Shown piece after piece: positions 1 to 47,954 of a DNA stretch of 47,954 nt (positions are counted from its first letter, which is position 1; each line of letters starts with the position of its first letter). Made by a program: the position numbers and the translations under genes. The notes under the pieces were generated by a model. It did not search any database and was not told where the DNA came from. It saw only the letters and a program-made list of their open reading frames with translations. Source of the DNA: Acutalibacteraceae bacterium (GTDB taxonomy: Bacteria; Bacillota; Clostridia; Oscillospirales; Acutalibacteraceae); contig JAZONB010000033.1 of NCBI GenBank assembly GCA_045654305.1, forward strand, positions 1-47,954, written 5' to 3'.

Positions 1-959
1 CAATTACTTTGGCGGGCACCTCTGTATCAAGAGCAACGCTACACAATGAAGATTTTATAACTTCCAAGGGTATCGGTATAGGTGATACTATTGTTGTTCG
101 TAAAGCGGGTGACATTATCCCTGAGGTTTTGTCTGTTTCTAGGCACGCAGAAAATTCTAAAATATATGAAATGCCAAAAGTTTGTCCTTCTTGCGGCTCT
201 CCCGTTTTCAGAGAAGACGATGAGGCTGTTATTCGCTGTACTAACGCTGAGTGTCCTGCTCAGTTGCTCAGACATTTAATTCACTTTACTTCCCGTGATG
301 CTATGGATATTGAGGGATTAGGTCCTGCTGTTTTAGAACAGTTGTTGGACGCAGGTCTTATTTCTAATATAGTCGACCTTTATTCGCTAGATTTTGATAA
401 GGTAAAGGCTCTTGAAAGAACGGGTGAAAAATCAGCAGAAAATCTAAGAAACTCTATCGAAAATTCTAAAAACCAAGATGTTTCGAAATTGATTTTCGCT
501 TTTGGTATTCGTCATATTGGTGCCAAAGCGGCGGCTTTGATGGCAGAACATTTTGGCGATATGGACAGCATACTGAACGCAACTGTTACGGATTTTGAAG
601 TAATTGAGGGATTCGGTCATATTTTAGCCGAATCTGCCGCAGAGTTTTTTGCTTTAGAAGACACCAAAAATATGATTGAGAGTCTTAAACTTAAAGGCAT
701 TAATATGAAATCCTTAAAGAGTGTTAAGGATGCTCGTTTCAAAGGGTTAACATTCGTTTTAACCGGCACTCTACCTTCACTTAAAAGGAATGAGGCTGCC
801 GAAATAATTGAAAGCTTTGGAGGAAAAACCTCATCATCTGTTTCTAAAAAGACCGATTATGTATTGGCTGGTGAAGAAGCGGGAAGCAAACTTACTAAAG
901 CACAGGATTTAGGCGTTAGAATAATTAGTGAAGAAGAATTTCTTAATATGACCAAATAA
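1..959 (+). CDS. ligA: NAD-dependent DNA ligase LigA, C-terminal part (5' end lies outside the window)
   Basis: The frame is open from base 3. It shows the OB-fold end VSRATLHNEDF, the Zn finger CPSCGSPVFREDDEAVIRCTNAECPAQ, HhH repeats, and a C-terminal BRCT (FVLTGTLPSLKRNEAAEIIESFGGK). Stop is TAA at 957-959. Confidence 0.92.
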   Translation, partial: ITLAGTSVSRATLHNEDFITSKGIGIGDTIVVRKAGDIIPEVLSVSRHAENSKIYEMPKVCPSCGSPVFREDDEAVIRCTNAECPAQLLRHLIHFTSRDAMDIEGLGPAVLEQLLDAGLISNIVDLYSLDFDKVKALERTGEKSAENLRNSIENSKNQDVSKLIFAFGIRHIGAKAAALMAEHFGDMDSILNATVTDFEVIEGFGHILAESAAEFFALEDTKNMIESLKLKGINMKSLKSVKDARFKGLTFVLTGTLPSLKRNEAAEIIESFGGKTSSSVSKKTDYVLAGEEAGSKLTKAQDLGVRIISEEEFLNMTK

Positions 960-962
960 ATC

Positions 963-991
963 TTGACAATCATATTTATTAGGAATAAAAT
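963..991 (+). promoter_or_regulatory. Sigma-A type promoter for the riboswitch and transporter
   Basis: TTGACA at 963-968, a 17-nt spacer, then TAAAAT at 986-991. Confidence 0.55.
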
Positions 992-997
992 ATTATT

Positions 998-1162
998 ATC
1001 TTCGGGGCGAGGTGTAATTCCTCACCGGTGGTATAGCCCACGAGCCAAGAAAAACTTGGTTGATTTGGTGAAATTCCAAAGCCGACGGTATAGTCCGGAT
1101 GAGAGAAGATGAATACGGTATTTTTGTATTTAAAGCCCCTTTCTAAGGGGCTTTTGTTTTTT
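998..1162 (+). promoter_or_regulatory. FMN riboswitch (RFN element) with terminator expression platform
   Basis: Conserved RFN strings are present: cttcggggcgaggtg, accggtggtatagcccacgagcc, ggttgatttggtgaaattccaaagccgacggtatagtccggatgagagaag. P1 pairs 998-1003 with 1105-1110. A hairpin aaagcccct/aggggcttt plus a T-run follows at 1132-1162, directly before the RBS. Confidence 0.9.
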
Positions 1163-1173
1163 GGAGGTATATT

Positions 1174-1842
1174 ATGAAAACTAAACAAAATCTAAAAAAA
1201 ATTACTGTAACAGCTTTGTTTTGTGCTCTTGCGTTTTTAATGACCTTTATATTCAGATTTAAGGTAAGTTTCCTAACCTTTGATTTTAAAGATGCTATAA
1301 TTTCGATAGTTTCTTTGCTTTACGGCCCTGTTTACGGTATAACTGGTGCCGGTATAGTTGCGGTTTTGGAATTTTTATCTGTTAGTGACACAGGTGTTTA
1401 CGGTCTCATTATGAATTTTATCTCAAGCTCTGTATTTGCGTTGTCTTGCGGTTTGGTTTATAAGTTTAAAAGAAGCTTTTACGGTGCGATATTTGCTGTT
1501 ACAACAGCGGTTATCAGCGTAACGGCAGTTATGATGGTTGCCAATATTTTTATAACGCCGTTTTATATGGGCGTAGATAGGGCAGAGGTAATAGGTCTTA
1601 TACCTGTATTGTTGCTACCCTTTAATCTTTGTAAATCAATTATTAATGCCACCGCTGTGTTAATAATTTATAAGCCTGTTACAAATCCTTTGAAAAAACT
1701 CGGTATGATAAGCACAACACCTCCATATAAATCGTTTAGCAAAAAGTCTGTAATTTTGATTATAGTTTCTGTTGTGATTTTGTTATTTTCGATAATGTTT
1801 ATAATTTTCGAAATGGGCGGAAGCTTTAGTTTGTTTAAATGA
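1174..1842 (+). CDS. ribU: ECF-transporter S component, riboflavin transporter RibU-like
   Basis: A 222-aa multi-pass membrane protein directly behind the FMN riboswitch, with RBS GGAGG at 1163-1167. The substrate is inferred from the riboswitch context. Confidence 0.75.
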
Positions 1843-1873
1843 AAATATAGTTGAGTTTAACCGGCCAAAAAAG

Positions 1874-1902
1874 TTGACAAAAATTGTCGCTGACAGTATA
1901 AT
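1874..1902 (+). promoter_or_regulatory. Sigma-A type promoter of glnN
   Basis: TTGACA at 1874-1879, a 17-nt spacer, TATAAT at 1897-1902. TGACA/TGTC repeats overlap it. Confidence 0.55.
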
Positions 1903-1927
1903 AAAGGTTAAGTATAGGAGGTTTAAA

Positions 1928-4015
1928 ATGGACAAGATTTTTGACATATTCGGAAATAACGTTTTTAACGACTCAGTTATGAAAGAACGTTTACCTGAGG
2001 ATACATATAACATTTTAAAATCTACCATTAAAGAGGGCAAGGGAATAGATAGTAGTATAGCCGACACAGTAGCATCAGCTATGAAGGAGTGGGCAATTGA
2101 AAAGGGTGCTACTCACTATACTCATTGGTTTCAACCTCTTACAGGTATTACAGCTGAAAAACACGATAGTTTTATTTCTCCTACCGATGACGGCGGTATA
2201 CTATTGGAATTTTCGGGCAAAGAGCTTATTAAGGGTGAACCCGATGCTTCTTCCTTTCCGTCAGGCGGTTTAAGGGCGACCTTTGAAGCAAGAGGTTATA
2301 CCGCTTGGGACCCGAGTTCTTATGCTTTTATTAAGGATAAAACGCTTTGTATCCCCACTGCTTTTTGCTCATACACGGGTGAGGCGCTTGACCAAAAAAC
2401 TCCGTTGCTTCGAAGTATGGAGGCTATAAATAAACAGGCGCTTAGAATTGTTAAACTTTTTGGTCATAATGATGTTAAGCGTGTTAATGTAACCGTTGGC
2501 CCCGAACAGGAATATTTTTTGGTTGACAAAAATCTTTACGATAAACGTCCTGATTTGATTTTTTGCGGCAGAACACTAATTGGTTCAATGCCGCCTAAAG
2601 GTCAGGAGATGGATGACCATTATTTTGGTGTTTTGAAACCAAGAGTTGCAGAATTTATGCGTGAGCTTGATGTCGAGCTATGGAAATTAGGCGTACTTGC
2701 TAAGACTGAGCATAATGAGGCAGCCCCTGCTCAGCACGAATTGGCTCCGATTTTCACAACAATAAATATCGCTGCTGACCATAATCAGCTCACAATGGAA
2801 ATGATGAAGAAAACCGCCCAAAAGCACGGTCTTGTTTGTCTTTTGCATGAAAAACCATACAATGGCGTAAATGGAAGCGGTAAACACAATAACTGGTCAC
2901 TTTCAACCGATACGGGAATTAACCTATTAAAACCAGGAAAAGAACCTGATAAAAATCCTTTGTTTTTGCTTACTTTAGCGGCTGTTATCAGGGCTGTGGA
3001 CTTGCATCAGGAACTTTTAAGAATATCGGTTGCTACTGCGGGTAATGACCATCGTTTAGGCGCTAATGAAGCTCCGCCTGCAATCCTTTCGATTTTCCTA
3101 GGTGAAGACCTTGAAGATATTCTTGAATCAATAGCACGTGGCACACATCACGATAATGTCAACAACATTAAAATGAATATGGGTGCTGATATTATTCCTG
3201 CAATTAAAAAGGATAATACCGACCGTAACCGCACTTCACCTTTTGCATTTACAGGTAATAAGTTTGAATTCAGAATGTTGGGTTCGGCATCTTCAATATC
3301 GGATACCAATGTTATGCTTAATACTATGGTCGCTGATGTATTTGATGAATTTGCTAATCGCCTTGAAACTGCAACTGATTTTGATGCTGAGGTAAATGAA
3401 ATTATAAAAGATACTATGAATACCCATCGCCGTATCATCTTTAACGGAGACGGTTATTCTGATGAGTGGCAGGCAGAGGCTGAAAAGAGGGGACTGTTAA
3501 ATCTCAGAAGCACTGTTGATGCTTTACCCTTGCTTAAAAGTGAGAAAAATATCAAGTTATTTGAAAAGTATGGCGTATTTTCTGAGTCTGAAATTAATTC
3601 GAGGGTAGATATAATTTTAGAGAATTATACGAAAACTCTCCATATCGAAGCGTTAACGCTTATTGATATGATGAATAGGGAAGTAGTGCCTGCTATTTCA
3701 TCTTTCACAGATTCTTTGTGTCAGACACTTCTCAATAAAAATAAAATTGGCGGTGTAAACAGTGATGTTGAGCGTGAACTTATTTCCCGACTTGCTGCCG
3801 CCGAAAGTCAGATTTTCACACTAACTAACGAACTTAAAATGGCGGTGGCAACTTCTGAGAAAACACCTGACATTTTTGAAAAAGCTACTATTTACCATGA
3901 CACAATTTTAAAGCTTATGGAAGATATAAGGAAATATGCCGACAGCGCAGAATGTGTTGTTCCGTCACATTTGTGGCCGTATCCGAGCTATGGTGATTTA
4001 CTCTTTAAAATTTAA
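1928..4015 (+). CDS. glnN: Glutamine synthetase type III (GlnN)
   Basis: The ORF runs 1874-4015. I placed the start at ATG 1928, behind AGGAGG at 1916-1921. It is about 695 aa, which is type III length, and has GS motifs ([20 protein letters not shown]). Confidence 0.88.
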
Positions 4016-4023
4016 GGAATAAA

Positions 4024-4052
4024 TTGACATATACAATGTCAACTGATATACT
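4024..4052 (+). promoter_or_regulatory. Sigma-A type promoter of glnA with an overlapping palindrome
   Basis: TTGACA at 4024-4029, a 17-nt spacer, TATACT at 4047-4052. A perfect palindrome TGACAT-ATACA-ATGTCA lies at 4025-4041. Confidence 0.55.
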
Positions 4053-4082
4053 TTAAATATATTTTTACAAGAGGTGTGCTTT

Positions 4083-5507
4083 ATGTCGAAAAAAGTAAAA
4101 GATATTCTTGCTCTTATAAAAGAAAAGGATATCAAAATGGTTGATTTTAAAATGGTTGATATTAACGGTCAGTACCGTCACGTAACCATTCCGGCACAAA
4201 ACTTTTCTGAGGAAACAATGAAAAGCGGTATAGGATTTGACGCTTCCAACTACGGCTACGCTGTGGTTGAAAAAAGCGATATGGTATTTATTCCCGACCC
4301 TGATACTGCTGTTATTGACCCGTTTTGTGAGATTCCTACCTTGTCAATGACAGGTAACGCAATGATTATCGGTAATCCGAATAATAAACCGTTAGCCCAA
4401 TATCCGCGTAATATTGTCCGTGCCGCTGTTGATTATATGAAGGAAAGCGGTATCGCTGATACTATGTATATTTTGCCTGAGTTTGAATTCTATCTTTTTG
4501 ATGATGTGACTTGGGGCGTAGAAGGCAGTTATATCGGTGCTTCGGTTGACGCTAAACAGTCATATTGGAATTCATCAACAGAGGGTAAGGGTGTAGTTGT
4601 TCCAAAACAGAAGAACTACCATATTGCTAAACCTTTTGATATTTCTTATGAATGCCGCAGTGAAATGTGTATGCATATGGCTGATATGGGTATTAAGATT
4701 AATTATCATCATCCCGAAGTTGCGGCCTCAGGTCAGTTTGAGATTGAACCTCAGCTTGGCGAAGTTGTTGATATGGCAGATGCCACAATGATGATTAAAT
4801 ATATAATTCACAACACAGCCTTGAAATACGGTAAATCTGCTACATTTATGCCAAAACCGATTCACGGTGAGGCAGGCTCAGGTATGCACGTTCATATGCT
4901 TCTTATGAAGGACGGAAAGCCTGTTTTCTCTGATGACAACGGCTATTCTAACTTGAGTGAGACAGCTCACTACTTTATGGGTGGACTTTTAAAGCATATT
5001 GCATCTCTTTGTGCGATTACGAATCCTAGCACCAATTCTTTCAAGCGTTTGGTTCCCGGTTTTGAAGCACCTGTTACAGTTGGATATGCGACCTCTAACC
5101 GTAGCGCCGTTATCAGAATTCCGGCATATGCTAAGAGTCCGGACAAGCGCCGTTTCGAGCTTAGAAATCCTGACGCTACCTGTAATCCGTATTTCTGCTA
5201 CGCTGCAATTCTTATGGCAGGTCTTGACGGTATAAAGAACAAAATTGACCCACACGAAAACGGTTGGGGTCCCTATGATATGAACCTTTATAATCTTCCC
5301 GAGGAAGAAAAGGCAAAACTCAAGGGACTTCCCACTTCACTTGAAGAAGCTCTTGATGCGCTTGAAGCTGATAATGATTATCTTACCGAGGCGGGCGTAT
5401 TCCCCAAGGAGTTAATTGATAACTTTATCAAGGCTAAGCGTGCTGAGTGCAGACAGTTAGCGGCAATTCCTCATCCTGCAGAGTTTGATAAGTATTACAA
5501 TTTATAA
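4083..5507 (+). CDS. glnA: Glutamine synthetase type I (GlnA)
   Basis: 474 aa from ATG 4083, behind an AGAGGTG RBS. GS-I motifs are present: GSGMHVHMLL, SNRSAVIRIP, NPYF. The C-terminus resembles enterobacterial GSI, including NLYNLPEEE. Confidence 0.93.
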   Translation: MSKKVKDILALIKEKDIKMVDFKMVDINGQYRHVTIPAQNFSEETMKSGIGFDASNYGYAVVEKSDMVFIPDPDTAVIDPFCEIPTLSMTGNAMIIGNPNNKPLAQYPRNIVRAAVDYMKESGIADTMYILPEFEFYLFDDVTWGVEGSYIGASVDAKQSYWNSSTEGKGVVVPKQKNYHIAKPFDISYECRSEMCMHMADMGIKINYHHPEVAASGQFEIEPQLGEVVDMADATMMIKYIIHNTALKYGKSATFMPKPIHGEAGSGMHVHMLLMKDGKPVFSDDNGYSNLSETAHYFMGGLLKHIASLCAITNPSTNSFKRLVPGFEAPVTVGYATSNRSAVIRIPAYAKSPDKRRFELRNPDATCNPYFCYAAILMAGLDGIKNKIDPHENGWGPYDMNLYNLPEEEKAKLKGLPTSLEEALDALEADNDYLTEAGVFPKELIDNFIKAKRAECRQLAAIPHPAEFDKYYNL

Positions 5508-5511
5508 GATG

Positions 5512-5546
5512 AAAAAACAACCTCATTTTTGAGGTTGTTTTTTGTT
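5512..5546 (+). terminator. Rho-independent terminator after glnA
   Basis: Hairpin aaaacaacctc/gaggttgtttt followed by a T-run. Confidence 0.8.
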
Positions 5547-5561
5547 GCAATTTTCAAAATA

Positions 5562-5890
5562 GAGTCGGTCGATAAGCCGAGTTCTGTCGCGGACGGTTAT
5601 CTATCTAGGTGGCGGATTGCTCCGACACTCAAGCCGCTTTTCGTAGCACATCGGGCAAATGTATAGCTACACTTAGCGTTGCTCCAAATAGGGTTTACAG
5701 TATCACGATGTTCCCATGTGATAGGTGAGCTCTTACCTCGCCTTTCCACCCTTACCTTGAAAATCAAGGCGGTATATCTCTGTTGCACTTTCCCTAAGGT
5801 CACCCTCGGCGGCCGTTAGCCGCTATTCTGCCCTGTGGGGCTCGGACTTTCCTCAAAGTATAAAACTTCGCAACCGTCTGACCGACTCTT
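5562..5890 (-). ncRNA. rnpB: RNase P RNA (M1 RNA)
   Basis: The reverse complement contains gaggaaagtccgagc, agggcag...ggctaacggcc, gggaaagtgcaacagagatataccgcc and acagaactcggcttatcgaccgactc. A P1 helix joins the two ends (aagagtcggtc / gaccgactc). Confidence 0.9.
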
Positions 5891-5978
5891 AAAGTATAAT
5901 ACCATAAAACACACTATGTGTCAAAAGATAATTTTAAGAATAAACTGTATTATAATCTTGATTTAATAGGGTGTTATT

Positions 5979-7040
5979 ATGAAAAATACAAGTAAAAAAT
6001 ATTTTTTGGCCGCTAATTCTTGTGACGGTTTTATCTCATATTTTAGTTCTGCTTATTACCCAAAAGAGGGTTGGCAAGCTTATATTATTAAAGGAGGTCC
6101 GGGAACGGGTAAATCGACTTTTATGAAAAGGGTGGCCCAAGCCGCAGAAGAAAAAGACTTTGAGGTTGAGTACTGTTTTTGCAGTAGTGACCCTGACTCT
6201 TTAGACGCCGTCATCATACCGCAACGGAAGATAATTATAATGGATGGTACCGCACCGCATACTTCAGACCCGATATATCCTGCTGTTTCGGACAGAATAT
6301 TAAATTTTGGTGATTTTTGGAATGAGAAGTTAATTAAAAATCATACTCAAGAAATTATCAATTTGACCGATAAAAATAAATCTTTACACAAAACTGCTGC
6401 AAGATATTTATCCTCTGCAGGTTGCCTTTTAAAGGATAGTTTTAATGGTCAGTCAACGGGAATAAATATTTCTAAAACCAAAAATTTCGCGAAAAAACTT
6501 TGCGAAAAATCCATTCGTAAACAGGGGAAGGGCCAAAAAGAAAGTATACGGTTTTTAAGTGGTATATCACCTAAAGGTATAATAAATTTTTCTGATACTT
6601 TGCTCGGCTTTAACGAAAAACCTATAATTATCGATGATGAGTTTGGCGCTGTTAGTAATATGATAATGAATGAGGTTAGAAATTTCGCCTTAAATAATCA
6701 TTATGAAATATTGATTTTTAAAAATGCGCTTTTACCTGATTTAATTGATTGTATTGTAATACCTCAACTGCATTTTGTTTTAGCAAGAGAAAATAAAATG
6801 TTTAAAATAAATTCCGATGTCAGAAGAATACATGCTGAAAGATTTATTGAAAATGAAAAGATAAAAATCAAACGCCTAAAATACAACCAAAAAACAGCTA
6901 AAGCAATTTTAGAAGCCGCCGCTCAAACACTAAAAAAAGCAAAAGAAACTCACGACGCTTTGGAGAGTTTTTATATTAAAGCTATGGATTTTAATATGCT
7001 TGAAGAGTTTACTCACGAATTTACAAATAAGGTTATTTAA
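5979..7040 (+). CDS. P-loop NTPase of unknown function (PRK06851-like by recollection)
   Basis: 353 aa with Walker A GGPGTGKST and RBS AGGGTG. No other recognisable domain. Confidence 0.6.
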   Translation: MKNTSKKYFLAANSCDGFISYFSSAYYPKEGWQAYIIKGGPGTGKSTFMKRVAQAAEEKDFEVEYCFCSSDPDSLDAVIIPQRKIIIMDGTAPHTSDPIYPAVSDRILNFGDFWNEKLIKNHTQEIINLTDKNKSLHKTAARYLSSAGCLLKDSFNGQSTGINISKTKNFAKKLCEKSIRKQGKGQKESIRFLSGISPKGIINFSDTLLGFNEKPIIIDDEFGAVSNMIMNEVRNFALNNHYEILIFKNALLPDLIDCIVIPQLHFVLARENKMFKINSDVRRIHAERFIENEKIKIKRLKYNQKTAKAILEAAAQTLKKAKETHDALESFYIKAMDFNMLEEFTHEFTNKVI

Positions 7041-7042
7041 CA

Positions 7043-7071
7043 GAAGCCATTGGGGAACCAATGGCTTTTTC
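7043..7071 (+). terminator. Rho-independent terminator
   Basis: Hairpin gaagccattgg/ccaatggcttt plus a T-run. Confidence 0.75.
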
Positions 7072-7081
7072 GTTAAAAGAT

Positions 7082-7131
7082 ATTGACTTTTCCTGACCTT
7101 TAGTTTATAATTAAGGTCAGGAAAGGTAAAA
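7082..7131 (+). promoter_or_regulatory. ctsR operon promoter with two CtsR operator boxes
   Basis: TTGACT at 7083-7088, a 17-nt spacer, TATAAT at 7106-7111. Box 1 at 7082-7099 reads AGGTCAGGAAAAGTCAAT on the reverse strand. Box 2 at 7114-7131 reads AGGTCAGGAAAGGTAAAA. Both fit the CtsR heptad direct repeat GGTCAAA-NAN-GGTCAAA. Confidence 0.8.
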
Positions 7132-7144
7132 ATGGGTGATAAAA

Positions 7145-7597
7145 ATGAGAATAAGCGATTTAATAACACAAGAAATTTTGAAAATGTTAAGCGAGTCTGA
7201 GGAAAATACTGCAGAAATCCAGCGTAATGAATTAGCCAGCATATTCGGTTGTGCACCCAGTCAGATTAACTATGTTCTTTCTTCTCGTTTCACTCCCGAA
7301 CATGGTTATATTATTGAGAGTCGCCGAGGCGGTGGTGGATATATTAAAATAAGAAGGGTAATCCTCAAACAAAGCTCCGCACTTATGCATATAATCAATT
7401 CAATTGGTGACAGGATTGACGCTTTGAGTACTAGAATTGTTCTTGAAAATTGTCTTGAAACCGGTCTTATAAGTCATGAGGTTGCCCGTATTATGGCAGC
7501 TGCTGTCAGCGAAAAGGTTATGCAAGAACTACCACCCATTTTAAAAGATACTCTTCGCGCAGCAATTTTAAAACAAATGCTACTTTCACAAATTTAA
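7145..7597 (+). CDS. ctsR: Class III stress-gene repressor CtsR
   Basis: MRISDLITQEILK..., then the glycine-rich loop ESRRGGGGYIKI. It is the first gene of the ctsR-mcsA-mcsB-clpC order. Confidence 0.92.
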   Translation: MRISDLITQEILKMLSESEENTAEIQRNELASIFGCAPSQINYVLSSRFTPEHGYIIESRRGGGGYIKIRRVILKQSSALMHIINSIGDRIDALSTRIVLENCLETGLISHEVARIMAAAVSEKVMQELPPILKDTLRAAILKQMLLSQI

Positions 7598-7610
7598 GAG
7601 GTGATTATTT

Positions 7611-8105
7611 ATGATGTGTGAAAAATGTGGCAAATATAAAGCAACCACACATATTCGTACTATAATAAACGGTGTTCTTCACGAACAAAAGTTATGTAGT
7701 AATTGTGCAAATGAGGAAGGCTTAAATTTATCACCTCAAACATCCCTTTCTGGAATGTTAGCTTCTATGTTAGGTGAGTTTCCTGTTGTGGGCGCTAAGA
7801 CTGAGAAAAAGTGTCCTATTTGCGGTGCAGCCTTCGAAAATATCGCCCAAAGCGGTAAAGCAGGTTGCGCTGAATGTTATAAAACCTTTAAAGCTGAACT
7901 TTTACCATATCTTAAAAGGGTGCACGGAAGCACAAAGCATATTGGTAAGATACCAAATGACACTATTGCAACCTCGGCTCCTTGTGATGATACTGTATCA
8001 CAACTCAAAATTGAGTTAAAAAGACTTGTCTCAGAAGAAAAGTATGAACAAGCCGCAGTTGTACGTGACCAAATTAAGAAGCTGGAGGCTGACGGTAATG
8101 AGTAA
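7611..8105 (+). CDS. mcsA: Protein-arginine kinase activator McsA
   Basis: N-terminal CxxC pairs (CEKCG, CSNCA, CPICG, CAECY) and a C-terminal UVR motif (EEKYEQAAVVRDQIKKLE). Confidence 0.88.
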   Translation: MMCEKCGKYKATTHIRTIINGVLHEQKLCSNCANEEGLNLSPQTSLSGMLASMLGEFPVVGAKTEKKCPICGAAFENIAQSGKAGCAECYKTFKAELLPYLKRVHGSTKHIGKIPNDTIATSAPCDDTVSQLKIELKRLVSEEKYEQAAVVRDQIKKLEADGNE

Positions 8106-9105
8106 TTGGTATAGTGAAGCTAATACGAACTATATTGCTGTTAGTACAAGGGTAAGGCTTGCCCGTAATCTTTCGGGATTACCCTTTCCTTTTAGAATGA
8201 CATCTGAGCAAAGAGATGACCTTAAAAACAGGGTGAAGTCTACTATTAAAAATAGCAATTCTCCGTATGCCAAGAAACTTAAATTTATTGATATGGCAGA
8301 TGTGCCGGAAACTGAAGTTAAGGCGATGGTGGAGCGTCATATTATCAGTCCTGAGTTTGCAAGAATAAATAATTCAAAAGCGATAATACTTTCTGAGGAT
8401 GAAAGCATAAGTATTATGATAGGGGAAGAAGACCATATCAGAATTCAGGTAATTTTGGCGGGTCTACAACTTGAAAAAGCCTATCAGATGGCCGAAGAAC
8501 TTGACCGATTTTTAGATGAGCATCTGCGCTTTGCTTTTGATAATGATTTGGGTTTCCTCACAGAATGTCCTACAAATTTAGGTACAGGACTCAGAGCATC
8601 TGTTATGATGCATTTACCTTTATGCGAGAGCACGGGTCAATTAAATGCCATCGGCGAAACCGTAAGCAAAATAGGATTTACTGTAAGAGGTATATACGGC
8701 GAGGGGTCTCAATCACAGGCGGGTATTTATCAGATTTCCAATCAAATAACCTTAGGAATTAGTGAAAAAACAGCAATAGATAATCTTTCTTTAATAGCAA
8801 CTCAGATAATCGAAAAAGAAACCAATGCTCAGCAACAACTTGATTCGTTGGTTTTAGAGGATAAAATTTTCAGAACTCTTGGGATTTTACAGAATTGTAG
8901 AATTTTAGAAAGCCGAGAGATGATGAATTTACTATCAATGATTAACTTGGGGTGTCGTTTGGGAATACTAAATAATAAATATGCCCCGATTAAAATGTTA
9001 ATTGAGGCTCAACCTAATATGCTAATTAAGAAATTCGGTGTTTTAGCACCGGAAGATAGGGATATTAAAAGAGCAGAATTGATGAGAAAACATTTCTCGG
9101 GTTAA
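8098..9105 (+). CDS. mcsB: Protein arginine kinase McsB
   Basis: Start placed at ATG 8098 (MSNWYSE...), overlapping the mcsA stop. It has the ATP:guanido phosphotransferase motif ECPTNLGTGLRASVM. Confidence 0.9.
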   Translation: MSNWYSEANTNYIAVSTRVRLARNLSGLPFPFRMTSEQRDDLKNRVKSTIKNSNSPYAKKLKFIDMADVPETEVKAMVERHIISPEFARINNSKAIILSEDESISIMIGEEDHIRIQVILAGLQLEKAYQMAEELDRFLDEHLRFAFDNDLGFLTECPTNLGTGLRASVMMHLPLCESTGQLNAIGETVSKIGFTVRGIYGEGSQSQAGIYQISNQITLGISEKTAIDNLSLIATQIIEKETNAQQQLDSLVLEDKIFRTLGILQNCRILESREMMNLLSMINLGCRLGILNNKYAPIKMLIEAQPNMLIKKFGVLAPEDRDIKRAELMRKHFSG

Positions 9106-9140
9106 TATTAAAGATTTTTCTATGAAAGGTGTGATATGAA

Positions 9141-11573
9141 TTGAAATATAACTTTAACGGTTTTACATCGAAAGCAAACGAAGCTTTAAATTTAGCAATC
9201 AGCTTTGCTGAGAGTATGGGACATACCTATGTCGGAAGCGAGCATTTGCTTTTAGGACTTTTAAAATTAGGTAATGGTGTTGCGTGGGCAGTTTTAAATA
9301 AAAACGGTGTTAATGCTGATGATATAGAGGAACTATTGCGCTCAGAAATAGGCTCAGGCACACCTACAAAGCTTTCGCCTGATTATTTCACTCCGCGCGC
9401 TAAAAAAGCCATAGAAACGGCTTTAAGAGGATGTAACAGTATGGGCAAAAAATATGCCGGTACAGAACATCTGCTTATCGGTATTTTGAGTGAGGGTGAT
9501 AATTTTGCAATACGCTTTATAAACAACTCCGGAGCAGATGTTTCAATGATTGTTAATGAATCATTAAAGGCAACGGGAATTGACCCAATGAATGATAACA
9601 TTAATAAGGAAGCATCGAATAAGAAGAGTAATAACAAGGATAGTGTTCTAGGAAAATACGGCATAGATTTAACCGAACAAGCTCAAAAAGGCAAAATCGA
9701 CCCCGTAATAGGCAGAACGAATGAAATAGATAGAGTTATACAAATTCTTTGTCGCCGAAATAAGAACAACCCTTGTCTTATAGGAGAGCCGGGAGTAGGT
9801 AAAACTGCTATTATAGAAGGCTTGGCTCAAAGGATAGTTGACGGTAAAGTTCCTGATATTCTTGAAAACAAACGCTTAATAACATTAAATCTTACCGGTA
9901 TGGTTGCGGGTACTAAGTATCGCGGTGACTTTGAGGAAAGAATCAAGAGCGTTATTGATGAAGTTACCTCTCGCGATGATATTATACTTTTCATTGACGA
10001 GGTGCATACAATTATAGGTGCAGGCTCCGCAGAGGGCGCAACCGATGCGGCTAATATTTTAAAACCAGCTTTGGCAAGAGGCGAATTTCAGCTTATCGGT
10101 GCAACAACAATTAATGAATACCGCAAAAATATCGAAAAGGATTCTGCATTAGAGCGCCGTTTTCAGCCTGTAACGGTTAACGAGCCAAATGAAAGTGATG
10201 CACTGCTCATTCTAAAAGGTCTTAAAGACAAATATGAGGCGCATCACAAGGTTGTTATAACTGACGAGGCATTAGAAACAGCAGTTAGTCTTTCGGTAAG
10301 ATATATCAGTGATAGATATTTGCCTGACAAAGCCATTGATTTAATTGATGAGGCGGCTGCCAAGGTAAGGCTAAACGTCAGCGCTGAGCCCGATGAGTTT
10401 AGAACGCTTGAAGAAAAGATTTCTGACATTGAAGCCGAAAAAGAGGAGGCGAGTAATGCTCAGGAATTTGAAAAAGCTGCTAAACTCAGAGATAAAGAAA
10501 ATGGTCTCAAGAGTGAGCTCGAAGAAAAAAGAAAGGCTTGGCAGGAAAAAAACGGTCACAGTAACGGAAAAGTAACTTCCGAAGATATTGCAGATATTAT
10601 TTCATTATCTACGGGTATTCCTGTAGCACAGCTTTCAGAGGCAGAAAGCGAGCGTCTGCTTCGTTTAGAGGATGAACTCCATCAAAGGATTATCGGTCAA
10701 GAAGAGGCAGTGACGGCTGTTTCTAAGGCTATTCGCCGAGGCAGAGTGGGACTTAAAGACCCCAAACGACCAATTGGCTCATTTATATTCTTAGGACCAA
10801 CCGGTGTCGGCAAAACCGAACTTTGCAAGGCGCTTTCTTCGGCTATGTTTGGTAGTGAAAATGCAATGATTAGACTTGATATGTCGGAGTATATGGAAAA
10901 GCATACCGTGTCACGTCTTATCGGCTCACCTCCAGGTTATGTTGGTTTTGAAGAGGGCGGTCAGTTGACCGAAAAGGTCAGAAAAAAACCGTATTCGGTT
11001 GTTTTGTTTGATGAAATTGAAAAGGCGCATCCTGATGTCTTTAATATGCTCCTTCAAATTTTAGAGGACGGCATTTTAACTGATTCACAGGGAAGACGTG
11101 TTGATTTCAAAAATACTATAATCATTATGACTTCTAATGTGGGAGCGAGAAAATTAACCGAAAGGAAAGTAAGCTTTGGTTTCGGTGAGTCTAACGATGT
11201 TAACGAAAATGTAAAAGATGCCGCCTTAGGCGAGCTTAAAGCCACATTTAGGCCCGAGTTTTTAAACCGTGTTGATGATATTATAGTATTTTCAAAGCTC
11301 TCGCAAACAGAGATAGCAAAGATTGCTCAAAAAATGCTTGAAAATCTGCGAGACAGAATTTCTAATCTCAACATTGAGTTTAATTGGGATGAAAATGTAG
11401 AAATTGCATTGTCTGAAAAAGGTTTTGATGATGTCTACGGAGCTAGACCCTTGCGCAGAGAGATTCAAAGCAAAATTGAGGACACATTAAGTGAAAAAAT
11501 ACTTGATTCAACGATAAAAAACGGCGATAAAGTTACTTGTGTTTTTAATGATGGAAAATTTGAATTTATATAA
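9141..11573 (+). CDS. clpC: ATP-dependent Clp protease ATP-binding subunit ClpC
   Basis: TTG start behind AAAGGTG. It has two Clp_N repeats, Walker A motifs GEPGVGKT and GPTGVGKT, and a UVR-like linker ([11 protein letters not shown]). Length is 810 aa. Confidence 0.94.
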
Positions 11574-11603
11574 AAAATAACTCCCATAAGGGAGTTATTT
11601 TTT
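11574..11603. terminator. Bidirectional rho-independent terminator
   Basis: Hairpin aataactccc/gggagttatt, flanked by an A-run and a T-run, between convergent genes. Confidence 0.8.
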
Positions 11604-12015
11604 ATGGTTTACAACGGCTACAAGGCTTATATCCGTTAGCAATACATTCATCTTTTGTGGAAAAATAAACTTTATTTTCATCTTTCATATTTTTGGAATA
11701 TGTACAGCCAAGCGAATGATATATCTTGCTGTTTTTGTTGCCGCAAAAGCTTTTAACTGCCTGATTTTGGTTATCTATTACCGCAGTGTCATCAACGCTT
11801 ATGCTGTTTGGCATTCCGTCATTTGCAGTGATATTTTGTGAAAAATCATCAAGAGTATTCAAATTATCCGGTTTTTCACCACTTTTTTCAAAAACCTCAA
11901 CAGGTTTTCTTTCGGATTCATTTAGCGGCAGAAAATTTACATAACTGTAAACGCAAATAGAAATAACAGCGACAATAGGAAAAATTATTAGCCAATTAAA
12001 TTTTTTCCTTTTCAT
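11602..12015 (-). CDS. Membrane-anchored protein with a C-terminal Cys-rich Ada-Zn-like (sunset-type) domain
   Basis: An N-terminal TM helix, then a C-terminus KIYHSLGCTYSKNM...YFSTKDECIANGYKPCSRCKP. It overlaps the upstream gene by 20 nt. Confidence 0.6.
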   Translation of the reverse strand: MKRKKFNWLIIFPIVAVISICVYSYVNFLPLNESERKPVEVFEKSGEKPDNLNTLDDFSQNITANDGMPNSISVDDTAVIDNQNQAVKSFCGNKNSKIYHSLGCTYSKNMKDENKVYFSTKDECIANGYKPCSRCKP

Positions 12016-13354
12016 TTATATCTTCCTTCTTAAAACCCTCTGAACTGTCCTTTGAAAAAACTGCTTTTAGAGTTAAAATCATAAGTTTAAAATCTTGTAG
12101 GAGAGAGTAGTTTTCAATGTATATAAGGTCCATTTTCAGCTTGTTTTTGGGTGTCGTATTATGTTTTCCGTAAATTTGTGCATAGCCGGTAATTCCTGTT
12201 TTTACACGATGTCTAAGGTCAAATTCGGGGAATTTCTTTGAGTATTCATAAACATTTTCGGCATTTTCGGGACGTGGTCCCACAAGCGACATATCACCCA
12301 AAAAAACATTAAAAAGCTGTGGGAGTTCATCAAACCTAAGAGGACGTATTATCTTTCCGACGGGTGTAATACGACTGTCATTATCCTCAGTTTTTTTAAC
12401 CCCTTTAATGTTTTTATCGGCATCAACTATCATCGAACGAAACTTTAGAATATTAAAAATTTCACCGTTTTTTGTAACACGGTTTTGTTTAAAGAAAACC
12501 GGTCCGCCGTCTTGCAATTTAACAGCAAGAGCAGTGAGGAGCATAATAGGGGAGAAAAGTATTATCAAAACCGAGGAAAAGATAATATCAATTATTCTTT
12601 TAACAATAGTCTGTTCGTAGGTGAGCCCGCGGTTTCGGTTCATAAGCACAGGAATATCGCCAATTTGAATTTCGTAACTGTTGCTTATAATAATATCATT
12701 GATAGAGGGTAGTAAATATGTGCGTTTTTGGTTGGTATAGCAATAAAGTAAAATGGTTTGTTCAATATCACCTGATAAATTGCAAATTATGACACATTCA
12801 TATTTATCAATCATTCGTTTAATTTCATCGGTCGTGGTATTGTTAACATTAATGCCTTGTTCAATTTTAAAACGGTCGGGTGTAGCACCCATCTGATTTA
12901 TGAGCTTAAAACCCTCTTCATCGCTGAATATCGCCAACATTCTTCGCGCTTTGTATAAAAGATAGTAAATTGTATTTGCGCAGTAGCTTCCGATTGAAAT
13001 AATAATAATCTGAAAAACAAGTCCTGATAGCATCGGAATGGGATTTAGCAAATATTCTGTTATAAGGCTAAGTTCAAAATATATGAAAATATTTGTCAAA
13101 ATCAGCGAAATTGTAAAATAATATATTATTTCGTGAAGTCGGTAAACGCCGATTCGCATAGCCTTAAAAGTGGTAGAAAATATGGTTAAAAGCATGACAA
13201 ATGAAAAGGTAATTAAATAATTACCTTTTCTGAAAAGCATAGCGTCGGGATAGTTGTTAACCCAAATATCAATAAAACTGAATGTCACCGAAGCAATTAT
13301 CATAGCTTTAACGATGAGCATAATCGATTTTCTGAATTTTATAAATAAGTTCAT
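11996..13354 (-). CDS. Polyprenyl-phosphate glycosyl-1-phosphate transferase (bacterial sugar transferase, WbaP/EpsE-like)
   Basis: Multi-TM N-terminus and a C-terminal catalytic domain: PVFFKQNRVTKNGEIFNILKFRSM, RFDELPQLFNVFLGDMSLVGPRPE. Confidence 0.88.
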   Translation of the reverse strand: MNLFIKFRKSIMLIVKAMIIASVTFSFIDIWVNNYPDAMLFRKGNYLITFSFVMLLTIFSTTFKAMRIGVYRLHEIIYYFTISLILTNIFIYFELSLITEYLLNPIPMLSGLVFQIIIISIGSYCANTIYYLLYKARRMLAIFSDEEGFKLINQMGATPDRFKIEQGINVNNTTTDEIKRMIDKYECVIICNLSGDIEQTILLYCYTNQKRTYLLPSINDIIISNSYEIQIGDIPVLMNRNRGLTYEQTIVKRIIDIIFSSVLIILFSPIMLLTALAVKLQDGGPVFFKQNRVTKNGEIFNILKFRSMIVDADKNIKGVKKTEDNDSRITPVGKIIRPLRFDELPQLFNVFLGDMSLVGPRPENAENVYEYSKKFPEFDLRHRVKTGITGYAQIYGKHNTTPKNKLKMDLIYIENYSLLQDFKLMILTLKAVFSKDSSEGFKKEDINEKEKI

Positions 13355-13396
13355 ATTATACTTCCGTTTTCTTTTTTATATCTTTATTATATTTCA

Positions 13397-13930
13397 CTAA
13401 TGAGAAATGTCAAGTACATTAACCTCAGCGACCGGCGGCAGAAAAATGCCGAGGGATGGCGGATTATGAGTAAATATTGCGAATGATATTGCAATTAAAA
13501 TTGTTATAACTAAAGCTAATCTTTCTGAAAATTTTGTTTTAAATTTGTTGCTGTTAAGTAGTTTGTTTTGCATAATAACGGTTAATAATACGCCGATATA
13601 ATAAATAGTAATATTCAAAAAATCAATATTTCTTCCAATGACACCGCGATAGGTATAAAATAATACTATAATTGCAAGCATTCCTATAAGTATCGAAATT
13701 AGTGAAGATAATATATAGTTTTTAGGTTTCTCATTTATTAAAAAATAACATACCGTAAAATATATTACAGCAGGAAAGAAAAGTAATTTCAAATGCTCCC
13801 ATGTGCTTTCGTTGATGGGGAAAATGAGACCGACCACGTATCTTTTACCGGTTAATTCGTATATGAAATGACTTAATGTGCCAAGTATAGATATTATTAA
13901 AAACGCCGTACTCTTTTTGCAATTTTTCAT
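13397..13930 (-). CDS. Multi-pass membrane protein (DUF6512-like by recollection)
   Basis: 177 aa with 5-6 predicted TM helices and the motif INESTWEHLKLLFFP. Confidence 0.55.
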   Translation of the reverse strand: MKNCKKSTAFLIISILGTLSHFIYELTGKRYVVGLIFPINESTWEHLKLLFFPAVIYFTVCYFLINEKPKNYILSSLISILIGMLAIIVLFYTYRGVIGRNIDFLNITIYYIGVLLTVIMQNKLLNSNKFKTKFSERLALVITILIAISFAIFTHNPPSLGIFLPPVAEVNVLDISH

Positions 13931-14062
13931 TTGCTTTCACCCCATATAATTATTATTTAAAGGGTTATAGTATTTATACCGTTATTTCTTGACAAAATTG
14001 CTTTAAGAATGTAAAATTGGTATAAAAACATATGTAAATTTTCTATGATTGGAGTTTTGTAT

Positions 14063-14545
14063 ATGAAATATGAAGTTTTAAAATTATTAGCGAGAAATGC
14101 GCGCTATACACATGCGGAAATCGCGGTAATGCTTGGTGTTGATGAAAAGGATGTAACAAAAGCAATTTCAGAGCTTGAAAGCGATGGGATTCTTAAAGGC
14201 TATAAAGCTATTGTTGACTGGGAAAAAACCGATGACGCACTTGTTTCTGCAATTATTGAAATAAATGTTATTCCAAAGGCAGGTCTCGGTTTTGAAGAGG
14301 TTGCTGAAAAAATTATGAAATATCCACAGGTGGAGTCTGTTTATTTAATGTCGGGTGTATATGATTTAAATGTTGTTGTTAAAGGAAAAACGCTACAGGA
14401 AATTGCATGGTTTGTTTCTAAGGAATTATCAACAATTGATTCTGTTACTAATACTACAACTCATTTTGTGCTAAGAAGATACAAAGAAATGGATGTTGAA
14501 CTTGTTAGCGGTGAGGATGATGATAGGGGACAGATTTGGGTATGA
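14063..14545 (+). CDS. Lrp/AsnC family transcriptional regulator
   Basis: Start at ATG 14063 behind GGAG. It has an N-terminal HTH (ARYTHAEIAVMLGVDEKDV) and an AsnC-type ligand domain. Its stop overlaps the next start (ATGA). Confidence 0.85.
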   Translation: MKYEVLKLLARNARYTHAEIAVMLGVDEKDVTKAISELESDGILKGYKAIVDWEKTDDALVSAIIEINVIPKAGLGFEEVAEKIMKYPQVESVYLMSGVYDLNVVVKGKTLQEIAWFVSKELSTIDSVTNTTTHFVLRRYKEMDVELVSGEDDDRGQIWV

Positions 14546-15714
14546 TAGATTATAGCAAGGTTATTACTCAAACGGTGCGTGATATCAAACCTTCGGGTAT
14601 CAGACGCTTTTTTGATATTGCCTCAAGTATGAAAGATGTAATATCACTCGGAGTTGGAGAACCTGATTTTCAAACCCCTTGGCAGGTACGAAAAGCGGGT
14701 ATAAACTCGCTCGAAAAAGGCAAAACAAAATATACATCAAATAAGGGCGATAGTAAGTTGGTTGCTGAGATTTCTAAATATATGGAAAGAAAGTACTCAG
14801 TTTCATATTCGCCCGAAACTGATATTTTTGTAACTGTTGGCGGCAGCGAAGCAATCGACGCTTGTATTAGGGCTATTGTTTCTAACGGAGAAGAGGTTAT
14901 AATTCCACAGCCTAGTTATGTCTGTTATGAGCCGATTACACGGCTTGCAGGCGGTGTGCCCGTAATAATTAACACAAAAGCAGAAAATGATTTTAAAGTA
15001 ACGCCTGAGGAATTGCGCGAAGCAATTACCGAAAAAACTAAGCTTTTAATTTTGCCGTATCCTTGTAACCCGACGGGTGCTATTATGGAAAAAGAGGATA
15101 TTGAGGCGCTTTATAATGTTTTAAAGGATACAAATATAGTTGTTTTATCTGATGAAATTTATTCTGAACTCACATTTAATTCTATGCCGCATTGTAGCGT
15201 AGCTTCCGTAGAGGGAATGAAAGAAAGAACGGTTGTAGTCAATGGTTTTTCTAAAGCCTTTTCAATGACCGGATGGCGTTTAGGATTTGCTTGCGGTCCA
15301 AAAGAACTTATTGCACCAATGCTTAAAATTCATCAGTATGCAATAATGTGTGCCCCCACAACGTCTCAATATGCCGCTATTGAAGCTTTACGCTCCTGTG
15401 ATGAAGATGTAAATTTAATGGTTGAGGAATATAATCGCCGCCGCAAATTTATTGTTAATGGTTTTAATAAGATAGGTTTAGAATGCAGAGAGCCTAAAGG
15501 TGCATTTTATGCATTTCCTTCAATTAAGAGTACAGGACTTACTAGTGAAGAGTTTTGTCAAAGACTTATTGAAAGCAAAAAGGTTGCAGTAGTCCCCGGA
15601 AATGCTTTCGGTGACAGTGGAGAAGGTTTTGTAAGAGCGTCTTACTGTTATTCTGTTGAGCACATATCGGAAGCTTTGCGACGCATTGAAGAATTTATAA
15701 AAGAGATAAAATAA
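14542..15714 (+). CDS. PLP-dependent aminotransferase, class I/II (aspartate/aromatic type)
   Basis: SGIRRFFD, PCNPTG, and the PLP lysine motif NGFSKAFSMTGWRLG. It is translationally coupled to the Lrp gene. Confidence 0.9.
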   Translation: MIDYSKVITQTVRDIKPSGIRRFFDIASSMKDVISLGVGEPDFQTPWQVRKAGINSLEKGKTKYTSNKGDSKLVAEISKYMERKYSVSYSPETDIFVTVGGSEAIDACIRAIVSNGEEVIIPQPSYVCYEPITRLAGGVPVIINTKAENDFKVTPEELREAITEKTKLLILPYPCNPTGAIMEKEDIEALYNVLKDTNIVVLSDEIYSELTFNSMPHCSVASVEGMKERTVVVNGFSKAFSMTGWRLGFACGPKELIAPMLKIHQYAIMCAPTTSQYAAIEALRSCDEDVNLMVEEYNRRRKFIVNGFNKIGLECREPKGAFYAFPSIKSTGLTSEEFCQRLIESKKVAVVPGNAFGDSGEGFVRASYCYSVEHISEALRRIEEFIKEIK

Positions 15715-15739
15715 AAAACCGCCGATTGGCGGTTTTTTA
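15714..15739. terminator. Bidirectional rho-independent terminator
   Basis: aaaaaccgcc gatt ggcggtttttt between convergent genes. Confidence 0.85.
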
Positions 15740-16270
15740 TTTTGAAAAATGCTCATTGTAATTGTTGATAGCATCTTTGATGATTTTAATTGCTTCTTTT
15801 CTGCCTTTGATTTCCTTAACGGCAGTTTGCTTATTTTCAAGATGCTTGTAAACCTTGAAAAAATGCATCATTTCGTCAAAAATATGCGATGGCAAATCCT
15901 CGATGTTTTTGTAATTGTTGTATGTGGGGTCATTGAACGGAATTGCAATGATTTTTTCATCACGGCTTCCACTATCGTACATGGTAATAACGCCTATAGG
16001 ATAAGCACGAGCAAGTGTTAAGGGTTCTAACTTTTCAGAACAAAGCAGAAGAACATCCAACGGATCGTTATCATCACCGTAGGTGCGAGGGATAAAACCG
16101 TAGTTTGCGGGATAGTGTGTGGAAGTATACAGTATACGGTCAAGAATTATATAACCGGTTTCCTTGTCAAGTTCATATTTTTTCTTGCTGTCCTTGGAAA
16201 TTTCGATTACAGTAATAAAATCCTCAGGACTGATTCTGTTTGGGTTAATGTCGTGCCAGATATTTGACAT
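15737..16270 (-). CDS. ppa: Inorganic pyrophosphatase, family I
   Basis: KYELDKETG, YPANYGFIPRTYGDDNDPLDVLLL. Length is 177 aa. Confidence 0.92.
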   Translation of the reverse strand: MSNIWHDINPNRISPEDFITVIEISKDSKKKYELDKETGYIILDRILYTSTHYPANYGFIPRTYGDDNDPLDVLLLCSEKLEPLTLARAYPIGVITMYDSGSRDEKIIAIPFNDPTYNNYKNIEDLPSHIFDEMMHFFKVYKHLENKQTAVKEIKGRKEAIKIIKDAINNYNEHFSK

Positions 16271-16289
16271 GAAGTCACTCCTTAAATCA

Positions 16290-17030
16290 TTATAGTACTT
16301 TGCTTAAAAAGTCTTTGAGACGGGCACTTTGTGGATTTTTGAAGATATTTTCAGGTGCGCCTTCTTCGGCAATTATACCGTCGTCAATGAAAATCACACG
16401 GTCTGCAACCTCACGCGCAAAACCCATTTCATGGGTAACGATTGCCATAGTCATACCTTCGTTAGCCAAGGATTTGATAACTTCCAAAACTTCCCCTACC
16501 ATTTCAGGGTCTAAAGCGGATGTAGGCTCGTCAAAAAGCATAACATCAGGTTTCATACACAACGCACGGACAATAGCGACACGCTGTTTCTGTCCTCCTG
16601 ATAGTTGAGATGGATACGCATTTGCTCGGTCGGCAAGGCCTACACGTTCCAAAAGTTCCATTGCTCTTTTTTCGGCATCTTCCTTTGAAAGTTTTAACAG
16701 TTTCATAGGAGCCAATGTCATATTTTTTAAAATGGTCATATGAGGGAATAAATTAAATTGCTGGAACACCATACCGATTTTTTGGCGGTGAACGTTAATG
16801 TTACTACCTTTATCGGTAATATCTGCCCCCTCGAAATATATATGACCGCCTGTTGGTTCTTCTAAAAGGTTTAAGGTGCGTAAAAATGTCGATTTTCCGC
16901 ATCCTGATGGGCCGATAATTACAACAACCTCGCCCTTTTTAATTTCTGTAGTAATACCATTTAAAACCTGTAATTTTCCAAAGGCTTTTTCCAGCGCATC
17001 TACTTTAATTAAAGTTTCATTAGTGGTCAC
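16290..17030 (-). CDS. Amino-acid ABC transporter ATP-binding protein
   Basis: Walker [10 protein letters not shown], signature [11 protein letters not shown], Walker [12 protein letters not shown]. GlnQ-like. GTG start. Confidence 0.92.
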
Positions 17031-17742
17031 TGTTTCTCAGCCTCCTCTCTAAAATACCTACAAGTTTTGTCAGAATCATTACAACAATTAAGTATATAAT
17101 TGCAACGGTAATCAGGGGAATAAAGTAGGAGAAAGTTCTACCTGCAATAGTATTTCCTGCTTTTGTCAAGTCTATTACTCCAACATAACCTGCAACTGAG
17201 GTTTCTTTTAGTAAAACTATAAATTCATTACATAGGGTAGGGAGTACAACCTTAAACATTTGGGGAACTATTATGTAAATCATAGTTTGAATGTAGTTGA
17301 GTCCTAAACTTCTGCCAGCCTCGAATTGTCCGTTATCAATAGCCATAATACCGCTACGGAAAATTTCAGCAACATAGGCACCTGAATTTATACCAAATGC
17401 GAATGTTGCAATTGCAACACCATTGTCGGTAGAGGTGAAAATTATAAAATAGAAAATCATTAGTTGAACAACCACAGGAGTTCCTCTTATGACCGTCAAA
17501 TAAATTTTGCAAATGCAATCCAAAACCGACATAATGTAGTATGAAATACCGGCACTTTTCTTAAAATGGTCTTTATTTTTGTCGTATGTAGAACGAATTA
17601 CAGCAACAATAACGCCTAAAAAGATTCCCAAGGCTAAGGAGCCAAGAGTGATTAAAAAGGTGTTTTTAAGACCGGTTATAATAAAGTCGAAACGGTTGTT
17701 TTCGAACATTACGCGGCTGAATTCTTGAATGAAATTTTTCAC
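17020..17742 (-). CDS. Amino-acid ABC transporter permease
   Basis: Polar amino-acid permease with an EAA-type loop ([15 protein letters not shown]). GTG start. It overlaps the ATPase gene. Confidence 0.88.
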
Positions 17743-17761
17743 TTTGAAATTTCCCTTCGTT

Positions 17762-17797
17762 AAAGATAAATAAAACGGGGCGATGTTAACGCCCCGT
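17762..17797 (-). terminator. Intra-operon hairpin/attenuator between the binding-protein and permease genes
   Basis: An 8-bp GC-rich stem acggggcg/cgccccgt with a 7-nt loop, followed on the minus strand by a T-rich tract. Confidence 0.6.
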
Positions 17798-17812
17798 AAA
17801 GAATAATATCAA

Positions 17813-18628
17813 TTACTCTTTTGGAAGAAAGTATTTTTCTAAGTCTTCGAAAGTATTGATTTTGCTGCCTTCTTCTTTTGTGATAACAACCTGAATACCG
17901 GTAGCATAGGTGGTTGAGAAGTCAACCTTTTCAAGTCTTTCATCGGTAACGGTCATACCAGCCATACCCATTGAGTATTTTCCGGTTTGAACACCAGGGA
18001 TGATAGAGTCGAAAGCAACATTTTCGATTACCAAGTCATAGCCTAATTTATCAGCAATGATTTTAGCAACCTCAACGTCAACACCGTAGTACTTGTCACC
18101 GTCAATGTACTCGTAAGGGGGGAATTCTGCGTTGGTAGCCATAACAAGGTTTGGCTTATCTGTGTCAACAGCTTCAACAGGAACACCAACGAGGGCAGCA
18201 GCATCGGGATTGTTGATGTATTTATCCATAATAGCTTTAACAGAACCGTCAGCAATTAAATCCTTTAATGCGTTGTCAACCTTTTCTTTCATGTCACTGC
18301 CTTTTTTGAAGCAGATAGCATAATCCTCATTAGCGTACTCGGTTTCAAGGATTTTAAGACCGGTGTTAGCAGCAACAAAGGATTTAGCAGGCTCGTTATC
18401 AATAATAACGCAGTCAACCTTATTGTTCTTAAGAGCCTCAATTGCAGCGGCACCATTGTCATAACGGGTAACAGCATCTTCGCCGAAGTCACCGGAAGCA
18501 TAAATATCACCGGTAGTTGTTGTTTGAACACCAATTTTTATGGTATCCTTTTTCTCGCCGCAGCCTGCAAAACAAAGGCATAAACAAACTGCTAGACATA
18601 AGCTTAAGATTTTTGTTAAGTTTTTCAT
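17813..18628 (-). CDS. Amino-acid ABC transporter substrate-binding lipoprotein
   Basis: Signal peptide with the lipobox LCFAGCG. Family-3 solute-binding fold. RBS AAGGAG. Confidence 0.85.
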   Translation of the reverse strand: MKNLTKILSLCLAVCLCLCFAGCGEKKDTIKIGVQTTTTGDIYASGDFGEDAVTRYDNGAAAIEALKNNKVDCVIIDNEPAKSFVAANTGLKILETEYANEDYAICFKKGSDMKEKVDNALKDLIADGSVKAIMDKYINNPDAAALVGVPVEAVDTDKPNLVMATNAEFPPYEYIDGDKYYGVDVEVAKIIADKLGYDLVIENVAFDSIIPGVQTGKYSMGMAGMTVTDERLEKVDFSTTYATGIQVVITKEEGSKINTFEDLEKYFLPKE

Positions 18629-18713
18629 AATTACAACTCCTTAAAGTTAGTAAGGAAATTATAACACTTTACTTTGCAAAAGTCAACTAATTTTTGGCAT
18701 AATTATGCATAAT

Positions 18714-19088
18714 TTATAGAATACTGTGCATATTAAATGAATTATCTTCTAATAATTGATGCAACAGAGTCTTAACTGTACCTGAATACTCATAAAAGAT
18801 TTCACTGTTTTCGGTTTGCGAATATACCGAAAGAGAATTAATTGCTCTTTCAATTTCATCAAGATTATCATGATGAGCAAAAACCGAAAGATAATCCTCT
18901 TGCTTATCCCAATAATTTTTTAGTTTTTTTGCGGCTACTTCGGGATTTGCGCTTTTTTTATATTCGGTAATACAACTTTCTAACAAGTGATTACTTTCTT
19001 TAATTACTTTTTTGATATATATGTTTCCGCTAAAATGAATTGCTGCTATTATAACAGCAATTACCCCTGCGGCGATTAGTCTTTTCAT
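18714..19088 (-). CDS. DUF4363 family protein
   Basis: 124 aa with an N-terminal TM helix. It forms the usual pairing with the upstream DUF421 gene (ATGA overlap). Confidence 0.6.
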   Translation of the reverse strand: MKRLIAAGVIAVIIAAIHFSGNIYIKKVIKESNHLLESCITEYKKSANPEVAAKKLKNYWDKQEDYLSVFAHHDNLDEIERAINSLSVYSQTENSEIFYEYSGTVKTLLHQLLEDNSFNMHSIL

Positions 19089-19762
19089 TTTTTATCACTT
19101 TTCCTTATAATTGTCGCCTTTTTTTCTTTATCGAGTGTCATTAAAAACACATCTTCGAGTTTAACCCTTTCGCGTTCTAATAATAATAGCAATTCTTTTT
19201 GTGTGACATTCAAATTTTTACAGGTATCTTTAATGATTTTTCCATCACTGATAATGGGTAACGGCAGGGTTGCCGATTTTGGTTTTAATTCAATATCACT
19301 TGGAGTCAAAGTTTGTTTTTGTGATTTCAGCATAACACTTAAATCCCCATTAACTTCTAATACAGCAAATTCAACATCCTCAATTTCGAAAACATCCTGA
19401 CCTCTCAAAAGTTCTACCAAATCAAGTATTGTCATTCTTACTTTTTTCATTGCATTTTGGTCAATAACACCATTTTTTATTATAATAACAGACTGACCGC
19501 TCATTAGCTTTCTGAATGACATACTTTTCATAGCAATAAATGACAGTAAAATTTCTAAAATCACAAGTACAAATATTGAACAAACACCGTTTAAAATAGG
19601 TTGATTACTGTCCTGTAGCGGTATTGCTGCAATTTCGGAAATCACAAGAGTCACCACCAATTCATTTGGCTGCATATCTCCTATTTGCCTTTTGCCCATA
19701 AGTCTGATACCAAGGGTGAGTACAATATAAAGTATTAGTGTTCTGATAATTATTGATAACAT
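19085..19762 (-). CDS. DUF421 (YetF-like) membrane protein
   Basis: RLMGKRQIGDMQPNELVVTLVISEIAA is typical of the YetF/YdfS family. Confidence 0.75.
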   Translation of the reverse strand: MLSIIIRTLILYIVLTLGIRLMGKRQIGDMQPNELVVTLVISEIAAIPLQDSNQPILNGVCSIFVLVILEILLSFIAMKSMSFRKLMSGQSVIIIKNGVIDQNAMKKVRMTILDLVELLRGQDVFEIEDVEFAVLEVNGDLSVMLKSQKQTLTPSDIELKPKSATLPLPIISDGKIIKDTCKNLNVTQKELLLLLERERVKLEDVFLMTLDKEKKATIIRKSDKK

Positions 19763-19833
19763 TTTATCACCTATTGACGATTTATTGAAAGAGTGCTATA
19801 CTTAGTGCAAATCAAAATAGAGGTAATTGCAAA

Positions 19834-20706
19834 ATGAAAAGAATATGGAATTATTTAAGCATAATTCTGGTCGGAATAATGTTAGCATTTGTTTATTACA
19901 TTTTTATTATTCAAAATAATTTTGCACCGGCAGGACTCAACGGAATTGCTACTATGATTCAGTATAAAACGGGATTTAGCATAAGTTATATGTCACTTCT
20001 TATAAATATTCCGCTATCCATTTTGGCTTTTTTCTTTGTACAAAAAGATTTTGCGGTTAAAACTCTATTGTTTTCTGTTGTATATTCGGTGTCTTTTTTG
20101 ATTTTACAAGGCTCAAATCTTTCTTTTATTCAGTATAATGCATTCGACCATGACACGATTTATCCTGTTATATTAAGCGGTGTTTGTAGTGGTATTGTTT
20201 ACGGCGTATGTTTCAGAAATAACGCCTCCACAGGCGGAACAGATGTTGTTTCGCGTTATATCAACAAGGTTAGACCTGATACTAATTTCTTCGTTGTTAC
20301 TTTTATTTTAAACGGTTTGGTTGCGGTAGCTTCGATATTTGTATATTCGACAGGCGATTTTAACTATAAGCCTGCAGCGCTGTGTATAATCTATTGTTTT
20401 ATATCTGCTTTTGTAGGAAATTTATTGCTTAAATCAACTAAAACTGCATACAAATTCACTATCATTACTACTCACAAAGAAGAAATTATCAAAGAAATCA
20501 ATTACAAGTTCCATCACGGATGCACCGAAATAGATGCTATTGGTACATATACAGGAACAAAAAAATCTGTTCTTATTTGTATTTTAAATAAACATCAGCT
20601 GAATGATTTTCAAAAAATTATTTCAAAGTATAGCGATACATTTTCGTATTTTGAATCGGTTAATGAAACCTACGGTAACTTTAAACATATAAAACAGAAA
20701 ATTTAG
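19834..20706 (+). CDS. YitT family membrane protein (DUF2179 C-terminal domain)
   Basis: 290 aa with a multi-TM N-terminus (FAPAGLNGIA) and a soluble C-terminal domain. Confidence 0.75.
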   Translation: MKRIWNYLSIILVGIMLAFVYYIFIIQNNFAPAGLNGIATMIQYKTGFSISYMSLLINIPLSILAFFFVQKDFAVKTLLFSVVYSVSFLILQGSNLSFIQYNAFDHDTIYPVILSGVCSGIVYGVCFRNNASTGGTDVVSRYINKVRPDTNFFVVTFILNGLVAVASIFVYSTGDFNYKPAALCIIYCFISAFVGNLLLKSTKTAYKFTIITTHKEEIIKEINYKFHHGCTEIDAIGTYTGTKKSVLICILNKHQLNDFQKIISKYSDTFSYFESVNETYGNFKHIKQKI

Positions 20707-20715
20707 GAGTTCGGA

Positions 20716-21888
20716 ATGGATATAAGACGGGAATCTTTGAAAAAACATTACGAATGGGGCGGAAAAATTGAGGTAATTTCGCGTGTACAGGTTAATACGC
20801 GTGAGGATTTATCCTTGGCGTATACACCCGGTGTTGCCGAGCCTTGTCTTGAAATAAATAAGGATGTAAACAAGTCATATGATTTAACACGCCGCTCAAA
20901 TTTAGTCGCTGTTGTGACAGACGGTACAGCGGTACTCGGTCTTGGTGATATTGGTCCTGAGGCAGGTATGCCCGTAATGGAGGGTAAATGTGCATTATTT
21001 AAAGAGTTTGCCGATGTTGATGCATTTCCGCTGTGTATAAAATCTAAAGATGTAGATGAAATTGTCCGCACAATTTATCTGCTGTCAGGTAGCTTTGGCG
21101 GAATAAATCTTGAGGATATTTCAGCTCCTCGTTGTTTTGAAATTGAGAAAAAACTTAAAGAAATATGCGATATTCCGATTTTTCACGATGACCAACACGG
21201 TACAGCGATTGTTGTGGCTGCCGCGCTCATAAATGCCTTAAAGCTTGTTAAAAAGCAGATAGGGGATATTAAGGTTGTTATTAACGGTGCAGGCTCTGCT
21301 GGTATAGCAATAGGCAAGCACCTTATGAATATCGGTGTCAAAAATCTTATTTTTTGTGATAGATTTGGTATTATACATAAGGGCGACAGTAACAATAATC
21401 CCGCTCAAGAGGAAATTGCAAGTGTTACTAATACCCAAAATAAAACAGGAAACCTGGCTGATGCATTAGTCGGCGCTGATGTATTTATTGGTGTTTCTGC
21501 GCCAAACCTTGTTGATGAAGCAATGGTGAAATCAATGGCAAAAGATGCGATACTTTTCCCGATGGCTAACCCTACACCCGAAATTATGCCCAACATTGCT
21601 AAAAAAGCGGGAGCAAGGGTTGTTGGTACCGGGCGTTCTGATTTCCCGAATCAAATTAACAATGTTCTTGCTTTCCCCGGTATTTTCCGTGGCGCGCTTG
21701 ATTGCCGTGCAAAGTGCATAAATGAGGAAATGAAAGTCGCTACCTCCTATGCATTGGCTTCACTTATTCCGGACGATGAAATCACCGAGGAAAATATTAT
21801 AGCAACAGCCCTTGATAAAAGGGTTGCAAAGGTTGTTGCCGAGGCTGTTATAAAAACAGCTAAGGAAACAGGGGTTGCACGTATTTAA
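20716..21888 (+). CDS. NAD(P)-dependent malic enzyme
   Basis: [48 protein letters not shown]. Length is 390 aa. Confidence 0.92.
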
Positions 21889-22023
21889 TTCAGTTATACA
21901 ACAAATAACACCATAAATTACACCTGCGACAGTACCGTACACAATAACCGATCCTGCGATTTTGAACATATTGGCACCTACACCTAAAACGAAGCCCTCT
22001 GCTTGTGTAAACTTAGCAGCCAT
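21889..22023 (-). pseudogene. Orphan spoVAC 3'-end fragment (copy a)
   Basis: It translates to MAAKFTQAEGFVLGVGANMFKIAGSVIVYGTVAGVIYGVICC, matching only the last 45 or so residues of SpoVAC. There is no upstream gene body. The native stop is lost and the fragment abuts the malic-enzyme stop. Confidence 0.8.
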
Positions 22024-22038
22024 TAATTTGTAAAAACA

Positions 22039-22067
22039 TTTACATTTAAACGGCGCTGTGATATAAT
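22039..22067 (+). promoter_or_regulatory. Promoter of the FAD-oxidoreductase gene
   Basis: TTTACA at 22039-22044, a 17-nt spacer, and an extended -10 TGATATAAT at 22059-22067. Confidence 0.5.
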
Positions 22068-22102
22068 ATATTTATATTAGCCAAATTGAAAGGTAATAGC
22101 AT

Positions 22103-23383
22103 ATGCAACAAATTAACTATTCTAAGTCAATTCCTGTAAAAAAGCAGTACGATGTTATCGTTTGCGGTGGTGGTGTTGCGGGTGTTGCAGCGGCAGTCAG
22201 CGCAGCAAAAAACGGTTTGTCCACCTTACTTCTTGAAAAAAGCAATATTCTTGGCGGTCTTGGAACATTGGGACTTATCAATCTTTTTGTTCCAATGTGT
22301 AACGGTCGCGGCAAGCAAATCATTTTCGGTCTTGCTGAAAAATGGCTTCGTATGAGTGCAACGCTTGGATGGGATACTATCCCAAATGAGTGGAAAAATG
22401 GGGAGCCAAATGAACCAACCAATGTAAGATATATTCAACGTTATTCCCCAGCTATTTTTGCCTATCAGTTGACCGAAGAACTAAAAGAAAGTGGTGCGGA
22501 CATTCTTTTTGATTGCATGGCTGTTGATCCAATTATGGATGGTAATATTTGTACCGGTGTCATTACCGAAAGCAAAGGCGGTACATCGTTTTATCCTTGC
22601 CGTGTTTTAATCGACACCACAGGTGATTGCGATGTGTTGCGCCGCGGTGGAATTCCTACTGTCAGCGGCGAAAATTTCTTCACTTTTTCTGCAAAGATGG
22701 TTACACTGGACAGCTGCAAACAAGCCATTGAATCTAATGATATTCGCAATATATACAAAAGCATAAGCGGTGGCAAGGTCAACCTGTTTGGCGATAATCA
22801 ACCAGATGACGTTCCCCGTTGGTCAGGACTTTCGGCAGAAGAAGTTACTGACTACATCGTACGCAATCACTTACTGATCCTAAAAGAGTTAAAAAATACC
22901 GACAGAACAACCCGTGAAATTGTAACCACTCCCGGTATGCCTCAATTTCGCACCACTGCCCACATAAAAGGCGATTATTCGCTCAAAGTTGTAGATGCTT
23001 ACCGTCACTTTGATGATTCGGTATGTGCGATCAACGACTTTGAACATCGTGACCATCTGTTTGAGGTGCCGCTACGTGCATTAACAAGAAAAGATTTCCC
23101 TAACATTATCACTGCAGGCAGAAGTGCTGACGGAACGGGTTACGGCTGGGATCTTTTGCGTGTGATACCACCTGCGATTCTCACTGGTCAAGCGGCAGGT
23201 GAAGCAGCTTGTCTTGCTATTAAAACTAATGTCGCTATTGCGAATGTGGATATACGTGCTTTACAAGCAAAGCTTGAACAAGAAAACGTAATGATTCATT
23301 TCCCCGATTCCTACATACCCGAAGATAAAACCGTAATTATCCATGGAAAAAACTCTGCCGAAATCGAAGGCGGGCATATGTAA
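22103..23383 (+). CDS. FAD-dependent oxidoreductase (FAD_oxidored/GidA-like fold)
   Basis: N-terminal dinucleotide-binding motif YDVIVCGGGVAGVAAAVSAAKNG...LLEK. Length is 426 aa. Confidence 0.8.
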   Translation: MQQINYSKSIPVKKQYDVIVCGGGVAGVAAAVSAAKNGLSTLLLEKSNILGGLGTLGLINLFVPMCNGRGKQIIFGLAEKWLRMSATLGWDTIPNEWKNGEPNEPTNVRYIQRYSPAIFAYQLTEELKESGADILFDCMAVDPIMDGNICTGVITESKGGTSFYPCRVLIDTTGDCDVLRRGGIPTVSGENFFTFSAKMVTLDSCKQAIESNDIRNIYKSISGGKVNLFGDNQPDDVPRWSGLSAEEVTDYIVRNHLLILKELKNTDRTTREIVTTPGMPQFRTTAHIKGDYSLKVVDAYRHFDDSVCAINDFEHRDHLFEVPLRALTRKDFPNIITAGRSADGTGYGWDLLRVIPPAILTGQAAGEAACLAIKTNVAIANVDIRALQAKLEQENVMIHFPDSYIPEDKTVIIHGKNSAEIEGGHM

Positions 23384-23385
23384 TT

Positions 23386-23419
23386 AAAAAGGCTTAACCA
23401 AATAGGTCAAGCCTTTTTA
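23386..23419 (+). terminator. Rho-independent terminator
   Basis: aaaaggcttaacc aaat aggtcaagccttttt. Confidence 0.75.
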
Positions 23420-23575
23420 TATCATCTGAATTATCCAACAAATAACCCCATAAATCACACCTGCAACAGTGCCATAGACAATAACAGGACCTGCGATTGT
23501 GAACATCTTTGCGCCAAGACCTAAAACCCAGCCTTCTGCTTGTGGTCAAGTAGGACCCATTACTTCGTGTTCCAT
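23417..23575 (-). pseudogene. Orphan spoVAC 3'-end fragment (copy b)
   Basis: It translates to MEHEVMGPT*PQAEGWVLGLGAKMFTIAGPVIVYGTVAGVIYGVICWIIQMI*. There is an in-frame TGA at 23546-23548 and no upstream gene body. Confidence 0.8.
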
Positions 23576-23583
23576 TATAACCT

Positions 23584-23618
23584 AAAAAAACTGTCCATCC
23601 ATTAAGATAGACAGTTTT
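23584..23618 (-). terminator. Rho-independent terminator of the XRE gene
   Basis: Stem aaaactgtc/gacagtttt followed by a T-run on the minus strand. Confidence 0.7.
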
Positions 23619-23841
23619 ATTTATAATGCGGCTTTGAATCGTTAGTCAAACCTAAAATATAATCAGTAGAGGTTTTGTACAACTTAGCAAGACGAATCAA
23701 GACATCCGTGGGCAAATCCCTTAGACCACGCTCATAACGACTGTACTGCGGTTGCTTCATATCTAAATAATCTGCTATCTGTTGTTGCGACAAATCACGA
23801 TCTTCCCTTAAATCTTTTAATCTTGAATAATAATTATCCAT
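23617..23841 (-). CDS. XRE-family helix-turn-helix transcriptional regulator
   Basis: Start placed at MDNYYSRLKDLREDRDLSQQQIADYLDMKQPQYSRYERG. The HTH_3 pattern ends in TDYILGLT. Length is 74 aa. Confidence 0.85.
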   Translation of the reverse strand: MDNYYSRLKDLREDRDLSQQQIADYLDMKQPQYSRYERGLRDLPTDVLIRLAKLYKTSTDYILGLTNDSKPHYK

Positions 23842-23871
23842 TTCAAAACCAACCTTAATAACCATTTGGTA

Positions 23872-23927
23872 TTGACATCTTAACATGCATATGATAATAT
23901 ATATTCATTTAATAACTATACGGTTAT
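23872..23927 (+). promoter_or_regulatory. Promoter and candidate operator for the divergent membrane-protein gene
   Basis: TTGACA at 23872-23877, a 17-nt spacer, and TGaTAATAT (-10 at 23895-23900). The palindrome ATAAC-N6-GTTAT lies at 23912-27, and ACCA-TT-TGGT at 23861-23870. Confidence 0.45.
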
Positions 23928-23955
23928 AAAACAAATATATAAGGTGGTATTGTTT

Positions 23956-24492
23956 ATGGATAACGAAACTTGGTTTATTTTCCCAATTAGTGGAACTCTT
24001 ATAGGTATTGTAGTTTTATTACCTATACTTTGTATTTTAGTCGGTGCAGATAGTGCATTCAATTTTATTTATGAAAATTATACTGTGTTTTTTTCGATTT
24101 TTTCTATAATATCCGTAATTTTAATATTAATCCCTTTGATAGGTGGAATTCACTTGACAAGTATTCTATCATTTCCGGCGGGTGCTATTTGTTCTTCTCA
24201 AATGCTTTATATGTTTCATTTTGGATTGAACGCTATTGGTAATATTAATGATTATGGATTTGCACTTATTGGTAGGACTTTATTATTTATCATTTGGCTA
24301 ATTTATATGTTGATAAATATAATATTAACATTTGGTTCCATGGGTATTGGTGCATTTTTTTCATTCGGATATAAATCTATAAAAAATTCAACAGCAGATA
24401 CTGGTGAACTATATTCTAATTTAGGTTTATCGGTTGGTATTAGTACATTGTTTGGCGTAATTGGATGGATTATTAATTGGTTTTTTTTATAA
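23956..24492 (+). CDS. Hypothetical multi-pass membrane protein
   Basis: Start at ATG 23956 behind AAGGTGG. It is about 178 aa with 5-6 hydrophobic helices and is very AT-rich. I recognise no family. Confidence 0.6.
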   Translation: MDNETWFIFPISGTLIGIVVLLPILCILVGADSAFNFIYENYTVFFSIFSIISVILILIPLIGGIHLTSILSFPAGAICSSQMLYMFHFGLNAIGNINDYGFALIGRTLLFIIWLIYMLINIILTFGSMGIGAFFSFGYKSIKNSTADTGELYSNLGLSVGISTLFGVIGWIINWFFL

Positions 24493-24533
24493 TTTAAAAT
24501 CATTTAATAAACATAAGAAAGGATGAAAAACAC

Positions 24534-24953
24534 ATGAGCATTTATGACGAAATAGAAGCCGAAAAACTTCGCCTACAACAAGAACAGCGGTTAAAAAATC
24601 AAAAAAGTAAAATAGCGTTTGAAGAATCAGAAAAAATTATACCTGAAATTGTAAGTCAAATTAAAAACAGAGCAATTTATCGTGCTGCTACTAATTCTGG
24701 TCCTATATATAGACGTGGACTATTAGGTGGTGCGAAATACATTAAAATAACATATAAACTTTCTCAAGATGACGAAGGTGAAAAATTAAAAATGTATGTG
24801 GCATTGCACAAAGTCAAAAACAATAGCAAAATATACAAAAAATTGACGGCTGCCATTAATGCCGCAGGCTTCTGCAACACAAATGTATCATACTACGAAC
24901 CACGTCATTATTTTTATATCAGCACAGAATTCAATTTACCAAAATTAGGATAA
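24534..24953 (+). CDS. Hypothetical protein, 139 aa
   Basis: RBS AAAGGA. The N-terminus is charged and coiled-coil-like. I recognise no family. Confidence 0.55.
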   Translation: MSIYDEIEAEKLRLQQEQRLKNQKSKIAFEESEKIIPEIVSQIKNRAIYRAATNSGPIYRRGLLGGAKYIKITYKLSQDDEGEKLKMYVALHKVKNNSKIYKKLTAAINAAGFCNTNVSYYEPRHYFYISTEFNLPKLG

Positions 24954-24970
24954 TTTATATATTTAACATT

Positions 24971-25414
24971 TTACAATAATGTTATTATCCAATAAACAAC
25001 GCCATAAATCACACTCGCAACCGTGCCGTATAAAATGACGGGCCCTGCGATGGTGAATATCTTCGCACCAACGCCAAGTATAAAGCCCTCGCTTTTAAAC
25101 TCGATAGCAGGGGAGACAACTGCATTTGCAAATCCCGTAATCGGCACCAATGTACCCGCTCCCGCATGTTTTGCAATTTTGTCAAAAAGTTTAAGTCCAG
25201 TTAAAAGTGCGGCGATAAAAATCAGTGTTACGGGCACCGCCATTTTCACGGTTTTTTCGTCAAAACCGAACCACTTGTAAAGCTCCATAAACAGTTGACC
25301 TATCACACAGATAAGTCCGCCTATAACAAAGGCAGATATAAAATCCTTGATTTTTGGCGATGGGGGAGAAAGTTTTTTCACAACTTTATCATATTCCTTA
25401 TTAGTAAAACCCAC
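24971..25414 (-). CDS. spoVAC: Stage V sporulation protein AC (SpoVAC)
   Basis: Motifs: FVIGGLICVIGQ, AGAGTLVPITGFANAV, SEGFILGVGAKIFTIAGPVILYG. I moved the start to GTG 25414, 8 nt after AAGGAG; the track's start at 25423 overlaps the RBS. Confidence 0.88.
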   Translation of the reverse strand: MGFTNKEYDKVVKKLSPPSPKIKDFISAFVIGGLICVIGQLFMELYKWFGFDEKTVKMAVPVTLIFIAALLTGLKLFDKIAKHAGAGTLVPITGFANAVVSPAIEFKSEGFILGVGAKIFTIAGPVILYGTVASVIYGVVYWIITLL

Positions 25415-25463
25415 TAAAATCACTCCTTTTAGAGTAGTTTTAGTGGGTTTTTAAGTTTTATTC

Positions 25464-26237
25464 TTAAATTTTTATACTAATTTCGCCTGATGATAAATAT
25501 TCCTGTGTTTTGTCAGCATATTCAACCAACAGTCTAAAATCATCATCCATTGAAATTACAGAAGCATTTTTACTGATATTGTTTTTTATTACATTAACAT
25601 TTTTGCCTATAACAAAATTTCTTTTTTTGTAATCGGCCAAAAAGTTTTTTTGCAAAAGGTTTTTATAAAATTTAAAGAAATTATTTAATACTAAAGCTGT
25701 AAGCTTTGCTTTTAAAGATAAATCAAAATTTTCAAAAACGCTTCCTGCAATATCTTTAATTTCATCATCAAATCCGTTTTCAGGAGTAAATGCATTGATG
25801 CCTATTCCCAAAATTATATATTCAAAATTTTGGTTTTTAGGATTAATGCACCCTTCGGTCAGAATACCGCAAACCTTTTTACCGTCTATCAGAACATCAT
25901 TCACCCATTTGATTTGTGATTTCTTTTGAGTGAGTTCGTCGCAAGCATTACAGATGGCAACAGCGGCGGCAGTAGTAATTAAGGTGGCGTCAAAACCGCC
26001 AAAATCTGGTTTTAAAAGTATACTCATATAAATACCGCTATTTTCTGGAGAGTGAAATTTGCGGTCAAATCTGCCTCTGCCGTGAGTCTGATTATCTGCA
26101 ATAATAACCAAGCCCTCTTTTTGGGATTCTGCTTTTTCTTTCAAAACAGAATTTGTTGAGGATAGGGTAGAGTAAGATTCTATATTTATATTGTCAAATG
26201 ATATATTGTCACAAATAGATTTAATATAATTTTCCAA
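25464..26237 (-). CDS. birA: Biotin--[acetyl-CoA-carboxylase] ligase, class I (no N-terminal HTH)
   Basis: The motif GRGRFDRKFHSPENSGIYMSILL, and KWVNDVLIDGKKVCGIL. TTG start. Length is 257 aa. Confidence 0.88.
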   Translation of the reverse strand: MENYIKSICDNISFDNINIESYSTLSSTNSVLKEKAESQKEGLVIIADNQTHGRGRFDRKFHSPENSGIYMSILLKPDFGGFDATLITTAAAVAICNACDELTQKKSQIKWVNDVLIDGKKVCGILTEGCINPKNQNFEYIILGIGINAFTPENGFDDEIKDIAGSVFENFDLSLKAKLTALVLNNFFKFYKNLLQKNFLADYKKRNFVIGKNVNVIKNNISKNASVISMDDDFRLLVEYADKTQEYLSSGEISIKI

Positions 26238-26288
26238 AAAATCACCACTAAAAGAATAGCAGAAATCGGTAATTTTTTCAAGTAATAT

Positions 26289-26533
26289 TTGACAAATGCT
26301 TATGTTTATAGTATTATGTATCTGTTGGCGTATATCTTAATTTAAATTGTTAAAAGGAGATGGTTTTGTGGACCCGCTTCCTCGAAGTAGGAATAGGTTT
26401 GAGATTGGGCTAGTGCCAAAATTTAATAATTACTGTTTTTTCGCCCTGTCAAACATCAGGTTTTTCAGAGTAAGGCGTAACTGATATAAAGCCTTAAAAA
26501 CATTAATTATATTTTTGGAGGATTAGTTCAATA
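26289..26533 (+). promoter_or_regulatory. Promoter plus a roughly 210-nt untranslated leader of the CNNM/CorC-type gene
   Basis: TTGACA at 26289-26294, a 17-nt spacer, TATTAT at 26312-26317. The long leader has possible long-range pairing ggcgtatatc (26336-45) with gatataaagcc (26483-93), and a competing hairpin taaggc/gcctta. Confidence 0.4.
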
Positions 26534-27850
26534 ATGATAAAACAACTACTTTTGCAATTTATACTGATTGCAATTAATGCTTTTTTTGCCGCTACTGAAA
26601 TTGCGGTGATATCCCTTAACGAAAAAAAGGTTAAGGCTAAAGCAGACGACGGCGACAAAAAAGCCGTTAAAATGCTTAAGATGATTGAAGAGCCTACAAG
26701 GTTCCTTTCAACCATACAAATTGGTATTACCTTTGCAGGATTTTTGGGTTCTGCTTTCGCTGCCGACAATTTTGCTGAACGCCTTTCCGCTTATATAGGT
26801 AAAACCCTTGAAATTTCTGATAAAAACATTTCTGCCGTTAATTCGTTATCGGTTGTAGTAATTACTGTGATTTTGTCTTTCTTCACACTTGTATTAGGTG
26901 AGTTGGTGCCAAAACGAGTGGCTATGAGAAACAAAGAAAAGCTTGCAGAACTCTTTTGCGGTTTCATAAGCTTCTTGGCGGGTGTTTTGCGCCCGATTAT
27001 CTGGCTATTAACAATATCTACCAACGCAGTGCTTCGTATTTTCGGCATTGACCCGAATGAAAAAGAGGAGACGGTAAGCGAAGAAGATATCGTAATTATG
27101 CTTGACGCCGGTGCTGATGAAGGTACAATTGACGAAGATGACATTGAATACATAAAGAATGTATTTAAGCTCGATAAAATGACGGCTGAAGATGTTATGA
27201 CCCCAAGAAAATCTATTGTTTCCATTGACAATGAAACCACAGACGAGGAAATCCTTAAAATTATTGAAAATGAAGGATATTCTCGTATGCCTGTTATGGA
27301 TGATGAAAATGAAAACATCATCGGTATTTTCTATGTAAGAGATTATCTTTTAAAGCGTACCAACAAAAACTTTAAACTTAAGTCGGTAATACAGCAGCCT
27401 GTTTTTGTTCCTGAATCTGTTCACCTTGATACATTGTTCAAGGATATGCAAAAAGAACGTTTTCATATGGCGGTTGTTGTTAATGAGTACGGTGAGGTTT
27501 CAGGCATTGTAACAATGGAAGATATTTTAGAAGAGCTTGTTGGTGAGATTTGGGACGAGCTTGATGAAGAAGTTCAACAGTTCACTATGGTTGACGAAAA
27601 TAACTTTGTTGTTATGACTAATGTTTTGGTTGAAGAATTCTGGGAATATTTTGACCTTGATGAAGAAATCGAGACCGATGCTACTACAATTAACGGTCTT
27701 ATTACCGAGATAGCTGACTGTATTCCTGAAATCGGATATGAATTTGAGTTAGAAAACCTTAGCATATCTGTTACAAAGGCCAACGATTTTATGACTGAAG
27801 AAATTGCGGTCAGAGTTAACCCCAAGTCGGAACAAGAAACAGAAGAATAA
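26534..27850 (+). CDS. Hemolysin-family / CNNM (DUF21)-CBS-CorC_HlyC transporter-like protein
   Basis: N-terminal DUF21 TM domain (FAATEIAVISLN), a CBS pair, and a C-terminal CorC/HlyC domain. Length is 438 aa. Confidence 0.88.
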   Translation: MIKQLLLQFILIAINAFFAATEIAVISLNEKKVKAKADDGDKKAVKMLKMIEEPTRFLSTIQIGITFAGFLGSAFAADNFAERLSAYIGKTLEISDKNISAVNSLSVVVITVILSFFTLVLGELVPKRVAMRNKEKLAELFCGFISFLAGVLRPIIWLLTISTNAVLRIFGIDPNEKEETVSEEDIVIMLDAGADEGTIDEDDIEYIKNVFKLDKMTAEDVMTPRKSIVSIDNETTDEEILKIIENEGYSRMPVMDDENENIIGIFYVRDYLLKRTNKNFKLKSVIQQPVFVPESVHLDTLFKDMQKERFHMAVVVNEYGEVSGIVTMEDILEELVGEIWDELDEEVQQFTMVDENNFVVMTNVLVEEFWEYFDLDEEIETDATTINGLITEIADCIPEIGYEFELENLSISVTKANDFMTEEIAVRVNPKSEQETEE

Positions 27851-27853
27851 TTT

Positions 27854-27884
27854 AAACGGGACTGAATTTCAGTCCCGTTTTTTT
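27854..27884. terminator. Bidirectional rho-independent terminator
   Basis: aaacgggactg aattt cagtcccgttttttt between convergent genes. Confidence 0.85.
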
Positions 27885-28227
27885 ACATTAGTCCAAAACT
27901 TACCGATAATGCCTTGTCCACCATTTCCATTGATAACTCGTCAAGACTTCCCATACGCTCTTTCAAGCGTTTTTTATCAATTGTGCGGACTTGTTCGAGC
28001 AAAACAATAGAATCCTTTGCAAGACCGCATTCTCCTGAAATTACTGAAATATGGGTTGGCAGTTTTGTTTTTTCTTTTTGACTTGTAATTGCCGCAGCAA
28101 TTACGGTAGGGCTGTATTTATTGCCAACATCGTTTTGAATTATAAGTACAGGTCTTATACCGCCTTGCTCGGAACCAATTACGGGACTCAGGTCTGCATA
28201 GTATATATCTCCTCGTTTAATGGTCAT
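27883..28227 (-). CDS. mazF: Type II toxin MazF/EndoA (PemK family endoribonuclease)
   Basis: [50 protein letters not shown] is closely EndoA-like. It is intact at 114 aa. Confidence 0.92.
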
Positions 28228-28344
28228 CTAATCACACTTTCCAAAATCTTGTCTACTATATTTTTGCCTCAAAGAATTAAAGTTAATCATTTATTTTGAA
28301 ATTTCTTTGATATATACTATGCAATTAGATTTTTTGGTGATAAT

Positions 28345-28376
28345 AAAACCCTTGGCGATTTAGCCAAGGGTTTTAT
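28345..28376 (-). terminator. Rho-independent terminator of the asnB-like gene
   Basis: Stem aaaacccttggc/gccaagggtttt. Confidence 0.75.
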
Positions 28377-29933
28377 CTATCTTTTTATAAAATATTCTTC
28401 ATACCAAACAAGGAAAGTATAAATAGTCCAGACTTTGCGCCAAAAATCGGAATTTCCGCCGATGTATTCATCGAAAATAGCGTTAATCTCATCTATATTA
28501 AAAAACCTATCAGCAATTTCACTGTTGAATAACCTTTTAACATCGCTGTTATAACGCTCATCTGCCATCCAAACTCTGATAGGCACAACAAAGCCTAATT
28601 TTTTTCGGAAAGCAATATCTTCGGGCAAAAGTTTTGCCGCGGCAGTGCGAAATGCCACTTTATTTTGCTCCTCAGTTACTTTATATGCAGAGGGCATACG
28701 AGATGCAATATCAAAGATTCTAAGGTCTGTAAGGGGCATTCTAACCTCTAATCCGGCGGCAAGACCCATCTTGTCAACATTCAAATAAATGTCACCCTCG
28801 AGCCAGACCTGGATATCAACATCACTCATCTTAGAAAGAGGGTCAAGAGATTCATTTTCTTTATAAATATCTTCCAATAGGTCAATGGGTAGAAAATCCT
28901 CATAATATTTTTTAAGGATTTTCTTTTTTTCGTCCTCCTTCATTATGTTGGTGTTGCCAACATAGAAGGTCTTTAAATTCTCGCCATATCTTTCGGCATT
29001 GCGATACATATTGTATCCACCAAAAAATTCATCGGCGCCTTCGCCCGAATAACAGATTTTAGTGTGCTCGGCAGTCGCTTTACAACCAAGCGCAAACGCG
29101 ACAGCTGAGGCATCGCCCAAGGGTTGCTCCATATTATACATAACATAAGGAATGGCATCAAAATAATCTTCAGGTGTTATAAGACAACGGCGGTTTTCCT
29201 TGCCTAAAACATTAGCAGTTTCACGTGCCAGACCCGATTCATCAAGACGCTTATCATCATAACCGCAAGAGTTACTTACAGTAATATCTGATGCAGCAAA
29301 TAAATATGAAGAATCGACACCGCCCGACAAAAATGTTTCAGCATATTCGTTTTCAGTTTTTACTTGAGGTAGTATCTCGTTTACTGTTTCGTGAATTTCG
29401 TTTGCCCATTCTTCTAATGTTTTAGAATTGTCAGGGTTAAATTCCGGTTTCCAGTAACGGTTTATAGAAATTTTACCGTCTTTAAAAATCAAATATCTTC
29501 CGGGTAAAAGCTTTTTTACGCCCTTGAAAAAGGTATCTTCGCCTGTTGTGTAGGTCATAGTGAGATAAATTTGCAAAAGGCGGTCATTAAGCTCTTTTTT
29601 AAATCCGTTTTGTGCCATAATTTCTTTTATGGTCGTACCGTATAACAGATTGTTATCATCGGTAAGATAATAATAAAAAGGTTTCGTACCAAACTGGTCA
29701 CGTATGCAAAATAGTTGCTTTTTCTCGTCATCCCATAATGCAAAGCTAAACATACCATAAATATGATTAGCAAGCTCATAACCCCATTTGAGATAAGATT
29801 TGATTATAATTTCTTTTTCCATTTCTTCTCTTAGAAGTGATGGGTTAATATTTAAGATTTCGCAAAGTTCAACGTGGTTTCTTATATGACCACGATATAC
29901 CTTTAAAGAAATTTTTTGTTTTAAGTCTAACAT
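28377..29933 (-). CDS. Asparagine synthetase B-like protein with a truncated or degenerate N-terminal glutaminase domain
   Basis: The PP-loop SGGVDSS and the AsnB synthetase domain are present. Start placed at ATG 29933 (MLDLKQK), 10 nt after AAGGA. The track's start at 30008 lies inside the ftsH terminator. Confidence 0.75.
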   Translation of the reverse strand: MLDLKQKISLKVYRGHIRNHVELCEILNINPSLLREEMEKEIIIKSYLKWGYELANHIYGMFSFALWDDEKKQLFCIRDQFGTKPFYYYLTDDNNLLYGTTIKEIMAQNGFKKELNDRLLQIYLTMTYTTGEDTFFKGVKKLLPGRYLIFKDGKISINRYWKPEFNPDNSKTLEEWANEIHETVNEILPQVKTENEYAETFLSGGVDSSYLFAASDITVSNSCGYDDKRLDESGLARETANVLGKENRRCLITPEDYFDAIPYVMYNMEQPLGDASAVAFALGCKATAEHTKICYSGEGADEFFGGYNMYRNAERYGENLKTFYVGNTNIMKEDEKKKILKKYYEDFLPIDLLEDIYKENESLDPLSKMSDVDIQVWLEGDIYLNVDKMGLAAGLEVRMPLTDLRIFDIASRMPSAYKVTEEQNKVAFRTAAAKLLPEDIAFRKKLGFVVPIRVWMADERYNSDVKRLFNSEIADRFFNIDEINAIFDEYIGGNSDFWRKVWTIYTFLVWYEEYFIKR

Positions 29934-29964
29934 AACACACATTCCTTTTTTAAAATACAAATAT

Positions 29965-29993
29965 AATTTACCACAAATTCCGAAATATTTCAA
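29965..29993 (-). promoter_or_regulatory. Promoter of the asnB-like gene
   Basis: On the minus strand: TTGAAA (29993-29988), a 17-nt spacer, TAAATT (29970-29965). Confidence 0.45.
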
Positions 29994-30020
29994 TAAAAAA
30001 CTCCCCAAAAGGGGAGTTTG
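29994..30020 (-). terminator. Rho-independent terminator of ftsH
   Basis: aaactcccc tttt ggggagttt followed by a T-run on the minus strand. Confidence 0.8.
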
Positions 30021-30027
30021 ATTAAAA

Positions 30028-31866
30028 TTATTCAGTTTCCATTATAGCTCGGAATTCTTCGCCGGTAATCTTTTCCTTTTCAAAAAGAATTTTTGCGGTT
30101 TCGTGAAGCTTTGGCATTGCTTTTTCAAGAAGTGATATAGCTTTTGAATACTGAGCCATAACAATGCTTTCGATTTCTTCATCAATAACAGCAGCGGTTT
30201 TTTCGGAGTAGTTGGGGGTAGAGGAGAAGTCTCTTCCTAAAAATACCTCATTGTTGTCATTGCCGTAGGTGACAAGACCTAAACGGACACTCATACCAAA
30301 CTTTGTAACCATCTTTCTGGCAAGCTCGGTAGCTCTGTCTATATCATTAGAAGCACCCGTGCAAACATCGTCTTGTGTTAACTGCTCGGCAGCACGTCCG
30401 CCTAAAAGTGAACAGATTTGCTCTAACATTTGGTTTTTTGAGACATGGCCCTTATCCTCGTTAGGAAGATACATGGTGTAGCCTGCAGCCATACCACGTT
30501 TTATAATCGAAATCTGATGAACGGGGTCTTGGGTCGGCAAGAAATAAGAAACCACTGCGTGACCTGCTTCGTGGTAAGCGGTAATCATCTTATCCTTATC
30601 CTTAACAATATGAGATTTCTTTTCAGCACCCATTACAACCTTTATGGTAGCTTCTTCGATTTCTGTCTGAGTAATAGCTTTTTTGCCGTGACGAACAGCG
30701 AGTAAAGCCGATTCATTTAAAAGGTTTTCAAGGTCGGCTCCTGTAAAGCCTGATGTGGATTTTGCTATAGTCGAAAGGTCGACATCAGGACCTAACGGCT
30801 TGCCGCGTGAGTGTACCTTTAAAATTTCTTCTCTGCCTTTAACATCGGGGTAGTTAACAGTTATTTGACGGTCAAATCTACCGGGGCGGAGAAGTGCTTT
30901 ATCGAGAATGTCAGGACGGTTGGTAGCCGCCATAACAATAACGCCCTCATTTGCGTTAAAGCCATCCATCTCAACAAGTAATTGGTTAAGGGTTTGCTCA
31001 CGTTCATCGTGTCCGCCGCCGAGTCCTGCGCCTCTTTGCCGACCAACAGCATCAATTTCATCAATAAAAACAATGGCAGGGGATTCTTTTTTTGCCTCGT
31101 TAAATAGGTCACGAACACGGGAAGCACCAACACCGACAAACATCTCAACAAAATCCGAACCGGAAATTGAGAAGAATGGAACACCTGCTTCGCCTGCAAC
31201 AGCACGGGCTAACAAGGTTTTACCCGTTCCGGGAGGGCCTACAAGGAGAACACCTTTTGGAATTTTAGCGCCAAGTTCATTAAATTTTTGTGGAGCCTTA
31301 AGGAAATCAACAATCTCTGCCATTTCCTCTTTTTCCTCATCAGCGCCTGCAACATCGGCAAATGTGGTTTTCTTTTTAGCGTCAAGTCGTCTTGCTTTTG
31401 ATTTGCCGAATCCCATAGTCTTATCGGCATTTATAGCGCCACTCATTTTTCGCATCATAACGAAAAGGAGAACTCCTGTTATACCAACCATCAAGAGAGT
31501 GGGGAGGAGACTTGTAATCCACGAGGTTTCACCACCACGGATTAAATTATATTCAATATCATTCGATGTGCCTGCGTTTTCTTCTTTAATTTTCCAAACA
31601 TCGTCATTAACGTCCCGGATGAATAAAGATGAGTTTGGAACGGTGTAACGGTAGGTTTTACCATCAGCACGCTTTTTGTAGGTTAATTCACCGCTGTAAA
31701 GATTAAGTTCCATCTCGGAAACCTCATTGGATTTAATCATTTCAACGATTTGCGAATATTTTAGTTCGGCAGTGTCTTTTGTGAAAAATGATACCGAAAC
31801 TATTGTAAGAATGAAAATAATCGGTATTAAAATATACAAAAGTACATTTTTAAAATTCTGTTTCAA
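30028..31866 (-). CDS. ftsH: ATP-dependent zinc metalloprotease FtsH
   Basis: Two TM helices, AAA Walker A GPPGTGKT, the SRH region, and the Zn motif HEAGHA. TTG start behind AAGGAG. Confidence 0.95.
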
Positions 31867-31884
31867 GTGTTTGCTCCTTTCGAA

Positions 31885-32430
31885 TTAAACAGAATACACC
31901 TTTGGAGATAATACACCAACAAAAGGTAAATTTCTGTATTTTTCATTATAATCAAGTCCGTAACCGATTACGAACTCATCGGGAATAACTTTGCCGACAT
32001 AATCTGCCTCAACATTACCTATTCTGTTTGTAGTTTTATCAAGGAAAGTACAGATTTTCACAGATGCAGCATTTTTATCGGTTAGATGTTTTTTAAGTCT
32101 TTCAAGTGTAATACCCGTGTCCAAAATATCCTCTAAAATAAGTATATCCCGACCTTCGACCGAAACATCTAAATCTTTTTTGATTTTAAGCGTTCCTGTT
32201 GTACTTGCTCCCGAATAGGATGATACAGCCATAAAATCAATTTCATGGTCGCATTCAATGTTTCGTAGCAAATCAGCCATAAAAACAAATGAACCTTTTA
32301 AGATACCGATAATTAAAGGCTTTTTATCGGCATAATCTTTCGAGATAGTTTTCCCTAATTCCTTACAGATTTGTTTGATTTCTTCCTCGGTTACTAAAAC
32401 ACGAGAAATTTCTTCTTTGTTATACATCAT
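31885..32430 (-). CDS. hpt: Hypoxanthine phosphoribosyltransferase
   Basis: PRPP-binding motif ILILEDILDTGITL. It has the conserved position between tilS and ftsH. Confidence 0.92.
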   Translation of the reverse strand: MMYNKEEISRVLVTEEEIKQICKELGKTISKDYADKKPLIIGILKGSFVFMADLLRNIECDHEIDFMAVSSYSGASTTGTLKIKKDLDVSVEGRDILILEDILDTGITLERLKKHLTDKNAASVKICTFLDKTTNRIGNVEADYVGKVIPDEFVIGYGLDYNEKYRNLPFVGVLSPKVYSV

Positions 32431-33710
32431 TTTTCTTCAACCCTTATTTCATAGGCTTTTTTTGTCTTCTTGGTGACAGCGCAACGCTCTGCAACACCAA
32501 TATTATAAATCCAAACAACACCATTATCGTCCGAAATAATCGGAATGTTATCACGCAGGTGTGTAGGGACTGATAATTCATTAAAAATTTTATTTATGGG
32601 TTTAGTACAACCGCGGTTGGCAAGACGGATACTATCGCCGGACATTCTGGTTTTTATTACCAATTTTCCTACTATTTTATCACAGTCTAAAGAATTATTT
32701 AATAACAAATTATTAACTTTTTCTTCAACTTGTGTGATTTTCACTTTATATGCAGGAATTTTCTGATTTTTGTCATTAGAAAAAGATAAAAAATTGTTTT
32801 TATTGATACAAAAATTATTTTTTGGTATACCTGTTCTTCCGCCGCTGATGCAAATTTTATAAATCTCGTCAATATGACAAGCTTCGAGCGATATTTCAGC
32901 GTCAAAAAGCTTTACAAATTCTATAATAACCTTTTTCGCAACCTCAGGATTAAGGTGAGTGAAATCTGTAAGGCTTAGTTTTTTATCAACAAGATTTCGT
33001 CTTATAAAATCTTCCGCCTGAGTTTTTATCATAACAGAAAGATTTTTTAAGTTTCTTGAAGTTTTCAAAACACCGGTTTCAACCTTTGGATTGATTTTTT
33101 TCAAAACAGGAATTACCGTGTGTCTTAGCATATTCCTTGTATAGTCATCTGATAGATTTGTGCTGTCGGTGACAAAAGTTAAATCATTTTCTTTACAATA
33201 AAGCTCAACCATATCTCTCGTGCTGGATATTAAAGGACGGATAATATTATCACGCTTTATCGGAATTCCGCACAGTCCATCAACAGCGGCGCCTCTTGTA
33301 AGATTAAGAAGCATAGTTTCAAGATTATCACTCGCAGTATGTGCTGTCGCTATTAAACCGTCACTCACTCGGCTAAGGAATTCATACCTGAGCTTTCTTG
33401 CGGCAGTTTCAAGACTGAGTTTGTTTTCGTTTGCAAACTTTGGAACATCTATTTTTTCAACTATCAAAGGTATATCAATCTTGTCGCAAAGCGATTTTAC
33501 AAAAGCTTCGTCGCGTGATGCTTCATCGCCGCGAATAAGATGATTTAAGTGCGCCGCATTCAACTTAATACCTAATTGGTCTTTAAGTTTGTAGAGAGCG
33601 AAAAGCAATGCGACCGAATCGGCTCCGCCTGAAAGCGCAACAGTGACTGTGGAGCCCGCTGGAATTAGCGAATATGCGGTTACGGTTTCTACAATATTTT
33701 TTTCTATCAT
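32427..33710 (-). CDS. tilS: tRNA(Ile)-lysidine synthase
   Basis: PP-loop ALSGGADSVAL plus the TilS substrate-binding C-terminus. ATGA overlaps on both sides. Confidence 0.9.
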   Translation of the reverse strand: MIEKNIVETVTAYSLIPAGSTVTVALSGGADSVALLFALYKLKDQLGIKLNAAHLNHLIRGDEASRDEAFVKSLCDKIDIPLIVEKIDVPKFANENKLSLETAARKLRYEFLSRVSDGLIATAHTASDNLETMLLNLTRGAAVDGLCGIPIKRDNIIRPLISSTRDMVELYCKENDLTFVTDSTNLSDDYTRNMLRHTVIPVLKKINPKVETGVLKTSRNLKNLSVMIKTQAEDFIRRNLVDKKLSLTDFTHLNPEVAKKVIIEFVKLFDAEISLEACHIDEIYKICISGGRTGIPKNNFCINKNNFLSFSNDKNQKIPAYKVKITQVEEKVNNLLLNNSLDCDKIVGKLVIKTRMSGDSIRLANRGCTKPINKIFNELSVPTHLRDNIPIISDDNGVVWIYNIGVAERCAVTKKTKKAYEIRVEEK

Positions 33711-35077
33711 CTGAAAGTATCCACCGCAGTAAAACGAGTGAATTGTCCGTCAAAGAATAATTCAACACTTCCAAGACCGCCATGACGGTTTTTAGCAATA
33801 ATACACTCGGATTTATTTGGGTCTGCACGGTCCTCGTCGTCAGCCTTTTCGTTATCGTAATAAGTATCACGGTAAAGAAATAAAACAATATCTGCATCTT
33901 GCTCGATAGAACCCGAATCTCGCAAATCTGCAAGAGCCGGTTTATGAGATTTACCTTTACCCTCGGTTCCACGGGACAACTGTGCGCAAGCGATTACGGG
34001 AACACCTAAATCTTTAGCCATGATTTTTAGGTTTCGTGTAATTTCTGATACTTCCTGAACGCGGTTGTCAATATTTCGTTCGGATTTCATAAGTCCTAAA
34101 TAGTCAACAACAACCAAATCTACCTTTGGCATTCTTCTAAGCTTTGCCTTCATTTTTGGAACAGTGATAGTTGAGGTTTCATCAAAGTAAATATTGGTTT
34201 TAGACAGATTATCACCGGCTTGGGCTAGTCTTGTCCATTCGTCGTCCTCTAATTCACCATTTCGAAGCTTTTCACTGGGGATTCCAGCCTCGCTTGAAAG
34301 CATACGCTGTGCTAATTGGTCACGCGACATTTCAAGTGAGAAGAAACATACAGTCTTTCCCGAATTAAAAGCAACATTACGGGCTATGTTTAAGGCGAAG
34401 GCGGTTTTACCCATACCGGGACGGGCGCCTAAGATAATGAGGTCGGACTTGTAAAGACCGCCTATTATTTTATCCAATGTGCCGATTCCTGTTGGAATTC
34501 CGATATAATCGTTACGTGTCACGGGGTCAGCCATTTTTGTCAAACGGTCATAGGTTTCGTTTTCAATAACCGATTTAATGTGAGTAAGACCGCTTACATC
34601 TCGTCCTTGACGAATATTGTAAATGCTTTGCTCAGCATTATCAATAAGCGTGCTGGAGTCTTTAGTACCCTCATTAACATTGGTAATGATGTTTTGCGCC
34701 GCACCCATCAATGAACGGGCATAATATCTTTCCTTGATGATTTCGACGTGGGTTAAAACATTGGCAGCAGAGGGGATAGTTTGTACTAATTGCGCCAAAT
34801 AAGCCTTTCCGCCCGCCTCATCATAAACGCCGTTGAGTCTTAGTTTTTCTATCAAAGAAACTAAGTCGATATTTTGGCTAAGTTCATACATTGATGAAAT
34901 AGCAGAATAAATTTCCCTATGCTGTGGCAGATAAAAATAGTCTGCCGACAAACTAACAGCAACCTCACTAAGACACTTTGGGTCAATTAAAATAGCGCCC
35001 AAAACTGCTTGTTCGGCTTCGACAGAATAGGGAAGGCGCCCACCGTCTAAATTGTAAATCAATTTTTCGTCACTCAT
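33707..35077 (-). CDS. dnaB: Replicative DNA helicase (DnaB family)
   Basis: PYSVEAEQAVLGAIL and Walker A GARPGMGKTAFALN. Length is 456 aa, with no intein. Confidence 0.95.
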   Translation of the reverse strand: MSDEKLIYNLDGGRLPYSVEAEQAVLGAILIDPKCLSEVAVSLSADYFYLPQHREIYSAISSMYELSQNIDLVSLIEKLRLNGVYDEAGGKAYLAQLVQTIPSAANVLTHVEIIKERYYARSLMGAAQNIITNVNEGTKDSSTLIDNAEQSIYNIRQGRDVSGLTHIKSVIENETYDRLTKMADPVTRNDYIGIPTGIGTLDKIIGGLYKSDLIILGARPGMGKTAFALNIARNVAFNSGKTVCFFSLEMSRDQLAQRMLSSEAGIPSEKLRNGELEDDEWTRLAQAGDNLSKTNIYFDETSTITVPKMKAKLRRMPKVDLVVVDYLGLMKSERNIDNRVQEVSEITRNLKIMAKDLGVPVIACAQLSRGTEGKGKSHKPALADLRDSGSIEQDADIVLFLYRDTYYDNEKADDEDRADPNKSECIIAKNRHGGLGSVELFFDGQFTRFTAVDTFR

Positions 35078-35097
35078 TTTTTAGCTCCGATTTAATT

Positions 35098-35541
35098 TTA
35101 TAGTCCTTCAACAACAACTGTGATTTTTGCAGAAATACCTTGGTACAATTTAATTTCTGCAGTATATTCACCAAAGTTTTTAATGTCAGCAACCTGCATT
35201 TTTTTGCGGTCAATTTTAATCTTTAAACTATTTTCAATTTCGGCTGCAATTTCTTTTGATGTGACCGAGCCGAAAAGTTTACCGTTAGAACCGGCTTTTG
35301 CTTTGATTTTAACGGATTTACCCTCTAAAAGACCTGCGGTGGTTTTTGCGGCGTTGATTTCCTCTTGCTTGTGATGAGCAGCAGATTCCTCACGGTTTCT
35401 AAGCTCATTAAGTGCAGTATTATCAGCTTCAACAGCTAATTTTTTAGGGAAAAGAAAGTTGCGTGCGTAACCGTCAGATACGTTACAAAGTTCACCTTTT
35501 TTTCCGTGTCCTTTTACATCTGCCAATAATATAACTTTCAT
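35098..35541 (-). CDS. rplI: 50S ribosomal protein L9
   Basis: [36 protein letters not shown]. Confidence 0.95.
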
Positions 35542-35552
35542 TTTTTCTCTCC

Positions 35553-37358
35553 TTAAATATTAACTTCCATAATAATCGGTAAAATCATTGGACTGCGTTT
35601 AGTTTTCTGGAAAAGAAAACGGGAGACACCGTCTTTGATTTTCATTTTTACAGAGTTCCAATCTCTAATGTTTTGATAATAACAACGTTCTAAAATGTTG
35701 CTTGCTAAATCATTAATTTCATTTATAAGTTCTTCGGATTCCTTAACATAGACGAAACCTCTGGTTACCACATCAGGTCCCGAAAGTATTTCTCTTGTGT
35801 AGTGATTAACTGTCATTGCGATTACGATAATTCCGTCATCAGACAAAAGCTTGCGGTCTCGTAATACAATACTTCCCACATCACCAACTCCGAGTCCATC
35901 AACCAAAACTCTGCCCGCTTGGACAGTTTCGCTGTTAATAACGGAGTTTTTCTTGAGTTCAATAACATTGCCGTTATGCGCAATCAGAATATTTTCGGGT
36001 TTAACACCAACCTGTTCGGCAAGTTCGGCGTGTTTTATCAGATGTTTTTGCTCACCGTGAACAGGAATAAAGTATTTTGGTTTAACGATGCTCATCATAA
36101 GTTTCAATTCTTCTTGACAAGCGTGTCCTGAAACGTGCACGTCGTACATTTTCTCGTAAACAACATTTGCTCCACGCTTCATAAGCTCGTTAATAACCTT
36201 GCTTACAAGTTTTTCATTACCTGGGATAGGAGTTGCTGAAATTATAATCATATCACCGGGAATGATTTCAATTTGTCTATGGTCGGAAAAAGCAATTCTG
36301 TGCAAAGCAGACATAGGTTCTCCCTGGCTACCGGTTGTTACCAATACGATTTCACCAGGTTCATAATTGTTGATATCTGAAACATCAATTAAAATATTAT
36401 CCGGGATATTTAAATAACCAAGTTCGGCAGCGACGGTGACAACATTTATCATACTTCTGCCCGAAACTGCTACCTTACGATTACAGTTAACGGCCTCGTT
36501 GATGATTTGCTGAATTCTGTGAATATTAGATGAAAATGTAGCAATTATAACTCGGTGACCTTCAGCTTGGTTAAAAAAGTGTGATAATGAGCCGCCAACG
36601 AGCTTTTCGGAAGAGGTGAAACCTGGTCTTTCAGCGTTTGTAGAGTCTGCTAAAAGAGCTAAAACGCCCTTTTTGCCGTATTCACCGAAACGTCCTAAAT
36701 CGATTACATTACCGTCAATGGGTGTTGTGTCAATTTTAAAATCACCTGTATGAATAACTGTGCCTGCAGGTGAATTTATTGCAAAAGCTACAGCATCAGG
36801 TATCGAATGGTTAACGTTAATGAATTCTACGTTAAATTTACCAAAATCAACTTTATCTCCCGGCTTCACGACATTTAGCTTAGCATCATTTAAAAGCTTG
36901 TGTTCCTTTAATTTTCCTTCTATCAATCCTATTGTGAGGCGTGTTGCATAAATCGGCAGATTAAAATCTTTCAAAAGATAGGGAATGGCACCGATATGGT
37001 CTTCATGACCGTGGGTGATTACCATACCTTTAATTTTATCTCTGTTTTCTAAAATATAGGTAAAATCGGGTATTACAATATCAATACCCGGCATATCTTC
37101 ATCGGGGAAAGACATACCGCAATCGACTAAAAACATATCACCGTCATATTCGTACAGGGTAATGTTTTTACCAATTTCACCCAAACCACCTAAAGGAACA
37201 ATTTTAATAGGTAATTTCGGAGTTTGCGGTTTTTTATATGCACGTTTTTGTGGTTGCTTTCTTTCAAGAGTTTTGTTTTTTGAAGATGTTTTTTTGTAAC
37301 TTTTTTTATATTGATTTTCGTTTGTTTTAGATTTCTTGGGTTGCTTGTTTTGATTCAT
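35553..37358 (-). CDS. rnj: Ribonuclease J with a Lys-rich N-terminal extension
   Basis: Metallo-beta-lactamase motif HGHEDHIG and a beta-CASP domain. Roughly 45 extra basic residues sit at the N-terminus. Confidence 0.9.
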
Positions 37359-37559
37359 TTAATTCCTCCGAATTTTTAGTTTTTCACAATCGCTAAGGAT
37401 GTGATATGTATTTTAAGCATATATACCCATATTGCTATATTTATTCAATATATATATTATCTTTTTTGTGTATTAAAGTCAAGTATAAAAAGGAAAATCT
37501 TACTTGAAATATTATAATCACTTTTCATTGTTTTTAATCGTAGTTGTTAATCAGTGCCT

Positions 37560-37588
37560 TGACAAAAAAATTCGTAGAAGTATAATTC
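37560..37588 (+). promoter_or_regulatory. Sigma-A type promoter
   Basis: TTGACA, a 17-nt spacer, TATAAT upstream of the 108-aa ORF. Confidence 0.5.
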
Positions 37589-37613
37589 ATTTATAGTGAG
37601 AGGTGTGTAATTT

Positions 37614-37940
37614 ATGTTTGGTTTTTTCAAGAAAAATAAAAATCCCAATGCTGTTGTTTTAAAACAAATGGACGGCAGAGAAATCAAGTATGTAACAAGA
37701 AGAATCAAGAATGATGACGGTACGGTTAAAGAAGTGATTCTCGGTAAAGAGGGGAGAATTGTTGTAATTGATGACGAAATCCGCATTATGTGCGGAACGT
37801 TAGATGTATTTAGGTGTAAAACCGAAAACGCTACATACTATATGCTTTTAAGCGGTGATGGAATTACGGTTTCAGGTGTCAATGAGATTGATAGCACACA
37901 GGTTGATATTATCGTTTATTATAAATATCACCGAAAATAG
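37614..37940 (+). CDS. Hypothetical small protein, 108 aa
   Basis: It has an RBS (GAGAGG) and a consensus promoter. I recognise no family. Confidence 0.55.
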   Translation: MFGFFKKNKNPNAVVLKQMDGREIKYVTRRIKNDDGTVKEVILGKEGRIVVIDDEIRIMCGTLDVFRCKTENATYYMLLSGDGITVSGVNEIDSTQVDIIVYYKYHRK

Positions 37941-38013
37941 TGTTTGGCTTGACTATTAGGCTGTATATGTTATATTCAAAAATACTAATATCGATATGAA
38001 ATGAGGCTTTACG

Positions 38014-40290
38014 ATGTTTAATGTAACGGGTTTTTTCAATGAAAATAGCGACGAATATACTCTAACTACCCCTAAATCACGCTCACTCTATAAAACATGT
38101 CTTATGAACAATAAGGGGTATGCATTTGCTCTCAATCAGTTTGGTATGGGTGAAACACTCTGCAAATTCGCATTTACAGAAAAAAATAATATCGTACAAA
38201 ACGGAAACCGTACAATATATCTTCGCGACGATGAAACTAATGACGTATGGTGCGTTGCAGGTTATCCTTATCGTAGTGATATTGAGGATTTTAAATGCAC
38301 ACACAAGCAGTCATGTTCCGTAATCTCCTCTGTGCATAATGGAATTAAAGTAAGCATTAGATTTTTTATTCCAAAGGATAAGCGTTGTGATATTCAGAGT
38401 GTGACGATAGAAAATTTGACGGATAAGGAACGCAAAATCTCCGTATTTCCTGTTGTACAGCTTGACCTTAGCGGATATTCTGCCCCTGAATGGTGTGATA
38501 CTCACGAGCAGTTTTATCTGACCGAGTTTAAGGAAGAACTTAATGGTGTTTACATAGACAGCAGAAATCCTTATACAGCGGGAAAGCCTTACAATTCATT
38601 TCTTTCCTCAACTACACCGATTCATGCATATAGTGCAGATGACCGTATCTTCTTTTGATGTCAGTATTCGCTTAGTATGCCTTATGCAATAGTTGATGGT
38701 GAGGACCTTGATTCAAAAAGCGTTGCAAGGGGTAAAACATTCTTTGCGCTTCAAACAAAAGTCAATCTTTTGCCGAAAAAAAGTTTTGTTACAGACTATA
38801 TACTTGGCGTGTGCGTTGACCTTGAAGGTGCTAAGGCGGAGCTTTCTGATATTGATTCACACGAAGTGGTTGAAGAGTTATACAAAGCTGCCGCTGAGGA
38901 GGATATTTTCCGTAGAAGTCAGATTATGATTGAAACCCCTCACGAAGAAACAAATTATCTCATTAATTACTGACTGAAACTTGGTCTTGAATATAATGTT
39001 CTCTGGCGCAGAGCACCCCGTGACAATCTGCAATTTGCACATGCCTCACTAACTTTTTTGCCCGATGCTGCAAAATATACTATCAAAAATGTAATGCGTC
39101 AGCAGTATAATGACGGACATCTTATTCGCCGCTGGACTCCTATTCTTGAAAGATGGTACGGTGATGCTCCCGCATGGCTTATTACGACAACTTGTGATTA
39201 TCTGAAATATACAGGTGATTACGGATTCTTAGATGAAGTTGTGGATTACTATGATTTTGGCAGTGGTACTGTATGGGAACATCTTTTAAAAGGACTTAAC
39301 AGACTTGACAGTGACCGTGGTCCTCACAATCTTCCTCTTTCACGATTTGCCGATTGGAATGATGCACTCACTACAGGAATCCGTGATGAAAATGCTGAAA
39401 GTGTATTTATCGCAATGCAACTGGCACTCTCTTTTCGTGAGATGGCAGAGCTTTCCACACAACTTGGCAAGAAAAATCTCTGTGAAGAATACACACAAAA
39501 ATATAGCGAGCTTTGCAACACAATTAATGAAACTGCATGGGATGATGAGGGATACTATATTCGTAGCTTTGTCGGTGGTAAGCCTGTTGGCTCAAGCAAA
39601 TGCGAAAAAGGTTCTAAAATATTTGTTAATCCTCAATCTTGGTCAATTTTTTCGGGCGTATGTCCGCCTGAAAGGATTCAGTCCGTTTTAGATGCAGTTG
39701 ATAAATATATTGATACCCCTGTTGGCTGCCGAGTTAACTATCCGGCATACTCTGAATATGACCCATTATTGGGTAGAATCAGTTCTCAGTATCCGGGTAC
39801 AAACGAAAATGGTGCTATTTACGCACACGCGACGAGCTTTAAAATATATGCCGATTGTCTGCTTGGTCTTGGTGACCGTGCTTTCAGAAGCTATTTGCAG
39901 TTGCTTCCGTCAAATCCTGACAACCCGATAGAGACTGCAGATGCACTTCCTTATACCCTGTCTAACTCTTGCTCAACAGCCGATGTCTGCTATGGTAAAA
40001 GTTCAAATAGTCCATGGACGACAGGTACACTTGCATGGCTCTTTAAATCTGTAACCGAAGGTATTCTCGGTGTAAGATATGCATATGGCGGTTTTAATGT
40101 AGCGCCTGCTTTCCCGTCATCTTGGGATAAGGCATCAATTACTATTAAAAGAAATGGTACAGACTATATATTCAAAATTGTAAATAACAATTCAAACTCG
40201 AAAAAGATATATGTCAATGATGAACTTATTGATGGAGATTTTGTTCCTTTTTCAAATGCTCAGACAGTTAATATTAAAATAGAACTTTAG
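38014..40290 (+). pseudogene. GH94-like glycoside phosphorylase (cellobiose/chitobiose-phosphorylase family) interrupted by two in-frame TGA codons
   Basis: The three track ORFs (38014-38658, 38677-38973, 39058-40290) are all in the same frame. TGA at 38656-38658 and 38971-38973 are the only interruptions. The C-terminal motif YPGTNENGAIYAHA...GLGDRAF is typical of the family. Confidence 0.75.
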
Positions 40291-40326
40291 AACACATCAA
40301 TAACTATCAAAGAACGTAAAAAATTC

Positions 40327-40366
40327 AGCCTCAGTTTCAAGTAAAAAACTGAGGCTCGTATTTTAT
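40327..40366 (+). terminator. Rho-independent terminator
   Basis: Stem agcctcagt/actgaggct followed by a T-rich tract. Confidence 0.7.
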
Positions 40367-40419
40367 AACTGTATTAATATCATTGTTAATTATAAATACC
40401 GCAGAAAGTAGTTTTCTGC

Positions 40420-40448
40420 TTGACAATTCACTTGTATATGGTATAATT
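40420..40448 (+). promoter_or_regulatory. Sigma-A type promoter of tRNA-Leu
   Basis: TTGACA at 40420-40425, a 17-nt spacer, TATAAT at 40443-40448. Confidence 0.6.
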
Positions 40449-40500
40449 ACAATTGCTCACTCGGGCGCGGCTGCCTGAAGAACAATTTAATATGTATTAT

Positions 40501-40587
40501 GCGGATATGGCGGAACTGGCAGACGCGCTAGATTCAGGTTCTAGTCGGGGCGACTCGGTGCAGGTTCGATTCCTGTTATCCGCACCA
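40501..40587 (+). tRNA. tRNA-Leu (anticodon CAG), CCA encoded
   Basis: Hand-folded cloverleaf: acceptor gcggata/tatccgc, anticodon stem ctaga/tctag with loop ttCAGgt, a long variable arm, T-arm gcagg-ttcgatt-cctgt, and a 3' ACCA. Confidence 0.9.
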
Positions 40588-40590
40588 TCA

Positions 40591-40636
40591 AGAGCTTCGA
40601 CACGTGAATTGCGTGCTGAGGCTTTTTCGTTTTATA
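40591..40636 (+). terminator. Rho-independent terminator after tRNA-Leu
   Basis: Imperfect stem agcttcgacacg/cgtgctgaggct followed by tttttcgtttt. Confidence 0.6.
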
Positions 40637-40716
40637 TTGCAAATTACGTGTAAATGAGATATAATAACAAAAATGGCTTTTAAAATAATCATTGTGTTTT
40701 AAAAAGGAGAAAATTT

Positions 40717-41334
40717 ATGGAAATACAATTACAAGAGCTGATTGACCAAATAAAAAAGGACGGTGTGGAGGCTGCCGAAAGTGAGGCAGACTCGATAATT
40801 GCTGCCGCAAAATCGCAAGCTGAGAAAATCGTTTCAGAAGCTCAGTCACAAGCCGATAAAATTTTGCTCGATGCAAAAAACGAGAATGACCGTATTGTTA
40901 AATCAAGCGAGGATGCTATCCGACAAGCCGGAAGAAATTTGCTAATTTCTTTTAGAGAGAGCGTTTCGAGAGAATTAAAAGTAATTTTAAATGATAATGT
41001 AAACTCTGTGTTTTCTTCTGATAAATTTTCGCAAATTATTATAAATGTAGTTGAGTCTTGGGTAGGCAAACCTAATGCTGAGGATGTTTCGGTTCTTCTT
41101 AATTCTCAAGATTTAAAATTGCTTGAAGAAAATTTGCTTTCGGCTTTGAAAGAAAAAATGATTAAGGGCGTTACCCTTAAACCTGACGATAATTTTGACG
41201 GTGGTTTCCGTATTGCCTCTGATAATGGCAGTGCCTATTACGATTATTCTTCCGAGGAAGTTGTTGAACTTCTCTCTAACTACCTAAGCCCTAAGGTTAC
41301 TGCACTTTTGAAAGAGGCACAAAGTCATGTCTGA
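40717..41334 (+). CDS. ntpE: V-type ATP synthase subunit E
   Basis: 205 aa. The N-terminus is a long charged helix (AEKIVSEAQSQADKILLDAK). It is the first gene of the V-ATPase operon. Confidence 0.85.
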   Translation: MEIQLQELIDQIKKDGVEAAESEADSIIAAAKSQAEKIVSEAQSQADKILLDAKNENDRIVKSSEDAIRQAGRNLLISFRESVSRELKVILNDNVNSVFSSDKFSQIIINVVESWVGKPNAEDVSVLLNSQDLKLLEENLLSALKEKMIKGVTLKPDDNFDGGFRIASDNGSAYYDYSSEEVVELLSNYLSPKVTALLKEAQSHV

Positions 41335-41881
41335 GTATTATCTTATATCACAGTTACCATCTTTGGATGGCATTGGCGAAAATGTGCCAATACCAATTAC
41401 AGAGGAACGCTTTTTAGAACTTTGCAATAGATTTTTAAACAAGAAAACTTTATATGAGTTAAATAAATTATCCCTGATTCCTACAAAAACTCATGAAAAA
41501 TCAAACTCCAGTTTAATTGAATGTTGGAATGAGGGAGAACGAAATTTACGCCTTGCATTGGGTGAGCTTCGTGCTGATAAAATGAATAAAACTTTTGAAA
41601 AGGATAATGTTTCTTTGCCTATTTCTCTTGTTACTGTCGCACGTTCTGCAGTTGAAATCGAAAATCCAATGGAAGCCGAAAAATTCTTAAATTCATATCG
41701 CTTGGATTTTTTAGAAACCTTAAGACCTATGGATACTTTTTCTGAGGATATGATATTTTATTATTGGCTGAAACTCAAACTCCTTTTGAGGATAAAATTA
41801 TTTAATGCGGAAGATGGCGAATCTGCATATAAGCACATTTATAATTCAATTTTAAACGGAACGAATATGGAGGCTTTATAA
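41327..41881 (+). CDS. DUF2764 protein (V-ATPase operon-associated, subunit C-like position)
   Basis: The N-terminus YYLISQLPSL is typical of DUF2764, and the gene sits in the conserved slot between E and A. Confidence 0.7.
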   Translation: MSEYYLISQLPSLDGIGENVPIPITEERFLELCNRFLNKKTLYELNKLSLIPTKTHEKSNSSLIECWNEGERNLRLALGELRADKMNKTFEKDNVSLPISLVTVARSAVEIENPMEAEKFLNSYRLDFLETLRPMDTFSEDMIFYYWLKLKLLLRIKLFNAEDGESAYKHIYNSILNGTNMEAL

Positions 41882-43650
41882 TGACCGAAAATATTGGAAA
41901 GGTAATAAGTATTAACGGAAACTTAGTATCTGTCGAGTTTTTTGGCAACGTTTCTATGAACGAAATTTGTTATGTGAAGGTTGGCAACGCAAAGCTCAAG
42001 AGTGAAGTTATCCGTATTAGAGGAAATATAGCTCAGGTTCAGGTATACGAAATGACCGGTGGCATAAAATGCGGAGATGTTGTCGAATTTACCGGAGATA
42101 TGCTTTCTGCTATGCTAGGCCCCGGTTTGCTTGGACAAATTTATGACGGACTTCAAAATCCCTTGCCGATTTTGGCTGAACAAGCAGGCTGGTTTTTAGA
42201 GCGTGGGGTTTACGCAGATGGATTGGATACCGAGAAAAAATGGGAGTTCACTCCAACCGTAAAAGTCGGTGATACTTTGCGCGCAGGAGAATATTTCGGT
42301 ACTGTACCCGAAGGAGCTTTTACACATAAAATATTAGTTCCTTTTTATTTGCTTGGCAGTTATACCGTGAAATCTATTGCGGATAAAGGAGAGTACACTG
42401 TAACCGAAAACATCGCAGTAATCACAGATGAGCGTGGACGTGAAATATCTCTTTCTATGTCGTTCAAATGGCCCGTTAAACGTGCAATAAGGTGTTATAG
42501 CGAAAGATTAGCACCGACTGAAACGATGGAAACAAAAGTGCGCTTAATTGACTCATTCTTTCCTGTAGCAAAAGGTGGAACTTACTGTACACCGGGACCT
42601 TTCGGCGCAGGTAAAACCGTATTACAACACACCACATCTAAATATGCAGACGTAGATATTGTTATCATTGCGGCTTGCGGAGAGCGTGCGGGTGAGGTTG
42701 TTGAAACACTAACCGAATTCCCCGAACTTACTGACCCTAAAACAGGACGTTCTCTTATGGAACGAACTATTATTATTTGTAACACCTCATCTATGCCCGT
42801 TGCTTCTCGTGAGGCATCGGTTTACACTTCTGTAACACTTGCTGAATATTACAGACAGATGGGACTGAATGTCTTGCTACTGGCCGACTCCACATCTCGT
42901 TGGGCACAGGCTCTCAGAGAAATGTCAGGACGACTTGAAGAAATACCAGGTGAGGAAGCATTTCCCGCTTACTTGGAATCATATATAGCAGCATTCTATG
43001 AAAGGGCAGGCTGTGTTCGTTTAGCTGACGGAAGTGTCGGTTCGGTTACTATTGGCGGTACTGTTTCTCCTGCGGGCGGTAACTTTGAAGAACCAGTGAC
43101 TCAGGCCACATTGAAGGTTGTTGGTGCTTTCCACGGATTGTCACGTGAACGCTCGGATGCAAGAAAATATCCTGCTATTGACCCTCTGATTTCTTGGTCG
43201 AAATATAAGAGTGTTATTGATACCGAAAAATCTGATTTTTGCAAAAATATCATTCATCAAGGCGATGAAATTGGCTCAATGATGAAGGTTGTAGGTGAGG
43301 ACGGCACAAGTCTTTCGGATTATACAACCTATTTAAAGCAAGAAATGCTTGATGCGGTTTATCTGCAACAAAATTCATTTGATTTAGTTGAGGCGAATTG
43401 CGGCATTGAACGTCAGCGTTATGTGACAGACAAGTTAATATATGTTTTAGGCAGTGATTACGAACTTGACAACAAGGATAACGCAAGAACGTTTTTTAAT
43501 AGATTGAGACAAAAATTTATCGACTGGAATTACACCGAATTTGAAAGTGATGATTTCAAGAAGGTTGAATCCGAAATTGATGCAATGTACCAAGCAAACA
43601 AAGGTAAAATTAGCCACGAAACACAAATTTTGCTAAAGGACGGTGAGTAA
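41881..43650 (+). CDS. ntpA: V-type ATP synthase catalytic subunit A
   Basis: Walker A GPFGAGKT and the non-homologous insert typical of A subunits. Length is 589 aa. Confidence 0.95.
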
Positions 43651-43652
43651 GA

Positions 43653-44948
43653 ATGAATAAAGTATTTAACCGAATTGAATCTATCACCGGAAGCGTTATT
43701 ACTGTTAGAGCTAATGATGTGTTTTATAATGAATTGGCACAGATAAATACACGATTCGGCAAATCCCTTGCACAGGTTAACAAAATTGATGGAGATATTG
43801 TTTCCCTCCAAGTTTTTGCGGGCGGTCAGGGCGTATCTACAGGCGACGAGGTGCGTTTTTTGGGTCGTGAAATGCGAGTGTCTTTTAGTGAAGACGTATT
43901 AGGACGTATTTTTGATGGCTCGGGCGAACCTCGTGATAAAGGTCCGAAGCTTACCGATAATATGAAAGCTATAGGAGGTCCATCTGTAAACCCGACTAAA
44001 AGAATTCTTGCTAACCGAATGATGAGAACAAATATACCAATGATTGATATGTTCAATACATTGGTAGTTTCTCAAAAACTTCCGATTTTTTCAATATCTG
44101 GTGAGCCATATAACCAGCTTCTTGCTCGTATTGCTATGCAGGCCGAAGCTGATGTTATCGTACTTGGTGGTATGGGACTTAAGTATGATGATTTCCTTTA
44201 TTTTAAGGAAGAACTTTCAAACGGAGGCGCTTTGAGTAAAACGGTTATGTTTATCCATACAGCTTCTGACCCTACAGTTGAATGTATGATGATTCCTGAT
44301 ATGTCTTTGGCAGTTGCAGAGCAGTTCGCTTTACAAAACAAAGATGTTTTGGTACTGCTGACTGATATGACTAACTTTGCTGATGCTATGAAAGAAATTG
44401 CTATTACTCAGGAACAGGTCCCTTCTAACCGCGGTTATCCCGGTGACCTTTATTCACAGTTAGCAGCCCGTTATGAAAAGGCTGTTGACTTTGCTAATTC
44501 CGGTTCGGTTACTGTTTTGGCAGTGACAACAATGCCCGGCGACGATGTAACTCACCCTGTACCGGATAATACCGGTTATATAACTGAGGGACAGTATTAC
44601 CTAAAAGGCGGTCGTATTGAGCCGTTTGGTTCGCTTTCGCGTCTTAAACAAAATGTGAACGGCAAGACAAGAAAAGACCACAGAGCGTTGATGGACGCTA
44701 TGATTCGTATGTATTCTTCCTATAAAGAGACCTTAGAAAAAAAGAATATGGGCTTTTCTATGAGCCGTTGGGATGAAAAATTGCTAAAATACGGCGAACA
44801 ATTTGAAAAGAAACTTATGGATTTGTCGGTTAATTTGTCACTTGAGGATGCACTAGACCTGGGTTGGGAGATATTAGCCGATTGTTTCGAAAAAGATGAA
44901 ACCGGAATTAAGTCAGAGCTTACTGATGAATTTTGGCCTAAAAGGTAA
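43653..44948 (+). CDS. ntpB: V-type ATP synthase subunit B
   Basis: 431 aa. Motifs [11 protein letters not shown] and [11 protein letters not shown]. Confidence 0.95.
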
Positions 44949-44962
44949 GGAGGATTCTGGTT

Positions 44963-45595
44963 TTGGCAAAAATCAAATTAACTAAAAATGAGTTAAAGGT
45001 GCAAAAGGATGCCCTCAAAATGTACCGGAGATATTTGCCTACTCTAACACTAAAAAAGCAACAACTCCAAACCGAAATCCGCTCAATTGAGGCAAAAGCT
45101 ATTTCGATTAGAAAAGAAAAGCAAGAACTCGAAAATGGATTTTCTGCTTGGATTGCTGTTTTCAGCGAAAATGGTGTTTTCCCGAAAGATATAATTACTG
45201 TCACTAATATTCAAAAAGGTACTGAAAATATTGCAGGTGTTGATATTCCTACCTTCATAAATGCGGATTTCCAACGTGGTGACTATGATTTATATGAAAC
45301 ACCTCTTTGGGTTGATATAGCTGCTAACCATATGGAAAAAGCAATATCACTCGACCTTCAGGCTGAAGTGTTAGATGAACAGGTTAGACTCTTAGAAGTT
45401 GAGTTACTTGCCACATCTCAAAGGGTAAATCTGTTTGAAAAGGTTAAAATTCCTGAAACTCAAAAAAATATCAAAAAGATTTCAATTTATATGGCAGACC
45501 AACAGGTTAGTGCTGTTGTCCGTTCAAAAATTTCTAAGAGAAAAATTGCTCTTCGGAACGAATCAACTTCTCAAGAGGAGGTGTATTCGTTATGA
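44963..45595 (+). CDS. ntpD: V-type ATP synthase subunit D
   Basis: TTG start behind AAGGAGG. The N-terminus is KLTKNELKVQKDALKMYRRYLPTL. Confidence 0.88.
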   Translation: MAKIKLTKNELKVQKDALKMYRRYLPTLTLKKQQLQTEIRSIEAKAISIRKEKQELENGFSAWIAVFSENGVFPKDIITVTNIQKGTENIAGVDIPTFINADFQRGDYDLYETPLWVDIAANHMEKAISLDLQAEVLDEQVRLLEVELLATSQRVNLFEKVKIPETQKNIKKISIYMADQQVSAVVRSKISKRKIALRNESTSQEEVYSL

Positions 45596-47505
45596 TAGTG
45601 CCAATGAAAAAGGTTTCTCTTATAATTATGGGAGATGAAAAATCCGAAACTCTTAAAAAACTTCGAAAATTGGGTATTCTTCATATTGAGATAACCGAAG
45701 GCTCAAGCGAAAGAATCAACGAGCTTAACGATGAAATTTCTTTACTTGAAAGTGCGCTTTACAGTATCGGCAAAAATAAAGATGGCAATAGTGAAATAAT
45801 TCCTCCTACAGAAGCAGTTTCTTTGGCAAAGGAAATAAATTGTTTGACCGAGGAAAAGAAATCTTGTCAGGCCGAGTTGATTTCGTTGAATTCAGAACTT
45901 GAACGGTTAAAAAGTTGGGGGAATATCAATCCGAAAATTATTGATGATATTGCCGAAAAAGGTGTAGAAATTCAACTTTATGACATGCCGAAATCGGAAT
46001 ATGATAAGTTGGACGACTCAATCAAGACGCTATGCATTGATAAAACCAAATTATCGGTTAAGTTTTTAGTTTTAAAGTCTGATTATGAGAATGAAAATGA
46101 TTTAATTGACTCTATAAAGTCGTATCAATTTAAGTTGCCCGAAATCTCAACTGAAGAAATCAAGCTAAATATTCTTAATTTGCAAAGCCAAATAGAAAAT
46201 ATTGATGATAAAATTCTTTCATTTGCGGTATACACCGACAGTATAAAGAAAGCTGTCAATACCATTGAGAAAGAAATTGAGTTTGAGGTTTATGCTAACG
46301 GTATGCATAACGAGAGTTTATCATCTGATGAAAGCCACCCAGTTTCGGTTTCATATTTCAAAGGATTTATTGAGGCTGAAAGAATTGATGCTTTAAAGCA
46401 GGTTGCCAAAAAGAATTCTTGGGGTTTGCTAGTGGAAGAGCCTACCGAAGAAGACAATGTACCGACCAAGCTTAAAAACAATAAATTTGTAAGTCTCATA
46501 TATCCGCTAACCGATTTCTTAGGTACTGTACCGGGATATTTCGAATATGACATTTCAGGTTGGTTTTTAGCCTTCATTCTAATATTTTTTGGAATTATTT
46601 TCGGTGATGGGGGATATGGACTACTGATTTGTGCGGTAGCTTTAATCCCGATATTAAAATCTATAATATCTAAAAATAAGGTTTCGCCAATGTTTTTACT
46701 TGTAGGGCTGTTTGGGTTATCAACTGTTTTATGGGGAACGCTTACCTGCACGTGGTTTGGTCTTTCACCTGATATGTTACCGAATTGGCTCAAGGCATTA
46801 TCGGTACCTGTAATTTCTAATGTCTATGCTGACAAAATATGGTATCCATTTTGGACGAATGGCGCAGCGGGACTTACAACGGCGCAGAATTTACAAATTT
46901 TTTGTTTCACCTTAGCGCTTATTCAATTAACGGTTGCCCATATTAAGGGTGTATTCAGAAACAGAAAATCACTAAAACTTCTTGGCGATATTGGTTCGGT
47001 TTTGCAACTTATAGGAATTTATTATATTGTGATGAGCCTTGTTGTAAATGCCGAAGTTTTCAGTTTTAGTCTTGTGATAGGCGGAATTCCTATAGGCACT
47101 GCAGCTATTGCTTTGATAGGAATAGGGTTTATATTAAGTTTTATATTTGCGAATTATGAGGGAAGCGTTATAAAATCAATACTTTCAAGTCTTACTAATA
47201 TCGTTTCTGTTTTGCTTGGTGTTGTTAACGTATTTTCTGACATAGTTTCTTATATCAGACTTTGGGCTGTAGGTTTAGCGGGCGCCGCAATATCGGCTAC
47301 TGTGAACGAACTTGCAGGACCGTTTTTTGGGAATTTTTTGTTTATGATAGTCGCAATTATTTTGTTAGTATTCGGTCACGGAATAAACATGATATTAAAT
47401 GTTTTATCGGTAATTGTTCATGGAATCCGACTGAACACATTGGAATTTTCATCTCATTTGGATATGTCTTGGAGTGGACATAAATTTAAACCTTTCGAAG
47501 AATAA
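45592..47505 (+). CDS. ntpI: V-type ATP synthase subunit I (a-subunit)
   Basis: 637 aa with a cytoplasmic coiled N-terminal half and a multi-TM C-terminal half containing the conserved SYIRLWAVGLAG arginine motif. Confidence 0.92.
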   Translation: MIVPMKKVSLIIMGDEKSETLKKLRKLGILHIEITEGSSERINELNDEISLLESALYSIGKNKDGNSEIIPPTEAVSLAKEINCLTEEKKSCQAELISLNSELERLKSWGNINPKIIDDIAEKGVEIQLYDMPKSEYDKLDDSIKTLCIDKTKLSVKFLVLKSDYENENDLIDSIKSYQFKLPEISTEEIKLNILNLQSQIENIDDKILSFAVYTDSIKKAVNTIEKEIEFEVYANGMHNESLSSDESHPVSVSYFKGFIEAERIDALKQVAKKNSWGLLVEEPTEEDNVPTKLKNNKFVSLIYPLTDFLGTVPGYFEYDISGWFLAFILIFFGIIFGDGGYGLLICAVALIPILKSIISKNKVSPMFLLVGLFGLSTVLWGTLTCTWFGLSPDMLPNWLKALSVPVISNVYADKIWYPFWTNGAAGLTTAQNLQIFCFTLALIQLTVAHIKGVFRNRKSLKLLGDIGSVLQLIGIYYIVMSLVVNAEVFSFSLVIGGIPIGTAAIALIGIGFILSFIFANYEGSVIKSILSSLTNIVSVLLGVVNVFSDIVSYIRLWAVGLAGAAISATVNELAGPFFGNFLFMIVAIILLVFGHGINMILNVLSVIVHGIRLNTLEFSSHLDMSWSGHKFKPFEE

Positions 47506-47528
47506 ATTGAATTAAAAGGAGAATAAAT

Positions 47529-47954
47529 ATGAATTTAGCATCATTAGGAACAGCGTTAGTAATGGGAATTGCCGCAATCGGTTCGGCAATCGGTATTGGT
47601 ATTGCGGGTCAGGCGGCTATAGGAGCTTGGAAAAAATGTTACGTGAGCAACAAGGCAGCTCCGTTCATTCTTACTGTTTTTGCCGGTGCACCCCTTACAC
47701 AAACAATTTACGGTTTTCTCTTAATGCAACAAATGAAAACCTCAAACGCTGACCCAACATTTTTGTTCTGTATCGGAATTATTTCCGGTCTTGCTATGGC
47801 AGTTTCTGCTTACGTTCAAGGAAAAGCTGGTGCCGCAGGTGCAGATGCGTTAGCTGAAACCGGAAAAGGTTTCTCGCAATATATTACAGTTGTAGGTCTT
47901 TGCGAAACGGTAGCGCTCTTTGCGTTAGTATTTAGTATGGTAGCGCTCGGATAA
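47529..47954 (+). CDS. ntpK: V-type ATP synthase proteolipid subunit K (double-hairpin c subunit)
   Basis: 141 aa with four TM helices. NtpK-like residues are present: PLTQTIYGF, YVQGK, LCETVALF. The stop TAA is the last codon in the window. Confidence 0.92.
   Translation: MNLASLGTALVMGIAAIGSAIGIGIAGQAAIGAWKKCYVSNKAAPFILTVFAGAPLTQTIYGFLLMQQMKTSNADPTFLFCIGIISGLAMAVSAYVQGKAGAAGADALAETGKGFSQYITVVGLCETVALFALVFSMVALG

Follow-up and report, generated by a model that had tools for sequence, protein, structure and literature searches.

Tandem spoVAC gene ends and the cassettes between them in an Acutalibacteraceae genome: probable repeated site-specific integration

The spoVAC locus and its two cassettes

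The window analysed here, a stretch of 47,954 nucleotides from an Acutalibacteraceae bacterium, contains an intact spoVAC gene, downstream of which its last ~39 codons occur twice more as orphan copies, both on the minus strand. Two cassettes, each including a short non-spoVAC stretch (the P arm), account for the DNA between these copies. The features are listed from spoVAC towards the malic-enzyme gene.

24971-25423, minus strand: intact spoVAC, the target gene of the array (ORF list and Pfam)
25088-25090, minus strand: GAG codon of Glu109, the crossover point (attB-like core) inferred from junction mapping
24971-25090, minus strand: resident 3' end of spoVAC, codons 109-147 and stop
23537-25090, minus strand: cassette 1, 1554 bp, consisting of its own spoVAC end, cargo and P arm
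24534-24953, plus strand: ORF of cassette 1, 139 aa
23944-24492, plus strand: ORF of cassette 1, 182 aa, which looks hydrophobic
23617-23886, minus strand: XRE-type HTH gene of cassette 1 (HTH_3, E=5.5e-15)
23587-23618, minus strand: terminator of the HTH gene
23537-23566, minus strand: P arm of cassette 1, type A, not derived from spoVAC, ...AGTAATGGGTCCTACTTGACCACAAGCA
23417-23536, minus strand: orphan copy 1, codons 109-147 and stop
22000-23536, minus strand: cassette 2, 1537 bp, of the typical single-gene format
23388-23416, strand not assigned: hairpin AAAGGCTTGACC...GGTTAAGCCTTT, between the stop of orphan 1 and the convergent cargo stop
22103-23383, plus strand: cargo of cassette 2, an FAD-dependent oxidoreductase (PF12831, E=4e-53)
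22032-22069, plus strand: conserved cassette promoter driving the cargo of cassette 2 (motif match)
22000-22030, minus strand: P arm of cassette 2, type-C-like and slightly degenerate, CAAATTAATGGCTGCTAAGTTTACACAAGCA
21889-21999, minus strand: orphan copy 2, distal to the other copies and the oldest of them
20716-21888, plus strand: malic-enzyme gene adjoining orphan 2

The product of spoVAC matches the Pfam family SpoVAC_SpoVAEB (PF03862; E=6e-44, residues 28-143), and its start codon is uncertain, being a GTG at either 25423 or 25414. In tblastn searches both orphans aligned to SpoVAC residues 107-147, orphan 1 over 23420-23542 (E=2e-13) and orphan 2 over 21886-22005 (E=9e-11). Based upon ungapped comparisons over 111 nt, counted from the Glu109 codon, the orphans are 80.2% identical to each other, whereas the resident 3' end shows just 71-74% identity to them (73.9% to orphan 1 and 71.2% to orphan 2); 111-mers drawn at random from the window are 26.6% +/- 4.4% identical. 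The differences fall mainly at third codon positions (19/29 between the resident end and orphan 1, 21/32 between the resident end and orphan 2, and 16/22 between the orphans), which indicates that the copies diverged as coding sequence and are not local pseudogene duplicates. A preliminary description of this DNA had proposed that three spoVAC 3' ends lie here in tandem, with the orphans about four-fifths identical to each other, less similar to the resident end, and not the product of recent local duplication. All of this is borne out, and the lack of significant similarity by which that proposal was to fall is not seen, as identities are 71-80% over 111 nt against 27% by chance. The same description correctly noted a TGA near the 5' edge of orphan 1 and the loss of the stop in orphan 2: orphan 1 has its stop codon at 23417-23419 and a TGA just upstream of the copy (T-stop-PQAEG...), and orphan 2, without the last codons and stop, meets the stop of the malic-enzyme gene (21886-21888). 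The substitutions AGVIYGVIC are common to orphans 1 and 2 and are present in no other array copy listed.

Within cassette 1, neither the 139-aa nor the 182-aa ORF has a match in Pfam, NCBIfam or PADLOC. Its right end, comprising the HTH gene, terminator and P arm, is also found in the metagenome contig L154 (88% aa identity), and the last 24 nt of its P arm are identical to the right end of a recombinase-bearing element in L081/L082. Cassette 2 consists, in order, of its own spoVAC end, the hairpin, one antisense ORF, a conserved promoter with ribosome-binding site, and the P arm. The promoter (TTTACA-17-TATAAT at 22039-22067, with an extended -10 TG) scores 11/12, the best in the region, and differs at 5 positions from the 38-nt consensus of a motif common to 32 of 43 cassettes. 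The hairpin is likely a bidirectional terminator that forms part of a conserved cassette backbone; the same hairpin follows the copy stop ('RKRLDQ...' if translated) behind many copies in other genomes. The earlier suggestion that each interval has a promoter and a terminator of its own thus holds for interval 2, and in interval 1 as far as the terminator of the HTH gene (23587-23618). The reported absence of a recombinase from both intervals was confirmed using Pfam and NCBIfam.

Arrays in related loci and the fixed junction

Similar arrays occur in many related loci. In all, 43 orphan spoVAC ends were detected in 27 of 81 loci, always downstream of spoVAC and on the same strand; where at least 1.5 kb of downstream DNA is available (60 related Acutalibacteraceae loci), arrays of 1-4 orphans with differing cargo are present in 23. 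All of these 43 orphans start at SpoVAC residue 107-109, at the Glu109 codon, and every orphan lies behind a P arm of about 30-45 nt, whose positions are at least 90% conserved within a type, while third codon positions of the adjoining copy vary freely. A conserved antisense promoter and ribosome-binding site, driving the cargo, precede the P arm of 32/43 orphans; of the 32 instances of this motif in about 1 Mb of sequence (81 loci), 31 are followed by an orphan at a distance of 57-75 nt, and only the one in L056 has no detected orphan behind it. The cassettes are mostly single-ORF units (33/43) of 0.5-1.6 kb, about 1.2 kb, with tight spacers (a median of 37 nt from copy stop to cargo stop, and about 90 nt for the other), and their cargo is diverse, chiefly metabolic or regulatory.

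In principle, the direct repeats on one strand could mean that the gene end was duplicated locally long ago, that the duplication became fixed in the lineage and that unrelated genes entered between the copies. However, most differences between the copies are at third codon positions, each copy stands behind a foreign arm, and the arrays are polymorphic: in the close relatives L047 and L049 the 5' part of spoVAC is 97.5% identical, and the terminal orphan and flank are common to both, yet the arrays are entirely different, with the left break in identity at the Glu109 codon. Turnover of arrays between close relatives is thereby demonstrated. The preliminary description had accepted that an identical arrangement in all relatives would refute insertion; based upon the arrays in 23/60 loci and the L047/L049 difference, it is instead the ancient fixed duplication that is refuted, and we give it practically no credence.

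The junctions are fixed to the nucleotide. All element ends read ...AGCA|GA(G/A)GG at this point, and no clear dyad symmetry was found around it. The end of one element, conserved at 98% or more over 150 nt, adjoins no fewer than 13 distinct spoVAC ends, GC-rich and GC-poor alike, and the join is in every case at ...AGCA|GA; a second element type is joined to three further ends. In four pairs of cassettes, identity is 93-99% as far as the junction nucleotide and 33-79% just beyond it, after which the sequences are unrelated. The cassettes are demonstrably units of horizontal transfer: between cassettes 1 of L020 and L049 the cargo and P arm are 92-94% identical where the host spoVAC 5' parts are only 61% identical, and L001 and L047 have a cassette with cargo and P arm 95% identical as against 67% for the spoVAC 5' parts. 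The proposal that two insertions at the spoVAC 3' end each brought a replacement gene end is thus supported by the same architecture in 23/60 loci, by orphans that all start at the same codon behind a conserved arm, and by the loss of identity exactly at the junction.

It was also considered whether homologous recombination alone, following transformation or conjugation and acting in Campbell fashion through ~120-160 bp of spoVAC homology, could have built the arrays without any site-specific enzyme. Chimeric copies such as the terminal orphan of L047, which switches about 30 nt in, are in keeping with this, as are the substitutions that the two orphans here share to the exclusion of other listed array copies. 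Nevertheless, the homology is merely 70-85%, independent junctions coincide to the nucleotide at GA, and homologous recombination would not select for at least 90% conservation of a non-homologous P arm; as a sole explanation we find it very improbable. As a secondary process, homologous or illegitimate recombination is needed beyond the simple insertion model, since the pairs L020/L049 (cassette 1) and L001/L047 have common cargo with different left-hand copies and terminators, and since the L047 orphan is chimeric.

Large serine recombinases and a model for array growth

L081-L089 carry three large serine recombinases (LSRs) in tandem, 550, 566 and 535 aa long, with Resolvase, Recombinase and Zn-ribbon domains; about 90 nt after them come a P arm and then a spoVAC end. 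A metagenome scan using a 27-nt P-arm pattern gave 120 matches, in 34 of which LSR homologues lie upstream of the P arm on the locus, the others being cassettes without LSR; loci that include the complete trio have it in tandem, with the end of the third gene immediately ahead of the arm. None of the 120 matches was a circular cassette contig. For all three arm types, cassettes and LSR element have the P-arm sequence in common, the element carrying it at its end, and in the metagenome contig L083 an LSR element stands in front of at least three cassettes in one array. The LSR element uses the same site as the cassettes, joining spoVAC at the same nucleotide. It is an integrative element, probably conjugative or mobilizable, and it is inferred to carry a replacement gene end, as its left end was not recovered. 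The LSRs were rejected as Ccr recombinases, with NCBIfam CcrA/B/C scores of 33-123 bits far under the cut-offs of 700-900. The three LSRs found no tblastn match in the 48-kb window, where, as within 8 kb of spoVAC in 80 related loci, no recombinase was detected; hence no genome has been seen to combine the helper with a cassette-only array.

Islands of this kind could be dead remnants, left when large recombinase-bearing elements at spoVAC lost nearly all of their genes, with immobile cargo remaining between att scars. An LSR element does insert at this site, and integrative conjugative elements are known to leave att-flanked remnants behind (PMC12084326). Some distal orphans, like orphan 2 of this locus, are also decayed (intact frames in 6/10 distal as against 10/10 proximal orphans). 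However, tblastn with the LSRs and other large-element genes found no fragment in any of the 43 cassettes, nor any remnant within 8 kb, and none of 20 representative cargo proteins has a recombinase domain by Pfam. Further, the last LSR gene of the large element lies directly next to the P arm, whereas in 32/43 cassettes the neighbour of the arm is a conserved promoter with ribosome-binding site, and the cassettes are compact, with spacers of 37 nt and about 90 nt. Near-identical cassettes in hosts with spoVAC 61-67% identical, breaking exactly at the junction, and the wholly different arrays of close relatives also speak against decay. The 'decayed islands' of the preliminary description are accordingly disfavoured, and we regard this origin as unlikely. 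An integron-like system, in which an unlinked chromosomal recombinase captures and shuffles the cassettes and the large element merely shares the site, would agree with arrays of up to four mostly single-ORF cassettes of 0.5-1.6 kb, with very diverse cargo, a conserved recombination-site unit between ORFs, and no linked recombinase. It is rather less plausible still, as no candidate enzyme has been seen, the P arm matches the LSR element end in all three arm types at the same junction nucleotide, and a second enzyme is unnecessary.

Our preferred reading, to which we assign a probability of roughly 0.7, is that the two-cassette array arose by repeated site-specific integration at spoVAC, with the LSR trio as the candidate recombinase. 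The anatomy of the cassettes and the fixed junction are established observations; mobilisation by the LSR trio in trans is an inference, although it is the best supported of the three explanations offered earlier, given the shared arm and junction nucleotide. A single attachment site within spoVAC, the GA of the Glu109 codon (25088-25090), would be used repeatedly by small non-autonomous elements that bring a replacement gene end. In the inferred circular form, attP would consist of the P arm joined to the cassette's own codons 109-147, stop and terminator hairpin, and the cargo, usually a single gene with the standard promoter and ribosome-binding site (as in cassette 2), would be read outward from the site. 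When such an element recombined with the resident gene, the cassette's copy would become the new end, so that spoVAC stays intact, and the former end would be shifted downstream, behind the P arm of the cassette. The rebuilt end could again serve as a target, so that cassettes stack with the newest next to the gene, an order of arrival that agrees with intact frames in all 10 proximal but only 6 of 10 distal orphans. Sequence upstream of the Glu109 codon is inferred to be host spoVAC, and that from Glu109 onward an exchangeable end. Under this model the resident 3' end was delivered by cassette 1, the latest insertion; orphan 1 is the gene end of cassette 2, displaced when cassette 1 arrived; and orphan 2 is probably the ancestral native end, decay in other arrays likewise affecting distal orphans. 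The recombinase would come from outside the cassettes, whose integration, and perhaps also excision or co-transfer, would occur in the presence of an LSR element; cassettes would later be lost, either excised or removed by homologous recombination across the direct repeats, with chimeric copies left behind. Classical LSRs recombine attP with attB only. For insertion to be repeated, the rebuilt gene end would have to act as attB, which the model assumes.

Comparison with known systems

The arrays resemble staphylococcal SCC/SCCmec elements at the 3' end of rlmH (orfX), in that elements carry more than one large serine recombinase, the 3' end of a conserved gene is used without inactivation, tandem elements stack between direct repeats of the gene end, and some cassettes (ccr-less, SCC-like) have no recombinase genes. 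They differ in target (spoVAC), host clade (Clostridia) and recombinases (not Ccr), in a repeat that is not a short core but diverged coding sequence, ~120 nt long, in carrying mostly single genes of ~1.2 kb rather than multi-gene islands of 5-60 kb, and in their shared promoter, ribosome-binding site and terminator backbone. Mobilisation of recombinase-less SCC-like cassettes by the recombinases of a neighbouring element has been shown in staphylococci (PMC11470126), whereas it is inferred for the spoVAC cassettes.

Site-specific accretion is also exemplified by the ICESt1/ICESt3 family at the 3' end of fda. Like the spoVAC cassettes, cis-mobilizable elements (CIMEs) are att-flanked and without recombination and transfer genes, and an autonomous element entering a flanking att gives tandem composites that can move together (PMC12084326). 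However, CIMEs are described as deletion derivatives of ICEs or IMEs with tyrosine integrases, whereas the spoVAC cassettes have serine-type recombinases, no trace of derivation by deletion, and a purpose-like standard backbone. With integron cassettes they share compactness, mostly single ORFs, very diverse cargo, a conserved recombination-site unit, an inferred position of the newest cassette next to the insertion point, and an unexplained cassette origin. In contrast to integrons, the array has neither an IntI tyrosine recombinase beside it nor the attC type of hairpin architecture; transcription of each cassette starts from a promoter of its own and runs antisense to the platform gene, and the site is the end of a protein-coding gene, which every cassette rebuilds.

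Streptococcal Tn5252/Tn1549-type ICEs have a serine integrase triplet at one end and insert site-specifically inside a gene (PMC4701971). Three tandem serine integrases in the orientation of the target gene are common to both, but those ICEs disrupt their targets mutT, traG and hsdM with direct repeats of merely 2-8 bp, and satellite cassettes are not reported for them; at spoVAC the reading frame is rebuilt and the repeat is ~120 nt. Sporulation genes of Firmicutes are also targeted by the serine-recombinase elements skin (in sigK) and SPbeta (in spsM), as described in PMC6957869; sigK and spsM are split and restored just by developmental excision in the mother cell, whereas spoVAC is intact with its cassettes in place. 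The suggestion of an unrecognised cassette-accretion mechanism holds in part: accretion by this logic has precedents in SCC elements and CIMEs, whereas the compact, standardised single-gene cassette at a gene end appears to be undescribed.

Three spoVAC gene ends and two cassettes in the window

The preliminary description had interpreted the region between spoVAC and the malic-enzyme gene as three diverged copies of the spoVAC 3' end left by insertions into that gene end, and this overall reading is judged to be essentially right. The intact gene (24971-25423, minus strand; Pfam SpoVAC_SpoVAEB, E=6e-44), whose upstream neighbour is birA, is followed on the same strand by two segments, orphans 1 and 2, which in tblastn searches encode only SpoVAC residues 107-147 (23420-23542, E=2e-13, and 21886-22005, E=9e-11). 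When 111 nt starting at the Glu109 codon are aligned without gaps, identity is 80.2% between the two orphans, 73.9% between the resident end and orphan 1, and 71.2% between the resident end and orphan 2; random 111-mers from the window gave 26.6 +/- 4.4%. The triplication is real by these measures, and the hand estimate that the orphans are some four-fifths alike and each further from the resident copy is borne out by the computed alignment. About two thirds or more of the differences among the three copies fall at third codon positions, which indicates that they diverged while coding, in different lineages, and are not local pseudogene duplicates, as had also been proposed. The stop of orphan 1 is retained (23417-23419), and the reported loss of that of orphan 2 was likewise found, its last codons being missing at the junction with the stop of the convergent malic-enzyme gene. 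The features of the region are as follows.

24971-25423, minus strand: intact spoVAC
25090, 23536 and 21999, minus strand: first bases of the three crossover codons, from junction mapping
25090-23537, minus strand: cassette 1, with the resident gene end, two ORFs, an HTH gene with terminator and a type-A arm
Cargo of cassette 1: a 139-aa ORF and a hydrophobic-looking 182-aa ORF, both without family match, and an XRE-type HTH gene with terminator
23566-23537: type-A arm of cassette 1
23536-22000, minus strand: cassette 2, of standard format, with orphan copy 1, a hairpin, one antisense gene, a promoter and an arm
23388-23416: hairpin of cassette 2
22103-23383, antisense: cargo of cassette 2, an FAD-dependent oxidoreductase gene
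22039-22067: conserved promoter of cassette 2 (11/12, the best promoter match of the region)
22030-22000: arm of cassette 2
21999-21889: orphan 2, the oldest of the window's gene ends and probably the ancestral one

The right end of cassette 1 (HTH gene, terminator and arm) is also present in the metagenome contig L154, with 88% aa identity. Against the PADLOC defence models the cassette 1 proteins gave a generic HTH match only. As the preliminary description had stated, no recombinase is encoded in either interval (Pfam, NCBIfam), and tblastn with large serine recombinases (LSRs) detected no serine-recombinase homologue in the whole 48 kb. For the SpoVAC, malic enzyme and FAD oxidoreductase of the window no exact protein match was obtained, and therefore no same-species genome was available for comparison. 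The region had no blastn match in phage genomes, and tblastn of LSR and SpoVAC against phages matched unannotated faecal virome contigs only. An Rfam scan of 21500-25700 gave nothing near the gathering score, so the conserved arm does not correspond to any known RNA. A dif/Xer-like site after the resident stop, suspected from reading the sequence, was dropped, the orphans having no shared copy of it. The residues ...VAGVIYGVIC... are common to both orphans (23417-23536 and 21889-21999) and absent from the other array copies listed, which suggests that there may have been either within-genome gene conversion between the copies or a same-species donor.

Distribution, anatomy and cargo of the cassettes

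A scan using one genome per species yielded 80 loci that encode close relatives of SpoVAC (63-84% aa identity), almost all of them from metagenome-assembled genomes of Acutalibacteraceae or other Oscillospirales from gut and rumen. With the window included, 43 orphan gene ends were found in 27 of 81 loci, and all of them lie downstream of spoVAC, on its strand, and start at residue 107-109. Where at least 1.5 kb of downstream sequence was available, 23 of 60 loci had an array; the longest are those of the loci L015 (four orphans) and L020, L046, L049 and L065 (three each). Comparison with relatives also agrees with insertion, as opposed to an ancient fixed duplication: the closest relative sharing upstream synteny (L001; birA and a CBS/DUF21 gene) carries another cassette in this position, and the arrays of the loci L047 and L049 are wholly different. 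Arrays were found in none of the 13 loci in which spoVAC is immediately followed by spoVAD, against 23 of the 47 others (Fisher p=0.0009, uncorrected for phylogeny), a pattern that would be understandable if cassettes with terminators can be tolerated only at a spoVAC gene that ends its transcript. The spoVAC gene of the window is followed by neither spoVAD nor spoVAE, and no SpoVAD match was found anywhere in the 48 kb. In one further locus (L013:8445-11615), about 3 kb separate spoVAC and spoVAD without a detectable orphan copy or P arm, which represents either another type of insertion or one whose scars are eroded.

The 43 intervals are 0.5-4.5 kb long (median about 1.2 kb), and 33 of them contain a single ORF antisense to spoVAC; overall, 52 cargo ORFs are antisense and 6 sense. 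The cargo is diverse, with 63 ORFs forming 53 protein clusters. Twenty cargo proteins scanned with Pfam were mainly metabolic or regulatory, for example enzymes (GH2, GH32/43, rhamnosidase, a sialate-esterase-like SASA protein, serine dehydratase, aminotransferase, M20 peptidase, and GFO/IDH/MocA and NmrA-like oxidoreductases), an EamA transporter, and AraC and LysR regulators, with no recombinase among the twenty.

Directly upstream of every orphan there is a conserved non-spoVAC sequence, the P arm, of which three related types were recognised (the slash marks the inferred crossover): type A, ...TAATGGGTCCTACTTGACCACAAGCA/GAGGG; type B, ...ACTGTGTCCTATATTGACAGCAGCA/GAGGG; and type C, ...GGGTCCTAAGTTGACACAAGCA/GAGGG. 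Its conserved part is about 30-45 nt long, with per-position conservation of at least 90% within a type. A dyad scan of the attB/attP consensus gave weak centres only (7-9 of 14 matches) and is not relied on. In 32 of the 43 orphans the arm is preceded by an antisense promoter, a short leader and a ribosome-binding site (TTTACA-17-TATAAT...AAAGTGAGGTG...ATG). Across the 81 loci (about 1 Mb) there are 32 occurrences of this motif, 31 of them 57-75 nt upstream of an orphan; after the remaining one, in the locus L056, no orphan was detected. On the other side, the same terminator hairpin follows many of the copies. The median distance from the stop of the copy to the stop codon of the cargo is 37 nt, and that from the cargo start to the junction about 90 nt. 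In view of this compact spacing and the shared parts, the typical cassette is one ORF in a standard backbone of about 250 nt. Arm types agree within an array in 13 of 23 pairs (27 arrays), which is above chance (permutation p=0.026) and possibly a sign of recombinase-type specificity per host. Two unusual joins were also seen, in which a normal P arm and GAGGG(CTTT) continue into non-spoVAC DNA: at L154:2830-3000 a promoter and an unrelated gene come next, and on the contig L083 (14950-15020) the sequence runs straight into a terminator-like AAAAAGGCTTG. These represent either copy deletions or secondary-site insertions.

The recombinase-bearing element, the crossover position and array turnover

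The type-A arm pattern matched the IMG/VR contig L081, which encodes three tandem large serine recombinases of 550, 566 and 535 aa and, about 90 nt on, has the same arm and a spoVAC end. In the contigs L083-L089 such a trio lies at the right end of an element, where all three recombinases contain PF00239 and PF07508 and two of the three PF13408; the last one has 3549 homologues at E<=1e-30. The element also encodes DUF6870, HTH_16, sigma-70 region 4, DUF3854 and a RecD2-like helicase, and its gene content is that of an integrative conjugative or mobilizable element. On L083, at least three ordinary cassettes come after it within one array.

When metagenomes were scanned for a degenerate 27-nt arm pattern, at least 120 stretches were recovered. 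Among the 120 matches listed, the spoVAC end begins 16 nt after the pattern start in nearly all, LSR homologues are present upstream of the arm in 34, and the rest are cassettes without an LSR; on those loci that are long enough, all three LSR genes are in tandem, with the last ending just before the arm. The arm types seen with recombinase-bearing elements are type A, type B and an A-like variant. Among the listed homologues of the last recombinase, many of the trio-carrying contigs are 5.3-5.9 kb long; they seem to break at the repeated spoVAC end and upstream of DUF6870, as expected of a conserved module shared among variable elements. No circular cassette contig was detected by terminal overlap among the 120 arm-pattern matches. 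On four contigs (L114, L118, L135 and L137) the displaced end directly precedes spoVAD, and therefore the element also sits within canonical spoVAC-spoVAD operons; the whole element there lies between the operon promoter and spoVAD(-spoVAE).

In loci without orphans no conserved left-end module was found downstream of spoVAC, the left end of the element being beyond the 10-kb flanks. Searches (tblastn) of the 81 loci with the genes of the large element detected only an unrelated LSR of 22% identity, 5-6 kb downstream, in the loci L066 and L071. A motif screen of the same loci for tyrosine and serine recombinases, which was not exhaustive, established no tyrosine-recombinase ORF within 8 kb. 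It gave six tyrosine-motif matches, of which only the two downstream of spoVAC were inspected, and both proved to be false (YitT in L070; a spurious ORF in L077); the other four, not inspected, lie 2.7-7.4 kb upstream of spoVAC.

The position of the crossover can be read from several kinds of junctions. Four pairs of loci share a cassette (L005/L129, L001/L011, L020/L049 and L001/L047), and in all four an identity of 93-99% through cargo and P arm drops to 33-79% from 2-12 nt past ...AGCA/GA, the sequences being unrelated beyond the copy. The loci L047 and L049, which are 97.5% identical in the spoVAC 5' part and have the terminal orphan and its flank in common, carry unrelated arrays of two and three cassettes, respectively, and the left identity break falls at the Glu109 codon. 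Additionally, at least 13 different spoVAC ends, whose codon usage ranges from AT-rich to GC-rich, adjoin one end of the large element (at least 98% identity across 150 nt), and a further three adjoin a second element type. Variation always sets in at the third base of the Glu codon (...ACAAGCA/GA(G or A)GG), and the crossover is fixed at ...AGCA/GA in all sixteen host ends, with two element types, and in the four cassette pairs. At the sequence level this constitutes strong evidence for conservative site-specific recombination at a single position, and also for the cassettes carrying a putative att half-site of the large element. Most simply, the crossover is the GA dinucleotide, which is inferred.

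The cassettes are in some cases nearly identical while their hosts have diverged. Cassette 1 of L020 and L049 shows 92-94% identity and the host spoVAC 5' parts only 61%, and the cassette shared by L001 and L047 95% as against 67%, which indicates movement between distant hosts. Turnover of the arrays is likewise quick, as seen from L047 and L049. The reading frame is intact in 36 of the 43 orphans; in multi-cassette arrays this holds for all ten proximal orphans and only six of ten distal ones, a gradient that fits insertion beside the gene and ageing towards the far end. The terminal orphan of L047 (10366-10400) differs from that of L049 (12499-12530) in its first 30 nt or so and is then nearly identical, switching about 30 nt in from element-like to native sequence, a chimera for which homologous recombination of the repeats as cassettes were lost is the best explanation. 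Furthermore, in two cases of shared cargo (92-95% identity) the copies and terminators on the left-hand side are unrelated, and homology begins no more than about 11 nt from the cargo stop (L020:6509-6621 versus L049:8432-8532; L001:8682 versus L047:9787). Such unrelated left ends are not explained by a simple one-site model and hint that ORFs may be exchangeable inside the backbone. We infer that homologous-recombination deletions between direct repeats, together with occasional illegitimate events, would account for these misfits and for the residues shared by the window's two orphans, which do not fit a single-site model either. An assignment of copies as native or foreign by DNA identity to their closest relatives was abandoned, as all copies are 70-86% alike and there was no resolution.

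We estimate the probability that the arrays consist of site-specifically inserted non-autonomous cassettes at about 0.85, the repeat architecture, conserved arm and backbone, fixed junction, horizontal spread and turnover all being observed. It is also observed that an LSR-trio element has the same arm, inserts at the same nucleotide and co-occurs with cassettes in one array; that the trio is the recombinase of the cassettes is a likely proposal, held with less assurance, and its action in trans is inferred. According to this mechanism the cassettes would exist as circles bearing the arm and the copy as attP, and the LSR trio would recombine them in trans. The rebuilt gene end would again be a competent target, as needed for stacking, and the large element may also deliver a replacement gene end, its left end not having been recovered.

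Relationship to known systems and significance

The cassettes do not represent a skin-like intervening element, because spoVAC is complete, with an ORF of 147-150 aa and full-length Pfam coverage. Of the features of an LSR integrative element (attP x attB), the recombinase domains (Resolvase, Recombinase and zinc ribbon) are present on the large element only and in none of the window cassettes. The triplet serine integrases of streptococcal ICEs differ in that their targets are disrupted, with repeats of 2-8 bp (PMC4701971). Like CIMEs (PMC12084326), the cassettes are flanked by ICE/IME att sites and lack recombination or conjugation genes. However, there is no sign of the origin by deletion from an ICE/IME that is supposed for CIMEs: tblastn detected no remnants of LSR or other large-element genes in the cassettes, and the sequence adjoining their P arm differs from that of the large element.

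The similarity to integrons lies in cassette size, single ORFs and cargo diversity. In contrast to integrons, no adjacent IntI was found in the motif screen (birA adjoins upstream in the window), the cassettes have their own conserved promoter, and in place of attC the inter-ORF unit is a gene-end copy plus P arm, in which Rfam detected no structured element. A more speculative proposal, which we consider doubtful at present, is that the arrays are an integron-like gene-capture platform run by serine recombinases, with a standard backbone, a regenerated target and a division of half-sites. Under this proposal the backbone of about 250 nt would comprise an outward promoter, a ribosome-binding site, the attP arm, the replacement end and a bidirectional terminator, into which an unknown cassette-making process would fit single ORFs at the near-constant spacing noted. 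Because a spoVAC end itself forms the right half-site of a cassette, integration would regenerate a working target and all orphans would stay attP-like; the three recombinases could divide three kinds of half-sites (host-left, element-left and shared-right), and cassettes could be stacked and released without a directionality factor. The presence of unrelated single ORFs within a constant backbone poses the question of cassette origin, which is also open for integrons and is tractable here because each junction is easily read; the finding could gain weight if cassettes are actively made and shuffled by a dedicated process.

Among the papers that could be searched, none links spoVAC with integrative elements and serine recombinases; spoVA is absent from the main text of a survey of LSR targets and likewise from a Faecalibacterium mobilome paper. 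The principle of tandem accretion at a gene end, with passengers borrowing a recombinase, is already known, and it is the spoVAC-specific triple-LSR system with standardised, promoter-equipped, mostly single-gene passengers across a bacterial family that appears to be undescribed. If true, an entire family of Clostridia from gut and rumen maintains an extensible plug-in gene rack where a sporulation gene ends, with glycoside hydrolases, esterases, amino-acid enzymes and regulators among the observed cargo. The joining of one element end to at least 13 divergent spoVAC sequences points to a broad-host-range attB/attP pair, and the natural minimal 'vector' that accompanies it could help to engineer genetically intractable Clostridia.

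The closest working analogue is the staphylococcal SCC. Serine recombinases insert SCC at the 3' end of a conserved gene while sparing that gene, tandem arrays are formed, and ccr-less cassettes are mobilised by the Ccr enzymes of a neighbour (PMC11470126); the spoVAC system also has tandem arrays with recombinase-less cassettes between gene-end repeats (e.g. on L083). It is not a member of SCC, because its target (spoVAC, not rlmH/orfX) and host differ and its recombinases are far below the Ccr NCBIfam cut-offs. If true, the logic of cassettes borrowing a serine recombinase, so far that of staphylococcal SCC, would extend to anaerobic spore-formers, in a format which is far more compact than SCC and standardised-looking.
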